Shown here: in pieces, positions 1-64,000 of the stretch | Position numbering within the stretch: position 1 is the first letter of the stretch | Layout: the number at the start of each line of letters is the position of its first letter | DNA from: a virus | Length of the DNA: 64,000 nucleotides | Virus record (IMG/VR): IMGVR_UViG_3300007735_000793 | Span: 33,067 to 97,066 of that record | Strand: one strand, 5' to 3' | The notes under the pieces: model-generated | The model's database searches: none | Told to the model about the DNA's origin: nothing | What the model saw: the letters and a program-made list of their open reading frames with translations, nothing else | Position numbers and translations under genes: made by a program

Positions 1-929
1 GAACTCATAAACGATAATACATCTGCGCCAACCCCTAAAAATATATCTTCAAATGGTCGAATATTATCTTTTGATATTTTTTGATGATCATTCTTATCCA
101 CACCCTTCGCCCACTCTAATACCTTATCCGATTTTATGTTGTTACTATTTAAGACAAAACTTTTGTCGTAGAATGCCCATCTTTTTATCAAACCTTCTCG
201 TGTAAATTTATCTAATTTTTCGGGTGAGTTTTTATCTATGTATTCACCCCACCACGCCTGATGATATTCTGCCATACCATCACTATCTTTTAAACCATAT
301 TTTGATTGTAGTTTGTTTAACATCCCCAAATACTTTGATTGTAATTTTTCCAAGTTTATTTCCTTTGGTAGCTGTGTAATAGGTGGTCCTTGTATTGTGT
401 ATTTATCCTGCACATTCTGATTGATTTGTTTAATCATTCCCGCTAATACCTTTGCATCAGATTGGTCTGCCCCAATCGCAACACCGGATTCATCGTATTC
501 GGTAGTGTTGTGAAACACCAAAAGAGCCTGACCATAAGGTATTACATTTACTGATGTTGGATATATCACTTCCAAATTCATAAACTTTGCACCCTGTTTG
601 AAAATCTTATCCCTTTGTGCTTTTGATAATCGCTTTATTGCCACTTCTAAATCCCGCATAGCAAAGTTGTAAGCATCAGTTAGCCCACCCCTACCTCCGA
701 ACTTTGAAGCAACATCTGCGGCGTTCATTGCGTTTTCACCCCGATTAGCAAGGTGTCCTTTGTTTCTTGCGGCAATTAACCCCTTATCATCTCGCCAACT
801 AATAGCAAGTGCCTGTCCATCTGTATTATGAACCAATATACCATTTGCGTAATAACATGAAAAATTATCAACTTTTATGTCATACCTGGTCTGAACTTTG
901 TTTACTGGTTTTATTGATTTAATTTTCAT
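1..929 (-). CDS. C-terminal half of fractured gene: 35-aa IntC followed by C-extein (ATP-dependent ligase-like/DUF6267-like domain); runs off window
   Basis: Manual translation from ATG 929: MKIKSIKPVNKVQTRYDIKVDNFSCYYANGILVHN/TDGQALAISWRDDKGLIAARNKGH..., open to position 1; absent from ORF track because truncated. Confidence 0.9.
   Translation of the reverse strand, partial: MKIKSIKPVNKVQTRYDIKVDNFSCYYANGILVHNTDGQALAISWRDDKGLIAARNKGHLANRGENAMNAADVASKFGGRGGLTDAYNFAMRDLEVAIKRLSKAQRDKIFKQGAKFMNLEVIYPTSVNVIPYGQALLVFHNTTEYDESGVAIGADQSDAKVLAGMIKQINQNVQDKYTIQGPPITQLPKEINLEKLQSKYLGMLNKLQSKYGLKDSDGMAEYHQAWWGEYIDKNSPEKLDKFTREGLIKRWAFYDKSFVLNSNNIKSDKVLEWAKGVDKNDHQKISKDNIRPFEDIFLGVGADVLSFMS
825..929 (-). 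other. Split intein C-fragment (IntC), Thr at +1
   Basis: Block F/G motifs YDIKV..., YYANGILVHN/T; Lys-rich N-terminus. Confidence 0.92.
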
Positions 930-941
930 AGTTTATTTCCC

Positions 942-2516
942 TCAAAGTGTTTTCAATTCCATATCTTCGGTCAAATCTTTAGCCTGAACATATCCTATAC
1001 CATCTACATACATTCTATGATTTGGGGTTACTTGAATGGTTTTACCATCTTCCATTTCGATTTCTAACCACTCATCAGTATCATCGTTATTAAAATATGC
1101 TATAACATCCATAAATTCACTATTTCCAGTTTCTTCATTAAATGATAATACCGAATCGGTAAGTTTATTATCTACAAACTCTGATATGGGTATATTTCCA
1201 TTATTTTTAGTTTGTATAACACTATCACCCGCTATGCACTTTTCTCGAGTTAATTCCAAATCACCTTTTAAGGCCTTTGCTATTATGTTTTTTAAATCAC
1301 CAAAAGTTAAACCCAACTCTAAATCAAACGGATGATTCATATGACCGTATGCCCCGCCTTCTGTCAAATAATCGTTGAACTTTCTACCAATTCTTTCTAA
1401 TAACTTATATTGCTTTCTATCTATTACTTCTAATTTTTTTCCAATCACCCATTCAACAACCTCATATCCTAACCCCCTAAATACTTCCTGCAACTCCTTG
1501 TCCTCTACACCAGTAATATCAACCTCTACTTCGGGTGGAGCTTCAGGTGGTGCAACATCCAATGGAGTAGTAGCAATATCAGCAGTTACATAATCTTCCG
1601 TTTCGGGTATATCTAAAAGGTCATCCATTGTGAATACCTTTCTTCTACTTGCATATTGATAAAAATCACCCGTACCTTTTGCCGATTTTTTAACCATCGC
1701 ATCTGCTTTTGGAAACTCTATTTGTGTATATCCACCACTAACAAACCAATAATCGTTTTTTTGCGCATCTTTACCCAAACCCAATACTCGTTTTTTACCT
1801 GGCGGAACATAAATTGCATCAGGCTCACCTGGATCTGCACCATATCCACCTCCCAATGATGATTCAATAAGGGGAATTAAATTATACTTACTGAAGAAGT
1901 CTGATATAATTTCGTTTACTCCACCCAGCTTTTGGGTTATCATATTGTATATTTTTGGATTAAATTTTGGATATGCTTTTTTAAATCCCCCTTTTCTTTG
2001 TGATTCATCTCCCGCTGATAACCATTTTCTTACATCCGTTCCACTTATTGGATTTGGTTGAGCAGGTGATGTATAAACATAACCACTTTCTTCATATCCA
2101 CTTACAGGTTTAAATCCGGCACCACTATGAAATTTTTTGAAATATTTACCACCTAATCGTTGTGCATCTTTTTCCCCTACCACAGTTACAAATGCCGTTG
2201 TTTGAGGTGAAAATCCACTTAATATTTCAATTGGATTATATGGGTTTTTTACCTGCACTACCTTATTCTTTGGAATATTAAACATTGTAGTCATTATTGT
2301 TTTTTTCTCCAAAAAATTAAAGGGGTCTTTAGGTCCACCACTTTTGTTGGATGTCCCAATCCAAACGGCATCCTTACCAAACTTTTGAACTAAATGTGAA
2401 TAGGTAGCATAATGCCCCTTATGGAAAGGTTGAAACCTACCCGCATATACCACCACTATATCTTTGACTTCTTCGGTTAATATCTCTTTAACCCATTCTT
2501 TTATTAAATTTCCCAT
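942..2516 (-). CDS. N-terminal half of fractured gene: cytidylyltransferase-like (HxGH) domain + start of ligase-like domain + IntN
   Basis: AGRFQPFHKGH and ISGTDVRK motifs; EGGAYGHMNHPFD...TREK then intein CIAGDS. Confidence 0.88.
   Translation of the reverse strand: MGNLIKEWVKEILTEEVKDIVVVYAGRFQPFHKGHYATYSHLVQKFGKDAVWIGTSNKSGGPKDPFNFLEKKTIMTTMFNIPKNKVVQVKNPYNPIEILSGFSPQTTAFVTVVGEKDAQRLGGKYFKKFHSGAGFKPVSGYEESGYVYTSPAQPNPISGTDVRKWLSAGDESQRKGGFKKAYPKFNPKIYNMITQKLGGVNEIISDFFSKYNLIPLIESSLGGGYGADPGEPDAIYVPPGKKRVLGLGKDAQKNDYWFVSGGYTQIEFPKADAMVKKSAKGTGDFYQYASRRKVFTMDDLLDIPETEDYVTADIATTPLDVAPPEAPPEVEVDITGVEDKELQEVFRGLGYEVVEWVIGKKLEVIDRKQYKLLERIGRKFNDYLTEGGAYGHMNHPFDLELGLTFGDLKNIIAKALKGDLELTREKCIAGDSVIQTKNNGNIPISEFVDNKLTDSVLSFNEETGNSEFMDVIAYFNNDDTDEWLEIEMEDGKTIQVTPNHRMYVDGIGYVQAKDLTEDMELKTL
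945..1238 (-). other. Split intein N-fragment (IntN, 98 aa)
   Basis: Block A CIAGDSVIQT, block B TPNH, acidic tail, stop with no endonuclease domain or block F/G. Confidence 0.92.
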
Positions 2517-2533
2517 ATAGATAAATATACAGT

Positions 2534-2698
2534 TTATTTTTGTTTATTGTTTTGTTTTAACTTCCCCATCGCTTCTTTGGATGTAAGTAACTTACCCATA
2601 CTTGCCATTTTTTGAAATTCCTCCATAGTAATACTGATAATGGGTTTACCACTATCTTTAATTTGTTGGAGGAGTTGAGGTGTGGGTTTAAGGAACAT
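2534..2698 (-). CDS. Small hypothetical protein (54 aa)
   Basis: Manual translation MFLKPTPQLLQQIKDSGKPIISITMEEFQKMASMGK...; fills the gap between two genes. Confidence 0.6.
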   Translation of the reverse strand: MFLKPTPQLLQQIKDSGKPIISITMEEFQKMASMGKLLTSKEAMGKLKQNNKQK

Positions 2699-2708
2699 AG
2701 TGTTAGGG

Positions 2709-4508
2709 TTAGTTAGGTAAATAACAGGGGATTAGGACAGTATTTCCATTTAATTTTATTTCCATCCAATAATCAGGTGTTCCTAACGCAAAATCATCAG
2801 CAGTTTGCCCATATATTTCCTTAGCGGGAACATCTGGTAGGTATCTTGGTGGGGGATTACTAGCTTGTGCAGCATCAATTTGAATCCATTTTGTACTTGC
2901 AGGGTCTGATGTTATGTGTACATATTCAGCAGGTGATGATTGTTGTAACCCAACAAAACCACTATCTGTAGTTACAAGTATTCTTGGATTTCCACCCGTA
3001 AAAACCTCAATTACTCCAGTTGGTGTTTCAGTTCCTATACCAACATTACCATCACCCTGTACAAATAATGCTGCCGATGCTGATGGTGAAGATACCCGCA
3101 GTAATGATTGATTATTTGCCCCACTTACATGCAATCTTGCAGAAGGGGTTAATAATCCTACACCCACATTACCACTAGCACTTATAAAGAAGTATTCTGC
3201 ACCTGTTGTGCTTTGCACTCTCATTAAATTATCAGTAGCAACTGTGCCGCTAATGTGCAAAGACGCGGTTGGAAATCTTGTTCCAATTCCTACTCTTGAT
3301 GATCCTACAGTAGTTCCTACTGAATCTATAGTTAGTACTGAATCAGTTAAAGCAGTTGCGGAGGTTGAACTATTATTATTTAATAAAAAGTGTATTTTAC
3401 CACTTGCATTACCACCGCCACCATGCCCATCTGTCCTTTCAAATACAAGTGCCGATTTTCTATAAGATGCGTTTGTTTGCTCAACATATCCAAAAGATAT
3501 GCCTGAAAAGTTATTAATGGAGACTTGCGCTCCAAAACTCGCTGCTATACCAGATATACTACCATTATAGACATCAAAAAGACGTTGGGGGGTTGATATT
3601 CCAATACCAACTCTACCACTACCACTTACAAATAATATATTAGCGTTTGTTGGTGAACCTACCCTTAATAAAGCATCAGCATTAGCGCCACTTATGTGAA
3701 GTTCTGCGGTTGGTGATGTTGTGCCTATGCCCACCTCAGTTGTTGGAGTTATTTTAACATTATTTGTAAATGTAGATGTAAAGTCATTCCAACTTCTTAA
3801 TAACATACCACCATCGGTACTATCACGATGTATGTTAGGGAATGTAGCTCCATTAGCATTTATACTAACACCGGTGTTTCCATTAACAACTAAATTATGA
3901 ACAGGTGTTGTAGTTCCAATGCCTATATTACCACTGCTACTTACATACAGGTGATTAGTGTTAAATGCTGATGTGCCATCATTTAGTATAGTTAAACTTG
4001 CGCTTGCATTACTATTTTCTACCCTAAATGCTGTCGTTGCGGAGGTTGCTCCACTGCCTCTAATTTCTAATTTTGCCGATGGCGAACTTTCTCCAATACC
4101 TACAAACCCAGTAGAACCCACAATTCTCATTATTTCAGGTTGGGTAACTGCGCCTGCGTAAAATGATATATCATTTGCTCCAAATACCCCACCAAGCTCT
4201 GATAACATATAAGCCCCAGCATGTCCGAAACTTGAACTTGCTACTATGTTATTGGTATTATATCTGATATATGGAGTAAACTGCCCTGCCGTAAGAGCAC
4301 CAATAGTTGATGCCGTTATAGAGGTTACAGTTATACCCCCGTTTACTTGAAGAGTGTTTGTTGGTGTCCCCGTTCCAATACCAACTCTACCACTACCTGA
4401 TACGAATAAAGCAGAAGGTGCGGATGGTGATGATACTTGTAATAAATTGGCGTTATTTGAGCCAGTTATTAAAGCATTATCTAATATGGTAGGTGAAAAT
4501 ATATCCAT
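2709..4508 (-). CDS. Tail fibre-like protein with VGIGTTxP repeats
   Basis: About 8 copies of SGxVGIGTxTP...LHISG. Confidence 0.75.
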   Translation of the reverse strand: MDIFSPTILDNALITGSNNANLLQVSSPSAPSALFVSGSGRVGIGTGTPTNTLQVNGGITVTSITASTIGALTAGQFTPYIRYNTNNIVASSSFGHAGAYMLSELGGVFGANDISFYAGAVTQPEIMRIVGSTGFVGIGESSPSAKLEIRGSGATSATTAFRVENSNASASLTILNDGTSAFNTNHLYVSSSGNIGIGTTTPVHNLVVNGNTGVSINANGATFPNIHRDSTDGGMLLRSWNDFTSTFTNNVKITPTTEVGIGTTSPTAELHISGANADALLRVGSPTNANILFVSGSGRVGIGISTPQRLFDVYNGSISGIAASFGAQVSINNFSGISFGYVEQTNASYRKSALVFERTDGHGGGGNASGKIHFLLNNNSSTSATALTDSVLTIDSVGTTVGSSRVGIGTRFPTASLHISGTVATDNLMRVQSTTGAEYFFISASGNVGVGLLTPSARLHVSGANNQSLLRVSSPSASAALFVQGDGNVGIGTETPTGVIEVFTGGNPRILVTTDSGFVGLQQSSPAEYVHITSDPASTKWIQIDAAQASNPPPRYLPDVPAKEIYGQTADDFALGTPDYWMEIKLNGNTVLIPCYLPN

Positions 4509-4513
4509 TTTTA

Positions 4514-7321
4514 TTAATAGAATATTAAGGTTCTGAAGTGCGGTGTATCATTACTTCTTAAATAGTATAAGTAATCTAATCCATCATCACTCGTTTTTAA
4601 TATCATTCTTTGAGCTTGTCTTGCGGTTGAGTTACCTGCTGGTAATGTGGTTGCGCCATTTTCCATAATATCTCTATCAGTATCTATGTAAACAAACTGA
4701 GCGGAGATGTTAGGTTGAATATAAATTCGGTTTTTACCATCATAAGTAATATTAGTTCCATCAGTTAAGTTAAAGTTGGTAGCGTGATGCCAAGGTGGTA
4801 TAAACGGATACTCATACATCATTGTTGCTATATTGTATTTTACAAACCTCAATGTAGAGTTTGCTTCAAACATATAAATGTATTTTCCTAATGAGCTAGT
4901 TGGTGTTAGGTTACTACCACTTTCTCTACCATATATCCATTTCATATCAGCACCCGCAGCACCTGTTACTGTAGAAGTTGTATTTCTTCTACCAGTTGGT
5001 AAAATACTATATACAGTTGTTGTATCAGGCGTTGCAGTTGTAGCACCAGCAGTATTAGTAGTACCAAAAGTTATTGTATTATTGGTATTTGATGAAATAG
5101 TTGCTTCTTGCCCCACACCCGTTCCTGCTAAAAATCTAATTTGAGCACCCACCCAAAAGTTAGTAGGCCAGTTTTTAGTAGCATCTACAAGAGTGGATGC
5201 AGTACCTCCCGTTGCAGTTCCAAAGCCACGCGATGATGATAACTCAAATGATACAACAAAGTTATTGGCAGTTGCTGCAGCATTTGCTGATAACGAAGCA
5301 GTTACAAATAATCCATTAGAACTTGTTTCAAATGAACGGAAGAATGTTGGAGAAGCAAAGTTTGTGCTGCTTGTTATAGGTGAACCAATGGGAACTTGTG
5401 ATAATGTAGCAAACTGCGAAGCACTCATATAAAGAAATGGTTGACCACTAATCGTACTACCTGTTAAATAAAAGCTACTTGTTCCCGTTGTTATACCAGT
5501 ATCTAATCCGTAACTTGCTCCAAATGCTTGAGGGCTTAATATGTTATATCCCCATACTGCCGTATTACCTGTTAAAGTAGTAGCGGATGCTTGTGCTGTT
5601 GCCAATGTTAGAGATTGCGAAGTATTTGCAGTAATTCTTGAATAGTTAGTTGTAGGTGCGGTTGGTGAGCTACTCCATACTTGCACTATATTACCTACAT
5701 GCTCATTTGTTACCCAGTTTTTAGATGTATCAAATAATAGTGTAGTTGTATGTGCGTTTAATACCGCATTTGCTGAAGGTGTACTACCCATCGCATAAGT
5801 AAATGCAGTTGGTTGTGAAGTACCTGTTAAAGTAGCTGATAGTGGATATGATGATGTTGCTATAAATGTTCCATTGTAAATTGCAGCATCAGCACCAGTT
5901 GCACCTGTAATTGTTATTCTATCTCCAGTTTCAAAAGGATGTCCTGTGATTGTGGTTACAGTAGCAATATTACCTGTTCTTGTAATTGCTGATATAGGAA
6001 CTTGAAAACTAAAAGATGAAGAATATCTAACTGATGCAACATTCGCTACACCCTCATCTAACCTTTGAGATGGATAAAATGAGTTATTTAGGTTAGAGAA
6101 TTGACCAACAGTAGCAAAGTTACCACCATTTATATAGGATTTATCATCATCTACTATAATTTGGTATTGATTTGAACCGCTTGGTGCTACATCTAAATCA
6201 GCAGCAAATTGAAGAGTGTTGCTAGTATTTGAAGTTATTAATCTTTCAATACCATTTGTTTGGTTTACAAACCTATAATTTCTCCATTGATTAATTCCCC
6301 AGTTTTGGGTAGTATCTACTGCTACTCTAGCTGAACCACTTGTTAAAGTTCCAGTAACAAATGGCGGTACTAATTCAGATGAAAGGGGTTCATATTGTAG
6401 GGTAGTTAAAGCTAAATAACTAGGCATTACACCTGTTTGACTATGTAATGGAAACCAGTTAGCATATAATGGGTCATATCTATATGCTAAAAAGAATGCG
6501 TTAGTAGATATATTTTGAACACTAACTAATGAACCAATTATTATTTCAAAACGTGAACTTTTATCTAAATTGGTAGTCCAAGGGCTATCTACTGTAATAG
6601 TACTTCGTTGAATAACACAGCGAGTAGCAGTTCCTACTGAGATTGCGTTAGCATCATATACATGGTTATATGCCTGATTGGGGTCGGTTACATGCCATTC
6701 TGCGTTAGCGAAGTATAAAGTATCATTGTTGTTATATAATACCCTTCTAACAAAGTATTGTTGTGAAGTTCCTAAATATGCTCTTACTTGATAACCTCTC
6801 CATTGATTTACCATCCACTTTTTGGTAGTATCAGTTATTGAGGTTACACCTGTTGTGGTGTTTGTATAAGTTGCAGTCGGAGTTAGATATTCTAAGTTTT
6901 CAGGTTGAGTACAAGCGGTAATAGTTCTTTCCTGTCCTCTACCTAATCCAGCTACTACTTTTATTTTTAATCCTACCACAGCACTTTCGTTGATAAATCC
7001 ACCTGTTGCAGTTGAACTACCACTTGTCCCTGCTATAAAGTTACCATAGTGTCCTTGGCTTAAATCCCATGAACCATTTACAGTTGATGCTGGTGAGTTA
7101 GGTAATAAAGAACCTAATGTTGTCCAAGAATCACTATAAGTGTCATATAGATACATTGTTGTAGCTGAAGTGTGGAATGTGTATCTATTATATCTACTTC
7201 CAGTTGCTGCAGCAGGGAAGTTATAAACACAAGAGTTTGCTGCGGTAGTATAAGGTGAATACCTCATCCATTCCCATACGGGCTGGTCTACCATTGTTTT
7301 TAATCGTTTTGTTAGTGCCAT
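4514..7321 (-). CDS. Large Thr/Ser-rich virion/adhesin protein
   Basis: Four D(T/A)x(K/Q)xWxxNxW/H repeats, beta-rich, fibre-cluster context. Confidence 0.55.
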   Translation of the reverse strand: MALTKRLKTMVDQPVWEWMRYSPYTTAANSCVYNFPAAATGSRYNRYTFHTSATTMYLYDTYSDSWTTLGSLLPNSPASTVNGSWDLSQGHYGNFIAGTSGSSTATGGFINESAVVGLKIKVVAGLGRGQERTITACTQPENLEYLTPTATYTNTTTGVTSITDTTKKWMVNQWRGYQVRAYLGTSQQYFVRRVLYNNNDTLYFANAEWHVTDPNQAYNHVYDANAISVGTATRCVIQRSTITVDSPWTTNLDKSSRFEIIIGSLVSVQNISTNAFFLAYRYDPLYANWFPLHSQTGVMPSYLALTTLQYEPLSSELVPPFVTGTLTSGSARVAVDTTQNWGINQWRNYRFVNQTNGIERLITSNTSNTLQFAADLDVAPSGSNQYQIIVDDDKSYINGGNFATVGQFSNLNNSFYPSQRLDEGVANVASVRYSSSFSFQVPISAITRTGNIATVTTITGHPFETGDRITITGATGADAAIYNGTFIATSSYPLSATLTGTSQPTAFTYAMGSTPSANAVLNAHTTTLLFDTSKNWVTNEHVGNIVQVWSSSPTAPTTNYSRITANTSQSLTLATAQASATTLTGNTAVWGYNILSPQAFGASYGLDTGITTGTSSFYLTGSTISGQPFLYMSASQFATLSQVPIGSPITSSTNFASPTFFRSFETSSNGLFVTASLSANAAATANNFVVSFELSSSRGFGTATGGTASTLVDATKNWPTNFWVGAQIRFLAGTGVGQEATISSNTNNTITFGTTNTAGATTATPDTTTVYSILPTGRRNTTSTVTGAAGADMKWIYGRESGSNLTPTSSLGKYIYMFEANSTLRFVKYNIATMMYEYPFIPPWHHATNFNLTDGTNITYDGKNRIYIQPNISAQFVYIDTDRDIMENGATTLPAGNSTARQAQRMILKTSDDGLDYLYYLRSNDTPHFRTLIFY

Positions 7322-7324
7322 AAT

Positions 7325-7843
7325 TTAACTGAATTCTAATTGGTTTCTTAAAGTTGCGTATGCTATTCTGGATTGTAGTACAAATGTGGACTCGGGTGCT
7401 GATATTGTAGATGCGCCTGATGGTCCGTTTATCATAGTACTTTGCATTACTGTTGCTGTTCCTGTACTACCCCCAATATCAATAGTTTGCCTACCCGCAC
7501 TATCTTGTCTTGATGATGGTTCTAATAATTTAACCATCCTACCTAATAGTGCCGTTTGGTCACTCAAATATTGTAGAGTTTCTTGTGATGCAGGGGTGTA
7601 TTGATTTTCTAAAAATATCTGTAAACTATCACTATCACTCATTAATGATGTATTGTATGTTAATGTTAATACATTACCACTTATAGTTCCCCCATAATTT
7701 GGGTCTGCGAAGTTATAAATAATAAGATTATCAGTTACATTTGTAATAAGTAGTAATTGTGGTAATGATATAGTTTCCGATGTATTAAATGTAATTTGCT
7801 TTGCAGCCGCATTAAATGTATAATCTTCAAATAATATTTTCAT
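7325..7843 (-). CDS. Putative virion structural/fibre adaptor protein
   Basis: YTFNAAAKQITF...LLLITNVTDNLIIYNFADP motif recalled from phage structural proteins. Confidence 0.5.
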   Translation of the reverse strand: MKILFEDYTFNAAAKQITFNTSETISLPQLLLITNVTDNLIIYNFADPNYGGTISGNVLTLTYNTSLMSDSDSLQIFLENQYTPASQETLQYLSDQTALLGRMVKLLEPSSRQDSAGRQTIDIGGSTGTATVMQSTMINGPSGASTISAPESTFVLQSRIAYATLRNQLEFS

Positions 7844-8034
7844 AATCCTCCCCCTTCTTTTATAATTCTACATAGTTTTGGGTAGTTTTCAATTTGTAGT
7901 TTTTCAATACACCTCTCCGCCTCCTCATAAGAAGTAAATAGATAAATTGGTTTATTTTCCCCATCAACTAATGAAGCCCATATAGAGCTATTACCATCTA
8001 AAAATTGTATTTGTATTTCGTATCGTTCATTCAT
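7840..8034 (-). CDS. Hypothetical protein
   Basis: 64-aa ORF, 4-nt overlap with next gene. Confidence 0.5.
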   Translation of the reverse strand: MNERYEIQIQFLDGNSSIWASLVDGENKPIYLFTSYEEAERCIEKLQIENYPKLCRIIKEGGGL

Positions 8035-8052
8035 ATCTATTATATATAGTTT

Positions 8053-11000
8053 TTATAAAACAATTGAATATGCTATCATTAAAGAAAGTGCGTTGTTAGG
8101 TAATACACTACCCACTGTCGCACTTGCATATCCAGCTCTTGCCGTTGAAAATGTTATAACTGATTGATTATCTGATGTTCCTTGAATTGAATCAGGAACC
8201 ACCACTTGATAACTATTATCGTATACTGTTATTACAGGTGTTCTAAAATTAAGGTTATGATTAAAAGTCCAAGTGGTTGAAGCAACTGATTGTGTAAATG
8301 TTGCAAAGTTTTGACCGGAAAATGATGATGCGGTTAATGCGAGTGTAGCTGTTTGTGCGTTTTCTGCCCAACTTGCCGTTCCATAGAGTGAGCCTGTTAT
8401 TGAACCACTTACACTTAAAGAACCTGTAATTTGTATTTCCGAACCTGAAGCAAATAGTAAATTACTTCTATTACTATCATCAATACCATTACCTATTATA
8501 AAAGCAGATTGATCTGGTAATGATATATTATATTGACCTATTGTTAATTGATAGTCGCCTTGTGCTATTGTTCCTAATCCCTCTGCATGGGAAGCTATTC
8601 CTAATGCTAGTGTTCCTGATCCCTCTGCATGTGAATACGCCCCAGATGCTATTGTTGAAATCCCTTCGGCATGAGAGCTATAGCCGGAAGATAAAGTACT
8701 AGATCCTTCAGCATGAGATGTAGCTCCCGATGATATAGAACTTGCACCTTCGGCGTGTGAATAGTTACCAGATGCTACAGTTTCTGTTCCTTCGGCATGA
8801 GAAGCTTCACCGGTGGTCAATGTATCTACACCCTCGGCATGCGAATAATTACCTGTTGCAGTTGTTGCTTGTCCTTGTACAACTGTCCCTGCTACATCTA
8901 ATGTTGCTTTTGGAGTAGTTGTTCCAATACCTACATTACTGCCCGTAATTGTTAATTGTGTGGTATCTGCAGTTTGTAAAAATAATGAGCCTGAACCTCT
9001 TGCATTTATACTTAAATTTTGGTTATTTGATGTTCTGATTTCATTAAAGTTGGGTGTTGAATCATATAATGTTCCTATAATAGCCCCACCAATATTAAGT
9101 GTAACGGCACCACTACCATCTGATAAAAAGCTTAAATTAGTGCCACCACCATTTTTAAATATTGTAGCTAATCTAACAGAACCATTTACATCTAATTCTC
9201 TTTGTGGTGTTGCAGTTCCAACACCTACTCTACCACTACCAGATACAAATAAAGCCGAAGGTGCGGTGGATGAAGAAGCTATTAATAATGCTTCATTATT
9301 AGCTCCCGATATATGAAGTCTTGCATTTGGTGATGTGGTGTTTATACCAATAAGACCCGATGTATTGTTTATTTGAAATCTTACCGTACTATATGATACA
9401 TCTTCAATTGTAAAGTTAGAATTAGGAACAACACCCATTCTCCAACTATAACTGCTACCTCTATTAAATCTAATTGCACTTCCCTGCGATGCATCCCCCG
9501 TCAAATACACTAACTCATTTGTAGCGGATGTTCCACTTATATGTAATCTTACAGATGGTGTTGTAGTGCCGATACCAACATTACCACTACTACTAATGGT
9601 CATTCTTACAGAACCACTTGTTTCTAATTGTAAATCTTGAGTATCGTTAGTGCCTAAAAGTGCCGTAGCCCCAAATGAGTTGCCACCTTGCACAAATGCG
9701 TTAGTGCCTGTTGGGGCTATGAATGAAGATGTTAGTGCGTTTTGAGCCCAAGATGATGTTCCAAATAGTGAACCTGTTATTGAACCATTTACCCTTAATG
9801 AGCCTGTAAAGATATGGGTATCATCGGATGAATTACCAAATTGAGTTGAGCCTGATTGGTATATTATACTCGCAGATACAAACTCCGTATGAAACTCTTC
9901 TGCGGTTATTCTACCAGTTACTAACAAATTACCATCTACATGCAACCTTTCAGTTGGTGTTGTAGTGCCTATACCTACATTGCCTGAACTGGATATGAAT
10001 ACTCGTGTAGTATTGTTAGTTTCTAATTGTAGATTACTCGCATTAATTGTTCCAATTGTTAGCGGACTACCAACTGCTCCCGTATTATTACCATCATTTA
10101 GGATTACTGCATTAGAACCATAAAACAACCTATTAGATGAGTTTGTCCATAAGTGAGTTGAACTTGGTGCAGTTGTTTGAGATGAATTATTAAAATCAAT
10201 ACCCTTATAATTTAATAAGGTTCTACCCCTCAATTGTCCCAAACTGTCATAAGTTTCTGCTATGTAAGAAGCGCTGGTATGAGTAATTCCGCCAAAATCA
10301 CCATCTATTGTTATAATATTTTTGCTTTGTGTAACAGGTCCCCAAAAATTAGTTTTTCCGTAAACTTGAAACCCATCAATAGTGGTTGTGCTTGTAGGCG
10401 ATGGTGCAGTATCAATTTTTATACCCCTACTAATTGCACCAATCCCACCATATACTTCAAATATGTTTTTTCTATTTGCAGACGAAGGACCTGTTCCATC
10501 ACCCACCACAAATATATTGTTAAAATCAGTCATTGCTTCATTGTAATGACCTACTACCAATTGACCCGATGATGATGCGATAGTTCCAATACCAAATGCT
10601 ACTGTCGCAGTTCCTCTTGCCCACGAACCCGAACCGGCTGCAAAAGAACCCGAACCATCTGCATCAGTTTCAATACCCACACTAAATGCAGCATATCCAC
10701 TTGCGGTCGTATTTACACCAGCAGCATGAGCAGCAAATCCGGAGGCAAGTGTTCCCACACCTTCTGCAAATGAAGCAGTTCCGGTTGTAGTATTATTAAA
10801 CCCAAAAACGGAAGAGCTTGGAGCATTTACTGCGGGGTTTATACCCGATAATATTGAATTTACACCTAATTGGTCAGATACCCTTGTCAGATTAGCCGCC
10901 AATGTGGGCATCCTAATATCAAAGTTTTGGAAAACATCACCACTACCACTTGCGAACTCATTATACCAATCTTCATCAGTATCCAATGTAAATGAACCAG

Positions 11001-11283
11001 TAGACATACCACTTGCGGTTATGCTTAATATAAGTGTACCGTTGTTTACTGTCCAATTAGAACCGGTATTAAAAAATCCTACATTTAATTTTTTATCTTT
11101 TTGTAAAAATGATACGGTAGTAGAAATCCCCGCATTAACATCTTTTACTATAACCCCACCAGGAACATTAAACTTAAGGGAAACTGCGCCAATATTTACA
11201 GATGAAGTATTGCTTAATACACTAATGGTGTAGTTATCAAGTGTTGTGTTTAATGAGCCTGAATTTGTTAGTGTTACTGCCAT
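8053..11283 (-). CDS. Tail fibre/adhesin with N-terminal cohesin-like domain, VGIG repeats and YadA-like SHAEG head repeats
   Basis: N-terminal ~130-aa beta-sandwich (NIGAVSLKFNVP, LNVGFF, YNEFASGSGD); 14-aa SHAEG repeats; C-terminal TWTFNHNLN..P.ITVYD. Confidence 0.7.
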   Translation of the reverse strand: MAVTLTNSGSLNTTLDNYTISVLSNTSSVNIGAVSLKFNVPGGVIVKDVNAGISTTVSFLQKDKKLNVGFFNTGSNWTVNNGTLILSITASGMSTGSFTLDTDEDWYNEFASGSGDVFQNFDIRMPTLAANLTRVSDQLGVNSILSGINPAVNAPSSSVFGFNNTTTGTASFAEGVGTLASGFAAHAAGVNTTASGYAAFSVGIETDADGSGSFAAGSGSWARGTATVAFGIGTIASSSGQLVVGHYNEAMTDFNNIFVVGDGTGPSSANRKNIFEVYGGIGAISRGIKIDTAPSPTSTTTIDGFQVYGKTNFWGPVTQSKNIITIDGDFGGITHTSASYIAETYDSLGQLRGRTLLNYKGIDFNNSSQTTAPSSTHLWTNSSNRLFYGSNAVILNDGNNTGAVGSPLTIGTINASNLQLETNNTTRVFISSSGNVGIGTTTPTERLHVDGNLLVTGRITAEEFHTEFVSASIIYQSGSTQFGNSSDDTHIFTGSLRVNGSITGSLFGTSSWAQNALTSSFIAPTGTNAFVQGGNSFGATALLGTNDTQDLQLETSGSVRMTISSSGNVGIGTTTPSVRLHISGTSATNELVYLTGDASQGSAIRFNRGSSYSWRMGVVPNSNFTIEDVSYSTVRFQINNTSGLIGINTTSPNARLHISGANNEALLIASSSTAPSALFVSGSGRVGVGTATPQRELDVNGSVRLATIFKNGGGTNLSFLSDGSGAVTLNIGGAIIGTLYDSTPNFNEIRTSNNQNLSINARGSGSLFLQTADTTQLTITGSNVGIGTTTPKATLDVAGTVVQGQATTATGNYSHAEGVDTLTTGEASHAEGTETVASGNYSHAEGASSISSGATSHAEGSSTLSSGYSSHAEGISTIASGAYSHAEGSGTLALGIASHAEGLGTIAQGDYQLTIGQYNISLPDQSAFIIGNGIDDSNRSNLLFASGSEIQITGSLSVSGSITGSLYGTASWAENAQTATLALTASSFSGQNFATFTQSVASTTWTFNHNLNFRTPVITVYDNSYQVVVPDSIQGTSDNQSVITFSTARAGYASATVGSVLPNNALSLMIAYSIVL

Positions 11284-11284
11284 T

Positions 11285-11344
11285 TTTTTATTTTATTTCA
11301 CCCACATTTAGTATAAATATACCCATTATAAATTAACATTTGGG
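11285..11344. repeat. 60-bp perfect direct repeat, copy 1 of 3
   Basis: Identical to 13001-13060 and 19020-19079; spans dockerin-gene stop, TATTTATA motif and spacer. Confidence 0.95.
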
Positions 11345-12096
11345 ATGTAACTTCCGTCTACATCACCCAAACATAATGCCAAATATTGTAAGTTTGTGTT
11401 ATTAGCTGAAGCAGTTAGTGGTATACCCATAGATGATACTGCACCATTTAATGATGATGTAACACCATTTTGTGTCGCAGTACTATCCAAAGCAGTAGCA
11501 TTTATCCCATACCAACCTCTAAAATTTGCACCGGAACCTGAACCAAATACCCAATTACCTCTATAATTAGATACACCCGATGTTGATGATTGCAGAAATG
11601 CAGTGTCAATTAAATCGATATCAAGAAGATCTATGATATCATCACCATTTACATCTGCTGCCAATTGTCTAATACCAGTTAATACATTTCCCACAGCGGC
11701 GTGTTGAGATATACGTGACTCATCGACCATGTTTACTCCACCCCAAGGTTTACTCGTTTCAAATTGAACATAATAGTTTCCAATAGGAACTGGTCCAAAG
11801 TTAAAATCACCAGTAGTTGCGTTTGTATCAACTGATGTAAGTTGAGTACCACTTTCATCGAATAATGTCACCCTAGTATTTGTCATTGGTGTTAGGGCGG
11901 TATTATCATACCTAACAGTACCAGATTGTTGTACATATACCCTATTATCTAAACTTGATGTAAAATATGTTATTACACCACTTGCGGTGTTATACATCAA
12001 AACATGGTTTTTATAAAGGTTGGGTAAGTTACTTGCAGTTATGTTTAAAACATGCGCAGAACTACCTGATACAATAACCTTTTTCCATGATGGCAT
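11326..12096 (-). CDS. MPSWKK-type protein with Ig/CarboxypepD_reg-like + dockerin-like module (paralog 3)
   Basis: Start moved to MPSWKK ATG at 12096; WGGVN..D, AADVNGDDIIDLLD, GDVDGS. Confidence 0.75.
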   Translation of the reverse strand: MPSWKKVIVSGSSAHVLNITASNLPNLYKNHVLMYNTASGVITYFTSSLDNRVYVQQSGTVRYDNTALTPMTNTRVTLFDESGTQLTSVDTNATTGDFNFGPVPIGNYYVQFETSKPWGGVNMVDESRISQHAAVGNVLTGIRQLAADVNGDDIIDLLDIDLIDTAFLQSSTSGVSNYRGNWVFGSGSGANFRGWYGINATALDSTATQNGVTSSLNGAVSSMGIPLTASANNTNLQYLALCLGDVDGSYIPNVNL

Positions 12097-12121
12097 ATAA
12101 CACTCACTAATTTTTAAATCA

Positions 12122-12193
12122 TACAATATGGTTGGTTACACATACTAAGTGAGTAGTATATGAGCCCACTTCCTTATTCAGGCCAATATTGTA
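12122..12193 (-). ncRNA. Candidate structured 5' leader RNA
   Basis: 8-bp closing stem UACAAUAU/AUAUUGUA enclosing CCU-GAAUA-AGG and a 9-bp CAUAUACUA/UAGUAUGUG hairpin. Confidence 0.55.
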
Positions 12194-12268
12194 GTTTTTT
12201 GGTTAATTTATACTCAATATATAGTATAAATATAGAAAAAAAATAATAAATGTTTATTTCCTCAAAAG

Positions 12269-12985
12269 TTATTGAGGGGTGTAACTTCCGTTTACATCAC
12301 CCAAACATAATGCCAAATATTGTAAGTTTGTGTTATTAGCTGAAGCAGTTAGTGGTATACCCATAGATGATACCACGCCTAAACTTGGTGAAACGGCTTG
12401 AATCGATACCATTCGCCAACCTCTAAAATTTGCACCGGAGCCTGAGCCAAATACCCAATTACCTGCGGGGAATGAAAGGATTGAATTATTTATTCTATTA
12501 TTAACCGAACTATAATCGTCATTATCTATATCACCATCACCATCTACATCTGCTGCTAATTTTCTGATGTTGGTTAGTGGGTTACCATTAATATGTGCTT
12601 CTATTAGACTAGCATCATTTGTATTTACTCCACCCCAAGGTTTACTCGTTTCAAATTGAACATAATAGTTTCCAACAGGAACTTGTCCAAAGTTAAAATT
12701 ACCATTGGAATCTGTAATAACTAATCTAAATTGAGTACCATTACTTTTTAATAATTTCACAGTAGTATTTGTCATTGATGTTTGTGCAGTATTATCATAC
12801 TTAACACTACCAGATTGTTGTACATATACCCTATTATCTAAACTTGATGAAAAATATGTTATTACACCACTTGCCGTATCATACATCAATACATTATTTT
12901 TGTAAATATTGGGTAAGTTACTTGCAGTTATGTTTAGTAAGTGAGCTGCACTACCTGATAATATTACTTTTTTCCATGATGGCAT
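12269..12985 (-). CDS. MPSWKK-type protein with dockerin-like module (paralog 2)
   Basis: AADVDGDGDIDNDD Ca-binding loop, GDVNGS. Confidence 0.75.
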   Translation of the reverse strand: MPSWKKVILSGSAAHLLNITASNLPNIYKNNVLMYDTASGVITYFSSSLDNRVYVQQSGSVKYDNTAQTSMTNTTVKLLKSNGTQFRLVITDSNGNFNFGQVPVGNYYVQFETSKPWGGVNTNDASLIEAHINGNPLTNIRKLAADVDGDGDIDNDDYSSVNNRINNSILSFPAGNWVFGSGSGANFRGWRMVSIQAVSPSLGVVSSMGIPLTASANNTNLQYLALCLGDVNGSYTPQ

Positions 12986-13000
12986 ATAATAGTTATTATT

Positions 13001-13060
13001 TTTTTATTTTATTTCACCCACATTTAGTATAAATATACCCATTATAAATTAACATTTGGG
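13001..13060. repeat. 60-bp perfect direct repeat, copy 2 of 3
   Basis: Identical to 11285-11344 and 19020-19079. Confidence 0.95.
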
Positions 13061-13764
13061 GTGTAACTCCCATTTACATCACCAACTGAAAGTGCCCAAT
13101 ATTGCAAGTATATGTTATCAGCTGAAGCAGTTAGTGGTATACCAATTGAAGATACTGCCCTATATAATGAGGATGTTTGTCCATTCATAAACCAACCTCT
13201 AAAATTTGCACCGGAACCTGAACCAAACACCCAATCACCTGCGATGAATGATGAACGCAGGAGTCCGAAACGTTGGTTGGCTTGGAGTGCATCGGTAGTG
13301 GTTATAGTATTACTTGCATTTATATCTGCTGCCAATTGTCTGATACCAGTTAATAGTTGAGTGTTGCTGAAGTGTCTTGAAATAAGTAATGCATCAGTTG
13401 CGGTTACACCACCCCAAGGTTTACTCGTTTGAAATCGAACATAATAGTTTCCAACAGGAACTGGTCCAAAGTTAAAATTACCCATCGCGTTTGTAATAAC
13501 TGATCTAACTTGAGTACCACTTTCATCGAATAATTTAACAGTAGTATTTGTCATTGGTGTTAGGCCGGTATTATCATACCTAACAGTACCAGATTGTTGT
13601 ACATATACCCTATTATCTAAACTTGATGTAAAATATGTTACTGCACCACTTGCCGTATCATAGATTAAAATCGCCTGTTCAAAAGTATTAGATAAATTAC
13701 TTGCGGTGATGTTTAATACTGATAACGCACTACCTGATGATATTACTTTTTTCCATGAGGGCAT
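13042..13764 (-). CDS. MPSWKK-type protein with dockerin-like module (paralog 1)
   Basis: GVTATDALLISRH...AADINASNTITTTDAL, GDVNGS. Confidence 0.78.
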   Translation of the reverse strand: MPSWKKVISSGSALSVLNITASNLSNTFEQAILIYDTASGAVTYFTSSLDNRVYVQQSGTVRYDNTGLTPMTNTTVKLFDESGTQVRSVITNAMGNFNFGPVPVGNYYVRFQTSKPWGGVTATDALLISRHFSNTQLLTGIRQLAADINASNTITTTDALQANQRFGLLRSSFIAGDWVFGSGSGANFRGWFMNGQTSSLYRAVSSIGIPLTASADNIYLQYWALSVGDVNGSYTPNVNL

Positions 13765-13822
13765 ATAACACTTATTATATAATTACTACTTTATAAGTAT
13801 ATTTTTTTAATAATATTAGTGT

Positions 13823-14047
13823 TTATTTCTCCCCATTTAAATCAATATACTGTGATTGGAGTTTGATAATGGTATTATATACCAATTCAACATCACCTAC
13901 CTTAAAAGTTAAATCTTTTATTGATGTCAGTAAAAAGGTTATTTCTTCTACATTTAGATTACTTTCATTTAGGGTTGTAGTTTTAACCAATTCTTCCGCC
14001 GGAGTTCCAGTAGATGATTTCATTCTTATTTTATTTAATAATGACAT
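13823..14047 (-). CDS. Small hypothetical protein (possible fibre chaperone)
   Basis: 74 aa, helical, directly after a fibre gene. Confidence 0.5.
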   Translation of the reverse strand: MSLLNKIRMKSSTGTPAEELVKTTTLNESNLNVEEITFLLTSIKDLTFKVGDVELVYNTIIKLQSQYIDLNGEK

Positions 14048-14089
14048 TTTTTATAACCTTTCATTTTAAATGAGTAATTTTAGTTTTTA

Positions 14090-15865
14090 TTACCCCGCAT
14101 ACACTATATTATCTTGATTATCTGCTAAGTCTGGACTCCAAAACCAAATATCACCATTATTCTGAATATACATATTACCAAATCCAAGAAGTTGACCACC
14201 AAATTCAGGTGCAGCTGTTGGAACTAAACTTGATCTTGTTACGGAAACCAAATAATCAGTTGGGTTTAGTGTAGTTTGAGTGTGCCCTACACTATTGTTC
14301 AATCCCCATCTCGCACTAAAAGTTTGATTATTTGGGGAGGTAACCTCCACTTTTGAATTTAAGAAAAGTGCCGAACCTGTCGGTGAACCACCACTACCCG
14401 TTGTATACTGAACGATAATACCACCATCCGTATGAGTTGCAGAACCTGATATAGAGCCTGAAGCAAGTAGGATAAATCTATCTTCTACCATTACATCTGT
14501 AACATTCAATATTGTAGTATTTCCGTTTACTGTCAGGTCACCACCAACTACAACATTTCCCGTTGTGGTTATACTAGCAGCATTTACAACTCCTGCTGTT
14601 GTCGCAGTGAAGCCTGTGGATACTGCAAATGTCGTACCATTAAAAGTTAAATCATTTTCACCATTTAAAGAATTCCCATCAGTAAATGTTGCGATTCTGT
14701 TATCAGCACCATTTGTAGCATCTACTAAACTGGTGCCGAATACACGGCTATCAATGGCTCGAGTAAACACCTGCCCACTCGAACCCGTAACTAAAACTGC
14801 GAGCTCCGATGAACCTACTGGTAAATTTAATATATTTACTCTACCCGCGTTTATTGATGCAGTGTCTGCTGCAGCATTTCCTAATGTAGTATTACCTTCT
14901 ACTGATAAATCACCACCAATAGTTCCATTACCACTTGTTGTTAGTATTGCACCTATTAACCCGGCAGAAGAACTTATGTTACCCGATGCTGTCAAGTTTG
15001 TGGTTGCAATACCACTACCAGCAACTTGAAGGGTGTTTGTTGGAGTTCCTGTTCCTATACCCACATTACCACTACCACTTACAACAAACGCATTTGGAGA
15101 ACCGAGTGAAGATGCCCTTAATATAATGGTGGGGTTAGTACCAACAACAGATAAAAAAGCATCTGGAGTTGTAGTATTTATACCTACTCTACCACTACCC
15201 GATACAAATAGAAAGGCCTGGCTAGCATCTGGTGCGCCCACTTGTAATAGTGATTGATTAGTGGTGCCAACTACATGTAGTAAAGCGGTTGGTGTAGTAA
15301 CACCTATACCTACCCTACCCGATGAGTTTATTCGCATTCTTTCTTGTGCCAAAGAACCACTTTGTGCAGTACCGAATGCAAGGAAAGTATCGGGACTAGC
15401 ATCTTCAGAAACTGCTTCTATAAAAGCTCTTACTAATTGTGAATTATTAGAACCAGAGGTATCAGTATCAGATGATTCAAATGCTATTCTACCTATTGAT
15501 TGAGTTACATCAGATGTTGTATCGGTATCTCTAAAAGTTATGGTGTTTAGTGATGCGGTTGTACCACCATTTGTACTATACTGCCTACCATTATTATCAT
15601 TAGCTAATATAACTGAATTTAAATTACCAGTAAATGTTCCTGCAAAAGAACCAGTAAAAGAACCCGTTAATATTGAATTAGTACCAGTTGAATTTATATT
15701 GGCACCGCCAATTGCTAAAGTAGTTCCGTTATAAGTTAATCCACTATTTTCAATTTGACCGACATTACCCGCGATAAGTAAATTATCATTTGTTAATACT
15801 GATGATGTTATTCCGGATAAGTGGGCTTGTGAACCGGATACTATAACCTTTTTCCATGATGGCAT
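14090..15865 (-). CDS. Tail fibre-like protein with MPSWKK N-terminus
   Basis: VGIG repeats, GDLTVNGNTT...VEDRFILL shaft motifs. Confidence 0.7.
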   Translation of the reverse strand: MPSWKKVIVSGSQAHLSGITSSVLTNDNLLIAGNVGQIENSGLTYNGTTLAIGGANINSTGTNSILTGSFTGSFAGTFTGNLNSVILANDNNGRQYSTNGGTTASLNTITFRDTDTTSDVTQSIGRIAFESSDTDTSGSNNSQLVRAFIEAVSEDASPDTFLAFGTAQSGSLAQERMRINSSGRVGIGVTTPTALLHVVGTTNQSLLQVGAPDASQAFLFVSGSGRVGINTTTPDAFLSVVGTNPTIILRASSLGSPNAFVVSGSGNVGIGTGTPTNTLQVAGSGIATTNLTASGNISSSAGLIGAILTTSGNGTIGGDLSVEGNTTLGNAAADTASINAGRVNILNLPVGSSELAVLVTGSSGQVFTRAIDSRVFGTSLVDATNGADNRIATFTDGNSLNGENDLTFNGTTFAVSTGFTATTAGVVNAASITTTGNVVVGGDLTVNGNTTILNVTDVMVEDRFILLASGSISGSATHTDGGIIVQYTTGSGGSPTGSALFLNSKVEVTSPNNQTFSARWGLNNSVGHTQTTLNPTDYLVSVTRSSLVPTAAPEFGGQLLGFGNMYIQNNGDIWFWSPDLADNQDNIVYAG

Positions 15866-15990
15866 AAATGAACTCCCTTATGATTTTTGACTTTATTCTA
15901 CCTTATATAAATAGTTGTATATTTTATTTTCCCTTATAAATAAGTAGTGTTTATTTTTTTTAATGTTACTAATAATTAGTAATTATTTTT

Positions 15991-16635
15991 TTATTCATAT
16001 CCCAAATAAAAGTTACCATCCGCACTATAATACATCCCCCCAGTTACCGGAGTTGGTGGGGTATCAAACTTACCTAAAACCATAACACCCTCTGAATTGA
16101 TTTGTGCTGCAAGGAAACTACCTGATTTGATAATAAAGAAATCAGGCATTTCCGATGATATCTTTGTTTGGATTTGATTTGATTGATTATATATTACTAC
16201 ACTTGATGTGTTTATTCTTACATTTCCTAATTGAATATATTCATCTCCCCCAAAAACCTCAGCAGTTGTTACACCATTATCATCCACAAAACTCAAACTT
16301 CTGCTTACATAAACATCACTCCAAGCAGCAGTAGAGCTACCTAATGAGTGTGGGGATGTATTACCCGAAGAAACATGGGGAATTAAAGAACCTGAAAAAT
16401 TAGCAGAACCTGAAAACGAACTTCTACCAATTATCAGTAAATCACCTAAAAGATTAACCGAACCCGTTGTGGTTGTATTGGTGGTAACAGCTGCTTCAAT
16501 TGATTGACCAGCACTACCTGATTTTTTTAAGAATATTTTACCATCGGCAGTATTTACAGCTAACTCACCCAGCTCTAATGAGGATGTGGTTGGTACATTT
16601 CCACTTGTAAGATTTCTTCTAAGTAAAATTGACAT
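15991..16635 (-). CDS. Fibre protein with Mtd_N-like N-terminal anchor
   Basis: ILLRR...PTTSSLELGELAVNTADGKIF. Confidence 0.65.
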   Translation of the reverse strand: MSILLRRNLTSGNVPTTSSLELGELAVNTADGKIFLKKSGSAGQSIEAAVTTNTTTTGSVNLLGDLLIIGRSSFSGSANFSGSLIPHVSSGNTSPHSLGSSTAAWSDVYVSRSLSFVDDNGVTTAEVFGGDEYIQLGNVRINTSSVVIYNQSNQIQTKISSEMPDFFIIKSGSFLAAQINSEGVMVLGKFDTPPTPVTGGMYYSADGNFYLGYE

Positions 16636-19019
16636 TAATAAAATCCCCCATCAACATTTAATGCAAAGGATGCGGTTATAGAATACGAACTACTTATAGG
16701 TGTTCCATTTTCCCATACACCTTCATTATATATCAACGCCTGCCCATCTGTGGCGGATGTAATGGTTACATTTGTTAAATCATCCAAAGTAGTTACAGCG
16801 CTTCCACCACCACCAGCAGCACCACCACCTCTAAATAATCCAGCAGGAATTATTTTATTATCAGTAGTGTTGGTTATATCGTTTGTATTACTTTTTAGTA
16901 CTAAAAACCCTAAAAAGGTTGTAAAATCAAAAGTATCACCTTCGGAAAATGAATCGGTTGATAAATTTGCTATTGCGTTTTGATAATCAGGATATATATT
17001 CCGGCCATAATAGATATACAACACACCTGTTCTTGGGTCGGAATACACCCGTTGTATTGTCCAATCATTGTTATTGACTGAACTGGTTGTACCTGTACCT
17101 GGATCATAAAATCCAGGTTTTAGTGATGTGTAAAAAGTATCATTATTCGTATCAAACCTAATTCCAGAACCTGAACTATAAACATATGCTATACTTGCTG
17201 TTTCCTGTGCGTTTGTGTTATATTGTGAGGGGAATTGTAAATTACTGTCATAAAACCCACCGTGAATATAAGATACACCCGAACCAACAGATAATCTTAA
17301 ACTTGAAGATTGTCCCGTTAATCCATATCCCGATAATTTTAATGGACCGAAAGCATCTATAAAGTTTACTATTTGAGCGGTTTGGTTATACGCGGTCTGA
17401 ACTGCTCCACCAAAAGCAGAAATACTACTATAATTAAAATGCGCCACTGCCCCTAATGGGATATCATCGTGGAATTGCTGTGAGGTAAATCTTGTTGATT
17501 GTTGTTGCAATTCCCCATCTTCATCAATGTAGATGTATGTTACCTGCTGCGTTGCAATATTTGTTATACTTTGTGTTATAGGTCCCCAAGTTACATAATC
17601 TACAATAGGGCCTACTTCAGAATTTGCGGTTACATTGTGATTTACAATAATACCACTACCAGGAGAAACAAACACATTACTACCACTATAAGTTACTATA
17701 CCACCATAAAGTAACCCAGTTTCCAACATCCCCTCAAACCATTTCCACTTTACTACATTACCATTTTGTCTAAAATATAAATCATTCCCCAAAAGAGTAT
17801 TGGATGAACTTTGAAATAAAATGGTTGAATTGGAATCTAATCCCGATGGATCCGGGTCTTGTGTTGGCTCAAACTTTATACTACCATCAAATACACTATT
17901 ACCCTTTACTAATAGTGAGCCTGTAAATATGTGGGTATCATCGGATGAATTACCAAATTGGGTTGAACCACTTTGATAAATGATACTTGCAGACACAAAT
18001 TCGGTGTGAAACTCTTCTGCGGTTATGCGGCCTGTTACTAATAGGTTTCCATTTACATGAAGTTTTTCGGTTGGTGCTCCAGTTCCTATACCTACAAACC
18101 CAGTAGAACCCGCAATTCTCATTATTTCAGGTTGGGTAACTGCGCCTGCGTAAAATGATATATCATTTGTTCCAAATAAGCCACCAAGCTCTGATAGCAT
18201 ATAAGCTCCAGTATGTCCGAAACTTGAACTTGCTACGGATATATTATTAGTATTATATCTAATATATGGAGTAAACTGTCCTGCGATTAATCCACCTTGT
18301 GTGGAAGAGGTTACTGAAGTTACAGTTATACCTCCGTTTACTTGAAGGGTATTTGTTGGTGTTGTAGTTCCAATACCCACATTACCACTACTACTAATGG
18401 TCATTCTCACCGAACCACTTGTCTCTAATCGTAGGTTTTGATTATCATTTGTTCCGATGGTCATTTCACTACCTAAAGTGTTACCATCGTTTAATATTAA
18501 TGCGCTAGAACTATAAAACAACCGATTGGATGAGTTTGTCCATAAGTGAGTTGAACTTGGTGCAGTTGTTTGAGATGAACTATTAAATAATATTGAGTTT
18601 AAGCCTAATTGGTCTGATACTCGCGCTATGTCAGTTACCAACACCGGCATTTTAATATCAAAGTTTTCGAAAACATCGCCACTACCACTTGCGAACTCAT
18701 TATACGAATCTTCATCAGTATCTAATGTAAATGAGCCGGTGGACATACCACTTGCGGTTATACTTAATATTGTGTTATTTGTATTTACTGTCCAATTTGA
18801 AGTTGTATATAGAGCAATATATAAGTTTTTATCTTTTTGTAAAAATGATACAGTAGCAGAAATTCCTGCATTAACATCTTTTACTATAACCCCACCAGGA
18901 ACATTAAACTTAAGATTAACTGCACCAAGATTTACAGACGATGTATTACTTAATACACTAATACCATAATTATCAAGTGTTGTGTTTAATGAGCCTGAAT
19001 TTGTTAGTGTTACTGCCAT
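16635..19019 (-). CDS. Tail fibre with N-terminal cohesin-like domain
   Basis: First ~140 aa near-identical to those of 8053-11283; VGIG repeats; LDDLTNV...GQALIY..GVWEN. Confidence 0.7.
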   Translation of the reverse strand: MAVTLTNSGSLNTTLDNYGISVLSNTSSVNLGAVNLKFNVPGGVIVKDVNAGISATVSFLQKDKNLYIALYTTSNWTVNTNNTILSITASGMSTGSFTLDTDEDSYNEFASGSGDVFENFDIKMPVLVTDIARVSDQLGLNSILFNSSSQTTAPSSTHLWTNSSNRLFYSSSALILNDGNTLGSEMTIGTNDNQNLRLETSGSVRMTISSSGNVGIGTTTPTNTLQVNGGITVTSVTSSTQGGLIAGQFTPYIRYNTNNISVASSSFGHTGAYMLSELGGLFGTNDISFYAGAVTQPEIMRIAGSTGFVGIGTGAPTEKLHVNGNLLVTGRITAEEFHTEFVSASIIYQSGSTQFGNSSDDTHIFTGSLLVKGNSVFDGSIKFEPTQDPDPSGLDSNSTILFQSSSNTLLGNDLYFRQNGNVVKWKWFEGMLETGLLYGGIVTYSGSNVFVSPGSGIIVNHNVTANSEVGPIVDYVTWGPITQSITNIATQQVTYIYIDEDGELQQQSTRFTSQQFHDDIPLGAVAHFNYSSISAFGGAVQTAYNQTAQIVNFIDAFGPLKLSGYGLTGQSSSLRLSVGSGVSYIHGGFYDSNLQFPSQYNTNAQETASIAYVYSSGSGIRFDTNNDTFYTSLKPGFYDPGTGTTSSVNNNDWTIQRVYSDPRTGVLYIYYGRNIYPDYQNAIANLSTDSFSEGDTFDFTTFLGFLVLKSNTNDITNTTDNKIIPAGLFRGGGAAGGGGSAVTTLDDLTNVTITSATDGQALIYNEGVWENGTPISSSYSITASFALNVDGGFY

Positions 19020-19079
19020 TTTTTATTTTATTTCACCCACATTTAGTATAAATATACCCATTATAAATTAACATTTGGG
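19020..19079. repeat. 60-bp perfect direct repeat, copy 3 of 3
   Basis: Identical to 11285-11344 and 13001-13060. Confidence 0.95.
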
Positions 19080-21016
19080 ATGTAACTCCCATTTACATCG
19101 CCAACTGAAAGTGCAAAGTATGGTAAGTTAATATTACCACGAGATGCCGTTAGTGGTATACCAATTGAAGATACTGCCCAATTTGATGGAGATGTTTGTC
19201 CATTCATAAACCAACCTCTGAAGGTTGTATCAGTTGCCGTTGTCCCAAACACCCAATTACCTGCGGTGAATGAAGAACGATTGAAAGTGATTCTTTGCAC
19301 AATTTGAAGTGGATCGGTGGCGTTTATAGTATTACTTGCATTTATATCTGCTGCCAATCTTCTGATACCAGTTAATAGTTGAGTGTTGCTGAAGTGTCTT
19401 GCAATATTTAACGCGTCAGCTGCGGTTACTCCACGCCAAGGTTTATTCGTATAAAAATCGATATAATAACTTCCCGTTGGAATATTACCACCAAAGTTAA
19501 AATCACCAGTCGCGTTTGTAGTAACTGATGCAATTGTTTGATAACTACCCACATTTATAGTATCTTCGCGTAATAATCTCACAGTAGTATTTGTCATTGG
19601 TGTTTGGCCGGTATTATCATACCTAACAGTACCACTTATAGATGCAGTTTCTATTATTGCTGGTGAGATAGGTGGATTACATCCATTAGGGTCATAAAGT
19701 GTTATATTATAATTTTGGTTCAATGCGCTTGATGGGGATGGACTATATTGTGAACATACATATACTATATCGTTAGAACCACCACTAGATGCCCAAGTTT
19801 GTGGATTACCATTACAATTGGTATATGTGTATGTATCATGCGCACCACGATCTTCTATCAGCCAAGTTACACATAGAGGTGGTAAATTGGAGTATGTAAC
19901 CTCACCACTTTGGGTATTATACATTAGGTAAAACTCTTGCAATTGATTACGTGATTCGGTTAGATATAGTGAACCCGTTATTTCAAAATGTGAGCCGGAT
20001 GTATATACCAAATTTTTTTGAGAACCCAAACTACCTCTACCTATTATAAAAGAACCAGGTGTTTCCATCGGTAAGTTAAATTGACCAATTACACTTTGAT
20101 AATCTCCTTGTGCTATTGTTGTATTTCCGGCGGCATGTGAATAATTACCTGATGCGGATGTGAAATATCCTTCGGCATGAGAATAAGAGCCCGATGCGAT
20201 TGTTTGGTTTCCTTCGGCATGAGAATAATTACCATATGCAGTTGTTCTATCTCCTTCAGCATGAGAAGAAAAACCTAATGCGATTGTTCGGTCTCCTTCA
20301 GCATGAGAAATTTGACCAAGTGCTTTTGTTTGTTGTCCTTCTGTATGAGAAGCATAACCGGATGCGGTTGTAAGATATCCTTCGGCATGAGAACCTTCGT
20401 TTGTGGCGGTTGTAAGTAGTCCTTCGGCATGAGAATATTGGCCTGATGCGGTTGTGTATTGTCCTTCAGCATGAGAATAAGAGCCTGATGCCAATGTGTA
20501 CTCTCCTTGTGCATGTGAACCAGTACCTACTGCCATTAACCCCAAACCACCCTGCTGAAAACTACCTAATAAATCAAGTTTTGCTGTTGGTGTACTCAAC
20601 CCAATACCAACTCTTTGAGTTTGATAATTATATACAAAATCCGCAGAACCACTAAATTTGCTAGCGCTATTAAATTGAACTGCCATATCGGGTGGTGCTG
20701 CACCAGTTGCTGCACCAGTTCCACCTAAAAAATCTCCCAACTCAACCCAGTCATTAACAGTGTTGGTTCTTTGATTTGGTAAGAACGCAGAACCTGTGTT
20801 TATGTATACATAATATTTACTTACATCTTGTTGATAACACAATAAACCTTCAAAGCACAAACTATAATCTATAGCAAGTCTGTTACTTTGAGATAGTGCC
20901 AACATTCTAAAATCTAATGCCCACGACGGGTTAGTTAATGGGGAATAGTATGAACCTCCACTCGGAGTTTGTTGAAACTGATTTGGGTTGTTTGGGCTTA
21001 TTTGTATTTGAGACAT
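19061..21016 (-). CDS. Adhesin/fibre with SHAEG repeats, small Cys domain and C-terminal dockerin-like module
   Basis: About 11 14-aa SHAEG repeats; GVTAADALNIARH...AADINASNTINATD; GDVNGS. Confidence 0.75.
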   Translation of the reverse strand: MSQIQISPNNPNQFQQTPSGGSYYSPLTNPSWALDFRMLALSQSNRLAIDYSLCFEGLLCYQQDVSKYYVYINTGSAFLPNQRTNTVNDWVELGDFLGGTGAATGAAPPDMAVQFNSASKFSGSADFVYNYQTQRVGIGLSTPTAKLDLLGSFQQGGLGLMAVGTGSHAQGEYTLASGSYSHAEGQYTTASGQYSHAEGLLTTATNEGSHAEGYLTTASGYASHTEGQQTKALGQISHAEGDRTIALGFSSHAEGDRTTAYGNYSHAEGNQTIASGSYSHAEGYFTSASGNYSHAAGNTTIAQGDYQSVIGQFNLPMETPGSFIIGRGSLGSQKNLVYTSGSHFEITGSLYLTESRNQLQEFYLMYNTQSGEVTYSNLPPLCVTWLIEDRGAHDTYTYTNCNGNPQTWASSGGSNDIVYVCSQYSPSPSSALNQNYNITLYDPNGCNPPISPAIIETASISGTVRYDNTGQTPMTNTTVRLLREDTINVGSYQTIASVTTNATGDFNFGGNIPTGSYYIDFYTNKPWRGVTAADALNIARHFSNTQLLTGIRRLAADINASNTINATDPLQIVQRITFNRSSFTAGNWVFGTTATDTTFRGWFMNGQTSPSNWAVSSIGIPLTASRGNINLPYFALSVGDVNGSYIPNVNL

Positions 21017-21030
21017 AAAATATTACCTTA

Positions 21031-24000
21031 TTAAGAAAATTTTAAATAATAATTAAAATACATACCCGTTTGATTAGATAGTTGTGCTTGCGTATCTTGA
21101 AAAATATAATATTTAAACGGAGAAACTACACCAGCATAACCAGGAACTGTCCAAGCATTTTTATTGGGTGTACCGCCCGATTGCCAAGAGTTATCAAGAT
21201 TAATATTTTCATTTACTATTATGTACAACCATTTTGAACCATCGCCACTAAAATCTGGCCAAAAAACTCGTAAATTATTACTATGTGTATTATTAGGATA
21301 TGGTGTTATTCCAGAAAAGTAATATTTTTGATTATTAACTATTCCCAAAGTAGGGTCGCTTTGATTATGTGTATAAACAATTTTACCCCGATTACTATTT
21401 GGAGTAGATGCATATCCAGGATCTTCATTTCCCGCACCACTATATGTCCAATTAACTAAATTATAAAAAATAGAACCCGTTATATCAGGATGCCCACCAA
21501 GTCTAATATCCCATCTTTTCACATCTAATAATGATTGTTCTGTAAAATATAGAGTTATAGCATTAGTTACATTACCGGTAGCTGCAGGTAAAACCCCCCA
21601 TCGTAAACTTATAGTTTTATTTATATTTACGGTTTCAGTAAAATCATTACAAATTTTGGGTGGTTGATTCAAATTAAAGTATGGTACTCCAGTTGAATTT
21701 GCGGAAGAAGTATATGATGAACTTATTAAAATTTTAAGATAAGAACGATTTGTAGATGTTGCACGAGGGAAGGTTGGATTATAAGGATAGGTTGTATCAA
21801 TTGGTATATTCAAACTACTGGTCTGAGTATTACCTAATGAACCACTATATAAACCCGTTAAGTTTAAAAGATATCTATATTCATTTCCTGCAATGGTATT
21901 AAAATTACGTTGAAGGTTTTGTGTAGTAATGTTATCTTTACGGTATTGTTGTGTCCATGGAGATAAATTTCTAAATTGATAACCAGTTGTGTTAGTAGGC
22001 CACTCTGATTGGTTTGTATTATATATAGATGCTGTAACTCCAATACTACCAGACAATCCTAATTCAACTGCCATATATCTAATGTCACCACCCAATTCGG
22101 ACGGCGGTGTTCCAAGTTGAAAGTTTGTATTATAATTTACAAATGTAGCGGGATTAAATGTAGCGGGATTTGGACACGGTCTTTCACTAACATTCAAAGT
22201 GAGTACCGATGAACACCTAGCCCAAGTAGTACTATCAAACCGGGATTCAGATAGGGATGCGGTCACCTGTAAGGTGTGTGTTACCGAACCAAATGATTGG
22301 GTTGGTAATGTGTGAATTGATAAAAGTGAGTTAAATAATGTATTTAAATAGTTTACACTACCAGTTTCCCATATCTTTGAACTTCCCGAAAAAAGTGATG
22401 CAGATATCAAAGTTATATTTGTGGGATTGGTACAAGGACTTTGCCATGGGTTGTTTGTTCTTCTAAATTTTGCCACTAAATTATAATCATCCAATTCTCT
22501 ATTATGGCGCGTTGGTAAAAAACCAGTTTGGGTTAATTCACACGCAATTGCTAAATTAGCAGGTGGAGTTATTGTAAACGGTGTAGGACCACATTCCAAA
22601 GTTCTCCATGCAGTCGGATTAGTAACTTCCGATGTATAACTGGCAGTAACTATAAACCTATAAGTAACATTTCCAATTGATGATGTTGAAATTGTCCATG
22701 TTATTGGTAACGAAGAATACGATTGATTATCTATAGACCATATTTGCGAACTTCCTGAAAATAGTGATGCCGAAATTACAGTTATAGATGGAATTGGTGA
22801 TGGTGCTGATGATAAACTAAACCCAAATGTTAAATTGTAATCATCACTTTCGTTTGGAAATCTGCATCGATTAAATGAATTATTATCTGTTATTGGTTGA
22901 CAAATAATATTAAAATCAGGTGGAGTAGAACTTACTTCAGCCGATGCAGTGCCATATGTAAACACCCCACTTTGAGAATTATATAAAATAACCCAAGGTT
23001 GTTGCACCTTTGGTAATCGCGCAATTACCCCACCCTCAATGTGTATTTTTTGCTGTGGATTAGAAGTACCAATACCAACATCTCCTGAGTTTTTTATCAC
23101 AAATGGGTTATCACTCACCTGCGGCCATAAAACCGACTGTGAGCCTATAAAAGTACCAATAGATGAACTTATGAAGAAAGCATCTCTATCACGATTTCTA
23201 AAATCAAAAAATCCAGAATAAGAGGATGTATAAGGAGCCAATGAGGGTGTTTCGATAATGATAATCTTATCAGAGTTTACTAATTGTCCTGTTGTAGTTG
23301 CTCCCGGCGTACCACCAACTCTATATTTTGAAAAACTACCTCCAATTATAGATGCAGAATCACTTAATTTTATAGATGTGAAAATGGAATTATCACCTGC
23401 TTGTGTGGGGGATGGGAATAATGAACGAATATAATCATTACTCAACCCACCATTAAAATCCATAACCACTAAATTTTTAGCAGGAGGTGTAAAAGAAATG
23501 CTTGTTCCTGCTGTAAACGAGCCACCTACTAATAATTTCGCTGAAGTATTTCCAATAAAATGAATTGTTCTAATTGAATTATTGGGTCTATCTTTAATTA
23601 AATCCCAAAAATCACCACTCTGATTCCAATCAGTACGAATTGAACCATTTCCGGGATTTAAACTTGTCATTTTATATTCAACCGAACCCGAATATTTAGT
23701 AAAGTTACCACCAATATACAGGTATTCATCCGGCGCAATGTACGGGTTGTAGATAGTGTATACTGCCGAACCCGATGTTCCACCACTTATAGAACTACTT
23801 TGATTGAATGTAGTAATTACACTACCATTATTATTTATTTTTAATATCCCGCCGTTACCATACTGATAATCAGATGAGCCTGAATAAGATGTAAATGTTC
23901 CACCAACATAAAGGTGTAAATTGGGGTTGTAACCTGCTATTGCAAATATTTCAGTATTACTACCAGTATCAAACCCACCCTTAAATGAGTTTATTACACT

Positions 24001-25929
24001 TCCCGTTCTATCTACTTTTAGTATTCTTCCAGCAGAACCTGAGTATTGTGTGAACGCCCCACCCAAATAAACCGAACCGCTGTTACCTGTTTCGGTTGAT
24101 ACATATATCGTATTTACCCTACCATCTAACTCACCATGCTCTTTAAAGTTAGATGCTATCGTTCCATCAGATTTTAACCTAACAAAGTATTTAACATCCT
24201 TTGAACCTGAATATTGTGTAAATTCCCCACCAACGTAAATATCACTACTACCGGAAGCAAATTGAATTGCTCTAACAGCCCCATTAAATCCTTTACCGGG
24301 ATTAAATCCGGTATCAATAGAACCACTCAAATTCAATCTGATTATTCCATTGTAACTTCTACCTAAATATCGTTCAAATTGACCACCAACATATATGTGG
24401 TTACTACCCGATTGTAATAAAGCAAATACTGTCCCATCAACATTAAACCCAAGCTCATTAAATATTTGCAATTTTGTGCTTGGATTATAAGTTCCAATAC
24501 CTACATTTTCATAGTTGTAATCATATGTAAGGTCATACGAACCTTCAAAAGCATCACTATTATTGTATTGAATTGATTTATCAGGTTGAGCAGGACTACC
24601 CATAATGGCCTCTTCAACCAAAAAATCATATATTACAATATTGCTATCCGATATATCCTCTTCAATATTTTCAAACTCCACCTTAAAATCGTAAGCAGTA
24701 TTTCGTCTAAAGTTTTTTACATTGGCGTAAAATGAAACACTTTCTTCATTTGAAAATAAAGTAGTAGAACCACCAAACTCAAAATCACTTACATTAAATG
24801 ATGGTCTATAATAAACCTTTACCCTATCTACATTACCCCCTAATGGATTTATACCATCAACAGTTACTAAAATGGTGGGGTTTTCAAATGGTGAGTCCGT
24901 ATAACTGCCCGTAGAAACATACCTAATTACCCATTCAGCATCTTTGAATTCAGTAAAATATGTCCGGTTTCGTTCCTCGCCCCCCACATAATTGGATGCT
25001 GTCAATGGATAGGATATACTCAATGTAGAGTAATCATCCACCGATAAAATTGAAGCAGTAAAACTTACAGGTTTTGTTATGTATTCAGGTAAACTATCAG
25101 GCTTTAATGAGTTGTACGCAGTAGTGGATTGTGATAGGTTTATCTCAATTGTCCCACCCGTCATCTTACCTACAAGGTTTTGAGCAAATACTAAACTTGC
25201 GGTATTATTTACTAATGCTCTTTTTCTGAATGTTAATTTGGGGAAATCCGACTGATATGGTGAATATGTATTAGTTCTAACATTACCCGTCGTTCCCAAC
25301 CCAGCATTATAATCATACGATACCAATATGGGTGATAAATCGTTTGAACCGGTATCCCTAAAACTTTGGGTAGTTAATAGTATTGATTCGCTTAAAAGCT
25401 CTACTTTTTTATAGTAGTTGGTTACTTCTTCTAATTTTACTTTTGGTAGTTCATTTCCCAAAAATATTATTTTTGAAGGGGATTTCTTTTCCCTCGTTAC
25501 AGGTATTTCCCTAACCCATCTAATGTTTACCTTATTTTTCCATTCATTGGGTATGGGTCTACCATCTACCGTTTGTTGCGCAATTCCGCAAATTATTACC
25601 TTACCAAGCCCATTTGGTGTGTTAATATTACCATTTGTATCATTATAAACCCAAACGGATATATATCTCGTTAAATCGGGCTCTGAATAATTGGGTAGTT
25701 CGTGATAAATGGTATTACCATTGACATCTAATACCTCAACATATATAGGAGAACCAGGTAGTAAATTACCTGAATTACCTTTTAATCTAACTAAATTTTT
25801 ACCATTTCCAAAATAGGATGGAAATTCAGTTATGTTAAAGTAACCTTTAGAATCTAATGATGTGTCTTGTATTAATACCGGTAATCTGTCAAGACCTAAT
25901 TTAGATTTTCTTTTATATTGTAAACCCAT
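21031..25929 (-). CDS. Large virion protein with delta-60/DUF5122-like beta-propeller repeats
   Basis: Repeated IYVGGxFTxYSG blades. Confidence 0.65.
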   Translation of the reverse strand: MGLQYKRKSKLGLDRLPVLIQDTSLDSKGYFNITEFPSYFGNGKNLVRLKGNSGNLLPGSPIYVEVLDVNGNTIYHELPNYSEPDLTRYISVWVYNDTNGNINTPNGLGKVIICGIAQQTVDGRPIPNEWKNKVNIRWVREIPVTREKKSPSKIIFLGNELPKVKLEEVTNYYKKVELLSESILLTTQSFRDTGSNDLSPILVSYDYNAGLGTTGNVRTNTYSPYQSDFPKLTFRKRALVNNTASLVFAQNLVGKMTGGTIEINLSQSTTAYNSLKPDSLPEYITKPVSFTASILSVDDYSTLSISYPLTASNYVGGEERNRTYFTEFKDAEWVIRYVSTGSYTDSPFENPTILVTVDGINPLGGNVDRVKVYYRPSFNVSDFEFGGSTTLFSNEESVSFYANVKNFRRNTAYDFKVEFENIEEDISDSNIVIYDFLVEEAIMGSPAQPDKSIQYNNSDAFEGSYDLTYDYNYENVGIGTYNPSTKLQIFNELGFNVDGTVFALLQSGSNHIYVGGQFERYLGRSYNGIIRLNLSGSIDTGFNPGKGFNGAVRAIQFASGSSDIYVGGEFTQYSGSKDVKYFVRLKSDGTIASNFKEHGELDGRVNTIYVSTETGNSGSVYLGGAFTQYSGSAGRILKVDRTGSVINSFKGGFDTGSNTEIFAIAGYNPNLHLYVGGTFTSYSGSSDYQYGNGGILKINNNGSVITTFNQSSSISGGTSGSAVYTIYNPYIAPDEYLYIGGNFTKYSGSVEYKMTSLNPGNGSIRTDWNQSGDFWDLIKDRPNNSIRTIHFIGNTSAKLLVGGSFTAGTSISFTPPAKNLVVMDFNGGLSNDYIRSLFPSPTQAGDNSIFTSIKLSDSASIIGGSFSKYRVGGTPGATTTGQLVNSDKIIIIETPSLAPYTSSYSGFFDFRNRDRDAFFISSSIGTFIGSQSVLWPQVSDNPFVIKNSGDVGIGTSNPQQKIHIEGGVIARLPKVQQPWVILYNSQSGVFTYGTASAEVSSTPPDFNIICQPITDNNSFNRCRFPNESDDYNLTFGFSLSSAPSPIPSITVISASLFSGSSQIWSIDNQSYSSLPITWTISTSSIGNVTYRFIVTASYTSEVTNPTAWRTLECGPTPFTITPPANLAIACELTQTGFLPTRHNRELDDYNLVAKFRRTNNPWQSPCTNPTNITLISASLFSGSSKIWETGSVNYLNTLFNSLLSIHTLPTQSFGSVTHTLQVTASLSESRFDSTTWARCSSVLTLNVSERPCPNPATFNPATFVNYNTNFQLGTPPSELGGDIRYMAVELGLSGSIGVTASIYNTNQSEWPTNTTGYQFRNLSPWTQQYRKDNITTQNLQRNFNTIAGNEYRYLLNLTGLYSGSLGNTQTSSLNIPIDTTYPYNPTFPRATSTNRSYLKILISSSYTSSANSTGVPYFNLNQPPKICNDFTETVNINKTISLRWGVLPAATGNVTNAITLYFTEQSLLDVKRWDIRLGGHPDITGSIFYNLVNWTYSGAGNEDPGYASTPNSNRGKIVYTHNQSDPTLGIVNNQKYYFSGITPYPNNTHSNNLRVFWPDFSGDGSKWLYIIVNENINLDNSWQSGGTPNKNAWTVPGYAGVVSPFKYYIFQDTQAQLSNQTGMYFNYYLKFS

Positions 25930-25945
25930 TAAATACTCCCATATA

Positions 25946-28900
25946 CTATAAGTATTTTATAGAAGAAAAAGAGTTTATTTTGTTTATATCAATAATTTCA
26001 TCCACCATATCCCGCGTTTTATCTATGTGTGATATTGTGATAATAAAATCAAATTGGGTTTTTAAATAATCAAATAGTAAATACAAAGAATTGAAGTTAT
26101 CAGTATCCAGCGAACCAAACCCCTCATCAATAGCAATAAAGTTTGGTCGAGGTAAGTTAGATACATTGATTAAAGCAGTTCTAATTGCAATTGAACTTAC
26201 AAACTTTTCCATACCACTTGTCAACTCCAATGGCCAATACTTATCATCACCATAACAAATATAGGAATTGATGTTTTTACCATCAGTATCTAATATAATC
26301 TGAAAATCAGTAATAGGTTGTAATATGTTGTTTATTTCCACCTCCAATTTTGGTAGTATCTCCGATATCAACCCATATGGTATACCATCTCGCTTAACCG
26401 CTGATAAGTAATACTCATACCCCATATATTTTAATTCCATCACAGACAGCTTTTGAATAGAGGTATTTACATTTTGAATGGTGTTTTGCTGAACCTTTAA
26501 CTCACCCATTAGGTTTATAAGATTGTTTGTTATTTCTTTGAATTCACGCTCCAACTTACTCCTATCGGATTTTAATGATGTTATTTCATCATTTAATTTT
26601 TTGTTTAATTCCAACGATTTCTCTTGCTTTTTAGCCAATTCAATTTTATGGGTTATCTTATCATACTTTGATTGTAAATCGATATAATCACTTCGAAAAT
26701 CGGTTACTTGGGAAATCAACGAATAATACTTTCGGTTTACCTGCTCTTCCTTTTCTTTAACCTGATTTACTTTATCCAAATCAGATTTAACATTATACCC
26801 ACTTTGCTCCAATTTCAAATTATCCACTTCCGCATTTAATTGTTTTATTTTTTGCTCAATATCCACAATCTTTGCCTCTAATTGAAGGCTTTGTTTAGCA
26901 AATGGGGTATTTTTGTTTTTAACGCAATGTTCACAATTATCATCATAAGTAAAACAACCAATACCATCCAAATGCTTTTTGTTGTGTGATAGTTCTAACT
27001 CTAATTTTGTAATTGTGTTTTTAGCTAGTGTTATATCCCTTTCCAATGATTGAAACTTAAAATCTTTTTGTTTTAATTCTTCCAAATTGTATTGGGTGTA
27101 AAACTCTGCAATTCGGGTGCGTTTTTCCTCTAAAGGTGATATCTGCTCTTCAATATCTCTGATGGAAATACTAACCGATTTAACATCTCTATTGCAATTA
27201 TCCAACTCACGCCGTAAACTATCTAAATCCAACGAATTATCAACAACAACCAATTTAGTTGCTTTATCTTCAATCTTTTGGGTTATATCTGATATCTTAT
27301 CACCCCACTCCAACTTATTGCTTTCTAATGTAGCAATAGAGCCGGTTATGGATTGAACGGCTAATTCAGCATTCGCCAATTTGGTAGGAAAGTCCTGCCC
27401 CTTATATTCTTTCAATAAGGTTGATAATTCTTTTATTTCCTCACTTGCTACCGAATACAATTGTTCAAAAACATCCATATCCAAAAATTGCGCAAGTAAC
27501 TCTTTCCGTTCCTTTTGCGATTTATCAATAAACCCACTATTGTTGAATTGCGTTGATAGCGCCGTCAATATAAAATCATCATATGTCCCAACATATTGTC
27601 TGATAACGGAATTAGTATCACGCCTTTCATCACCATTCAAACTTTGATTGTTACCTTCCTCATCTATATAGTAAAATTGAGTATCAACCTTTACTGCCCC
27701 CTTTTTTGATTTAGTTGCGCTTCTTTCAATTACATAATCCAACCCATTTAACTCAAAAGTAAACTTGCAATAAAAATCCTTTTTTGAGTAATTCATCACA
27801 TCCCCCGCTTTTGATGTGCGGGAACATTTATCAAAGATGCAAAAAGCAAGGGAGTCCCATAAAGAGGATTTACCACTGGCATTCGGTGCGAACACACCAT
27901 ATGCTCCTTTCATATTTTGAAAGTTTATATAATTATCCTCACCATAAGAAAACATATTGGAAAACTCAAAACTCTTTGGTATCCAAACTGAATTACGAAC
28001 CCCATATGGATTTACTATCTTTGTATTTATATCAGCGTTTATGCCTTTAACAACTTCAATGGTTTCCTCATCCACTCCAAACTTCGATGTTAGATAATCT
28101 ATCAATAATTTGTTTTGAAACCCAACATCCCGTACATTTTGTAAAATAATTTGTTGTGAGTGCCCACCACCCAAATTAGAAATAACCTTTTGAATACTTA
28201 ACTCTTCAACCTTATACTTCTTTTTTAGACCTGATATAACCTTGTTTAGCTGCGATGTTTGAGTTTCTTTCACCCGTAATCTTAATCTTGGTTTTGGTGG
28301 TATGTAATTATCAGATATAATCTTACCATCTTCAACATCTACCGTAGCATACCCATAATCATTATGTATTGTAACAAATTGCGATGTTTTACTATCCACA
28401 TCCCACACTAAAATACCATGATGAGGGTAAACTGCTTCTGAATGGTTTTGGACAATTAACGAACCAGGATACTTCACAGTATCCACACCAGCAACCGAAT
28501 TATTGGGAACATGAATATCACCCAAAAGAGTTAAATCATATTCTGAAAAACTCATAGTTGTTACATTCTTATTATCAATAACAAATCCATGCTCCGTTTG
28601 TATTCCATCAACAGCACCATGATAAAGAGCAATCTTTGTTAGATTGTTATTGGGTGGTGATGGAAATCCCTTATCACTATCAAAAACCGATTTGTGGGTG
28701 AATGAAATATCACCATAAATGAACTCAACAGTATCTTTGTAGTAGTATAAGTTTGGATGATTTAATGCGTTTACAATTGGTGTAAGAGCATCTAATCGAG
28801 TTGGATTATTTAGGTTAGCATCGTGATTGCCGGGAATTAAAATAGTTGGTAAAATATCGGAAAGCGATTTTAAGAAGTTTTGGGTCATGTCCACAACCTC

Positions 28901-29080
28901 CGGTGTCATATCCGTTTTAGCATGAACAATATCACCTGCTAACACAATTATAGAACTCTCATCCTTTTCTGATTTTATGTAATCATACAATCTATTAAAG
29001 ACCTCAATATACTCTTTATGCCGTTTCAAGTTTCTGATATGAACATCAGCTATATGAAATATTTTCTTTATTTGTTTCAT
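25946..29080 (-). CDS. Fused SbcD/Mre11 nuclease + SbcC/Rad50 ATPase (gp47-gp46-like)
   Basis: DVH, GD, GNHD, GDIH phosphoesterase motifs; Walker A PNASGKS; CEHC hook; SGME signature; IDEGFGSLD. Confidence 0.92.
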   Translation of the reverse strand: MKQIKKIFHIADVHIRNLKRHKEYIEVFNRLYDYIKSEKDESSIIVLAGDIVHAKTDMTPEVVDMTQNFLKSLSDILPTILIPGNHDANLNNPTRLDALTPIVNALNHPNLYYYKDTVEFIYGDISFTHKSVFDSDKGFPSPPNNNLTKIALYHGAVDGIQTEHGFVIDNKNVTTMSFSEYDLTLLGDIHVPNNSVAGVDTVKYPGSLIVQNHSEAVYPHHGILVWDVDSKTSQFVTIHNDYGYATVDVEDGKIISDNYIPPKPRLRLRVKETQTSQLNKVISGLKKKYKVEELSIQKVISNLGGGHSQQIILQNVRDVGFQNKLLIDYLTSKFGVDEETIEVVKGINADINTKIVNPYGVRNSVWIPKSFEFSNMFSYGEDNYINFQNMKGAYGVFAPNASGKSSLWDSLAFCIFDKCSRTSKAGDVMNYSKKDFYCKFTFELNGLDYVIERSATKSKKGAVKVDTQFYYIDEEGNNQSLNGDERRDTNSVIRQYVGTYDDFILTALSTQFNNSGFIDKSQKERKELLAQFLDMDVFEQLYSVASEEIKELSTLLKEYKGQDFPTKLANAELAVQSITGSIATLESNKLEWGDKISDITQKIEDKATKLVVVDNSLDLDSLRRELDNCNRDVKSVSISIRDIEEQISPLEEKRTRIAEFYTQYNLEELKQKDFKFQSLERDITLAKNTITKLELELSHNKKHLDGIGCFTYDDNCEHCVKNKNTPFAKQSLQLEAKIVDIEQKIKQLNAEVDNLKLEQSGYNVKSDLDKVNQVKEKEEQVNRKYYSLISQVTDFRSDYIDLQSKYDKITHKIELAKKQEKSLELNKKLNDEITSLKSDRSKLEREFKEITNNLINLMGELKVQQNTIQNVNTSIQKLSVMELKYMGYEYYLSAVKRDGIPYGLISEILPKLEVEINNILQPITDFQIILDTDGKNINSYICYGDDKYWPLELTSGMEKFVSSIAIRTALINVSNLPRPNFIAIDEGFGSLDTDNFNSLYLLFDYLKTQFDFIITISHIDKTRDMVDEIIDINKINSFSSIKYL

Positions 29081-30015
29081 TTCACCCCAAACATTTTATA
29101 CTCCACCAAACTTAAAAAATTCAACGAAGGTGTGTCATATATCATTGTATTTATCTTATCATACCCCACTTCAGAGGCATCCCCCCTATCTAACCTAACC
29201 ATATGAGTTGTTATACCATAATTCATCAACTTTTCACATATATCAATTCCGGCTCTTAAAGCATCCGAATCCAAACAAACATATACTTTGGAAACACTCT
29301 TACTAACCAATTTGCTTTCTAATTTTTGGGGTATGGTTTTACCAAATAATGGTATGGCATTCCTACGAATGGTAATAGCATCAAAAACACCCTCACACAA
29401 AACAATCGGTTCTTTCCAATTAACAAACAACTCAAACCCAATAACATCTTTCGATACCTTTGGATTTTTGTATTTCATAGGCCCATCATAAATTGCTCTA
29501 CTAACAAAATAGTTTAATACCCCCTCACTATCATATGAAGGTATGATAATCCGATTACTATACTCACCATCCTCACAATACCCAATATTGTATTTCACAA
29601 TATCGCCCGGTCTAATACCTCTATTCAAAACATAGTTAATAGCGTGTAAATATGTTGGTGATTTTCTACTTTCCCACAAGGGTAAAAATTCTTCCGGCAA
29701 TTGAAGTAGGGGTGTATATGTTGGCTGAACATCCGTTTGGGGTGTATACCTTTTAACATTTTTGAAAATAGAGTTATACTCATCCCATATTTGAGGAGAT
29801 ACATTCAGCTTTTTAAATAATGAACGAATTGTTTTTCCCTTTGCATCAGATATCCAACAATGCCATGGGTTATCACCACCCATTTTTACATTTATCTCAA
29901 GCTTTGGTTTGTAATGTTCCGCAAATGGAGAGTAAAAAGCATAATTATCCCCAGTGGTTTTTTTACTTTTACCCAAAACTCGTTCCAATAACTCAACTAA
30001 TCTTTCTTCTGCCAT
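29077..30015 (-). CDS. DNA primase (DnaG/TOPRIM)
   Basis: RIIIP, KYKNP, EGVFD, CLDSD. Confidence 0.88.
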   Translation of the reverse strand: MAEERLVELLERVLGKSKKTTGDNYAFYSPFAEHYKPKLEINVKMGGDNPWHCWISDAKGKTIRSLFKKLNVSPQIWDEYNSIFKNVKRYTPQTDVQPTYTPLLQLPEEFLPLWESRKSPTYLHAINYVLNRGIRPGDIVKYNIGYCEDGEYSNRIIIPSYDSEGVLNYFVSRAIYDGPMKYKNPKVSKDVIGFELFVNWKEPIVLCEGVFDAITIRRNAIPLFGKTIPQKLESKLVSKSVSKVYVCLDSDALRAGIDICEKLMNYGITTHMVRLDRGDASEVGYDKINTMIYDTPSLNFLSLVEYKMFGVK

Positions 30016-30607
30016 GTCTTAAATCGTAAGTATAAATATGTTTTGGTAAGTTAGTAATTATTTTTATGTTTTTATCCCCCTCCTTATATCGCCGGTTTAT
30101 CTCAACCCCATATGGTCTATCCAACATAGAAAGCGTTCTGATGTGAAATGATTTACCATCTACCTCCAACGATTTTGAAGGTGATGTTTCACCCAAATAA
30201 TTGAAATTGGAAGCGCGATAGATAACCCCACTATGCCCCTGATTTTGGTCTGCATAACTTATTACATACTCCCAATCCGTATTTTTCTTTAACCACTTAA
30301 TTGTTTTAGATATGAAATACGATTCAGCATTCTTTGGTGTATCATCCACTAAACACAACCTCCGCAATTCCAAAACCTTATTGGGGTTTGATGGATGATA
30401 TGTCTGCCCAGCAGATGGGCCGGCAGGACGAGTGTAAATACAAACTCCAATTATTTGAGGCATTCCAAAGTTTCCATCCCTAAGTAAAATAAAAGCATGT
30501 TTTGTTTGTATATTCACATAATCGGAATAATGCCATTTTTTCAAAAAAGCACGAACATTATCATTAAATGTGGTATGTTCTACTTTATATGCCTTTACTA
30601 ATCCCAT
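29993..30607 (-). CDS. Mom-like GNAT-fold DNA modification protein
   Basis: WHYS, LELRRL...PKNAESYFIS, SYADQNQGHSGVIYRASNF; start moved to MGLVK. Confidence 0.7.
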   Translation of the reverse strand: MGLVKAYKVEHTTFNDNVRAFLKKWHYSDYVNIQTKHAFILLRDGNFGMPQIIGVCIYTRPAGPSAGQTYHPSNPNKVLELRRLCLVDDTPKNAESYFISKTIKWLKKNTDWEYVISYADQNQGHSGVIYRASNFNYLGETSPSKSLEVDGKSFHIRTLSMLDRPYGVEINRRYKEGDKNIKIITNLPKHIYTYDLRHGRRKIS

Positions 30608-30635
30608 AATACCCAACATACAAAATAAAAGTGAA

Positions 30636-31055
30636 TTATCCAAACAAAAATGTTTTGGGTTCTTCTGATACCCATTCCAATGGTATCTCTTTTGCAGCCC
30701 ACTTAAATCCATTTTTATCGGCCCACATTCCATATGTAGTTTTTGAGTTTTTTGCTAATTTTGCGTTGGGGTTCTGAAACACAAATCTAATATCTAATTC
30801 CGGTTTTTGATTTTGTATCAATAAATGCTTTTTTCTGTCTGATAAAGTAAACCTACCCTTTGTTTCTATGAAAATACCATTAGGTAATCTAAAATCAGGC
30901 TTATATGTGTGATTGGTCGCAGGCTTGGTATATCGTATTTGGTGCTTTTCATACTCACCATCAATACCAATTTTTTTTAATTCATCCGAAACTTTATCCT
31001 CAAGGCCGGAACGATGTCCCTTACTCCGTTGGATATGACCCCAATTTTTAGGCAT
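30636..31055 (-). CDS. T7 endonuclease I-like Holliday junction resolvase
   Basis: RSGLE, YKPDF, IETKGRF, DIRFVFQ. Confidence 0.88.
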   Translation of the reverse strand: MPKNWGHIQRSKGHRSGLEDKVSDELKKIGIDGEYEKHQIRYTKPATNHTYKPDFRLPNGIFIETKGRFTLSDRKKHLLIQNQKPELDIRFVFQNPNAKLAKNSKTTYGMWADKNGFKWAAKEIPLEWVSEEPKTFLFG

Positions 31056-31057
31056 AT

Positions 31058-32011
31058 TTAATCTATATCAAACTTAACATTTACTATAAAGGTATTAGTG
31101 CTACTCTTTCGTAATGGTGTTGATAGTTTAGCAACAGCCATCAACTCACTATCATCATTATATAACCCAATTTTGGTAAAGTATGGGTTAAAATCAGATG
31201 ATGTTGTGAAACCCGCTCTAACATTTGAACCACTAACCAATGAAGATGCGTTTGTAGTTACATTAAATTCACCCTTACCAATTTCACATAATATACTATA
31301 TTCATCAAACTCTCGCGTTGATTTATAAGTAAAGTTGAATGGAGCCGAACTGTAATTCCACGAACCATTACCTAAAAACACATTTTGAGAACTACCCGTA
31401 TTATTCATTACAATTAACCCATGTTTGTAAAACACATAACCACTAGCGTTTTTAGCAAGAGTAGATCCGGATTGAATAACACCTGCTAAATTTGATTGAG
31501 ATACGATAATACCTAAATCAGGTGCAACATACACATCATTGTAATGAGCCGATGAATTAGTTATTTGTAATGATGTTGGTTTAATTCCACCCCAAACACG
31601 GTACATGGGGATTGATACCACAGACGCAGTATTTTCTAATATCAATTGTCGAGATGATGTATCTATTATTGTTGTGTTGAAAAACATTGTTTTTAAGTTT
31701 CTCCACAACCCATCGCGTGATATTTGTGTTGGTGTATTTGAGTATCTACTACTCACAGGTATTATGCCGGATGGCCGGGATGTTGGTAATTGAACCGGAG
31801 ATGTAGATGCTGCAAGAGAACCCGTATCACCAAATTGTGCTTTCAACACATAGATGCCAAAACTACCTGTATTGGTGTTTGTTACATTAAAAGACTTATG
31901 CGCTACAAATCGTTTCTTTTCTAAAAAGAACCCTTCTTTTAATGGTTTAAATCCAATATTGGCTACAGGTCTAACATCTGGATAACTTAACCGTATGGAT
32001 TGTTGTGCCAT
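31058..32011 (-). CDS. Baseplate/tail structural protein
   Basis: C-terminal IGLYND..ELMAVAKLS.P motif, shared with neighbour. Confidence 0.6.
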   Translation of the reverse strand: MAQQSIRLSYPDVRPVANIGFKPLKEGFFLEKKRFVAHKSFNVTNTNTGSFGIYVLKAQFGDTGSLAASTSPVQLPTSRPSGIIPVSSRYSNTPTQISRDGLWRNLKTMFFNTTIIDTSSRQLILENTASVVSIPMYRVWGGIKPTSLQITNSSAHYNDVYVAPDLGIIVSQSNLAGVIQSGSTLAKNASGYVFYKHGLIVMNNTGSSQNVFLGNGSWNYSSAPFNFTYKSTREFDEYSILCEIGKGEFNVTTNASSLVSGSNVRAGFTTSSDFNPYFTKIGLYNDDSELMAVAKLSTPLRKSSTNTFIVNVKFDID

Positions 32012-32036
32012 TAATACTAAACTTTTTCATTTTTGA

Positions 32037-32978
32037 TTAAAAATCAACTTTAACCTTAATCAATGCCTCTGATGCATAACTTTTGTAAATCGGGTTTGAT
32101 ACTTTTCCAACTGCTAATAACTCACTTGCATCATTATACAATCCAACCGTAGTAATGTAAGTTATGGGTGAATTATTATCAGCATATCTTATAGAAGGTC
32201 TTATATAATTTAATCCCGCAGAAGCGCTCACAAATGATGGATTATTACTATGATTAAATTTAGAATTTCTAGCTCTAACAAAGTAAATATACGATTTAGT
32301 AACCTCTTGCTTCTTTGCTATTATTTGTGTTAGGTTATTTGCTGCCTGACTTGCCGATGTTGGGTAATTAAACTGACTACCTGTAATTAAAACTATACCT
32401 TTAGATGGGTAAAATCGGGTGTTGGTATCAGTTGTTCCATTACGTTTTAAGTAAAGATAACTATCCAACGCATAAATACTACTACTGTCTATATCCGGTC
32501 TGAAATTGTTATCAGCCCCAGAGGCAGTTAATTGAAATGAAATAGGGTCTAATCTATCTCTGAACAATTCCCTATGAAATGCTAATGCCACACCACTTTG
32601 AACTGCTGATGGGAACGAATCTAAATAATTTTTTAATTGTAAATATGCCCTTTTAGGAGCAGAACTATTACTACCACTATTATTAAAGTAAATTACATCA
32701 AAAAATGATTGGCTGACAGGTGAATAGTCTTTATTATACATAGTTACATATGATTGAGATGCTTCAGTATCTGTGGTATAATCCTCTAACTCACTCGCAG
32801 CATCATTTATTGTAGTATCCCCGTTAAATAATCCGGTGGACACATTGCCAACATATCCAGTTATAACATCATCTGCTGCAAAAGTTTCAAAAGAACCACC
32901 ACCTAATAAGTTTGGTAATGTTCCTGCAGATACTAATCCCGAACTTCGGGTATTGATTACTATTGTGCTTCCAGCCAT
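32037..32978 (-). CDS. Baseplate/tail structural protein
   Basis: TYITTVGLYNDASELLAVGKVSNP. Confidence 0.6.
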   Translation of the reverse strand: MAGSTIVINTRSSGLVSAGTLPNLLGGGSFETFAADDVITGYVGNVSTGLFNGDTTINDAASELEDYTTDTEASQSYVTMYNKDYSPVSQSFFDVIYFNNSGSNSSAPKRAYLQLKNYLDSFPSAVQSGVALAFHRELFRDRLDPISFQLTASGADNNFRPDIDSSSIYALDSYLYLKRNGTTDTNTRFYPSKGIVLITGSQFNYPTSASQAANNLTQIIAKKQEVTKSYIYFVRARNSKFNHSNNPSFVSASAGLNYIRPSIRYADNNSPITYITTVGLYNDASELLAVGKVSNPIYKSYASEALIKVKVDF

Positions 32979-33004
32979 AATATACTCTTTTTTCGTTTAA
33001 TTAA

Positions 33005-33598
33005 TTATAATGTAGGTGCTGATTGAATAAATGTTCCTGTTGTTACTTCTTTTGTTATAGTAACAGGTATCTCAAGTCTTGCACCAGTTTCTTCACCAAC
33101 AACAATTATTCGGGTAGTTACTGTATTAGTCGATAATGTATTGGCAGGAGAGAATGCAAATTGGTCAGTTCTACCACTTACCATTCTTAATGTTCCTGCC
33201 GTATCATCCAATAAAACAACAAAATAAGATGTGTTTGAATCTGTTGGATTTGATGTTAATGTTACAATTGTTTCATTAACTGTACCGGTGTTAGATATGG
33301 GTATTCTGATTTCACTAACGTTTGCGATAATAGATGGTATTACATCTACCGTTGGGTTTAAGGTTAGCAACTTACTTTTAAATGCATAATTTTCATCAAT
33401 AATTGCTTCAAAAACAGGTAGTTGTTCTATAAAAACTCCCGGATTATTTTGCGTTGTATCCCATAATGAATAATCTATTTCATCATCCCCCAAAGCAAAT
33501 TTTGTTATTTGGAATGGCTTTCCACTTGCAATATACTGCCTACCTAATTTGGTAAGAACTGCATCAATCGTTGTTTCGGTTTTATCTAAATATCCCAT
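33005..33598 (-). CDS. Baseplate/tail structural protein
   Basis: DAVLTKLGR...ITKFALGDDEIDY. Confidence 0.6.
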   Translation of the reverse strand: MGYLDKTETTIDAVLTKLGRQYIASGKPFQITKFALGDDEIDYSLWDTTQNNPGVFIEQLPVFEAIIDENYAFKSKLLTLNPTVDVIPSIIANVSEIRIPISNTGTVNETIVTLTSNPTDSNTSYFVVLLDDTAGTLRMVSGRTDQFAFSPANTLSTNTVTTRIIVVGEETGARLEIPVTITKEVTTGTFIQSAPTL

Positions 33599-33645
33599 AA
33601 TATTTCTCTTTTTATATATAAATACAATTTAACTTAAAATTATCA

Positions 33646-36600
33646 TCATTCGGTGAATCCACCAAGAGTATCATCTAAACTTGGCGCAACAGGCCCACCA
33701 ATTGTTGGGCCCGATGGAGCACCACCATCAGTTGGTAAAATCGGACGGCGGGGTTCTTCCAATAAAACATTAGCAACCGCACTTATACCTTTTGGGTTAG
33801 ATGCAATTTGAGTCGATACACCACCAAACACACCGGAAGTATCTGCCGCCTGAAGTGCGAATGGGTCTGCCGTAAACACCTCTACAACGGGAGTTCCATC
33901 AAAAGATTTACTCCACCTACTACCCCTTGCAATTATATAATTACCATTTGGTTGTATTTCAGATGGTCGTAATGCATCATTCAAATTGGAGGTATCATAT
34001 CTAAATATTGATTGACCGGCAGTAGAACCCGATTCTATTATGTATGTTGGTGGTTCGCCTATATAACTCAATGAAGTAGCAGATTTCCATGTACGGGGTT
34101 TTGAAAATGTATATCCCGTAGGTCTATAAGGAACTACTGTCAAATTAGGGTTTTGAGGTTGAACTTGTGCGGCAATTTGCTGAACTACCGGCAGCGTTTG
34201 AGGTTGTGCCGCAGAAGCAGGTTCTATTTGAGTTCTAATTTGAGTTAAAACACCGGAGTAATTTGATGCCATAGCAGAATAATTCTGATTTGCAGTTGAA
34301 CTTCCCGGTTGAGGAGCAGGACGGGGTGAAAATCCCGGTACAGGAGTACCAACATTTGCATTGTTACCACTACCAACCGCCGGACCACCATTGGGTTGAT
34401 TGTAATTTTGTTCTACTAATTTGAATACACCCGGCCAATGTAACTTATTCCGTTCTAATATATGTGGTTCTATCAATATACCCGAATAGTAATTTGCTCT
34501 TGCAGGTATTACCTGGTCTATTTGTGAAAATATACTATCATCGTAATTTGATACAAGATTTAACAATAAATTTGATGGTGATAGGTCCTGATAACGAATA
34601 CCTTCGGATGTGTTTAAATATCCAAAATATTGGGATGATGTGATTCTTAATGTTGGATAGTATGTCTTTCTCCTATCTATTGGGTCACCAATCCATTGGT
34701 CTATAAGTGAATAATCCCCCGTAGATTGAAAACTCCAAGAATACATATGCGCATTTAATGTATCAGTTGTTGAGAAATAAACACCTAACAAGTTAGAGTC
34801 CAATGGAGCATCATCAAATTGCGAAGTTACTCTACTACTATCTGTATCTAAAAATTCTCCGTTTAGGGTTGATGATTCAATTCTAATTTTATTATTAGTG
34901 TTATTTTGCAACATCCCACCAACAAAAAACTGATTATCATGCACACTTAAACTTTGTGTTAGAATAGGACCACCATACTCTTTGATTTTTAGAAACTCTT
35001 CGGAAATACCATAACATGACATTATGGTTTCAATTGATTGTCGTGTACCTTTTGTTTTATAAATGTAAGGTAAGTTGTTTAACAACCTGCGCCATATCTC
35101 ATACTTTACTTTTTGCTTCGGTTTTACTACAACCGAACCCGAAATACTCATAGATGCGCTTGTTGGTAATATACTACCTGTGGTATTAGTTCCTAATGTA
35201 TACTCCCATAAATTAGATGTTCCATATCCATCGGCCAATTTCCACCCCAATGAGTTTGCTACACTATACAATAACTCATCCGGCATACCATCATTAGGAT
35301 GTTCCTGCCTTTCATTTATAGATGTCATTTCCCTAACAGCATTCCATATCATATCAAAGAAATGCCCCACCATATCAATAAATTTGATATAATCAGCATT
35401 TAAAGTATCTTCCGCAATAGCAAATGGTATAAGTTTTGAAAGTTTAGAACCATTATCAGCATCAAATAAGGATGCAGAACTATAAACTCCGGCATACCAC
35501 CCCTCAACCTCAGATGAATTATACGAATATAATTGATAAGGTTGTGTAGATATTTTGGGATATGGAACAATACTATTTTCAACTGGGTAGTGAGTATATA
35601 ACAATGATGATTTATACCCATTAGATGTATAAGAACCTGAACCCTGATAGTATAACCAATTTTCAAACCCATCAAAATTTGATATAAGATTATCCCTACT
35701 TAAAACTGATTGCGATATATTAACATTAGAATATTGACCTGTAACCGAAGTAAGTGTTGCAATCCTTGTATTATATTCTTCTATTTTTTGGATTTTATTC
35801 ATAAATACATCTAACCTCTCAACGGCAGATGAATACTTTATAAAGTTTTTAAAACCTGAATAATCAATGTTTAAGTTTTGCGGTTTTTCACTAAAATACT
35901 TATCTACCAATTGATTAGATGCGCTTAGGGGTAGTAAATCCTTCCATGATTTATAATCAGTATAAATTGAAGCACCCCACCCATCCAATGGTATATTGAA
36001 ATTGGGTTCTGACCAAAATGGTATTTCCAAATCACCCAATATTCTCCATGCAATAATCTTTTCAATGTAAGATTTCTGCAACCTACCATAAATACCAACC
36101 CGCCTACCTTCCTCTATTTCATCCGGTAACGGCTTGTGTAATTTTAATATTAAATTTGTAAATCCATATTGCGCATTAGATGTAGTGTTTATAACACGAT
36201 ATGGAACTCCCTTTGTGTAAATACCCAATCGACTTGTCCAATTTGGTATTGGAGCTAAATCAATGTTTAAATCCGGAAAATCGGGCGCATATACATAAAC
36301 ACCATTTTTACTATCAGATGGTTGTTGTATTAGTGTCCCATTATTTGATGCTATATCTAAAATAATTTTCCAAGTATTTAACCAAGCCCCCACCTGCAAT
36401 GCAATTGTAGTATGAACTCTCATATACCGTTCTAATACCCTACCTTCACCACTATTCTTTTTTCCGTTTGGTAATGCATCCCATTGAGCATCTAACTGAT
36501 TTAAGTTTCTAGTACACTCATTTACTAAAAACTCCGCAGCATTCAATGAGTTAGGATTTAACGCTCCCAACGCAACACCACGCCTCCATTCGATACCATT

Positions 36601-38034
36601 ATATAAACGATTTAATGAGTTTCGATGATAACCCATTATTTCTTCATATGCCTCTAAAGTGCGTTGAAGTTCTCCTTCAAAAGTTTCTTTATTTGCAACT
36701 GATATAATACCTGCTGTTAATAATGCTGTTATAACTGCAGGACCCACAGGTGTAACTGTTAAACCTACAAGTGGAGCACTTAAAAAAGCGGCTGTTAGAC
36801 TGGGAGCGGCTATTGCGGCAGTTGCAATACCCGCCACACCCCCAGCAAAATACCCAAGACCACTTCCCGGTGGGTCATATTCTTCACCCGCTGATATACC
36901 AGTTGCAAGTGCCAAACCTGCTATGTAGTTTCTTTCCCACCGTTCTTGTCTACGATTTTTCTGATTATTTATTAAGGTATCTACCAAACCATCAATATCA
37001 GAAATTCGCTGCTCTAAACCTTGTCCAGATGTGCCTGAATCAAAACTTGGTAACCCATGCCAAAAGTAAAACGGAGAATCTAAATAGTTAGTGCTTATAT
37101 TATGTGGTGGTTGGGTAAATCCGTTTGTATAATCGGTTTCGGTATATTGTTCGATATACCAATTTAAATCTTCCTTTTCATCCAATAAAGGTGGGCTTTC
37201 TTGTAATGTTTTGGTAGATGGTGGTGCTCCTAACCTCCAAAAGGCGGCTCTACCTGTTGCAGTACCGGTTTGTTGATAGTATTCGGCAAAGTAAGAACCT
37301 CTTCTACCATCCTGATCTCGATTAAATGTTGAACCTGAAACATGAACATTAACCCAAATAGTTTTTAATCCATTAAAAAATGATTGTGGATATGGTGCGT
37401 ATTTAGTTTTAGTTCCCTCAAAAAGAATATGGGATATATCTGATATTTGATTTTCACCACAATTTAATAAAAACTCTTCTTTACCAATGCCATATACAAA
37501 TGAATTTCCACCGGGTGTAAGTAAAGTTTCATCATCATAAAACTCTTTAAGAGTAATGATAGATTGTTGTAAACCTACTTGGTCCTGCCACTTATCTCTA
37601 ATTTTTACTTTTACTTCCGTTCTATCCGATGATATTTCTCGAATAACTAATTGGGGTTGCTCTACATTTCCGGCAAATTTATATATGGTGTTGTAAACCA
37701 TATTATAACTTCCTTGGTCAAATCCCATAGTTCGTAAATCCTCTTCGGGTTTGAAATAAAATAAATTACCAGAATTTTGAATAGGTTCATCATAAAACGA
37801 TTCTAATAGTATATCATCAGAATAAACATGCATTTCCTTTAATATACCCGCACTTCTACCGGCATAACCTGCACTAGTCGCTCTTAAATTTGCTCTAATA
37901 GTACCATCTATAACTGCGTTAATACTACCGGATAATGGTTCTATTAAGTTTCTATCCTTTTCTAAAAAGGTTTCACCATAGGTAGGAGATATACCTAATA
38001 CTTCATCTATATTTTCGTATCTATCTAATGACAT
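33646..38034 (-). CDS. Large baseplate wedge-like protein
   Basis: EIWRRLLNNLPYIYKTKGT motif; position among baseplate genes. Confidence 0.6.
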   Translation of the reverse strand: MSLDRYENIDEVLGISPTYGETFLEKDRNLIEPLSGSINAVIDGTIRANLRATSAGYAGRSAGILKEMHVYSDDILLESFYDEPIQNSGNLFYFKPEEDLRTMGFDQGSYNMVYNTIYKFAGNVEQPQLVIREISSDRTEVKVKIRDKWQDQVGLQQSIITLKEFYDDETLLTPGGNSFVYGIGKEEFLLNCGENQISDISHILFEGTKTKYAPYPQSFFNGLKTIWVNVHVSGSTFNRDQDGRRGSYFAEYYQQTGTATGRAAFWRLGAPPSTKTLQESPPLLDEKEDLNWYIEQYTETDYTNGFTQPPHNISTNYLDSPFYFWHGLPSFDSGTSGQGLEQRISDIDGLVDTLINNQKNRRQERWERNYIAGLALATGISAGEEYDPPGSGLGYFAGGVAGIATAAIAAPSLTAAFLSAPLVGLTVTPVGPAVITALLTAGIISVANKETFEGELQRTLEAYEEIMGYHRNSLNRLYNGIEWRRGVALGALNPNSLNAAEFLVNECTRNLNQLDAQWDALPNGKKNSGEGRVLERYMRVHTTIALQVGAWLNTWKIILDIASNNGTLIQQPSDSKNGVYVYAPDFPDLNIDLAPIPNWTSRLGIYTKGVPYRVINTTSNAQYGFTNLILKLHKPLPDEIEEGRRVGIYGRLQKSYIEKIIAWRILGDLEIPFWSEPNFNIPLDGWGASIYTDYKSWKDLLPLSASNQLVDKYFSEKPQNLNIDYSGFKNFIKYSSAVERLDVFMNKIQKIEEYNTRIATLTSVTGQYSNVNISQSVLSRDNLISNFDGFENWLYYQGSGSYTSNGYKSSLLYTHYPVENSIVPYPKISTQPYQLYSYNSSEVEGWYAGVYSSASLFDADNGSKLSKLIPFAIAEDTLNADYIKFIDMVGHFFDMIWNAVREMTSINERQEHPNDGMPDELLYSVANSLGWKLADGYGTSNLWEYTLGTNTTGSILPTSASMSISGSVVVKPKQKVKYEIWRRLLNNLPYIYKTKGTRQSIETIMSCYGISEEFLKIKEYGGPILTQSLSVHDNQFFVGGMLQNNTNNKIRIESSTLNGEFLDTDSSRVTSQFDDAPLDSNLLGVYFSTTDTLNAHMYSWSFQSTGDYSLIDQWIGDPIDRRKTYYPTLRITSSQYFGYLNTSEGIRYQDLSPSNLLLNLVSNYDDSIFSQIDQVIPARANYYSGILIEPHILERNKLHWPGVFKLVEQNYNQPNGGPAVGSGNNANVGTPVPGFSPRPAPQPGSSTANQNYSAMASNYSGVLTQIRTQIEPASAAQPQTLPVVQQIAAQVQPQNPNLTVVPYRPTGYTFSKPRTWKSATSLSYIGEPPTYIIESGSTAGQSIFRYDTSNLNDALRPSEIQPNGNYIIARGSRWSKSFDGTPVVEVFTADPFALQAADTSGVFGGVSTQIASNPKGISAVANVLLEEPRRPILPTDGGAPSGPTIGGPVAPSLDDTLGGFTE

Positions 38035-38057
38035 TTTTGTTTATCTCCACCAATTTA

Positions 38058-39653
38058 TTAACAATTATGTGTATCTAATATTTTACCAGTACCACGTTCA
38101 ATTTTAAAAGCACGCTTAGTACCACCTGCACTAAACGCAAACCACTCATCATCCCAATTTTCTGGTATAAATGTATCTGATGGGATGTATTCGTAATTTG
38201 GGTTGAACGAAGGAGGGGTATCTACCGTATAAATATAATCACCTATTGTTAATTCATTAATTCGTTTTAATGTATAGTATGTATTAAATACTCTATATCT
38301 GTTACACGCAGCACCCTTTGTATTTGCATTCCACTCATTTTTCGCAGCCTTATTACCCCCAATCATTTGCCATAATGTATAATCACCAGTATTTTTACCA
38401 ATTGGTAAAGAACCTTTTGGTCTTGGTATACCCGCGGTCTGTCTACATATTTGAACAGAAATAATTCTACCCGAAATCGCTTCAAATGTAATTAAACGTC
38501 TCACACCATTAGCTTGAAAAACAACTTTAAACTCATATGTTTGTTTTAAATTATCAGATATGGTTGCATTACTCCAAACATAGTCATTGATACCTAATTC
38601 CCAAATTGGTTTTTCAGTATAATAGTTCACACCACCTGTCCCAGTCCAATCATTACATTCATCGTTTCTATTGAAATTAGTATTCTTACCAATCATTGTA
38701 TAGTTACGTGTTAATGAAGTTGGTGAAGGGGGTGGACTGGAACCAGGGCATATATTTTTTTCTAATATTCTACCGGTATCCTTTTCAAGTTTAAAAGCAT
38801 ACTTTACCCCATTTGCTGAAAATGCTTTCCACAAATCATTATTTGTTGCGAGTATAAGTGCTGTTACATTATCAGGTAGTATTGGCAAGCTCGCAGTGGT
38901 TGTTGTATTGGGAGTTATTGCACGATATATATAATCTCCCGCTACCAACTCCGAAATTGGTTTTTGTGTATAAAATTCTTCTTCATCTCTCCATTCACGA
39001 CACGCTGCATCAGAACCCCAACTTCTAAAATTACCACCATCAGTAGAACCCTTCATTGCCCAAGTTAATAGTGCATTTGGAGGTTGTCCACCAGAACCAG
39101 CGCATCTGTGTACATCTAATATTTTACCAGTACCTTTTTCCAATTTAAATGAACGTTTTACACCACCAGCCATAAAAGCCATTCGTTTATTATCATCCAT
39201 AAATACAAGAGCCGTTAATCCATTACTATCTTTATAAATATAATCATCCTGTACTAATTCCCAAATTGGTTTAAATGTATAATATGTTTCTTCATCGGCC
39301 CACCGATTACATGCCCCGTCGTGCGAATTTCCCGCACCAACATTTTCCACACGCAATCCCCTCATTTGCCATTGAGGGAATTGGTTTGCAGTAGTACCAA
39401 ATTTACTACCAGTTAAGTATTGAAATGTTACGGCCGGAAAACTTACTTGGGTTACATCAAACGATACAAATACCTGATTAAAAGGCAATTCAAATTCATC
39501 TCTTTGTGGTAATGGGTATTCTTCATTATACGAATCTTCATCAAACTTTTCAACAAATGGTTCTAAAAATACCTTACCATATTCCAAGTTAGAAGATGTA
39601 ATTTCATATGAAACTATCTGCCCAAAATCGTTTCTTGTTATTTCTCTTTCCAT
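38058..39653 (-). CDS. Virion protein with four tandem Cys-bracketed domains
   Basis: 4x C...Y(T)xK(P/R)IxEL..xDY(I/V)...G(K/R)I....C. Confidence 0.6.
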   Translation of the reverse strand: MEREITRNDFGQIVSYEITSSNLEYGKVFLEPFVEKFDEDSYNEEYPLPQRDEFELPFNQVFVSFDVTQVSFPAVTFQYLTGSKFGTTANQFPQWQMRGLRVENVGAGNSHDGACNRWADEETYYTFKPIWELVQDDYIYKDSNGLTALVFMDDNKRMAFMAGGVKRSFKLEKGTGKILDVHRCAGSGGQPPNALLTWAMKGSTDGGNFRSWGSDAACREWRDEEEFYTQKPISELVAGDYIYRAITPNTTTTASLPILPDNVTALILATNNDLWKAFSANGVKYAFKLEKDTGRILEKNICPGSSPPPSPTSLTRNYTMIGKNTNFNRNDECNDWTGTGGVNYYTEKPIWELGINDYVWSNATISDNLKQTYEFKVVFQANGVRRLITFEAISGRIISVQICRQTAGIPRPKGSLPIGKNTGDYTLWQMIGGNKAAKNEWNANTKGAACNRYRVFNTYYTLKRINELTIGDYIYTVDTPPSFNPNYEYIPSDTFIPENWDDEWFAFSAGGTKRAFKIERGTGKILDTHNC

Positions 39654-39655
39654 TA

Positions 39656-40756
39656 CTATCTAACTAATCTAAAATAAAAATTGTCTGAATAATATTGTTT
39701 ATTTCCACCATCATCTATACGAATCATAAATTCATAATATCTTTCAGGTTGTAGTGTATCAAACCAAAAATCAAAATAGTTTCCATCTCCATCACAACTT
39801 AATTTAGTATAAGTAGTATCAAACGGAATAATTACATATTTACTTTCAGCATCCCTTAAAGACCAATATGAAGATGAGGGCAGGTACTTAATCGTTGATA
39901 ATGCCCCACTATTACTAAATGTTCTTTGTGGGTATCTTTCTCTACCATATACTCTAATTCTTTCTTTTGAGTCCTTTACATATTGTGATTTTAGTTTAGG
40001 TAAATAAACTATAATATCGGATGTGTTTAATTCCACCAAAGAAGCCGTAGTAAATGTAGTGTTGTCCCATCGAGTTTCTAAAACAGGTGAATATATCGTA
40101 TTGGTATTCGATGAAAAATATTTGGCAGAACCTAATTTGAATATTGAAGATGATTCATCGGTTTGCGGTAACTTAATCATAAACCCATTATTTGGTCTAC
40201 TGCCACTCAATATATCATTTACATAATGAGTAATATCAACATTTATATCCGATACATTTCTTGTAAACGATTGTGAATATGTGGTGTTGTTTACCGATGA
40301 AGTAAACCAATTACCACCGCCATAGTTTGTTCTATAAAAAAAGTCCGAATTACCTACTGCCAAACTCCACGAAACATCAGTCTGCCTATTATACCAACTT
40401 ACATCGTTTTCGTTTATGGGTGTATCATAAAATCTACCAACCCCATCTGCCCAACTTTGTGATATTGGATAAAACTCCAAAGTATATGTTGTGGGTATTT
40501 CCACCTCTTCGGTGGATACCATTTTCAAATAATGCTTTATATTACTACCTGATATAATACCATCTGATATTGATTGGGATACTGATGATAAATCAAACTT
40601 AATTAATATTCTACTATTACCCAAAAGTATATCGGTATCAGTTGCATCATACAACTTTCTAATTTCCAATATCTCATCATTACTTACATTTTGTAATTGA
40701 CGGACACTATCTTCATATATAGTAGTATCATTAGATGGGTATATTCTATTTATCAT
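39656..40756 (-). CDS. Virion structural protein (DNRLRE-like beta domain)
   Basis: DTTIYE, SRILIKFDL, NNGFMIK, P.LE.RWD. Confidence 0.55.
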   Translation of the reverse strand: MINRIYPSNDTTIYEDSVRQLQNVSNDEILEIRKLYDATDTDILLGNSRILIKFDLSSVSQSISDGIISGSNIKHYLKMVSTEEVEIPTTYTLEFYPISQSWADGVGRFYDTPINENDVSWYNRQTDVSWSLAVGNSDFFYRTNYGGGNWFTSSVNNTTYSQSFTRNVSDINVDITHYVNDILSGSRPNNGFMIKLPQTDESSSIFKLGSAKYFSSNTNTIYSPVLETRWDNTTFTTASLVELNTSDIIVYLPKLKSQYVKDSKERIRVYGRERYPQRTFSNSGALSTIKYLPSSSYWSLRDAESKYVIIPFDTTYTKLSCDGDGNYFDFWFDTLQPERYYEFMIRIDDGGNKQYYSDNFYFRLVR

Positions 40757-40767
40757 TTATTTCTCCC

Positions 40768-42642
40768 TTAAAACAACGGAACTACCCGCCCTTTAATATC
40801 TACATCCGGAAACTTAACTTCAAAGATTGCAGGGTCTTTAGCAGGATATATAATACCATTTCGGGTTGCATTTTTGATGTTATACCTTTTTTCCGAATAC
40901 TCACCACCATACTTATTCACAATTTGTAATCCACCATCACCCCCAGTGGAAGGTCTTACAACCGTCTGAACACCATCTACTTTATCCAAAAGAACATATA
41001 TATCGGATAGTAATATAGGTTGATTTATCTGCCACTTATCAATATTGAAATAATTTTTTAACTCCGAAACACACCTCAACAATACCTCATTTGCATTGTA
41101 GTTGGGTAAAACCACCACCTCAAACTCAACCCCAATGTTTATTATATTACCATCCAAAATGTTAAGAGCATCAGTTAGTATTCTATAAAAGGACATGTAG
41201 TTTTTAAGGTTTTGCTTTGTAGCTTGATTTAAATTGGCCAATGCACCTACATTGTTTTTACCCAATACAAACAAGTTTAACCCCAGCCCATTCAATGTTG
41301 CTATTTTAGAAGTACTCCTATCCTTATAATCAGGTATAACATAAACTTTTGATACCGAACCAAATTGTGGGGGTAATGAATACGCTCTAACCGTATAATC
41401 ATTCAATGTAACTGCGCGATTTTGTGTTGGGAAAAACGATATTGCCTGCTGCCTTATTTCCTCAACAGTATCAGAAAACTTACCACCTGATGTTGGTTCT
41501 TCATTAACTGCTGCAAGAGAAGCCACTACCTCATTAGAAACGGATGGGGCTGATGTGGGTAGTGTATTATCAAAAATAACAGATGATATATTAGATAAAT
41601 CCCGCGCAGGCACATTATCACCAATACCCGTACCAACTCTGTAAACAACAGTTAGTGTGGTATTCGCAGGTGCTAAACCATATTCAGCCGTATACAAAAA
41701 GTTTGATGGGTCTATCGAATTTACTATATTATCCAACTTAAGATTTAGTTTTGGGTCAGGAACCAAATCTTCCATATTAGTTGATAATCCAGAACCAAAC
41801 TGAATTGATAATGAGCCATCATCCTCTATACGGGTAATATACCTTTTTGGTATTTTTTTGAGTTTTAAAACATATGGAGTTTCTTGACTATAATTTTCTA
41901 AACCGGTATTATTGGCACTAATATTTCGCACCTGCTCAAAAATTGTTTGCTGCCCAAGAAAATCAACTTTTGTCCACAAATCACCATTTGAATCAGTTAT
42001 ACTAACCACATCAATCAACCCTTCTTCTGATATGTTGATTTTATCATATGGTCGAGGTGTTCCAAATGTAAAAGTACGAGTTACTAATTCACCACTTATC
42101 GCTTCAACCTTTTTCTTTAATAAAAATCTTGTTGGATTGTTACCAGTACCAATCGCATAGACCGATACCTCCAATGGGTCAAAAAATGATGATGAATATG
42201 AAAAATCAACCTTTTGCTTTGTAGAAAATACAACATTTGGATTAGATGTTGATGTTACCTGCATCCCTTCCTTTACTACAAGAGCATAACTTAAATCGGG
42301 TTTATAGTCTGCTGTAGCAGGCACTAATTGATATACTGATAAGGTTGTTGTTGATGGCGAATATAACTTTGGGGTATATCCAAATGATTGAGCCAAAGAA
42401 ATTACATTTTTTCGTTCCTTTGCTTGCTCTAATATACTTTCTCTTAATTGGGTATCGGTATAATACGATAACACATCCCCAACATAAGATGCCATCTCCA
42501 TAAACATCATACCTGGAGATGACTCATTAAAGTCATTATATGTGTTTGGGTAATATTGTTTGGCAAAATCTATAAGATTTAACCGTAATCCTCCAAAATC
42601 CCTACCTAATAAATTAACTTCTTTTGTTGAATTATTTAACAT
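40768..42642 (-). CDS. Baseplate wedge subunit (T4 gp6-like)
   Basis: DFNESSPG, YVGDVLSYY, QFGSG, QNRAVT..DY. Confidence 0.85.
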   Translation of the reverse strand: MLNNSTKEVNLLGRDFGGLRLNLIDFAKQYYPNTYNDFNESSPGMMFMEMASYVGDVLSYYTDTQLRESILEQAKERKNVISLAQSFGYTPKLYSPSTTTLSVYQLVPATADYKPDLSYALVVKEGMQVTSTSNPNVVFSTKQKVDFSYSSSFFDPLEVSVYAIGTGNNPTRFLLKKKVEAISGELVTRTFTFGTPRPYDKINISEEGLIDVVSITDSNGDLWTKVDFLGQQTIFEQVRNISANNTGLENYSQETPYVLKLKKIPKRYITRIEDDGSLSIQFGSGLSTNMEDLVPDPKLNLKLDNIVNSIDPSNFLYTAEYGLAPANTTLTVVYRVGTGIGDNVPARDLSNISSVIFDNTLPTSAPSVSNEVVASLAAVNEEPTSGGKFSDTVEEIRQQAISFFPTQNRAVTLNDYTVRAYSLPPQFGSVSKVYVIPDYKDRSTSKIATLNGLGLNLFVLGKNNVGALANLNQATKQNLKNYMSFYRILTDALNILDGNIINIGVEFEVVVLPNYNANEVLLRCVSELKNYFNIDKWQINQPILLSDIYVLLDKVDGVQTVVRPSTGGDGGLQIVNKYGGEYSEKRYNIKNATRNGIIYPAKDPAIFEVKFPDVDIKGRVVPLF

Positions 42643-42651
42643 TTACTACTC

Positions 42652-43086
42652 CTAAACTATTGATAATCCACCCTGGTTATCAACCTCTAAAATTATGGTT
42701 TGGTTTGCACCCTGTTCGGTAACTCTGAAACGAATTTTTATAGACACTCTATTATAATCAGGTTCGGTGTTTACTTCAACCCCATCCAATAAAATATATG
42801 GTAACCAAAACCCAATATCTTCCGTTAAAGATGTTTCCAATGTAGAACCCAAATCATCGCCTATGTTTTCAAATAACAATGAATAAATGTTGGCACCAAA
42901 AAGTGGTTGAAATGGTCTTTCACCTTTTGTTGTTAATAGTAAACCCTTTAAGTTAGATATAGCCTGTTGTTCGGTTGTATAGCTGGATTTAAACATGGGA
43001 CTACCACCCAATGGTAGTAATATTCCAACTGCACGATTTTTATCTAAATCAATGGGGTTATATCTATATTGAGTTCTTTGTGCCAC
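42652..43086 (-). CDS. Baseplate wedge gp25/GPW family protein
   Basis: LLLTTKGERPFQPLFG..I..LLFE. Confidence 0.88.
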   Translation of the reverse strand: MAQRTQYRYNPIDLDKNRAVGILLPLGGSPMFKSSYTTEQQAISNLKGLLLTTKGERPFQPLFGANIYSLLFENIGDDLGSTLETSLTEDIGFWLPYILLDGVEVNTEPDYNRVSIKIRFRVTEQGANQTIILEVDNQGGLSIV

Positions 43087-43089
43087 TCA

Positions 43090-43575
43090 TTACCTCTTCT
43101 TTTTATTATTCATTACTTTCATAAGTTGTGAGTAATCTCGTGTAAGAGCATTTACAACGGAAGCACCTGCTTCAGTTTGTGCTAAAGCATCCATAGATAC
43201 GGACCTGCCTTCTGAATCTTGAATAGTAGATTGGTTCATCATACCACCTCCTGCAAAAGATTGCGCCATATCGGATGTAAATGTTCCACCACTATTGATG
43301 TTTCTCCATTCACCACTTTGATAGGTTTCATTTAAAACTTCAGTAAGAGGTGATTTTTTTGTGAATAATGGTTTTTGAGTTTTTTTAGTTTCTTCAAAAA
43401 TATGCTCAACATCTAATGGGTCTTTTTCAACCACATTTGTAACCCTTTTTACCGATTGTTGTTTCAATTCATGTAAAAGCGATTCCTTCATGGATTTTCT
43501 TTCCACAATGAGTTGTTTTTTAACCTCATTCTCAACAATCAGCTTAATTGCTTTTAAAAGTTTTTTAGTATCCAT
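43090..43575 (-). CDS. Hypothetical protein
   Basis: 161-aa ORF. Confidence 0.6.
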   Translation of the reverse strand: MDTKKLLKAIKLIVENEVKKQLIVERKSMKESLLHELKQQSVKRVTNVVEKDPLDVEHIFEETKKTQKPLFTKKSPLTEVLNETYQSGEWRNINSGGTFTSDMAQSFAGGGMMNQSTIQDSEGRSVSMDALAQTEAGASVVNALTRDYSQLMKVMNNKKKR

Positions 43576-43608
43576 AGTAATAAATATATTTTTTTGTATT
43601 TTATTTCA

Positions 43609-44652
43609 CTACAATTGTTTCATTTTCGTAAGTTCTGTTGTAATTCTTGCTAATGCAGGTATAACCTGAGATGTTATTTGAGTATTTGCTACCAATGCAG
43701 GAGCACCTATTGGTGTTAATGGTGGCGCTGTTAGTGCAGAATAAGCTATCACCATAGTTTGCAGAGTAGTGGTTAATGATTGTAAAGTATTTTTAAGTTC
43801 TTCTATTTGTGAAAACATTGTGTTTATATCAGCTTTCCATTTTGTAGTAGAAACATATATGTTATCATTAGAAGATAACACAATACTATCTGATTTACTA
43901 TTAAATACCAACCTATTTGAATTGATAATTACTTGCGAACTATTATAGTTACCTACTAATTTATCAGGCCGTAGTATACCTACTTTATTTGCTAATTTTA
44001 ATTTAACCCTTTGACCATCTGTCAACCAAATACAACTACTATCTTCGTTTATATCCTCAACAGTGAATTTATCATACCCCTTATTTTCAGCAGCACCATT
44101 ACGAATTATGGTTATAGGTGAACCGGGTTGTGTAGATGTCCATGTAGGTCTATTTATGGTTTCAGGTCTTTGTGGGGTATATCCAAATCTGATTGATTGT
44201 CCAAATCTACCCTCAAATATAACATCACCAATATAAGGTTGTAATTGAGATAACCCTTTAATTTCAACAAACCCCTTTCCAAAATCTTTTCTACGATTTG
44301 TAGTATTAGTTCTTTGCGGATTAGGGGATGAATAATTTGTGGTAACATTTAATGATGTAATTGTATTTTTTACCGCGCCTGGTAGTGGGTTGTTATTTAA
44401 CCCTCGTTGTAAAAATGTAGGCGATATGTAATAGTATTGATATCCACCGGATAATGGACCGGATTCAGGCCCAGTAGCAGTTATTAAATAAACTTGCTCA
44501 CCAATAAGAGGTATTGATTTTATATATGGATTTAAGGGATATGCCACCGCATTAGTAGCACCCCCAAACCCTTGCTTTAATGAAACTCCAATTTTATAGA
44601 AATTATCAGAGTTTCTATCACTCAAAAATACTTCGGTTACCTCCGCAAGCAT
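43609..44652 (-). CDS. Baseplate hub/spike (gp5-like) protein
   Basis: PLIGEQV OB-like start, EGRFGQSIRFG, QVIINSNRLVFNSK. Confidence 0.6.
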   Translation of the reverse strand: MLAEVTEVFLSDRNSDNFYKIGVSLKQGFGGATNAVAYPLNPYIKSIPLIGEQVYLITATGPESGPLSGGYQYYYISPTFLQRGLNNNPLPGAVKNTITSLNVTTNYSSPNPQRTNTTNRRKDFGKGFVEIKGLSQLQPYIGDVIFEGRFGQSIRFGYTPQRPETINRPTWTSTQPGSPITIIRNGAAENKGYDKFTVEDINEDSSCIWLTDGQRVKLKLANKVGILRPDKLVGNYNSSQVIINSNRLVFNSKSDSIVLSSNDNIYVSTTKWKADINTMFSQIEELKNTLQSLTTTLQTMVIAYSALTAPPLTPIGAPALVANTQITSQVIPALARITTELTKMKQL

Positions 44653-44654
44653 TG

Positions 44655-45014
44655 TTATTCCTCATCTTTTTTCAATGATGTCAGTTTGGTATCAACATCC
44701 TTACTTGCTTCCAATAACTGCCTCTTTTCCTCATCTGTCAATGCAAACCCACCAATATCACTACTTGCTGCATTTAAAAGACGTTGAGCAATTGCTGCCA
44801 TCCTAACCAATTGGTCATCGTTTTTAACCGAAACCTCTAAATACTCTTTGATTAGTGGAACTACAACTGAAGCATCGTTTAGGTTTTTAACCAATGGCTC
44901 TAACTGCGCAATCAGTAATTTAATTTGTCTATCTTTTTTGCGTGAATTTTCGTAAATATCTTTTAACAAGTCTGCAAAAGATTTACCTTTGAATATATCA
45001 TCATCCTTCGTCAT
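44655..45014 (-). CDS. Hypothetical helical protein
   Basis: 119-aa ORF. Confidence 0.6.
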   Translation of the reverse strand: MTKDDDIFKGKSFADLLKDIYENSRKKDRQIKLLIAQLEPLVKNLNDASVVVPLIKEYLEVSVKNDDQLVRMAAIAQRLLNAASSDIGGFALTDEEKRQLLEASKDVDTKLTSLKKDEE

Positions 45015-45732
45015 AGTATCTTTCTATATTATGATTTAATTTTAAAATACCCGTTTTACTATACTCGGTGTTTAATTCAACAAACATTACTTTCATTTTT
45101 CCTATAACTTTAGTAATATATTGTGTATTTACTCCCGTTCTATCTCTTATAAGTATGTAAAGTGCTTTTTTGTTATATGAGTATAAATCCTTTCGGGTTC
45201 TAAATAACTCATTTACGGAGTCCGCAACCTTTCTATCCCTATCCCTTAAAAATATCTTATTTAAATTTGTATCAATATAATCCACATAAAAATCCATAAA
45301 ATCGGATTTTTCCTCTAAATAATTATGTTCATAAACTTCATTGGAGATATTTCTACCCAAATCAACCGCATCCAACTTTTCATGCACTTTCATTTTAGCA
45401 TAATTTGCGTTATTCTCATTAAACAAAAAGTTTCTTGCAATAACAGTAAAGTATGAAAATGCTTTTCCTCTATCTCCCTTAAACTTATGCATTTTTTCAT
45501 TTAAAAACGCAACAACGGAAGCTTTTACATCTTCATATGGTTCATCGAAATAATAAGTTTTATAAGTGTGTATTACATTCTCTGCCAGTTTATCCAATGG
45601 GTATTTTATAAACCTATTATATATCTTATTTTTTAACACATCACTATCACAATTGTTATAGGCGTTAATAGCCATTTCAGTTATGTGTGTAAAATATCTA
45701 CCACTACTTGGGTTCTTCGCTTTTCTGGCCAT
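45001..45732 (-). CDS. Late-transcription sigma factor-like (T4 gp55-like)
   Basis: KAFSYFTVIARN resembles sigma region 2 of gp55-type factors. Confidence 0.6.
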   Translation of the reverse strand: MARKAKNPSSGRYFTHITEMAINAYNNCDSDVLKNKIYNRFIKYPLDKLAENVIHTYKTYYFDEPYEDVKASVVAFLNEKMHKFKGDRGKAFSYFTVIARNFLFNENNANYAKMKVHEKLDAVDLGRNISNEVYEHNYLEEKSDFMDFYVDYIDTNLNKIFLRDRDRKVADSVNELFRTRKDLYSYNKKALYILIRDRTGVNTQYITKVIGKMKVMFVELNTEYSKTGILKLNHNIERYYDEG

Positions 45733-46012
45733 AGTAACTATCCAATTCCTCTATTATATTAAACATTTCTCTAAATACATAACCTGTCTCATCATCAGCC
45801 TCAAAAGCACCAATTCTATCAATAGACCTCATTCTATCCACTGCGTTTTGAATTCTTTCTTGCATTGAATCCAATATAGTATCAGCCTGAGTATATTCTT
45901 TAACCAATATATCCAAATCTTCTTCTGCCCTTTCCAACTTCCGTAGTAAGTTCCATACAAAGAAACCTAAAAATACATCAGTTAAAAATAGTAATACCAA
46001 TAATATAACCAT
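45704..46012 (-). CDS. Membrane-anchored coiled-coil protein
   Basis: N-terminal hydrophobic helix. Confidence 0.55.
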   Translation of the reverse strand: MVILLVLLFLTDVFLGFFVWNLLRKLERAEEDLDILVKEYTQADTILDSMQERIQNAVDRMRSIDRIGAFEADDETGYVFREMFNIIEELDSYYGQKSEEPK

Positions 46013-46013
46013 A

Positions 46014-46820
46014 TCAATCCTCCATTATATCTTTAAACGCATCAAACACCATATCCACCTTTGGTTTTTCATCCTCCGTACGGGTAGACATCAACTTTTC
46101 AAATTTACTCATTGAACCTGGTCTACCATTTTGAATAGAACCACTTCTACCACCTTTAAGTTTAGTTCCATCAGTTACCCATCGATTGTATTCAAATTTT
46201 GAAGCCATAAAATCGGCCTGGTGTAAAATGTGAGGTAAAAATGTTTTTAGTTGATTTTCAGGCTGAAAACTCTTATAGTAACTTTCAGTAGATGTATCAT
46301 ATAACCCATCTGTCAATCGAATAGCAAGATATTCTTCCTCACTACACTTTACACCAAAATGATTTAATAGATAAAATGTCCTATCGTGTATTTCCATCCA
46401 ATGTAACTTTGGATTGGATTTGTAAATCTTACCCTGATTTTTGACATGCCATTCGGATTCGTTTTTCTTATACCAATCATCCGATACCGAACCTACCTTA
46501 CCCAAATCATGATGCAATGCAGCAAATACCACCGATTCTCGTGTAATATCATCAGTAACCATATCCAAATCCTTCCAAAGTTCGTAAACTTTTAAGGCGT
46601 TTCTTGTAACTCGTAGTATATGGTCAATATATCCACCGGGAAATGCATTATGAAAATGCTCAAACGATGAAGCGGGTGTGTAAATAATCCGCTCTTCAAA
46701 GTGGTCATACATTTTGTTCAGAGCATCTAACCTCTCACCACTAAATTCCTGATTAATAAGTTTTCTGAACTTTTTGTAGTTTTCCAGTAGTTCTTCTGGT
46801 GTAAAAAAATCAAAATACAT
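46014..46820 (-). CDS. HD-domain phosphohydrolase
   Basis: GGYIDH, HHDLGK, LHQAD. Confidence 0.8.
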   Translation of the reverse strand: MYFDFFTPEELLENYKKFRKLINQEFSGERLDALNKMYDHFEERIIYTPASSFEHFHNAFPGGYIDHILRVTRNALKVYELWKDLDMVTDDITRESVVFAALHHDLGKVGSVSDDWYKKNESEWHVKNQGKIYKSNPKLHWMEIHDRTFYLLNHFGVKCSEEEYLAIRLTDGLYDTSTESYYKSFQPENQLKTFLPHILHQADFMASKFEYNRWVTDGTKLKGGRSGSIQNGRPGSMSKFEKLMSTRTEDEKPKVDMVFDAFKDIMED

Positions 46821-46822
46821 AA

Positions 46823-47458
46823 TTAAATAATTTTATCAATAATACCTAAATTAAGGGCATCCTCTGCCGTTAAAAACAAATCGCTTTGCTGATTTGATTC
46901 CCACCATTCCTTTGGTTTGTTTGTGAACTCTGCCATCATAGTGTTACATTCCTCCTCAAGCTTATCAGCAAATTTTGCGTTTGATTTTACATCACTCAAT
47001 TTACCTGCTGCAAAAGTTGATAGTTGGTGAACCATAATCTTTGAGTGCTTTGAAGCGGCTCTAACACCAGTACCTGCTGCAAGTAAGAGTGCTGCAGCGG
47101 ACATTGCAATACCTCTACAAATGATATTGAATTTAATATCTTTATTACCCCTAATGTAATCAATCATACCCAATGTTTCTACAACATCACCACCACCTGA
47201 ATTCAATAGTATGTTTATTGAAGTAAGTTCGGTATTTATCTTTTTAAGTAATCTTACCTTAGCAATAAATTCGGGAAGTAAACCCATCTGAATTTCATCG
47301 CATATTACAATTACATTGTCTGTTAAATCAATACCATAATCAAACTCTCTAAAATAATCTTTGTATGGATCATCCATAGTATCATTCTTTTTAGTTTTAT
47401 AACTATAATTTACATTCTGATTAGAAGTGCTTGTGTAAAGGTCATCTTGTGTTGACAT
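46823..47458 (-). CDS. clpP: ClpP-like protease subunit
   Basis: LNSGGGDV, AMSAA (Ser), MVHQ (His), DLFLTAEDA. Confidence 0.85.
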   Translation of the reverse strand: MSTQDDLYTSTSNQNVNYSYKTKKNDTMDDPYKDYFREFDYGIDLTDNVIVICDEIQMGLLPEFIAKVRLLKKINTELTSINILLNSGGGDVVETLGMIDYIRGNKDIKFNIICRGIAMSAAALLLAAGTGVRAASKHSKIMVHQLSTFAAGKLSDVKSNAKFADKLEEECNTMMAEFTNKPKEWWESNQQSDLFLTAEDALNLGIIDKII

Positions 47459-47512
47459 ATATTTTTAATTTTAATTTTACTTATTATACAAAATAATTGT
47501 TAGATTTCCAAA

Positions 47513-48547
47513 TTATCTATACCTATCAGCCCCAGTTTTTCTATATGTGTGTATAGGTGGTGGTTGGGGTTGTTCGTTGTATAAATTTACAGCCTCTTCG
47601 GTAGTTGGTTCAAATACAACATCCGGTTTTTCTTGTTCCTTTATTTCCACAACAGGCTCTTCCACTAAGGGTTCTTCCACCACAACAGGTTCATCATTTA
47701 ATGGTTGTTCAACAATTGGGGGAGTTTCAACAATTTCATTTTTAACTATCACCTCTCCTACATCCGGTCTAATCTCCTTAACCAATTTGTTTAAAGCAAC
47801 TACCATAGCGATTGCCAATGGGTCAAAAACCAATACTATCAGTAAAGTAAACCAATTCACTATTTTATCCATACCCCACCCAGTTAGTTTTGCTAAATAT
47901 CTTAATGGGCCAATTTCAGCAGCAACCTCATTGTTTGACTCTTTATCTAATATTTGTAAATCCAATGATGTCAAAGAATCATTCAACCCTTCTATTTTTA
48001 AACTTAATTCATCCCTTTGCGAAATAGCAGTTTTTAACTCACCACTCAACACCCTCCGCTGCGATGCAGCCCCTCTATCAGTTTGTGAATTGTTATTTGC
48101 TAAACCACCTCTTAATCCTGAAATTGAGGTTTCTAACATGCGCTTTTCTTCATTCAAATCAGCAAGTTGTTCTTTGAACCTGGTTCTTTTTACATCTGTA
48201 ATACCAACCTCTTTATCCAAAATTGTCAATTTATCGCTTGTTGTCTGATATGCCGATGTTAAAAACCCATATATACCTAATGATGTTATAATCATTAATA
48301 TACCAACAGCTGAAACCAAATACCATCTCAACCATCCAATTGTTTTCCAGTAGTTGTGGAGATATGAAGCAAGAATTAATTTTGCAAACTCCAATGAACC
48401 TGCCATTATAATTACTTCAGTCCTTGCACCTGCAAAAAGTGAACTAAGCCCGAAAACCGAATAATAAGCAGCCGAGCCTGCAAGTGTGAATGTAGACAAT
48501 ATCATTAAGAAAATAAATCCGTTTTTCCTACTGAAAAAGTTTTTCAT
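47513..48547 (-). CDS. Multi-pass membrane protein with coiled coil
   Basis: Three N-terminal and one C-terminal TM helices; start moved to MKNFF. Confidence 0.65.
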   Translation of the reverse strand: MKNFFSRKNGFIFLMILSTFTLAGSAAYYSVFGLSSLFAGARTEVIIMAGSLEFAKLILASYLHNYWKTIGWLRWYLVSAVGILMIITSLGIYGFLTSAYQTTSDKLTILDKEVGITDVKRTRFKEQLADLNEEKRMLETSISGLRGGLANNNSQTDRGAASQRRVLSGELKTAISQRDELSLKIEGLNDSLTSLDLQILDKESNNEVAAEIGPLRYLAKLTGWGMDKIVNWFTLLIVLVFDPLAIAMVVALNKLVKEIRPDVGEVIVKNEIVETPPIVEQPLNDEPVVVEEPLVEEPVVEIKEQEKPDVVFEPTTEEAVNLYNEQPQPPPIHTYRKTGADRYR

Positions 48548-48749
48548 AATTTTTTCCCAATTTTCAATTTTATTAACTTTCTCGATTGTATTTATTAACA
48601 AATAGCTTGTTTATCATTTTAAGTATAAATAAGTATAATAAGCTTGATTACAAAATGTATCAACTAAGTAACAAAAGCTTGTTAGGCTTACCAAAGTTAA
48701 AAAGCTTAAATAAACATTTACTAAAAGCATACAAACAAATAAGGAGAGG

Positions 48750-49640
48750 TTATGCCTCATACTTTTCTAAATACGAAATAACAGCCAATTCTTTCATTTT
48801 TGCTTCTACCTCAATATCTAAGTCATATCCATAAGTATTGATTTTTTCAAAAATGTAGTCAGAGTGAGCCTGTGGTATTTTACCTGGCGCTGATTCCGAA
48901 TAGTGAACTAATGGTTTAATACCTTCAGCCCAAGTACTCATCGCCATTTCCAGCGCATCCTTTTCCGATAAATCCCCAGTGCAAAATTTGTGGTGATGGT
49001 AATCAAATACAATAGGTATACCGGTCCGTTGGTGGATATACATTAAATCTTTTACTGAATACATACTTGCCTTATCATCATTTTCCACCGTCAAACGGGT
49101 CTGAACCGATTCCGGCAGTCTTTCAAAGTTTCTACAAAACCTATCCATCGCTGATTCTTTATCTCCATAAACACCATTACAATGGATATTGATTACATTA
49201 TAATGTGTCCTACTTAATCCCATCAAATCAAATACCTCACCATGTAATGATAAATCGGTTATGGTATTTCTCACCACATTTTCATTAGGTGAAACGAGAA
49301 CATTAAAGGGGCCTGGATGGGATGTAATTCGTTGCCCATACTCTGATGCCAATTCGCCAATATCTTTTAATATGGATGCTATGGAGTTGAAATGGGGCAT
49401 ATCACATAATTGGTATTCGGATGACCAAGGAAATAAGTTAGAAGTGGTTCTGAACAATTTAAATCCGTTTTGCTCATTCCACTTAACAATTTTCATCAGG
49501 TCTTTAGTATTTAACAATCCTAACTCCGAAGCCCTATCAATACCTTCTTTCAAAAAGGTTTTTTTAATCATACCCCTATTGGTGGTAATCTTTTTCTTGC
49601 CCAAAGTCATATTGATGCAAGCGTATCCTAAGTTTGACAT
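48750..49640 (-). CDS. uvsE: UV damage endonuclease
   Basis: LGYACIN, HPGPF, ENDDK, VFDYHHH, HYSES, AHSD, EAKMKE. Confidence 0.92.
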   Translation of the reverse strand: MSNLGYACINMTLGKKKITTNRGMIKKTFLKEGIDRASELGLLNTKDLMKIVKWNEQNGFKLFRTTSNLFPWSSEYQLCDMPHFNSIASILKDIGELASEYGQRITSHPGPFNVLVSPNENVVRNTITDLSLHGEVFDLMGLSRTHYNVINIHCNGVYGDKESAMDRFCRNFERLPESVQTRLTVENDDKASMYSVKDLMYIHQRTGIPIVFDYHHHKFCTGDLSEKDALEMAMSTWAEGIKPLVHYSESAPGKIPQAHSDYIFEKINTYGYDLDIEVEAKMKELAVISYLEKYEA

Positions 49641-49659
49641 AATTTTGGTTTATATTCCA

Positions 49660-49691
49660 CAAATATAATAAAAAAGGGGGATTTTTACAAA
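49660..49691 (-). promoter_or_regulatory. Bacteroidota-type sigma70 promoter
   Basis: TTTG-N20-TATATTTG upstream of uvsE. Confidence 0.65.
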
Positions 49692-49697
49692 CCCCCC
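49669..49697 (-). terminator. Rho-independent terminator
   Basis: GGGGG-TTTGTAAAAAT-CCCCC followed by T7. Confidence 0.7.
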
Positions 49698-49723
49698 ATA
49701 TTAAATTATTATTAAATTTTTGA

Positions 49724-50542
49724 TTAAATGTATTTGTGTAGTAGGCTATATGCTCTACCCAATCTCGTTAATCCAATACCCCCACCAAATCGAGGGAAGA
49801 AATCATGCGATAAAAATTCTTCTAATTCCTTTTCAACCCTTTCTCTACCAAATAAGCTAAATAACTTTTCTGAATATTTACCATCTTCAATACTATAAAA
49901 CATTTCACGCATTTTGGTTACATCACAACTTCTTTCAGCCGAACCAATGGTTTCTTGCCCATATAGTATAACATCTACTTTATTGAATATACCATCATCG
50001 TTATGCTGCATATTCCAAAATGGGTTTGTTCTTATGGGGAAATTTTGTAATGAAATTACATTACCTTTTTCTTTCCACATTCTTTCTTCATGCTCATTTT
50101 CCAAAATTGAAACATCGCCATATTCTGCGCACACATCATCATAATTTACTTCAACGGGAGAATCAAATCCTAAATGCCTCAATAAATCACTTTCCAATTG
50201 TAATAACTCTTTAATACCGCCCTTTGATTCAAACTCAAACATCGGAAATATAAGTTCGTGTCTACCAGGTATTGGATTTTTTTCTTCCCTATAAGAAGTC
50301 GAAATGCAATAAACTCCATTCCATTCAGGATTTTTAAGTAGTTCATACTCCAACCACATTTGACCTGTTTGTGGTAGAGGGTAAATCTCACCACCATATT
50401 CAAAGGTTTTAATCGAATGAGGATTTTCACATGCTGCGAGAATTGATAATCGGCTTTGAACCGGAACTTCATAGTAACCCCTATCTAAAAAGAAGTTACG
50501 CATTTGTTGAACCATTTTATGGTACAATACTGTGTTTTTCAT
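49724..50542 (-). CDS. Class II aaRS (AsnRS/AspRS-like) catalytic core without anticodon-binding domain
   Basis: Motif 2 YREE...RH...F.MFEFE; motif 3 GGGIGLTRL; 272 aa. Confidence 0.8.
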   Translation of the reverse strand: MKNTVLYHKMVQQMRNFFLDRGYYEVPVQSRLSILAACENPHSIKTFEYGGEIYPLPQTGQMWLEYELLKNPEWNGVYCISTSYREEKNPIPGRHELIFPMFEFESKGGIKELLQLESDLLRHLGFDSPVEVNYDDVCAEYGDVSILENEHEERMWKEKGNVISLQNFPIRTNPFWNMQHNDDGIFNKVDVILYGQETIGSAERSCDVTKMREMFYSIEDGKYSEKLFSLFGRERVEKELEEFLSHDFFPRFGGGIGLTRLGRAYSLLHKYI

Positions 50543-50583
50543 ATATGTTTCCTTTTTTTACATTATGAATAAATACAATCCGA

Positions 50584-51582
50584 TTAAACTAAAAGTGGTG
50601 AATAACTAAAATAAATCCGTCTAACACTATCACATTTTGAACGAATGATTGCTTCCAAATTAGTTATAAAAGATTGGGGGGTTTCGAAATATACAGGTTT
50701 ACCATCTCTGATAAAGCAAAGTTCACCTGCATCTTCTAAAACATCAATTTTATTAAACACTAAATCAGTTACACCATTCAATCTTATAGCCATTATAAGT
50801 GAATCTAAATCCAACCAATTTACTTGCCTACTTCTACCAGTTGTAGCACCATACTCATTACCCAACTCTCGTATTTTAGAGAATATTTTTTCATCCCCCT
50901 CAAATTGCTTTGCACCCACATATGTTCTATACCCTTTTGCAATACCATACACATTTCGTATTTTTTGAGGAGGAACACCATTTAGAATAGCAGAACCCAC
51001 CATACAATGAGATGAAGTTACATATGGGTAATCACCCCAATCAATATCCAACTCAAAACCTTGAGCACCTTCAAATAAGATTTTTACGGGGGTATCGCTG
51101 TGAAACTCCTTATAAATATCAATAGTGTTTTTTACATCTATATCACCAACTCTCTTACCCAATCTTCCATACTTATCCCTATACGCCGGTCCATTACCCG
51201 TTTTAGTAGTTCCAATTTTAGTATCTTTGGAATCTTCCAATAAATGTTCCGGCTGTATTACATGAACCCGTTTATCTATAAAAAGATAATCGGAAACATT
51301 GATACCCCTATCTTCCAATCCCTTCCACTCACTATATAAATCTACTAAGTTTACAACACACCCCGGCCCTATGATAGATTTAATACCATAGAAAACTCCA
51401 ACGGGTATATAATGGGTTACAAACTTTTCACCATCGTGGTAAACGGTGTGGCCGGCATTCCCACCACCATTGTAACGAACCACATGAGTGTATTCTTTAC
51501 CTTTGGATAGGAAATGCGCAACCTTACCTTTACCAGTATCACCGGCTTGTAAATCTACAATAATATCAGCATACTGAATCAT
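50584..51582 (-). CDS. purA: Adenylosuccinate synthetase (short form)
   Basis: GDTGKGK, GGGNAGHT, EGAQG, YPYVTSS, GATTGRSR, NKID. Confidence 0.88.
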   Translation of the reverse strand: MIQYADIIVDLQAGDTGKGKVAHFLSKGKEYTHVVRYNGGGNAGHTVYHDGEKFVTHYIPVGVFYGIKSIIGPGCVVNLVDLYSEWKGLEDRGINVSDYLFIDKRVHVIQPEHLLEDSKDTKIGTTKTGNGPAYRDKYGRLGKRVGDIDVKNTIDIYKEFHSDTPVKILFEGAQGFELDIDWGDYPYVTSSHCMVGSAILNGVPPQKIRNVYGIAKGYRTYVGAKQFEGDEKIFSKIRELGNEYGATTGRSRQVNWLDLDSLIMAIRLNGVTDLVFNKIDVLEDAGELCFIRDGKPVYFETPQSFITNLEAIIRSKCDSVRRIYFSYSPLLV

Positions 51583-51601
51583 ACATAACTTTTTTAAAGA
51601 T

Positions 51602-52133
51602 TATAACCCAAGGGTATGGGTTTTTATTTGGTTACTTAATTTTTAGTGATTTTGGTTTTGATTCTTCGGAAAATGGAATACTGATTTTAAGTAACCCATC
51701 CTTCATACTTGCTTCCGCTGAATTCAAATCATATTTACGAGAAATCTTATACCCCAAATTAAAAGAGCGTTTTGCAATGCCTTTGTGAATATAAGTTATT
51801 TCATCATTTTTGGTTTCATCTTTTTTACTATAAGAAACCCTTAACAAATCGCCTTCGATATTAATATCAATATCTTCTTTGGTTAGCCCTGTTCCGGCAA
51901 TTTCAAAACATAACCCCTCTTTAGTTTCATAAATATCTACGGGGTGGCCGATTTTTACATCCATCGCTGGTGCGAAAAATGAATCGTTTGTGAAAAAGTT
52001 TTTCACCAAAATATCAAATGGTGAATATGGTAATTCTCTAATTTGTGTCATAATAGTCCTTAAATCTATTTTAATTGTTAAACATAATTTTAATTTTGAC
52101 CCCATAAGGTGGTCGCCATACCCTTGAGTTATA
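51602..52133. repeat. 18-bp inverted repeat flanking hsp20 (arms 51602-51619 and 52116-52133)
   Basis: tataacccaagggtatgg versus ccatacccttgagttata, 17/18 complementary. Confidence 0.85.
51632..52051 (-). CDS. Hsp20 small heat-shock protein
   Basis: PVDIYE, HKGIAKRSF, MKDGLLKI; start moved to MTQIR. Confidence 0.9.
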   Translation of the reverse strand: MTQIRELPYSPFDILVKNFFTNDSFFAPAMDVKIGHPVDIYETKEGLCFEIAGTGLTKEDIDINIEGDLLRVSYSKKDETKNDEITYIHKGIAKRSFNLGYKISRKYDLNSAEASMKDGLLKISIPFSEESKPKSLKIK

Positions 52134-52162
52134 TTTCTATTCCATCAAATATCATACCAATT

Positions 52163-52555
52163 TTAATTATATGATAATGGTGGTATTTTTCCTATAATAT
52201 CGTAAGTTACCAATAGTGATGTTTTAATGGGTGTGCTGCTTACTGTTTCATGATTTTTAGATAGAATTAACCCATTCATAGATAAACGGGTTATAAACAT
52301 ATTAACCGATAACTTATCTCTGTTTAAATTATTCATATTTAATTCAAATACAACATTATTTCCTGATCCAATTTCATCAGTATCATCCATATCATCATTA
52401 TCAATGAATTCACTCTCATCAACAACATCATCCTCATCATCGCCTAATTTTTGGAAAAAACCTGAATACATATCAGTTATGTATACCAACTTATCTTTAT
52501 CGGATAACGATTTATAAAAGTCATAATCCTGCTCATGCCATAGTATATCATCCAT
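52163..52555 (-). CDS. Acidic hypothetical protein
   Basis: ORF. Confidence 0.55.
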   Translation of the reverse strand: MDDILWHEQDYDFYKSLSDKDKLVYITDMYSGFFQKLGDDEDDVVDESEFIDNDDMDDTDEIGSGNNVVFELNMNNLNRDKLSVNMFITRLSMNGLILSKNHETVSSTPIKTSLLVTYDIIGKIPPLSYN

Positions 52556-52567
52556 ACTAATAAATAT

Positions 52568-53026
52568 TTATTTTTTTTTATATTGTTTGTTTAACCACTC
52601 CAAAATTTGTTTTGATACTGCGGTATTATTACGGGATAAATATTCTTCTATAATGTCGGCAACCTCACTTAACACATCATTTTTTGTGTGATATGAATGG
52701 TGCTGTATAAGATGTAATTTACTCTTCATTTGAGTTTTATACCCATCATCAACCTTGATATCAGTTGCCAAATACCTATTCAGTATTGTGTGTTTAATTA
52801 GTGTATAATAAGGTTCTTTTTTTATTTTAATAATATCAGAACAATTATCTATATATTCTTCAAAACTATCTACGATTACCCCATCAACTATTCCTTTGGC
52901 AGCTGCTGCATCATTCCACACACTATCATCATTTTCAAAGTTTTTGGCAGGTGTATCTGATTTAGTTGATACCCATTCCGAATCAAATATAAGTTTTTTA
53001 AAATCATTTAATTCGGATGGGTTCAT
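52568..53026 (-). CDS. Hypothetical protein
   Basis: ORF. Confidence 0.55.
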   Translation of the reverse strand: MNPSELNDFKKLIFDSEWVSTKSDTPAKNFENDDSVWNDAAAAKGIVDGVIVDSFEEYIDNCSDIIKIKKEPYYTLIKHTILNRYLATDIKVDDGYKTQMKSKLHLIQHHSYHTKNDVLSEVADIIEEYLSRNNTAVSKQILEWLNKQYKKK

Positions 53027-53035
53027 ATAATAGTG

Positions 53036-53338
53036 TTAAAAAATGTTTAATCGGTTTTTTCTATCCACAGTTAATAATGCATCCTGTAAAGTTTCTATTA
53101 TCCTTTCAATTTCAGATTTAGTTACAGTTGTTTCAACATTACCAATTTTCAATACACCAATTTCAGTAAAAGGTTTAAGTGGATAATCAGCCGGTTTTAG
53201 GTCTGGATTAAATTGTAAGTCTATGCTTGAATAATTTTTCCCATTATACTTCTGAGCTTTAGCCTCATTTTTAGGTGTAACTCCAAAAGCATTATTTACA
53301 TAGCTTTTCAAAACCGCGTTTTTGTATTTGTTGCTCAT
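53036..53338 (-). CDS. Hypothetical protein
   Basis: ORF, start moved to MSNKY. Confidence 0.55.
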   Translation of the reverse strand: MSNKYKNAVLKSYVNNAFGVTPKNEAKAQKYNGKNYSSIDLQFNPDLKPADYPLKPFTEIGVLKIGNVETTVTKSEIERIIETLQDALLTVDRKNRLNIF

Positions 53339-53393
53339 AACTTTAAGTTTAATTGTTATACAGCAATAAATATACAAAAATATTTATTAAACT

Positions 53394-53702
53394 TTATTTT
53401 AGTTTTCTATTTCGTTTTGAAACTCTATTAAATCTACTTTCATCAAAATCCATGAAAGCTTTGTCTGGGTGAGTTCTATTTATGTTTTGTTCGGTTTTTA
53501 AGGTTTCTACCGCCCACACCCAAGCATCCATTTCGGATGCCTGAGGGGGGATAAAAAACTCTTCACCAATAAAACCATCTATCCCATTGTAGATACTATA
53601 CCTACCATCGCTTACATACAACTTTGCTTTGGGATATAACTTCAATACCTTATTCCGTAATCTCTGAAGTTTCTTCTGTGGGAGTTGGGTTGTGTCTTTC
53701 AT
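53394..53702 (-). CDS. Hypothetical protein
   Basis: ORF. Confidence 0.55.
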   Translation of the reverse strand: MKDTTQLPQKKLQRLRNKVLKLYPKAKLYVSDGRYSIYNGIDGFIGEEFFIPPQASEMDAWVWAVETLKTEQNINRTHPDKAFMDFDESRFNRVSKRNRKLK

Positions 53703-53904
53703 TAAACATTTGAGTTAATTTCTTATTTATTAAAAAGCCATTAGCTATTTCTTTATTTAAAGAGCAATTTTCAATTAATCTACCATCTTCCAATTTTACA
53801 TCGTAAGCGTTACTGTTTCTTATTTTTGTTTTAGAAATAACCTTACCCACTGCCCAACTGGAATATACTCTGAGAACTATTAAATCTCCGATATTATATA
53901 CCAT
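53650..53904 (-). CDS. Small SH3/KOW-like hypothetical protein
   Basis: YNIGDLIV...GKVI...YDVKLEDG. Confidence 0.5.
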   Translation of the reverse strand: MVYNIGDLIVLRVYSSWAVGKVISKTKIRNSNAYDVKLEDGRLIENCSLNKEIANGFLINKKLTQMFNERHNPTPTEETSEITE

Positions 53905-53905
53905 A

Positions 53906-54109
53906 CTAGTTTCCGATTACATTTAAGATTTTAGTTTGAGTTACCGAACACACCTCAAACTCTAATGGGGAACTTTGCAAGAAAGCTGTTATATGCGCTT
54001 CTGCGTCTGTAACTGATACGGCCTTTACCAAATATTGTTCGGTATTCTTTTTGATTTTACCATTACCATTATCAGTTTCTATTTGAACTTTTACTAAATA
54101 ATACATCAT
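53906..54109 (-). CDS. DUF4494-like protein
   Basis: KK.TEQYLV.AVSVTDAEA. Confidence 0.65.
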   Translation of the reverse strand: MMYYLVKVQIETDNGNGKIKKNTEQYLVKAVSVTDAEAHITAFLQSSPLEFEVCSVTQTKILNVIGN

Positions 54110-54178
54110 AATTTTTTTGTTTTAATACGAATGAAAGTTTATAAATTTTAATATTGTTTACTATTGTTGTGGAATAAC

Positions 54179-54451
54179 TTATTCTAATGCCAGTTTGTTT
54201 TTCACAATCTCACATGCTTTATTAAAGTTTTCCTTTCCCATCTTACCCAACTCTGTGTGATGTTCTCCAGATACTTTACCACCATCAATTGCTGCGCTGG
54301 TGTAAGCATACCTTTTTAATTTGTAGCCAGATAGTGGGGCAGAGAATTGCTCCATATACTTTGATTTACTATCCAAATATTCGAATAGTTGATAATCGTT
54401 TAGCTTTTCTATCTCCTCATTAGATAGAGGATTATTAGGGTCATACATCAT
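54179..54451 (-). CDS. Hypothetical protein
   Basis: ORF directly behind a promoter motif. Confidence 0.55.
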   Translation of the reverse strand: MMYDPNNPLSNEEIEKLNDYQLFEYLDSKSKYMEQFSAPLSGYKLKRYAYTSAAIDGGKVSGEHHTELGKMGKENFNKACEIVKNKLALE

Positions 54452-54456
54452 ACTCA

Positions 54457-54487
54457 CAAATATACGAAATTAAATTGATATATCAAA
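54457..54487 (-). promoter_or_regulatory. Bacteroidota-type promoter
   Basis: TTTG-N19-TATATTTG. Confidence 0.6.
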
Positions 54488-54773
54488 ATATTGGTGATAC
54501 ATTTTTCTTATTGTAACCATCAATCTCACAAATTTCAAATCTAAAATCACTACCATTATCCCACACACTTATTTGGAAGCATTCAGCAGTTCCAAATGCT
54601 TGACAAACCCCCCTAAATGCAGGTTTTTCAGGTGATTTTGGTAACGCGGTGTTAATCTTTTTAAATGAACCCCAAGCACGAATTGGTCCTATAACATTAG
54701 ATTCCTTATACCTATTATAGTGATTTTTTTTACAATTTTTTAACTCGGTAAAATTCTTTAATGATCTCGACAT
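54483..54773 (-). CDS. Hypothetical protein
   Basis: ORF. Confidence 0.5.
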   Translation of the reverse strand: MSRSLKNFTELKNCKKNHYNRYKESNVIGPIRAWGSFKKINTALPKSPEKPAFRGVCQAFGTAECFQISVWDNGSDFRFEICEIDGYNKKNVSPIF

Positions 54774-54785
54774 ATTGATTATTTT

Positions 54786-54929
54786 TTATTTGTTTATTAT
54801 ACTAATTTTATTCAATCTCACTTTTCCATGTCTTATTTTTGCGAGAATAGATTTTAGATGAATTAACAACTTGCTGGGTAAGCTTTTTACCAATATGGTA
54901 GGCTGCTTCACCTGAACTCCAATTACCAT
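54786..54929 (-). CDS. Small basic hypothetical protein
   Basis: MVIGVQVKQPTILVK...; start uncertain. Confidence 0.4.
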   Translation of the reverse strand: MVIGVQVKQPTILVKSLPSKLLIHLKSILAKIRHGKVRLNKISIINK

Positions 54930-54989
54930 TAAAGTCCAACACTTTTTTATTTTTACGGAAATTACACATATCAATAAATATTTAATACA

Positions 54990-55021
54990 CAAATATAACG
55001 ATATTATTTGAATTCACCAAA
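54990..55021 (-). promoter_or_regulatory. Bacteroidota-type promoter
   Basis: TTTG-N20-TATATTTG. Confidence 0.6.
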
Positions 55022-55041
55022 TAATCTATATTAAGTTTATA

Positions 55042-55434
55042 TTAACTTTTTTGAGCGTATTTTCGTTTTACTCGTTCTGATATGGGTATTGAGTTACCAT
55101 CCTCATCAATTCTTACAAAGGTGATATAAGTAGATACAATTGTAGTTTGTTTCCCAGTATACACATTATGCGCTCTTGCTTCGATGTATAATTTGATTGA
55201 TGTATTACCAACACTATCTACCTTACCATACACCTTTAATAGTTGCCCTTCCTTTGCGGGTTTTTTAAATAGGCATTCATCTATTTTGATAGTAACCACA
55301 CGCGGAGTATCACAAGCTTGCATAGCAAATGCTGCTGCAGATGAATCTAACCATTTTAGTAAGTTACCACCAAAGAGGTTTCCATGAAACCCTAAATCTG
55401 ATTTTTTGACCGGATATGTATTAATTAACTCCAT
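55042..55434 (-). CDS. Acyl-CoA thioesterase (hot-dog fold, YciA-like)
   Basis: DLGFHGNLFGGNLLKWLD, VGNTS, FVRIDEDG. Confidence 0.85.
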   Translation of the reverse strand: MELINTYPVKKSDLGFHGNLFGGNLLKWLDSSAAAFAMQACDTPRVVTIKIDECLFKKPAKEGQLLKVYGKVDSVGNTSIKLYIEARAHNVYTGKQTTIVSTYITFVRIDEDGNSIPISERVKRKYAQKS

Positions 55435-55624
55435 TTGGTATTTCTTCAAATGGTATTGAAACTATTTCTCTACAAAAATACAATAACCCATCTTTTCTAA
55501 AAGCATGAGAACACTTCCAAAATTTTTTTACACCATCAACATCCAACACTCCCTCTTCCCGTATAACCCTATAAATCTGAAAAATGGAATCTTGTGTATG
55601 TATTAACTGTCCTAACTGACTCAT
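55421..55624 (-). CDS. Hypothetical protein
   Basis: Start moved to MSQLG; upstream part of tracked ORF is a tRNA. Confidence 0.55.
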   Translation of the reverse strand: MSQLGQLIHTQDSIFQIYRVIREEGVLDVDGVKKFWKCSHAFRKDGLLYFCREIVSIPFEEIPNGVN

Positions 55625-55638
55625 AAGTTGATTTGTTG

Positions 55639-55709
55639 AGCGGGTAGATGGAATCGAACCACCGTCATAGGCTTGGAAAGCGAATGTAATACCATTATAC
55701 GATACCCGC
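55639..55709 (-). tRNA. tRNA-Gly(TCC), two mismatches in anticodon stem
   Basis: GCGGGTA/TACCCGC acceptor, GTTCGATT. Confidence 0.75.
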
Positions 55710-55742
55710 AAGATTGCCTCCTTTTTAGGGGAGGGCTTTTAA

Positions 55743-55913
55743 TTACTCACCAATAGTATCATTGGTAGGCGCAGGTGGAATACTATCATTAACCACTTCA
55801 GTTGAATCGGTGGTTGTAGTTTCTACCTCTTCAGTTGCAGGTGCTTCACTATTAGTGCATGCGCTAACTGAAACGAATGTGATGGCGAGCATCAAAAGAA
55901 AAATGTTTTTCAT
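55743..55913 (-). CDS. Small lipoprotein (56 aa)
   Basis: MKNIFLLMLAITFVSVSA-C lipobox, acidic Thr/Pro tail; below ORF-track cutoff. Confidence 0.75.
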   Translation of the reverse strand: MKNIFLLMLAITFVSVSACTNSEAPATEEVETTTTDSTEVVNDSIPPAPTNDTIGE

Positions 55914-55990
55914 AATCAATTTGTTTTTAAATTTTATACAATATACGAAACTTTTTTTAATTATCCAAATTATTTCTTAAATAAATACAA

Positions 55991-56374
55991 TTATTTTTTT
56001 GATAAAATTTCGGTGAGCATGTTTATTTCCGTTTTGAACATTTCGGCCTCCATTTTACCTCGCTCTTTCTCAATTGCCCTTTGAACTAAATCAATCAATT
56101 CATTTGATAGAACTGAACTAATATTAAACTCAAAGGTATAGCTATGATTGGAAACCTTTACCAAATTATCTTGCAGCATTAAGGTATATTCCCTATCATC
56201 AGTTTGAACATAGTATTTACCAGATGGTGTCATTAAGTAATGAGTCTTTGGATTTGATATCAATCTAATTAAAACTCGTTTTGTTAAATTCTCCCGTTCG
56301 GTATAAGGTTCATGGCTGTTCAATTTTTGACCAAACCAAACACGCAACTTTCTCAATTTGTATTTTATATTCAT
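55991..56374 (-). CDS. Hypothetical protein
   Basis: ORF. Confidence 0.55.
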   Translation of the reverse strand: MNIKYKLRKLRVWFGQKLNSHEPYTERENLTKRVLIRLISNPKTHYLMTPSGKYYVQTDDREYTLMLQDNLVKVSNHSYTFEFNISSVLSNELIDLVQRAIEKERGKMEAEMFKTEINMLTEILSKK

Positions 56375-56390
56375 TTATTTTTTGTTTTTG

Positions 56391-56464
56391 TACGCCCGAA
56401 GGGATTCGAACCCCTGACCCACAGCTTAGAAGGCTGTTGCTCTATCCAGCTGAGCTACGGGCGC
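56391..56464 (-). tRNA. tRNA-Arg(TCT)
   Basis: Cloverleaf, ACAGC-CTTCTAA-GCTGT. Confidence 0.95.
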
Positions 56465-56478
56465 AATTTTTATACTTA

Positions 56479-57342
56479 TTACACAATTCTAACTAAATAA
56501 TATGACGCATTTAATGGTTCTTCTTCAAAATAACACTTTAAAAACCTACCATATTCTTCGATTGAAAATTTGGCATATGTAGATGTTTTATTTGAGTCCA
56601 ACACCCGTCTGAATTCATCAAATGAATATTTAGAACCACTCAAACTATTTACATTTGCAACTGACAAACTCCCAGTTCTAAAATGTGGGTGGAGGTTAAA
56701 CCTGATTTCATCATTGGTAATATAGTTGTTGGAATTAAACGATGCAGAGTTTATAGTTAAGTATTCTGCTCTATTACCAAATAAATCTTCCCCAATATCA
56801 AAACTTATAGTGGATGATGTAATCCATAATGAAGCAGTTAAAAAGCTATTTACAAAATTATTAGAACCAGTTACCTCAAAATATATATCAGAAAAGTTTA
56901 ATGGATAAGGTTCACCCACGTCACCCTCTTCTGCGGGTAGTAGAGGTAAAAATCCACCTTCCTCTGGCAATCTTTCCACCTGAATCTCTTCGGGTGTTTT
57001 GATTGGTTGTGGTAATGATAAGGATACCAACTCTAAATTTAAAACAGGTGGTATTTCAGAAGCATTATCAGATACTATTAAATAATTTGCACCATATTGG
57101 GTAATTATCTGCTCTGAAAACGAATTTAAAGTGTTTATTACCTCATTGAGATTGTTTATTACGATAGTCGATGTTGGTAACCCCGTCATAGTTCCCACAA
57201 CTTGACCATACATAACACTACCGGATGTGGTAAACGAAGATGATACTGCCGAATCGCTGTTTATAAATTGAATAGTAACATAATCATTTAACCCATTCAA
57301 ATAAACTCGTTTTAGTAAAGATTGTAATTCAGAACGTATCAT
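56479..57342 (-). CDS. Hypothetical protein, possibly divergent sliding-clamp-like
   Basis: YLNGL start and F..VL.SNK...F.....SYYLV end resemble phage gp45-like clamps. Confidence 0.4.
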   Translation of the reverse strand: MIRSELQSLLKRVYLNGLNDYVTIQFINSDSAVSSSFTTSGSVMYGQVVGTMTGLPTSTIVINNLNEVINTLNSFSEQIITQYGANYLIVSDNASEIPPVLNLELVSLSLPQPIKTPEEIQVERLPEEGGFLPLLPAEEGDVGEPYPLNFSDIYFEVTGSNNFVNSFLTASLWITSSTISFDIGEDLFGNRAEYLTINSASFNSNNYITNDEIRFNLHPHFRTGSLSVANVNSLSGSKYSFDEFRRVLDSNKTSTYAKFSIEEYGRFLKCYFEEEPLNASYYLVRIV

Positions 57343-58007
57343 TTATTACCCTTTGATAAAACAAATATACCTATCCCATTCCACCAATTTTTGTAAGCCT
57401 CATCGCGGGGGGTATGCGTATTATCATCAGTAAACCTCATTTCGTTACTGTATAAAATATTTAACCCCAAATCTTGTATTGCCATATGTGTTCCTTCTCT
57501 TACATCTTCCCAATTCCAATCATCTACTATATAAATAAACTCATTATCTAAATTGTTTATATAATATGTCAATGCGTAATATTGGGATGATATACTATGA
57601 TCTCCATCATACATATAAATATTAAAATCAGTTGGTAAGGTTGATGTGTTTATTAAAAAGCTATCATCATCATAAACTACTACTCTATTAGAACCAACAA
57701 ACTTATCAAAGTTTTCTTTGAATTCCACCCTACCACCAAATTCAGACCAATTATCAATAACAACAACATCTGCAGTATTTTCATACATAGCCGCAAATGT
57801 TGAAGCACCTTGCCAACATCCTATTTCCAAATATTTAACACCTTCAACCGATAATAGGTTATTATAAAAGTGCTGCGTTTTTTCACCAATTAATCCGTTA
57901 ATAGTGTTGTTACTTACTAATGGAGATTCATTAGAGTTATTTAACTTTGATTGACGCAATTCTGCTAACTCAATACATTTTTCAGTATGTTCTATTAAGT
58001 TTATCAT
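57339..58007 (-). CDS. Class I SAM-dependent methyltransferase (Methyltransf_24-like)
   Basis: YLEIGCWQGAS, YDGDH, IVDDW. Confidence 0.85.
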   Translation of the reverse strand: MINLIEHTEKCIELAELRQSKLNNSNESPLVSNNTINGLIGEKTQHFYNNLLSVEGVKYLEIGCWQGASTFAAMYENTADVVVIDNWSEFGGRVEFKENFDKFVGSNRVVVYDDDSFLINTSTLPTDFNIYMYDGDHSISSQYYALTYYINNLDNEFIYIVDDWNWEDVREGTHMAIQDLGLNILYSNEMRFTDDNTHTPRDEAYKNWWNGIGIFVLSKGNK

Positions 58008-58032
58008 ATGCGTTTTATATATCTATCAATTG

Positions 58033-58117
58033 TACCTCGAACCGGACTCGAACCGGTACAGCCTCATCGGCTACAGGATTTTAAGTCCTGCGTGGCTACC
58101 TATTTCACCATCGAGGC
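58033..58117 (-). tRNA. tRNA-Leu(TAA)
   Basis: CAGGA-CTTAAAA-TCCTG, long variable arm. Confidence 0.95.
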
Positions 58118-58125
58118 AATTTTAA

Positions 58126-58293
58126 TTATTCTTCAACCAATTCAACTGAAAACAATTTATTGAATTCACTAACCCCCATTTGTTTTTGGGAAGCAAATAA
58201 CTCAATGGCATCTTCTAATGAGTGGGCAAGTTCCTTATTGATGGGTTCTTTTTTGGAATCGCTTTTGCTATAAAAATAATATTGTTTCATCAT
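58126..58293 (-). CDS. Hypothetical protein
   Basis: ORF. Confidence 0.55.
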   Translation of the reverse strand: MMKQYYFYSKSDSKKEPINKELAHSLEDAIELFASQKQMGVSEFNKLFSVELVEE

Positions 58294-58319
58294 AATACCT
58301 CTAATATACAAAAAAAATT

Positions 58320-58769
58320 TTAAACATCCAAATTGTGATAATTTATTTTTATTCCCGCCTCATTAAGCATCTGAATACTACGAACCGCCGATTCTGCCCA
58401 CTTTTCTCTGCCACCACCCCCATCATCCTTAACCCATATTTCTTCAACACCGGCATTTATAATTGCTCTCGCACAATCTGCACATGGCATACCACAAGTC
58501 ATATACATTTTTGAACCTTTGGTTGATACTCCAATTCTCGCCGCATTATAGATTGAGTTTCTTTCAGCATGTTCAAACCAATAGTATTTTTCAGGTCTTT
58601 CCTGCCTTTCATCAACCATGTCATCAATCCCTCTGGGAAATGAATTATAACCCGTAGAAACAATCTCATTATCCTTACCAACTAACACTACTCCTATTTG
58701 AGTGTATTTATCTTTGGATTTTAGTTTTACTTGTGAAGCAATACCTAAAAAATATTCAGTCCAATTCAT
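58320..58769 (-). CDS. dCMP deaminase
   Basis: TGYN, HAERN, PCADC. Confidence 0.9.
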   Translation of the reverse strand: MNWTEYFLGIASQVKLKSKDKYTQIGVVLVGKDNEIVSTGYNSFPRGIDDMVDERQERPEKYYWFEHAERNSIYNAARIGVSTKGSKMYMTCGMPCADCARAIINAGVEEIWVKDDGGGGREKWAESAVRSIQMLNEAGIKINYHNLDV

Positions 58770-58771
58770 TA

Positions 58772-59050
58772 CTATAATTTTCTATAAGCAAGTTTATATT
58801 CCCCACCATCTTCCGTTTTAAAATGAATGAACCCTTTGCGAGATTCTATAATTTCACTTATTTTAGGTGTCATATAGGTATAAAATGGCCCCATCAACTC
58901 TGAATACTCAAAGTTAAGTATAAGTGAGTTACCAACTTGTGGTCCATTTGAATCCCAATCACTTAGTCTATGATGTTTATCAATTTTTGTCCATCGGTAA
59001 TTTTCCGCGTTCCAACTTTTATTTTCGTTTATTTTTTCTAATGTATACAT
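58772..59050 (-). CDS. Hypothetical protein
   Basis: ORF. Confidence 0.55.
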   Translation of the reverse strand: MYTLEKINENKSWNAENYRWTKIDKHHRLSDWDSNGPQVGNSLILNFEYSELMGPFYTYMTPKISEIIESRKGFIHFKTEDGGEYKLAYRKL

Positions 59051-59054
59051 ATTT

Positions 59055-59480
59055 TTAATTTAGTTTAATTCCCGCAACTCTTTTAACATGTCTGCCTCCT
59101 TCAAACTCGGTTTCTATAAAAGTAGATACCATATCTATTGCATCTTCTACGGAAATAAACCTTGCGGGTAAACAAAGAACATTTGCGTTATTGTGCGCTC
59201 TTGATAATCTTACGATATCCACATCCCAACAAAGAGCTGCCCTAACATCAGGCCACTTATTTGCTGCCATACACATACCATTGCCACTACCACATATAAG
59301 TATACCAAAGCCTGATTTTAGATTTGAGCATAACTGATGTGCGTAATCGGAGTAATCAACGGACTCGGGAGTGTTTGTTCCCAAGTCCGTTACTACTATA
59401 CCATCCCACTTTTTTAAAAACTGAACAATGAGTGTTTTTAATTCCCACCCAGCGTGGTCTGATGCGATGTATACATTCAT
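59055..59480 (-). CDS. rpiB: Ribose-5-phosphate isomerase B
   Basis: ASDHAG, CGSGNG, HNNANVL, FEGGRH. Confidence 0.93.
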   Translation of the reverse strand: MNVYIASDHAGWELKTLIVQFLKKWDGIVVTDLGTNTPESVDYSDYAHQLCSNLKSGFGILICGSGNGMCMAANKWPDVRAALCWDVDIVRLSRAHNNANVLCLPARFISVEDAIDMVSTFIETEFEGGRHVKRVAGIKLN

Positions 59481-59489
59481 ATCAATATA

Positions 59490-61055
59490 TTATTGATTAA
59501 TAATCCGTTTGGTATAGGTTCCTGATGTTGTGGTGATACGAACTAATAACACACCACTAACACCACCATTAATTGTTACGATTGATTGTAGTTCATCCCA
59601 CACACTATTTAGGGGTTGTCCTATAACATTGTAAACCATAACACCCAAAATAGGTTCATCTGAACTTATCACAAATTTACCATTCGATGGATTTGGGTAT
59701 AATTTCATTTGGGGAGATGAAACAAAATTGATTGATGTTGGAATAGTATCGGGCATAAAATTAGACCAACCACTTGTCCAATCGGAACTATCACCAAATG
59801 CGCCAATATAAGTAACCGGTGTAAAGAATGAGTTGGATAAACGGGGGATGGTAAATGAAGCGCCATGCCTTAAAATACTATTGGGTTGTAGTAACAATTG
59901 AGGATTTGTTAAATTATTGTAACCAACCGATAAACCAATTTGATGTGTGCTATCATATGTAACATTACCTCTTATGCTATTTGAAAAATATGTTTCCATT
60001 CCAGCCCAACTATTTGCACCTTGCGATTGCTCAAAGTTATTGGTCATATTGGCAAAAACCACTCTTTCAATTTGAAGTGAATCATTGGTGGCGTTACTTT
60101 GAGCAGCACTTCCGTCAATATGTAATCCTGTTGGGTATCCCATAAATACTGAATTGTAAATAGATGTACGGGTGTTTCTACGAAGATGCAATGCTCTACG
60201 ATAAAGCGATGCGGGAGTTCCATTTTCTTTAGGACCGATGATAGTTACATTGGAGAATGTAGGTGCGGTGATAGGTGTGAGTGAAGTACCAGTCCCATCG
60301 TTATCAGACTCGAACCCATTTGATTGTGATTGGTCTGCTATTTGCGCATCACGCATTGAAAGAGCAAATTGAACTTTACCTGTATAACCAAAATCGGTAT
60401 CGAAATCATCATCCCAACCTCTATATGCAATCAGATATTTACAATTTACAGTTCCACCAAACCATTCATAACTATCATCGCCGGAATAAGATACCTGAAC
60501 ATATTCAATAATAGTCCTTCTACCAACCCCGCCCAATGTCAATCCATTAATCTCACTGTTGGGTTGATAAGCAATGCCCGGATATTCAATCCGAACATAT
60601 CTAAATACGCCTGAGCTATCATCATCATAACTCCCACCATATTCCGCATCCGGTCCAAGTAATCCACCTTCAATTTGACCATTTCCACCAGGTACATTTA
60701 TTGTTGCACTACCCAAAATAACAACACCACCCCAATCACCATAGTTCCTTTGACCCGCAGGTTCGTTGGAAGTAAATACAATTGGTTGCGTTTGAGTTCC
60801 GTTTGCATAAATGAGGCCAGAACGAGCAATTATAAGAGTTCCTTTTGTTGCTTTATCCCCCCTAATAATGGTACCCGGTTGAATAGTTAATGTAGCACCA
60901 TCCTTTACAAACCTATTTCCTTTTAGGAGGTAAATACGGTCATTGGTCCAAGTGGTAGATGTGGTGATATCCGTTTGGATAGTGTCAATAGTGGTTTGTG
61001 CTTGTGCAAAACCAAGTGTGCTCATAAGAGCAATCATAAAAAGTTTTTTAATCAT
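59490..61055 (-). CDS. Secreted beta-helix protein with T9SS type A C-terminal domain
   Basis: Signal peptide ...AQA|Q; DDSYEWFGG, DDDFDTDFG; CTD LYPNP...VYNVIGQ...GVLLVRI...KRII. Confidence 0.85.
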   Translation of the reverse strand: MIKKLFMIALMSTLGFAQAQTTIDTIQTDITTSTTWTNDRIYLLKGNRFVKDGATLTIQPGTIIRGDKATKGTLIIARSGLIYANGTQTQPIVFTSNEPAGQRNYGDWGGVVILGSATINVPGGNGQIEGGLLGPDAEYGGSYDDDSSGVFRYVRIEYPGIAYQPNSEINGLTLGGVGRRTIIEYVQVSYSGDDSYEWFGGTVNCKYLIAYRGWDDDFDTDFGYTGKVQFALSMRDAQIADQSQSNGFESDNDGTGTSLTPITAPTFSNVTIIGPKENGTPASLYRRALHLRRNTRTSIYNSVFMGYPTGLHIDGSAAQSNATNDSLQIERVVFANMTNNFEQSQGANSWAGMETYFSNSIRGNVTYDSTHQIGLSVGYNNLTNPQLLLQPNSILRHGASFTIPRLSNSFFTPVTYIGAFGDSSDWTSGWSNFMPDTIPTSINFVSSPQMKLYPNPSNGKFVISSDEPILGVMVYNVIGQPLNSVWDELQSIVTINGGVSGVLLVRITTTSGTYTKRIINQ

Positions 61056-61105
61056 AGATAAATTTGTTTTGTTAATAAATATTGTTTTTAGTTGATAAAA
61101 TTAAG

Positions 61106-61179
61106 TAGGGGAAGCGGGACTCGAACCCACAACCTCGTGCTCCCAAAGCACGTAATCTAACCAATTGATATATTCCCCT
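61106..61179 (-). tRNA. tRNA-Pro(TGG)
   Basis: CGTGC-TTTGGGA-GCACG. Confidence 0.9.
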
Positions 61180-61184
61180 ATGTT

Positions 61185-61388
61185 TCCCCACCCTGAGATT
61201 GGGGGTGAGTAGTTATTTCGGTTTTCTATTTCTTAAAAACCTGCGAGGCATCCCTCATTAAAACATCCAAGCTACTGGGAGGCTCTGCTACCTACCTTTA
61301 TTCCCAAGATGTCCCACTCACGCCGTAGACATTCTGCGAGTTCATTGTTTAAGTCTTGAACCAAAGACTCTGAGTATCTCTTACTCAT
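61185..61388 (-). ncRNA. Unidentified structured ncRNA within tRNA array
   Basis: ~200 nt, GC-enriched, six or more hairpins, no cloverleaf. Confidence 0.6.
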
Positions 61389-61390
61389 TG

Positions 61391-61464
61391 CGGTTCGTAT
61401 GGGAATCGAACCCATGACCTTCGCAGTGACAGTGCGATATTGTAACCAACTCTACTAACGAACC
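61391..61464 (-). tRNA. tRNA-Asp(GTC)
   Basis: TCGCA-CTGTCAC-TGCGA. Confidence 0.93.
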
Positions 61465-61468
61465 ATTG

Positions 61469-61541
61469 AGCGATAAGTAGGACTCGAACCTACAACCCCC
61501 GACTTGGAAGGACGATGCTCTACCATTTGAGCTATTATCGC
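61469..61541 (-). tRNA. tRNA-Gly(TCC)
   Basis: Cloverleaf, CTTCCAA loop. Confidence 0.9.
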
Positions 61542-61547
61542 AAATTG

Positions 61548-61620
61548 AGCGGTAGACTGGATTCGAACCAGCGACCCTAACCTTGGCAAGGTTATGCTCT
61601 ACCAACTGAGCTACTACCGC
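61548..61620 (-). tRNA. tRNA-Gly(GCC)
   Basis: TAACC-TTGCCAA-GGTTA. Confidence 0.95.
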
Positions 61621-61625
61621 AAATG

Positions 61626-61698
61626 AGCTTCTTATCGGATTCGAACCAATGACCATCCGCTTACAAGGCGGAAGCTCTACCAACTGAGCTAAAGAAGC
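61626..61698 (-). tRNA. tRNA-Thr(TGT)
   Basis: CTTGTAA loop, cloverleaf. Confidence 0.93.
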
Positions 61699-61704
61699 AT
61701 TTTG

Positions 61705-61778
61705 TGGACCGTACCGGATTCGAACCGATGACCTTCTGAATGCAAATCAGACGTTCTAGCCAACTGAACTAACAGCCC
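61705..61778 (-). tRNA. tRNA-Ala(TGC)
   Basis: G3:U70, TTTGCAT loop. Confidence 0.95.
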
Positions 61779-61783
61779 TTTTG

Positions 61784-61857
61784 TAGCGGGTGAGGGATTC
61801 GAACCCCCGATTCCTGGCTTATGAGACCTGGCGGATAGACCACTTCCATAACCCGCA
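61784..61857 (-). tRNA. tRNA-Met(CAT), initiator-like (1:72 mismatch)
   Basis: CTCATAA loop, U1/U72. Confidence 0.8.
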
Positions 61858-61866
61858 ATAGATTTG

Positions 61867-61941
61867 TACTCCGTATGGGACTCGAACCCATAAGCTCTCC
61901 CGTGAAAGGGGAGTGTCCTAAACCAATTAGACGAACGGAGC
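61867..61941 (-). tRNA. tRNA-Glu(TTC)
   Basis: CTCCC-CTTTCAC-GGGAG. Confidence 0.95.
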
Positions 61942-61951
61942 ATATTGTTTG

Positions 61952-62023
61952 CGTCCTGAGTAGGGATCGAACCTACGACCTAACGCTTAACAGGCGTTTG
62001 CTCTACCTCTGAGCTATCAAGAC
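61952..62023 (-). tRNA. tRNA-Asn(GTT)
   Basis: AACGC-CTGTTAA-GCGTT. Confidence 0.95.
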
Positions 62024-62029
62024 AATTTG

Positions 62030-62113
62030 TACCGAAGGCGAGACTCGAACTCGCACTGCTGATATAGCGCTGGTTTCTAAAACCAGTGTGACTACCAATT
62101 CCACCACTTCGGC
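62030..62113 (-). tRNA. tRNA-Leu(TAG)
   Basis: CTGGT-TTTAGAA-ACCAG, long variable arm. Confidence 0.93.
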
Positions 62114-62166
62114 GTAATGTTTGTAAATATACAAAATATTTTTTAATTCTCCAAATTTATTTTTTG

Positions 62167-62253
62167 TGGAAGATATTGGATTCGAACCAATGAGCCGGTT
62201 TCCCGACCAACACCTTAGCAGGGTGCCGCTATAGACCTCTCAGCCAATCTTCC
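62167..62253 (-). tRNA. tRNA-Ser(GCT)
   Basis: GCACC-CTGCTAA-GGTGT, long variable arm. Confidence 0.93.
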
Positions 62254-62257
62254 TTTG

Positions 62258-62332
62258 GGTGATTGATGGGAATCGAACCCATGACCTACTGAACCACAAT
62301 CAGTTGCTCTAACCATCTGAGCTACAACCACC
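62258..62332 (-). tRNA. tRNA-His(GTG)
   Basis: G-1:C73, TTGTGGT loop. Confidence 0.93.
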
Positions 62333-62341
62333 ATAAATACT

Positions 62342-62791
62342 TTATCTACAATGATAATCTGCTGCACGAGTTGCAATTTGAATATCAGGTTTAACATTTA
62401 CTTTATATCCTAATGATACTGCCCACCCCCGTGTCGCTCCTATAAGTTTATTAGATTGAGAAAATTCATCCTGATTATAATCCATATCAATTTCAACTTT
62501 AATATTGATTTGTTGAGTAAACCATTCTGCAACTTCTATTGTACGAGAACATTCATCAAATAATCTTGTAAACATATCTCTAACCAATGGAACTTTTTCT
62601 TTTGTATAGATATAATGAACTCCTCTTACACCAAAACGATATGCTATTACCGTTACATATGATGTTTCCAAACCTACATTTTGAGAATCAGTACCAATAT
62701 GGACTTTTAAATTAGGATGTATTTTCATTATCTCTAAAGTATGTTCGATAACATCTACCACTTTATTGTTTACTGATTTGAACCTTTTCAT
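62342..62791 (-). CDS. RNase H-like YkuK (DUF458) family protein
   Basis: HIGTDSQ, RLFDE, AADY. Confidence 0.8.
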   Translation of the reverse strand: MKRFKSVNNKVVDVIEHTLEIMKIHPNLKVHIGTDSQNVGLETSYVTVIAYRFGVRGVHYIYTKEKVPLVRDMFTRLFDECSRTIEVAEWFTQQINIKVEIDMDYNQDEFSQSNKLIGATRGWAVSLGYKVNVKPDIQIATRAADYHCR

Positions 62792-62817
62792 TTTACTTCT
62801 ATTTTAGAAACTTTTTG

Positions 62818-62888
62818 CATGGGTAGTAGGATTCGAACCCACAACAACGCTTTTGGAGAGCGACATGATACCATTTCACTATACCCAT
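62818..62888 (-). tRNA. tRNA-Trp(CCA)
   Basis: CTCCAAA loop, cloverleaf. Confidence 0.9.
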
Positions 62889-62898
62889 ATTATCTTTG

Positions 62899-62969
62899 AG
62901 GTACTGATTGGATTTGAACCAATATAAGAGCTTTTGCAGAGCTCCACCTTGCCAGTCGGACACAGTACC
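62899..62969 (-). tRNA. tRNA-Cys(GCA)
   Basis: GAGCT-CTGCAAA-AGCTC, U73. Confidence 0.93.
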
Positions 62970-62975
62970 ATAATG

Positions 62976-63047
62976 TGGCTCTTGAACGATTCGAACGTCC
63001 AATACTTCGTCCGTAGCGAAGAGGTTTATCCATTAGCCTAAAGAGCC
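62976..63047 (-). tRNA. tRNA-Arg(ACG)
   Basis: CTTCG-CTACGGA-CGAAG. Confidence 0.9.
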
Positions 63048-63052
63048 TTGTG

Positions 63053-63126
63053 TTGGAATAGCCGGATTCGAACCAGCGACCTTTTGAATATCAGTCAAAT
63101 GCTCTAACCAACTGAGCTAAAGGTGT
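63053..63126 (-). pseudogene. Chimeric tRNA-Ile(GAT) with unpaired acceptor stem
   Basis: D, anticodon and T arms intact; 5' ACACCTT cannot pair with 3' TATTCCA. Confidence 0.7.
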
Positions 63127-63131
63127 AAATG

Positions 63132-63204
63132 TGACCCCGAACGGAATCGAACCGTTACTCCCCTGGTTAAAAGCCAGGTGCTTTACCAATTAAGCTACGA
63201 AGTC
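63132..63204 (-). tRNA. tRNA-Lys(TTT); 5' end supplied by the HNH gene 3' end
   Basis: CCTGG-CTTTTAA-CCAGG; overlaps HNH stop codon. Confidence 0.9.
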
Positions 63205-63895
63205 ATATTCTCTTTTCAATCTATGACACCTATTATAGTTTCCGCCTTTAGGTGCTAACCCAACCGAAATAAGAGATTGTCTGAAATTCCACATATTGAG
63301 TAGTAGTGATTCTAATAAAGTTTCATCATTAACTCGCAGTTTTCTTTCTTTTTTATTTCTACCTCGCCATGTAGATGTGAGTGAATGACAATTAGGACAT
63401 AGCATTTCTAAATTATCTCTACAGTTATTAAAGTGATTACCATCTTTATGTTCTAATTCCAAAACTAAAGGAGTATTTAACCACTCATCCAATCCACATT
63501 TATTACATTTTTCATTTTGTTCGTATAATATTCTGGCTCTGAGAGATTCAAAACTTAAATCAGAATAATTGGACTCTAATATATGTTTTTTATGAGCCTC
63601 TCTTTTTGTTTTTGTTATTTTATCAATAATCTCCTTACTTTTCAGAGATTCTCGTTGTTTTATAGCTTTTTCAGAAGTTCTAGCAGCTTTTGATTTTTTT
63701 AATTTATCATTATCCGACCAAATTCTACTATTCCTACAATTCAAAGAGCAATAATTAATCAAACCTTTAGTTGGTTGAAAGTCGATTCCACATTTTTTAC
63801 ATTGTTTCATAAGTTTTGTTTTAATATAAATATTATGTGGAACTCTCAAATATTAAAAAATTAAAAAATAATTTAACCAATTGAGCTACGGGGTC
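63185..63895 (-). mobile_element. HNH cassette inserted in tRNA-Lys with duplicated 5' tRNA segment
   Basis: Orphan 5' fragment at 63876-63895 matches 63185-63204 at 17/20. Confidence 0.8.
63190..63810 (-). CDS. HNH homing endonuclease
   Basis: CKKC..YCSLNC zinc motif; CNKC...LELEHKDGNHFNN..DNL..LCPNCH; start moved to MKQCK. Confidence 0.9.
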   Translation of the reverse strand: MKQCKKCGIDFQPTKGLINYCSLNCRNSRIWSDNDKLKKSKAARTSEKAIKQRESLKSKEIIDKITKTKREAHKKHILESNYSDLSFESLRARILYEQNEKCNKCGLDEWLNTPLVLELEHKDGNHFNNCRDNLEMLCPNCHSLTSTWRGRNKKERKLRVNDETLLESLLLNMWNFRQSLISVGLAPKGGNYNRCHRLKREYDFVA

Positions 63896-63900
63896 ATTTG

Positions 63901-63973
63901 TACTCTCGACAGGATTCGAACCTGTAACCTCGATGATATAAGCATCTTGCGCTAACCATTGCGCCACGAGAGC
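63901..63973 (-). tRNA. tRNA-Ile(TAT)
   Basis: GATG-CTTATAT-CATC, GCTCTCG/CGAGAGT acceptor, A73. Confidence 0.85.
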
Positions 63974-63982
63974 ATAATTATG

Positions 63983-64000
63983 AGGAAGAGGTGAGATTCG
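63983..64000 (-). tRNA. 3' end of a further tRNA (truncated by window edge)
   Basis: CGAATCTCACCTCTTCCT, T-arm and acceptor strand. Confidence 0.6.

Follow-up and report, generated by a model that had tools for sequence, protein, structure and literature searches.

Phage genes that are divided in place by a split intein are the subject of the fractured-gene model of 2009 (Dassa et al.; PMC2677866). The endonuclease family in that work was Vsr-like/EDxHD, step III of the model is the loss of the endonuclease, and the locus gp41-7 is a known precedent for an adjacent split intein lacking an endonuclease. From the same Global Ocean Sampling (GOS) fractured-gene set comes the gp41-1 intein with Cys1 and Ser+1 (PMC11766414), while NrdJ-1, another split intein from the GOS metagenome (PDB 8ubs), resides in a ribonucleotide reductase. 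The Cys1 and Thr+1 pairing is present in about 12% of inteins, and Thr+1 is also found in the naturally split Neq Pol intein of Nanoarchaeum equitans (PMC11766414). Neq Pol is thermophilic and starts with Ser1, and its two genes are located at distant loci.

The locus described here was found in a 64,000-nucleotide stretch of viral DNA (IMG/VR record IMGVR_UViG_3300007735_000793, positions 33,067 to 97,066), referred to below as the window, and it is a new example of the known phage arrangement, the endonuclease-less form of which has its precedent in gp41-7. As in the fractured genes of PMC2677866, a split intein divides a phage gene in place, and the locus matches step III of that model; unlike those loci, it has a new host protein and a new insertion site, and all stages are visible at one site in related phages. 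The closest solved relative of its intein is NrdJ-1, with which it has in common class 1 membership, Cys1, the canonical split site, phage origin and the combination of an acidic N-terminal half (IntN) with a basic C-terminal half (IntC), although the identity is only about 35% and the host is ligase-like instead of a ribonucleotide reductase. It differs from gp41-1 in having Thr+1. With Neq Pol it shares the natural split, Thr+1, a 98-aa IntN and an IntC end that can be aligned with NEQ528 (...HN/TD), but it has Cys1 and adjacent genes. The following features were recognized, the last column of each line giving the evidence used.

942-2516, minus strand: gene of the N-terminal fragment, 524 aa, made of the N-extein (426 aa) and IntN (98 aa) and followed by TGA; ORF list, translation
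2025-2450, minus strand: cytidylyltransferase-like domain (HxGH, NMNAT-like), N-extein residues 23-164; Pfam, PHROG, NCBIfam
1239-1409, minus strand: start of the ligase-like domain, ~57 residues (GGAYGHMNHPFD ... LTREK), with the motif-I Lys as the last one; alignment with intein-free homologues
945-1238, minus strand: IntN, 98 aa, CIAGDS...ELKTL, block A being CIAGDS with Cys1 and block B containing TPNH; Pfam Hint and Intein_splicing, match to 8ubs, intein alignment
930-944, minus strand: stop TGA (942-944) and 12-nt in-frame spacer, GGGAAATAAACT; sequence
825-929, minus strand: IntC, 35 aa, MKIKSI...ILVHN, with blocks F and G and a His-Asn end; Pfam Intein_splicing positions 122-155, alignment with the Neq Pol and DnaX inteins
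1-824, minus strand: C-extein from Thr+1 (codon 822-824), TDGQALAISW; ORF and homologue alignment, AlphaFold and fold searches on homologue P0039

The whole locus lies on the minus strand, and the coordinates given in the original prediction were all borne out by the sequence and the ORF translations, together with the sizes and charges of the two halves. IntN has 21 D/E against 6 K/R residues (net charge -15, pI 4.05), and IntC has 6 K/R against 2 D/E (net charge +4, pI 9.6). The spacer at 930-941 reads GGG AAA TAA ACT, its TAA being a second in-frame stop. The split halves are located in separate ORFs with one extein each, and neither their order nor their orientation is altered. Intein position -1 is occupied by the motif-I Lys (codon 1239-1241). 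Of the 359 C-extein residues, 274 are inside the window, where the ARNK motif, a putative motif III (NLEVIY) and a helical insert are found, while the remainder, with the putative motifs IV/V (EGIVF ... KLTG), extends past the left edge; the complete C-terminal fragment has 394 aa (locus L001, positions 1245-2429). A GAGG sequence across the first stop, 10 nt from the IntC ATG, may act as a Shine-Dalgarno site for IntC, a similar motif being present at only 12 of the 45 window gene starts examined. Scanning for promoters and terminators near the junction gave sites not above the level of shuffled sequence.

The intein assignment was supported by sequence and fold comparisons. With the halves joined, the Pfam model Intein_splicing (PF14890) scored 45.9 bits at a cut-off of 35.8, close to the 44.2 bits of the contiguous allele P0017, while each half on its own stayed under the cut-off. 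IntN matched the NrdJ-1 split intein (8ubs) with an E-value of 3.8e-10 and DnaE inteins with about 5e-5. The split intein proposed originally was recovered, both halves matching intein models, and the division into 98 and 35 aa falls at the canonical loop site. The HINT fold was assessed on a model of the contiguous homologue P0017 (intein 76% identical); this model matched 8ubs with an E-value of 8e-10, TM 0.80, rmsd 2.6 Å and 35% identity, and the TM values were 0.84 for gp41-1 and 0.86 for Npu DnaE. Cys1, TPNH, HN and Thr+1 were conserved in all nine aligned alleles, and HN/TDG was present in 22 out of 22 C-fragment clusters. In protein-guided codon alignments the omega values (dN/dS) were 0.12-0.18 for the intein halves, with dS up to 0.9, and a similar 0.09-0.15 for the host domain where one partner of the pair was the window (up to 0.29 elsewhere), which points to purifying selection on both halves of the intein. 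Judged from its sequence, the element is a genuine naturally split class-1 intein of the NrdJ-1-like type with Cys1, His-Asn and Thr+1, and is predicted to be functional. The Thr+1 nucleophile, regarded as unusual in the original prediction, is not rare enough to stand out in view of the 12% share and the Neq Pol example mentioned above. Literature searches found no earlier account of this intein or its host.

The source record is a metagenome-derived viral contig, which leaves room for an artefact of assembly or sequencing where the two ORFs meet. The identical junction, TTTGAGGGAAATAAACTATG, was nevertheless present in OGWD01000440.1 and OGVY01000525.1, two independent metagenome contigs with proteins slightly unlike those of the window, and because it is the same in two independent assemblies, neither chance nor a sequencing error would explain it; the artefact is effectively refuted. 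A search for the exact junction pattern had no match in IMG/VR, where masking may hide the record that contains the window. Equally negligible is the chance that stop codon read-through or an alternative code produces a contiguous cis-splicing intein. The 12-nt spacer does leave IntN and IntC in one frame, but such a product needs recoding of two different stops, TGA and TAA, while all three stop codons terminate ORFs in the window; furthermore, the halves in the relatives are in different frames, 779-958 nt apart. ORFs of at least 120 aa cover 86% of the window and end with TAA (36), TGA (7) or TAG (3), and with this coverage and stop usage the standard genetic code fits the window.

The host appears to be a two-domain phage enzyme of ~785 aa, predicted to combine an NMNAT/cytidylyltransferase-like domain at the N-terminus with an RNA-ligase-fold domain at the C-terminus. 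The former was recognized by Pfam (PF01467, 31.1 bits at a cut-off of 21) and by PHROG 395 and 3041 ('cytidyltransferase'), with weak NMNAT matches in NCBIfam. The ligase-like domain belongs to no Pfam or NCBIfam family; it had no ligase match in Pfam, NCBIfam or the PDB profile search, and a single-sequence search against the PDB returned nothing. A PDB profile match to the ribosomal protein eS6 was rejected as spurious and Lys-rich. The DUF6267 label, which about one quarter of the cluster members bear in the ESM Atlas, was not reproduced by hmmscan and had no mention in the literature searched. Across 28 homologues, down to 39% identity, K55, D57, G58, E139, E385, G386 and K397 are invariant, and E139 (NLEVIY), H159, E385-G386 (EGIVF) and K397 (K-L-T-G) would correspond to motifs III, IIIa, IV and V by position and pattern. 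The AlphaFold model of the homologue P0039 (pLDDT 87.7) had RNA ligases ranking first in Foldseek (best E-value 2.3e-3), and the top 10 in VIA-align, nine RNA ligases and one DNA ligase, were ATP-dependent without exception (Z 6.9-8.8); these alignments covered 168-208 residues and took in both ends of the model. The best-matching part was the adenylyltransferase domain of ATP-dependent RNA ligases (T4 Rnl1, Rnl2, the Trl1 ligase domain, NgrRnl and T. brucei REL1; Z 8.1-8.8), and the host domain likewise has an invariant K-x-D-G, an EG, and an E and a K that resemble those of motifs III and V. It differs from these ligases in lacking sequence-profile similarity to them, in a ~200-aa helical insert between the putative motif IIIa and the putative motifs IV/V, in the position of the latter at the extreme C-terminus and in a conserved GGAYGHMxHPF upstream. 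From fold matches of moderate strength and the motif conservation, the domain is assigned with moderate confidence to the RNA-ligase-fold nucleotidyltransferases, and the ligase-type motif of the original prediction was sustained by the invariant K-x-D-G. The ligase-like module is often joined to NMNAT-like, HD or other domains.

In about 60 close intein-free homologues (IMG/VR loci) the sequence over the insertion point is unbroken, TREKTDGQALAISW, and the same was found in intein-free phage records, with REKTDGQ in LR756508. The contiguous EKTDGQ expected from the original prediction was thus observed and, since the intein-free alleles are unbroken at this site, splicing would restore a contiguous motif I, EK/TDG. 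The intein sits between Lys and Thr, as anticipated, fracturing the invariant motif at the predicted nucleotidyl Lys (-1). A predicted catalytic residue at the intein junction is a position termed rare in a published survey (PMC4760082).

The site occurs in four allele states: without an intein, with a contiguous mini-intein, and with a split intein that either has or lacks a homing endonuclease gene (HEG). The contiguous mini-intein was seen in three protein clusters (P0017, P0034 and P0211), and an IMG/VR search with P0017 returned only intein-free loci. Twelve loci carry a free-standing HEG between the halves, at exactly this spot, with IntN and IntC in different frames as noted above. The split state without HEG comprises the window and the two contigs. 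Among 120 related clusters (90% identity), 22 are C-fragments starting at the same Met. The HEG encodes 244-304 aa and extends with its 3' end 11 nt into the start of IntC, compared with an overlap of 6-69 bp in PMC2677866; its product matched PHROG homing-endonuclease families and DUF7487, with no sequence match in the PDB. The claim that no endonuclease intervenes between the halves therefore stands for the window, with its 12-nt spacer, but not for the 12 related loci.

We consider it highly probable (about 0.88) that the locus encodes a class-1 split intein which acts by trans-splicing in a two-domain phage enzyme and represents a fractured gene at the stage of endonuclease loss. The adjacent minus-strand ORFs would be transcribed together and translated separately, the second one beginning at its own ATG 12 nt past the first stop. 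The acidic IntN and the basic IntC would then pair up into one HINT domain, in which an N-S acyl shift at Cys1 would be followed by trans-esterification onto the hydroxyl group of Thr+1. Once the terminal Asn has cyclised, an O-N shift would join Lys-1 to Thr+1, the predicted outcome being a contiguous motif I. As a rule, oxyester chemistry proceeds more slowly with Thr than with Cys or Ser at position +1. Neither fragment has a complete active site and, hence, the enzyme activity should depend on trans-splicing. As to its origin, a mini-intein at this site would first have been split by the free-standing HEG, still present in close relatives, and the later loss of the HEG at the window locus would have left only the stop, the 12-nt spacer and the start.

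There is a slim chance that the locus is instead decaying, with nonsense mutations in a contiguous mini-intein leaving a pseudogene that has no functional product. Point mutations in a cis-intein would be expected to result in an in-frame spacer about as long as the loop found in contiguous alleles, as is the case here (7 versus 8 codons), and such contiguous alleles do exist. However, omega was 0.08-0.19 for both intein halves and both exteins, IntC retains its own ATG, and the split point is the same as in the 12 endonuclease-bearing loci and in the 22 protein clusters. Moreover, the allele occurs in three assemblies with few substitutions elsewhere and no added damage. A similarly low probability is given to a purely structural role, in which the intein halves only dimerise the fragments and no splicing follows, the complex being non-covalent. 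Non-covalent assembly has been documented for fractured phage enzymes (PMC3045599), and the fractured NrdA of phage Aeh1, which has no intein, reportedly works in this way; association would be favoured by the opposite charges on IntN and IntC. Against it, Cys1, TPNH, HN and Thr+1 are strictly conserved over diverged alleles, and an unspliced HINT domain of 133 aa would separate the motif-I K from DG. Trans-splicing after endonuclease loss thus remains the preferred reading.

A broader scenario, which we hold to be possible but rather unlikely, assumes a reversible cycle at one site, from a cis mini-intein through endonuclease invasion and fracture to endonuclease loss, with the window allele captured as an intermediate. 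For the in-frame 12-nt spacer, two point mutations would suffice to restore a contiguous intein. Within this scenario, P0017 and P0034 may be re-fused revertants and not sites that were never invaded. The intein of P0017/P0034 is 85% identical to the split intein of locus L165, which exceeds the 72% between L165 and the window and suggests that the two contiguous alleles nest inside the split-intein diversity. If true, this would be the first natural evidence of split inteins reverting. Separately, and likewise as a less probable reading, the host would form an RNA-ligase-fold family not described before, comprising about 1,800 clusters at the 50% identity level, with its activity gated by trans-splicing at the catalytic Lys.

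The natural split intein is compact, with 98 + 35 aa, and has Cys1/Thr+1 and the native junction REK/TDG, which makes it a candidate for orthogonal use alongside Npu DnaE, gp41-1, NrdJ-1 and IMPDH-1; a near-identical natural cis version of it exists as a control. With all stages present at one site in closely related freshwater phages, the steps of the fractured-gene model and the target of the endonuclease become testable. Finally, the finding points to a large unannotated RNA-ligase-fold module in phages, with its predicted catalytic Lys at the intein junction.

The split intein described in the original prediction was recovered exactly on the minus strand, including both halves, both stop codons and the spacer separating them. 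The organization of the locus is as follows.

942-2516, minus strand: N-fragment ORF of 524 aa, reading ...LELTREK, then the 98-aa N-terminal intein half (IntN), then a stop
1239-1241, minus strand: Lys-1 codon
1236-1238, minus strand: Cys1 codon
945-1238, minus strand: IntN, 98 aa, starting with CIAGDS and ending with ELKTL
942-944, minus strand: stop codon TGA closing the N-fragment ORF
Minus strand: in-frame spacer of 12 nt, GGG AAA TAA ACT, including the second stop
From the ATG at 929 to beyond the left end of the window, minus strand: C-fragment ORF, 394 aa in the full 97-kb viral record
825-929, minus strand: C-terminal intein half (IntC), 35 aa, MKIKSI...ILVHN, followed by TDGQALAISW
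822-824, minus strand: Thr+1 codon

The IntN was strongly acidic (21 D/E against 6 K/R, pI 4.05), while the IntC was basic (6 K/R against 2 D/E, pI 9.6). The window has a GC content of 35%, and 45 of its 46 long ORFs (at least 120 aa), which together occupy 86% of its length, are located on the minus strand. A TATTTAT-like motif was present within approximately 15 nt of the ATG in several genes, the N-fragment gene among them (for example at the minus-strand starts 2516, 43575 and 52555), while a Shine-Dalgarno-like motif was found at just 12 of the 45 starts examined.

A degenerate junction pattern matched two independent contigs in the metagenome collection (OGWD01000440.1 and OGVY01000525.1). 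Each has the junction TTTGAGGGAAATAAACTATG, with proteins differing from those of the window at a few positions; the split junction is not an artefact. Stop codon read-through would need recoding of two different stops, which is not credible, because the standard code reads the window well and TAA, TGA and TAG all terminate ORFs there.

The identification as an intein was substantiated by profile matches of both halves: the IntN matched Pfam Hint, Intein_splicing and PT-HINT and the IntC matched positions 122–155 of Intein_splicing, the latter profile reaching 45.9 bits with the halves joined in one frame (cut-off 35.8). Among solved inteins, the IntN was closest to the split intein NrdJ-1 (8ubs; E 3.8e-10) and next closest to the DnaE inteins; the IntC aligned to the C-termini of the Neq Pol and DnaX inteins. 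Cys1 (block A), TPNH (block B), the terminal His-Asn and Thr+1 were all present and conserved in nine alleles. The Thr nucleophile, regarded initially as unusual, proved to be ordinary: although Thr is found least often as the nucleophile at +1, the Cys1/Thr+1 combination occurs in ~12% of inteins, and Thr+1 is also used by the naturally split intein Neq Pol (PMC11766414).

The noted lack of an endonuclease between the halves held for the window with its 12-nt spacer, but not for 12 related loci. In these IMG/VR loci (L005-L012, L023, L165-L167) the IntN stop and the IntC start are the same as in the window but lie 779–958 nt apart, and the gap contained an ORF of 244–304 aa, whose last 11 nt overlapped the IntC start and which matched the PHROG homing endonuclease families 12131 and 3339 and Pfam DUF7487. 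The organization is that of the "fractured genes" described by Dassa et al. (2009), who likewise emphasised that the endonuclease gene overlaps the IntC start (PMC2677866). Their model includes endonuclease loss as step III, seen at the locus gp41-7, where an adjacent split intein without endonuclease provides a precedent for the arrangement in the window (PMC2677866); the window locus fits this stage.

In codon alignments with the endonuclease-bearing relatives, the intein omega was 0.12–0.18 at dS up to 0.9, comparable to that of the host ligase-like domain (0.09–0.15 in pairs with the window, up to 0.29 in other pairs). Among the 120 related protein clusters were 22 C-fragments that begin at the identical Met and carry the 35-aa IntC and HN|TDG. 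The omega values and this recurrent start support a functional split intein, with splicing itself predicted. The intein dS was consistently below the extein dS (e.g., 0.14–0.25 versus 0.79), which fits lateral spread of the element via homing.

The same intein occurred in one piece in the protein clusters P0017 and P0034 (ELKT-TEVGILN-IKSI instead of ELKT-L*GK*TMK-IKSI in the window), while P0211 had a contiguous mini-intein, 45% identical, at the same site of a distant 1,245-aa host. The AlphaFold model of P0017 had an all-beta domain at the intein position, matching NrdJ-1 (E 8e-10, TM 0.80, rmsd 2.6 A, 35% identity) and also gp41-1 and Npu DnaE. The P0017/P0034 intein was 85% identical to the split intein of L165, which in turn was 72% identical to that of the window. 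The contiguous alleles are most simply taken as un-invaded endonuclease target sites; that they are re-fused revertants appears less likely. The predicted alignment with intein-free homologues was indeed uninterrupted across the insertion point: ...TREKTDGQALAISW... was unbroken in ~60 of the 80 IMG/VR loci of the first scan, with C-exteins 93% identical in some, and intein-free loci were likewise recovered in a second scan. REKTDGQ was found in the uncultured huge phage LR756508, and EKLDG in Microcystis phage Mel-JY01 and in the uncultured huge phage LR756500. The N-extein (426 aa) and C-extein (359 aa) add up to ~785 aa, in agreement with the open frames of 787–794 codons in close intein-free alleles; the predicted splice product would thus be the natural protein.

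The N-extein starts with a cytidylyltransferase/NMNAT-like HxGH domain. The C-terminal host module (~415 aa) had no match in Pfam and NCBIfam searches; it is nevertheless widespread, matching 1,791 clusters at 50% identity, and among the best 150 of them it usually formed the C-terminus of 400–1,900-aa proteins. K55, D57 and G58 (K-x-D-G, motif I), A-R-N, E139, H159, E385-G386 and K397 were invariant across 28 homologues with identities as low as 39%, and the intein is inserted exactly between the motif-I Lys and x-D-G. The model of the intein-free homologue P0039 (pLDDT 87.7, pTM 0.83) gave RNA ligases as top Foldseek matches (Rnl3 of P. pacificus and P. abyssi, T4 Rnl1 and Rnl2, and Trl1; best E 2.3e-3). 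The top 10 of an independent all-against-all structural search were nine RNA ligases (rows 1–8 and 10) and one DNA ligase (row 9), with Z of 6.9–8.8 and 168–208 aligned residues from both ends of the model. A helical insert of ~200 aa divides these two ends, so that the putative motifs IV/V lie at the extreme C-terminus. The fold match was of moderate strength, and a sequence-profile search of the domain gave no support for a ligase. The proposed ligase-type motif was upheld by conservation and modeling, and the assignment of the module as a "ligase-fold covalent nucleotidyltransferase" appears well supported, its substrate and Lys adenylylation being putative.

Such modules make up the C-terminal domain in a great variety of proteins, many of them giant (up to ~1,930 aa), with N-terminal partners including HD (PF01966), cupin (PF07883), PF18905 and cytidylyltransferase domains. 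In LR756500 a stand-alone 421-aa ligase-like gene is directly followed by a 653-aa ORF (L004:4115-6076, plus strand) with an N-terminal ENLDG (Asn replacing the motif-I Lys) and a C-terminal HxGH cytidylyltransferase-like motif; the two may be a paralogous pair with reversed domain order.

Two further inteins were found in the same viral record outside the window. The gene for the large terminase is fractured as well (G000:C1:23342-26617, locus L212): a 274-aa TerL-N with a 30-aa IntN at its end, after ...QECD, is followed by a free-standing 246-aa endonuclease gene, overlapping by 11 nt an ORF that opens with a 113-aa IntC and continues with CDFISSG, an atypical split as in AceL/GOS TerL. Over its C-terminal ~90 residues this endonuclease (L212:1489-2229, minus strand) was nearly identical to the enzyme encoded between the two halves of the ligase-gene intein in L005 (L005:1459-2373, plus strand) and 57% identical to its counterpart in L007, while the N-terminal halves of the TerL- and ligase-locus enzymes differed. 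They look like modular proteins with a common nuclease domain and different targeting parts. The third intein (G000:C1:29285-32623, L208, minus strand) is contiguous and lies close to the N-terminal end of an unannotated protein that is at least 659 aa long; it starts with CVPLDS after ...FDVYP, ends with ...TGN|SAYANAW without a penultimate His, and scored 27.2 bits with Pfam Intein_splicing, below the cut-off.

Phage metagenomes have been a known source of natural split inteins since 2009; our literature search found no paper describing this intein or its host. New are the intein allele itself, which shares ~35% identity with the closest solved intein, the host family with its insertion site, and the visibility of every fractured-gene stage at one site.

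Follow-up and report, generated by a model that had tools for sequence, protein, structure and literature searches.

How could a nuclease gene enter an RNA gene of 75 nt without an intron to carry it? This route is not spelled out in the literature that we searched, and it is the question raised by a cluster of tRNA genes in viral DNA. The stretch that we analyzed in full, which we refer to as the window, has a length of 64 kb. It forms the end of a viral contig of 97 kb, whose completeness is about one half. At the window's end, ARAGORN finds an array of 20 tRNA genes on the minus strand. In this array, an HNH gene lies between a 5' piece of one type of tRNA-Lys gene (allele A) and a complete tRNA-Lys gene of another type (allele B). 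From 5' to 3', the site contains these features:

63900..63973, minus strand: tRNA-Ile(UAU), the upstream neighbor (ARAGORN; Infernal, 63.6 bits)
63896..63899, minus strand: spacer AAAT, 4 nt, between tRNA-Ile and the stub
63874..63895, minus strand: stub of 22 nt, positions 1-22 of an allele-A tRNA-Lys gene; the left junction of the cassette
63811..63873, minus strand: AT-rich leader of the cassette, 63 nt
63190..63810, minus strand: HNH endonuclease ORF, 206 amino acids plus TAA (ATG at 63810, TAA at 63190-63192)
63131..63204, minus strand: complete tRNA-Lys(UUU), allele B (ARAGORN; Infernal, 72.3 bits over the full model)

The insert is ~0.69 kb long and the HNH ORF is its sole ORF. The ATG at 63810 is the start that is common to all homologs. 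The last 12 coding nucleotides (encoding DFVA) and the TAA stop are also positions 1-15 of the tRNA-Lys gene, with the stop at T13-A14-A15. By Infernal, this tRNA-Lys is the top-scoring tRNA of the region. On the other side of the ORF, the stranded 20-mer at 63876-63895 is identical to the 5' end of tRNA-Lys at 17 of 20 positions. At the other three (positions 4, 5, and 13), the stub has C and the tRNA has T. If up to three mismatches are allowed, the 20-mer occurs in only two places in the window, and it occurs in 0 of 100 shuffles. All of these elements (the stub, the HNH ORF, its overlap with tRNA-Lys, and the three C/T positions) had been described in the initial annotation, and we confirmed each of them at its coordinates. 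The part of the tRNA that is duplicated at the site is the 5' end. We found no second copy of the HNH gene in the same contig, and a nucleotide search found no close relative among the records of cultured phages.

The HNH gene and its leader

The ORF matches eleven HNH families from PHROGs (phrog_14736, E = 3e-29; phrog_10822, E = 1.5e-22; and nine others). Using tblastn, we found matches in 219 phage records, many of which are annotated as HNH or as F-TflIV. Residues 77-198 share 40% identity (E = 3e-25) with a protein from a T4-like phage that is annotated as "H-N-H endonuclease F-TflIV", and the gene for that protein lies directly in front of a tRNA cluster. The HNH protein of the T5-like Salmonella phage S124, whose coding sequence overlaps a tRNA-Leu gene by 6 nt, shows 43% identity (E = 1e-26). 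By sequence, the protein groups with the F-TflIV-like HNH genes of T5-like and T4-like phages. The matches to HNH PHROGs and the surrounding tRNA array also agree with the initial annotation, which had recognized a free-standing, homing-type HNH gene in a tRNA gene setting.

Other searches gave less. Pfam's HNH models did not match, even at E = 10, and the top match from NCBIfam was the HNH-bearing ZorE, far below its cut-off. A search of PDB sequences returned only cytochrome c-552, due to spurious matches of CxxCH, so we disregarded these hits. The AF2 model of the protein has a pLDDT of 82.5. With regard to the beta-beta-alpha-metal fold of HNH enzymes, the top matches to this model in Foldseek are the HNH domains of Cas9, Cap5, and McrA; these matches are weak (E = 0.05-0.4), and none were found at E ≤ 0.001. 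VIA-align of residues 79-153 gave Z scores of 6.5 for the HNH domain of Cas9 (72 amino acids, rmsd 5.3), 5.5 for McrA (25% identity), and 5.4 for IscB, all in the range that the tool calls common.

To describe the conserved core of the protein, we rely on an alignment of 8 sequences, with identities as low as 34%. C102, C105, H121, N133, C138, C141, and H142 are invariant in all of them. N125, N129, and N133, which are candidates for the structural asparagine, are invariant as well. The two pairs of CxxC zinc ligands (C102-x2-C105 and C138-x2-C141) flank H121, at the position of the catalytic histidine, and the asparagine, and H142 is at the metal-binding position. An N-terminal Cys4 module is also invariant, both in seven homologs from other contigs and in an eighth at 34% identity. 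The ORF is intact in seven contexts, and pairwise dN/dS values range from 0.13 to 0.33, so selection maintains the HNH gene.

Conservation of the protein stops at ...CHRLK(K/R)EY, just before the tRNA. The tail that follows EY is different in every context (DFVA, DLVA, NKLTS, EENTRL, FG, or QNLKD), whereas the 5' end of the tRNA is the same with or without the HNH gene. This implies that the tRNA lends a tail and a stop to the ORF, and not the reverse. In other words, the HNH ORF lacks its own stop codon and continues into the tRNA for four codons.

The leader accompanies the HNH gene in its relatives: it is kept upstream of the start codon in seven loci with differing neighbors. Within the leader, an invariant box (ATATTTAT) lies at 63826-63833. 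The leader is presumably a promoter or a regulatory region. We did not find any conserved RNA structure in it with RNAalifold, nor did a scan of it find a sigma-70-type promoter or a terminator. The initial annotation had noticed a TATTTATA motif in the cassette. This motif is real, as it is part of the invariant box, but it does not recur in the phage: neither the TATTTATA box nor the longer leader motif is seen again in front of any other gene in the window. Because the motif is unique in the window, it is not a general promoter of the phage.

Allelic states of the tRNA-Ile/tRNA-Lys site

A search anchored at the 3' end of tRNA-Ile(UAU) retrieved 15 viral contigs and 22 metagenome contigs. 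Among close relatives, there is a presence/absence polymorphism at one site, 4 nt after tRNA-Ile(UAU), which is occupied by allele A, by the stub, HNH gene, and allele B, or by allele B. Intact allele A without an HNH gene was found in 6 viral contigs (L016-L021) and 5 metagenome contigs (L111, L113, L115, L124, and L131). The stub, the HNH gene, and B were found in the window, in 4 viral contigs (L002, L003, L004, and L005), and in 1 metagenome contig (L130, for which just the left junction was read). Allele B alone, directly after tRNA-Ile and with the same 5' sequence, was found in 3 viral and 5 metagenome contigs (L015, L023, L025, L119, L121, L123, L127, and L129). There are also contigs with a third allele (C) or with no tRNA-Lys at this site, and whole blocks of tRNAs are absent from L013 and L015. 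tRNA-Ile(UAU) is the left homology arm that all of these states have in common. In the HNH-free relatives of the window's background (L017, L015, and L113), the intact tRNA-Lys is preceded by the identical AAAT spacer.

The first 22 nt of allele A match the stub, and the 3' strand of its D-stem is GAGC. Two expectations of the initial annotation are thereby borne out. First, it had taken the stranded piece to be the leftover of a tRNA-Lys gene. Second, it had predicted that the tRNA-Lys at this place would be intact in HNH-free relatives, with a stub-type 5' end and with GAGC in the D-stem.

The initial annotation went on to propose that the HNH gene had inserted at position 20 of the resident tRNA-Lys and had brought along a recoded 5' end, with three C-to-T changes that restore the tRNA and destroy the target. 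The 15-nt overlap between the end of the ORF and the start of the tRNA fits this idea, as does the similarity of the stub to the 5' end of the tRNA. However, allele A is distinct from allele B at positions 13 and 21-22 and beyond. The differences affect the length of the D-loop, the 13-22 pair, all five pairs of the anticodon stem, the variable loop, and the T arm. Because A and B differ along their whole length, B is a separate gene, not allele A with three C-to-T changes. Beyond position 20, the body of the window's tRNA-Lys is that of allele B and not that of the old gene. Furthermore, B is found with the same 5' end in the 8 HNH-free contigs, the stub and tRNA copies of L002-type loci differ at one position only, and the tail of the ORF is not conserved while the tRNA is. 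We therefore abandoned the view that the last codons of the ORF rebuilt the tRNA, and we consider recoding of the resident gene to be highly improbable. We also looked in the viral contigs for an ancestral gene that combines the 5' end of the stub with the present body of the tRNA. There was none; the real empty allele has another body.

Another idea is that the cassette is an intron or some other spliced insert and that the mature tRNA uses the stranded 5' piece. As the initial annotation had pointed out, the first 7 nt of the stub are a perfect complement to the 3' acceptor strand of the tRNA that lies downstream. The pairing itself is correct, but its perfection is not conserved: the two copies in L002-type loci read alike at these positions, so the pairing only reflects the homology of the alleles. 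Also, nothing is missing from the downstream tRNA, which scores best of all tRNAs in the region, and the same tRNA stands alone in HNH-free relatives. Introns in tRNA genes would be expected elsewhere: group I introns usually sit in the anticodon loop, and the insertion point here is the D-loop, which to our knowledge is not an intron site in tRNAs. We consider it barely conceivable that the insert is spliced out. Given that a search of 62750-64000 with Rfam gave no match to an intron family (at E ≤ 1), that the leader has no conserved structure, and that the downstream tRNA is complete, the HNH gene is not carried by an intron or intein. Nor is it part of an integrase-borne island: the insert has a single ORF, for the HNH protein, within ~0.69 kb, and the duplication is of the 5' end, while integrase-type tRNA islands are recognized by a recombinase and by duplication of the 3' end of a tRNA.

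Some of the contigs are similar enough to locate the junctions. From tRNA-Ile on, the window and the HNH-free contig L017 share 99% identity, with one mismatch, until the identity ends abruptly at 63874. The identity resumes right after the 3' end of tRNA-Lys. Beyond these short tRNA flanks, we found no near-isogenic partner for the window. On the other hand, a near-isogenic trio with the same gene order contains L020 (allele A), L005 (stub, HNH gene, and B), and L025 (B). Their downstream flanks, compared over more than 2.2 kb, show identities of 98.1-98.8%. The difference between L005 and L025 is the ~690-bp cassette, which is bounded by a 20-nt direct repeat. Allele B follows the HNH ORF in 5/5 of the HNH-bearing viral contigs that we examined in full (the window and L002-L005).

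In two backgrounds, the sequence of the stub goes with that of the local A allele, as expected from homing into different recipients. The window's stub has C5 and C13, as do the A alleles of its own background (L017 and L113), and the L002-type stub is identical to allele A of L016 at 22/22 positions. We also considered if the stub might be a 20-nt duplication of the 5' end of allele B, which arose when the cassette inserted in front of B or into it, and which has since drifted or been converted. The stub of L005 does carry the B-type T13, positions 21-22 (TA) could belong to the leader, and within the first 20 nt, just one to two sites separate A from B (positions 5 and 13 for the window; a single site for the L002 type). 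But a duplicate of B would not explain why the stub follows the local A allele in both backgrounds, or why the identity to L017 is unbroken from tRNA-Ile through position 22. Such a duplication is not seen at any of 37 other loci of the family. Finally, the overhangs that HNH enzymes produce are a few nucleotides long rather than 20. Overall, duplication of B seems unlikely.

Apparent preference for tRNA-Lys and probable turnover of the cassette

To view the cassette in a broader context, we examined 490 relatives of the HNH protein in viral contigs. Among the best 80 of these 490, 75 have a tRNA within 1.2 kb. In 21 of the 80, the ORF stops inside the next tRNA on the same strand, and 13 further ORFs end 0-12 nt before such a tRNA. 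The commonest stop within a tRNA is at U8-A9-G10 (9 cases, as TAG or TAA), followed by positions 13-15 (4 cases) and 16-18 (3 cases). U8-A9-G10 is nearly universal in tRNAs.

We then looked at the 24 closest relatives, and at 12 of their loci, the cassette has a tRNA-Lys as its direct neighbor. In these 24 relatives, tRNA-Lys accounts for 13 of 31 adjacent tRNAs versus 9 of 114 non-adjacent tRNAs (odds ratio 8.4; Fisher P = 2.5e-5, which is indicative only because the loci are not phylogenetically independent). More distant relatives are mostly beside tRNA-Leu. This distribution suggests that the window's protein represents an uncharacterized HNH subfamily that appears to be specific for tRNA-Lys.

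We did not find a 5' stub of the downstream tRNA in any of 37 other loci of the family; only the lineage of the window's type has one. In other lineages, the cassette occupies the spacer that follows an intact tRNA-Lys (L007, L009, L029, and L044), or it precedes an intact tRNA-Lys and there is no stub (L006). L007 gave a match to the stub, but this is the D-arm of the adjoining intact tRNA, so we disregarded it.

Is the nuclease still mobile? It might instead be domesticated or tolerated and inherited vertically, with the various states of the site arising by ordinary recombination and deletion of tRNA genes. The window's cassette is ~20% diverged (at the DNA level) from the cassettes of L002 and L005, which is similar to the divergence of the flanks. 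This implies that the insertion is old in the window's lineage, and the cassette may now be inherited vertically in that lineage. Also, the tRNA arrays here recombine at D-arms unaided. Next to the site, the window contains a chimeric pseudo-tRNA (63126-63053) in which the 5' end of a tRNA-Val is joined to the body of a tRNA-Ile(GAU) within their shared D-arm. Infernal matches only model positions 8-63 of the chimera, and relatives carry Val-Phe-Tyr-Ile(GAU) at its position. The chimera is a D-arm-mediated deletion of the kind that we propose below for loss of the cassette, and whole blocks are missing from L013 and L015. On the other hand, the ORF is under purifying selection and its catalytic residues are invariant. 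All three states occur within flanks that are 98-99% identical, which implies recent turnover. Allele B is strictly linked to the HNH gene, and the family is tied to one tRNA isotype. We think it very unlikely that the nuclease is immobile here.

Proposed homing mechanism and comparison with known systems

We propose, with a probability of about 0.78, that the cassette is a free-standing, F-TflIV-like homing gene of the HNH type within a phage tRNA array, with its own tRNA-Lys (allele B) linked to its 3' end. The best reading of the site would be intron-less homing with replacement of the linked allele, as for T4 SegB and T5 F-Tfl. The mobile unit would comprise the leader, the ORF, and allele B. 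It would have replaced everything after nucleotide 22 of the resident allele A, which would leave the first 22 nt behind as a dead stub at the left junction.

From this anatomy, we infer the cleavage, its target, the cut position, and the immunity of B, as follows. During a mixed infection, the nuclease would cut allele A of an HNH-free relative near the D-loop, at around positions 20-25. The break would be repaired from the HNH-bearing genome, with tRNA-Ile and the stub as the left arm and with the tRNA-Lys 3' end, together with the tRNAs after it, as the right arm. This repair would copy in the cassette and allele B, which presumably is not cut. The very first stub junction would have formed once, by illegitimate one-sided repair. 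Later, the two 20-nt repeats (the stub and the 5' end of B) could recombine with each other and so remove the HNH gene, or repair could be primed on the 5' end of B; either event would leave B alone. This sequence of events would account for all three states that are found in nature. In principle, the B-only genomes could be ancestral instead of being products of HNH loss.

The overlap with tRNA-Lys might also affect expression of the nuclease. Cleavage by RNase P at the 5' end of tRNA-Lys (63204/63205) would remove the last 12 coding nucleotides and the stop codon. Because the HNH gene lies inside a tRNA array or operon on one strand, this processing would give an mRNA without a stop, and the result could be low expression of a potentially toxic nuclease. 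Removal of the stop had been suggested in the initial annotation, and it has a published precedent in T4 segB, for which a cut between the last codon and the stop at the junction with tRNA-Arg was proposed; the same processing idea is mentioned for the F-Tfl genes of T5 (PMC2330249). The locus is a concrete system for asking whether RNase P processing limits the expression of a nuclease.

It is also a system for asking if such elements spread tRNA variants that aid escape from defenses that cut tRNAs. The anticodon-stem region, which is one of the regions that differ between A and B, decides whether tRNA-Lys is cut by AriB of the anti-phage system PARIS, as seen for E. coli and T5 (PMC11464382). 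One could speculate that HNH-linked swapping spreads nuclease-resistant variants of tRNA-Lys, and that the stop within the tRNA is a selected device that couples the dosage of the nuclease to RNase P. We regard this as doubtful. If true, the cassette would be more than selfish, as it would drive rapid exchange of tRNA-Lys alleles. In any case, alleles A and B are a pair of substrates with which the uncharacterized subfamily could be tested directly.

That phage tRNA clusters harbor homing endonucleases has been known since T4 SegB and T5 F-Tfl. The proteins annotated as F-TflIV and the HNH protein of S124 are from the same family as the window's protein, and their genes are likewise directly upstream of, or overlapping with, a tRNA gene; this comparison is to database-annotated proteins and not to the characterized proteins of T5. 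Residues 1-80 of the window's protein, which comprise an additional Cys4 module at the N terminus and a long helix, have no counterpart in them. We know of no report of a stub or of a linked spare tRNA for the F-Tfl genes. The study of the T5 F-Tfl nucleases dates from 2004 (PMID 15456135, as cited in PMC2330249 and PMC10644984).

SegB of T4 cleaves tRNA genes and causes the tRNA region to be replaced (PMC2330249). Its target is in the tRNA genes of relatives that lack SegB, and is a T-arm motif that is common to many tRNAs, with no preference for an isotype (PMC2330249; PMC13096335). The association of SegB with tRNAs is widespread, according to a 2026 paper, and the unit of tRNA and homing endonuclease gene is bounded by microhomology shared by the tRNA's 5' end and the endonuclease gene's 3' end (PMC13096335). 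Of the intron-less homing systems compared here, SegB is the one that the locus would resemble most in its workings. Like the window's HNH gene, SegB is a free-standing nuclease in a phage tRNA cluster, and the end of its ORF abuts the next tRNA; as proposed for the window's gene, its neighboring tRNA genes are co-converted. Unlike the window's protein, SegB is a GIY-YIG enzyme rather than an HNH enzyme. Also, the window's HNH subfamily is tied to tRNA-Lys, and no 5' stub of the replaced tRNA is described for SegB. In the literature that we searched, there is no description of a nuclease that comes with a complete spare allele of its RNA-gene target, together with a 5' stub and a B-only end stage.

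Intron-less homing is also known from SegF, SegG, and MobE (Belle et al. 2002 and Liu et al. 2003, as presented in PMC2330249 and PMC2790892). In those accounts, as proposed for our site, a free-standing endonuclease gene lies next to the gene that is cut in relatives without it, the flanking markers are co-converted, and the linked allele is polymorphic and presumed to be immune. As described there, SegF, SegG, and MobE lie between protein-coding genes and leave the frame of the target intact. At the window's site, the target would be an RNA gene of 75 nt, a whole second allele is carried along, and the old 5' end is left behind. The locus and its relatives show one solution to the problem of entering so short a gene: a complete second allele, a 22-nt stub, and what appears to be the later loss of the nuclease.

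Recombination and block turnover in the tRNA array

Beside the cassette that carries the HNH endonuclease gene, the minus-strand tRNA array of the window contains a tRNA-like sequence that is a fusion of two tRNA genes. The features of this region are:

63053-63126, minus strand: chimeric pseudo-tRNA, with no ARAGORN call and a partial match by Infernal
62342-62791, minus strand: RNase H-like ORF (PF04308, E = 4.6e-21)

The 5' acceptor strand of the pseudo-tRNA is that of tRNA-Val(UAC), while its body and 3' end are those of tRNA-Ile(GAU), and the fusion point lies within a stretch of the D-arm that is common to both tRNAs (TAGCTCAGTTGGTT). Only 2 of the 7 acceptor pairs are formed. Infernal gave 50.7 bits and aligned model positions 8-63 only, and ARAGORN did not call a tRNA at these positions. 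Because relatives retain the order Val-Phe-Tyr-Ile(GAU) at this site, we infer that the window lost about 250 nt by recombination between the two D-arms.

Changes are also seen downstream of tRNA-Ile(UAU), the tRNA directly upstream of the tRNA-Lys site. In the relative L013, the RNase H-like ORF directly follows this tRNA (position 3734 onward); in the window, the two are separated by five tRNA genes as well as the HNH cassette. Across the phage group of the window and L013, tRNA genes are gained or lost as whole blocks.

The sequence after tRNA-Lys or tRNA-Ile(UAU) also varies. A 95-nt spacer is conserved 3' of tRNA-Lys in one background group (L016, L018-L021, L023, L025, and L005), regardless of whether the tRNA-Lys is the resident allele of HNH-free relatives (A), the HNH-linked allele (B), or B with the HNH gene itself. 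The spacer is missing from the window and from L014, L015, and L017, where the gap to the next tRNA is 4-5 nt. Four metagenome contigs (L118, L125, L126, and L132) have about 200 nt of G+C-richer sequence after tRNA-Ile(UAU), where tRNA-Lys otherwise stands (L118:491-690). This stretch looks non-coding, and for L118:491-690, Rfam gave no matches at E ≤ 0.01.

Host indication

59490-61055, minus strand: protein of 521 aa carrying both a signal peptide and a Por_Secre_tail domain (Pfam E = 1.8e-5)

The match to Por_Secre_tail, a C-terminal sorting domain for type IX secretion, is marginally below the Pfam cut-off. This protein points to a Bacteroidota host, which agrees with the absence of a Shine-Dalgarno sequence upstream of the HNH start in the window.

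HNH relatives and their tRNAs

In a relative with 54% identity (L008:2850-3660), the HNH cassette seems to be placed within a tRNA-Lys-like gene. Upstream of the cassette are the acceptor 5' strand, the D arm, and the anticodon arm (UUU); directly past the ORF's stop, 9 nt are perfectly complementary to the 5' acceptor strand and are accompanied by a discriminator A. Within L008:2850-3660, we did not find an intact T arm, nor did ARAGORN make a tRNA call. The arrangement may reflect either disruption of the gene or another insertion geometry.

More distant HNH relatives (L048-L106) mostly adjoin tRNA-Leu, mainly with the UAA anticodon (17/52 adjacent tRNAs), which suggests that HNH subfamilies follow different tRNA isotypes. 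Another relative's HNH ORF is terminated by a tRNA-Lys (L006:3612-3684) with an A10-T25 pair instead of the usual G10-C25. Because A10 replaces G10, the borrowed stop codon, at tRNA positions 8-10, reads TAA.
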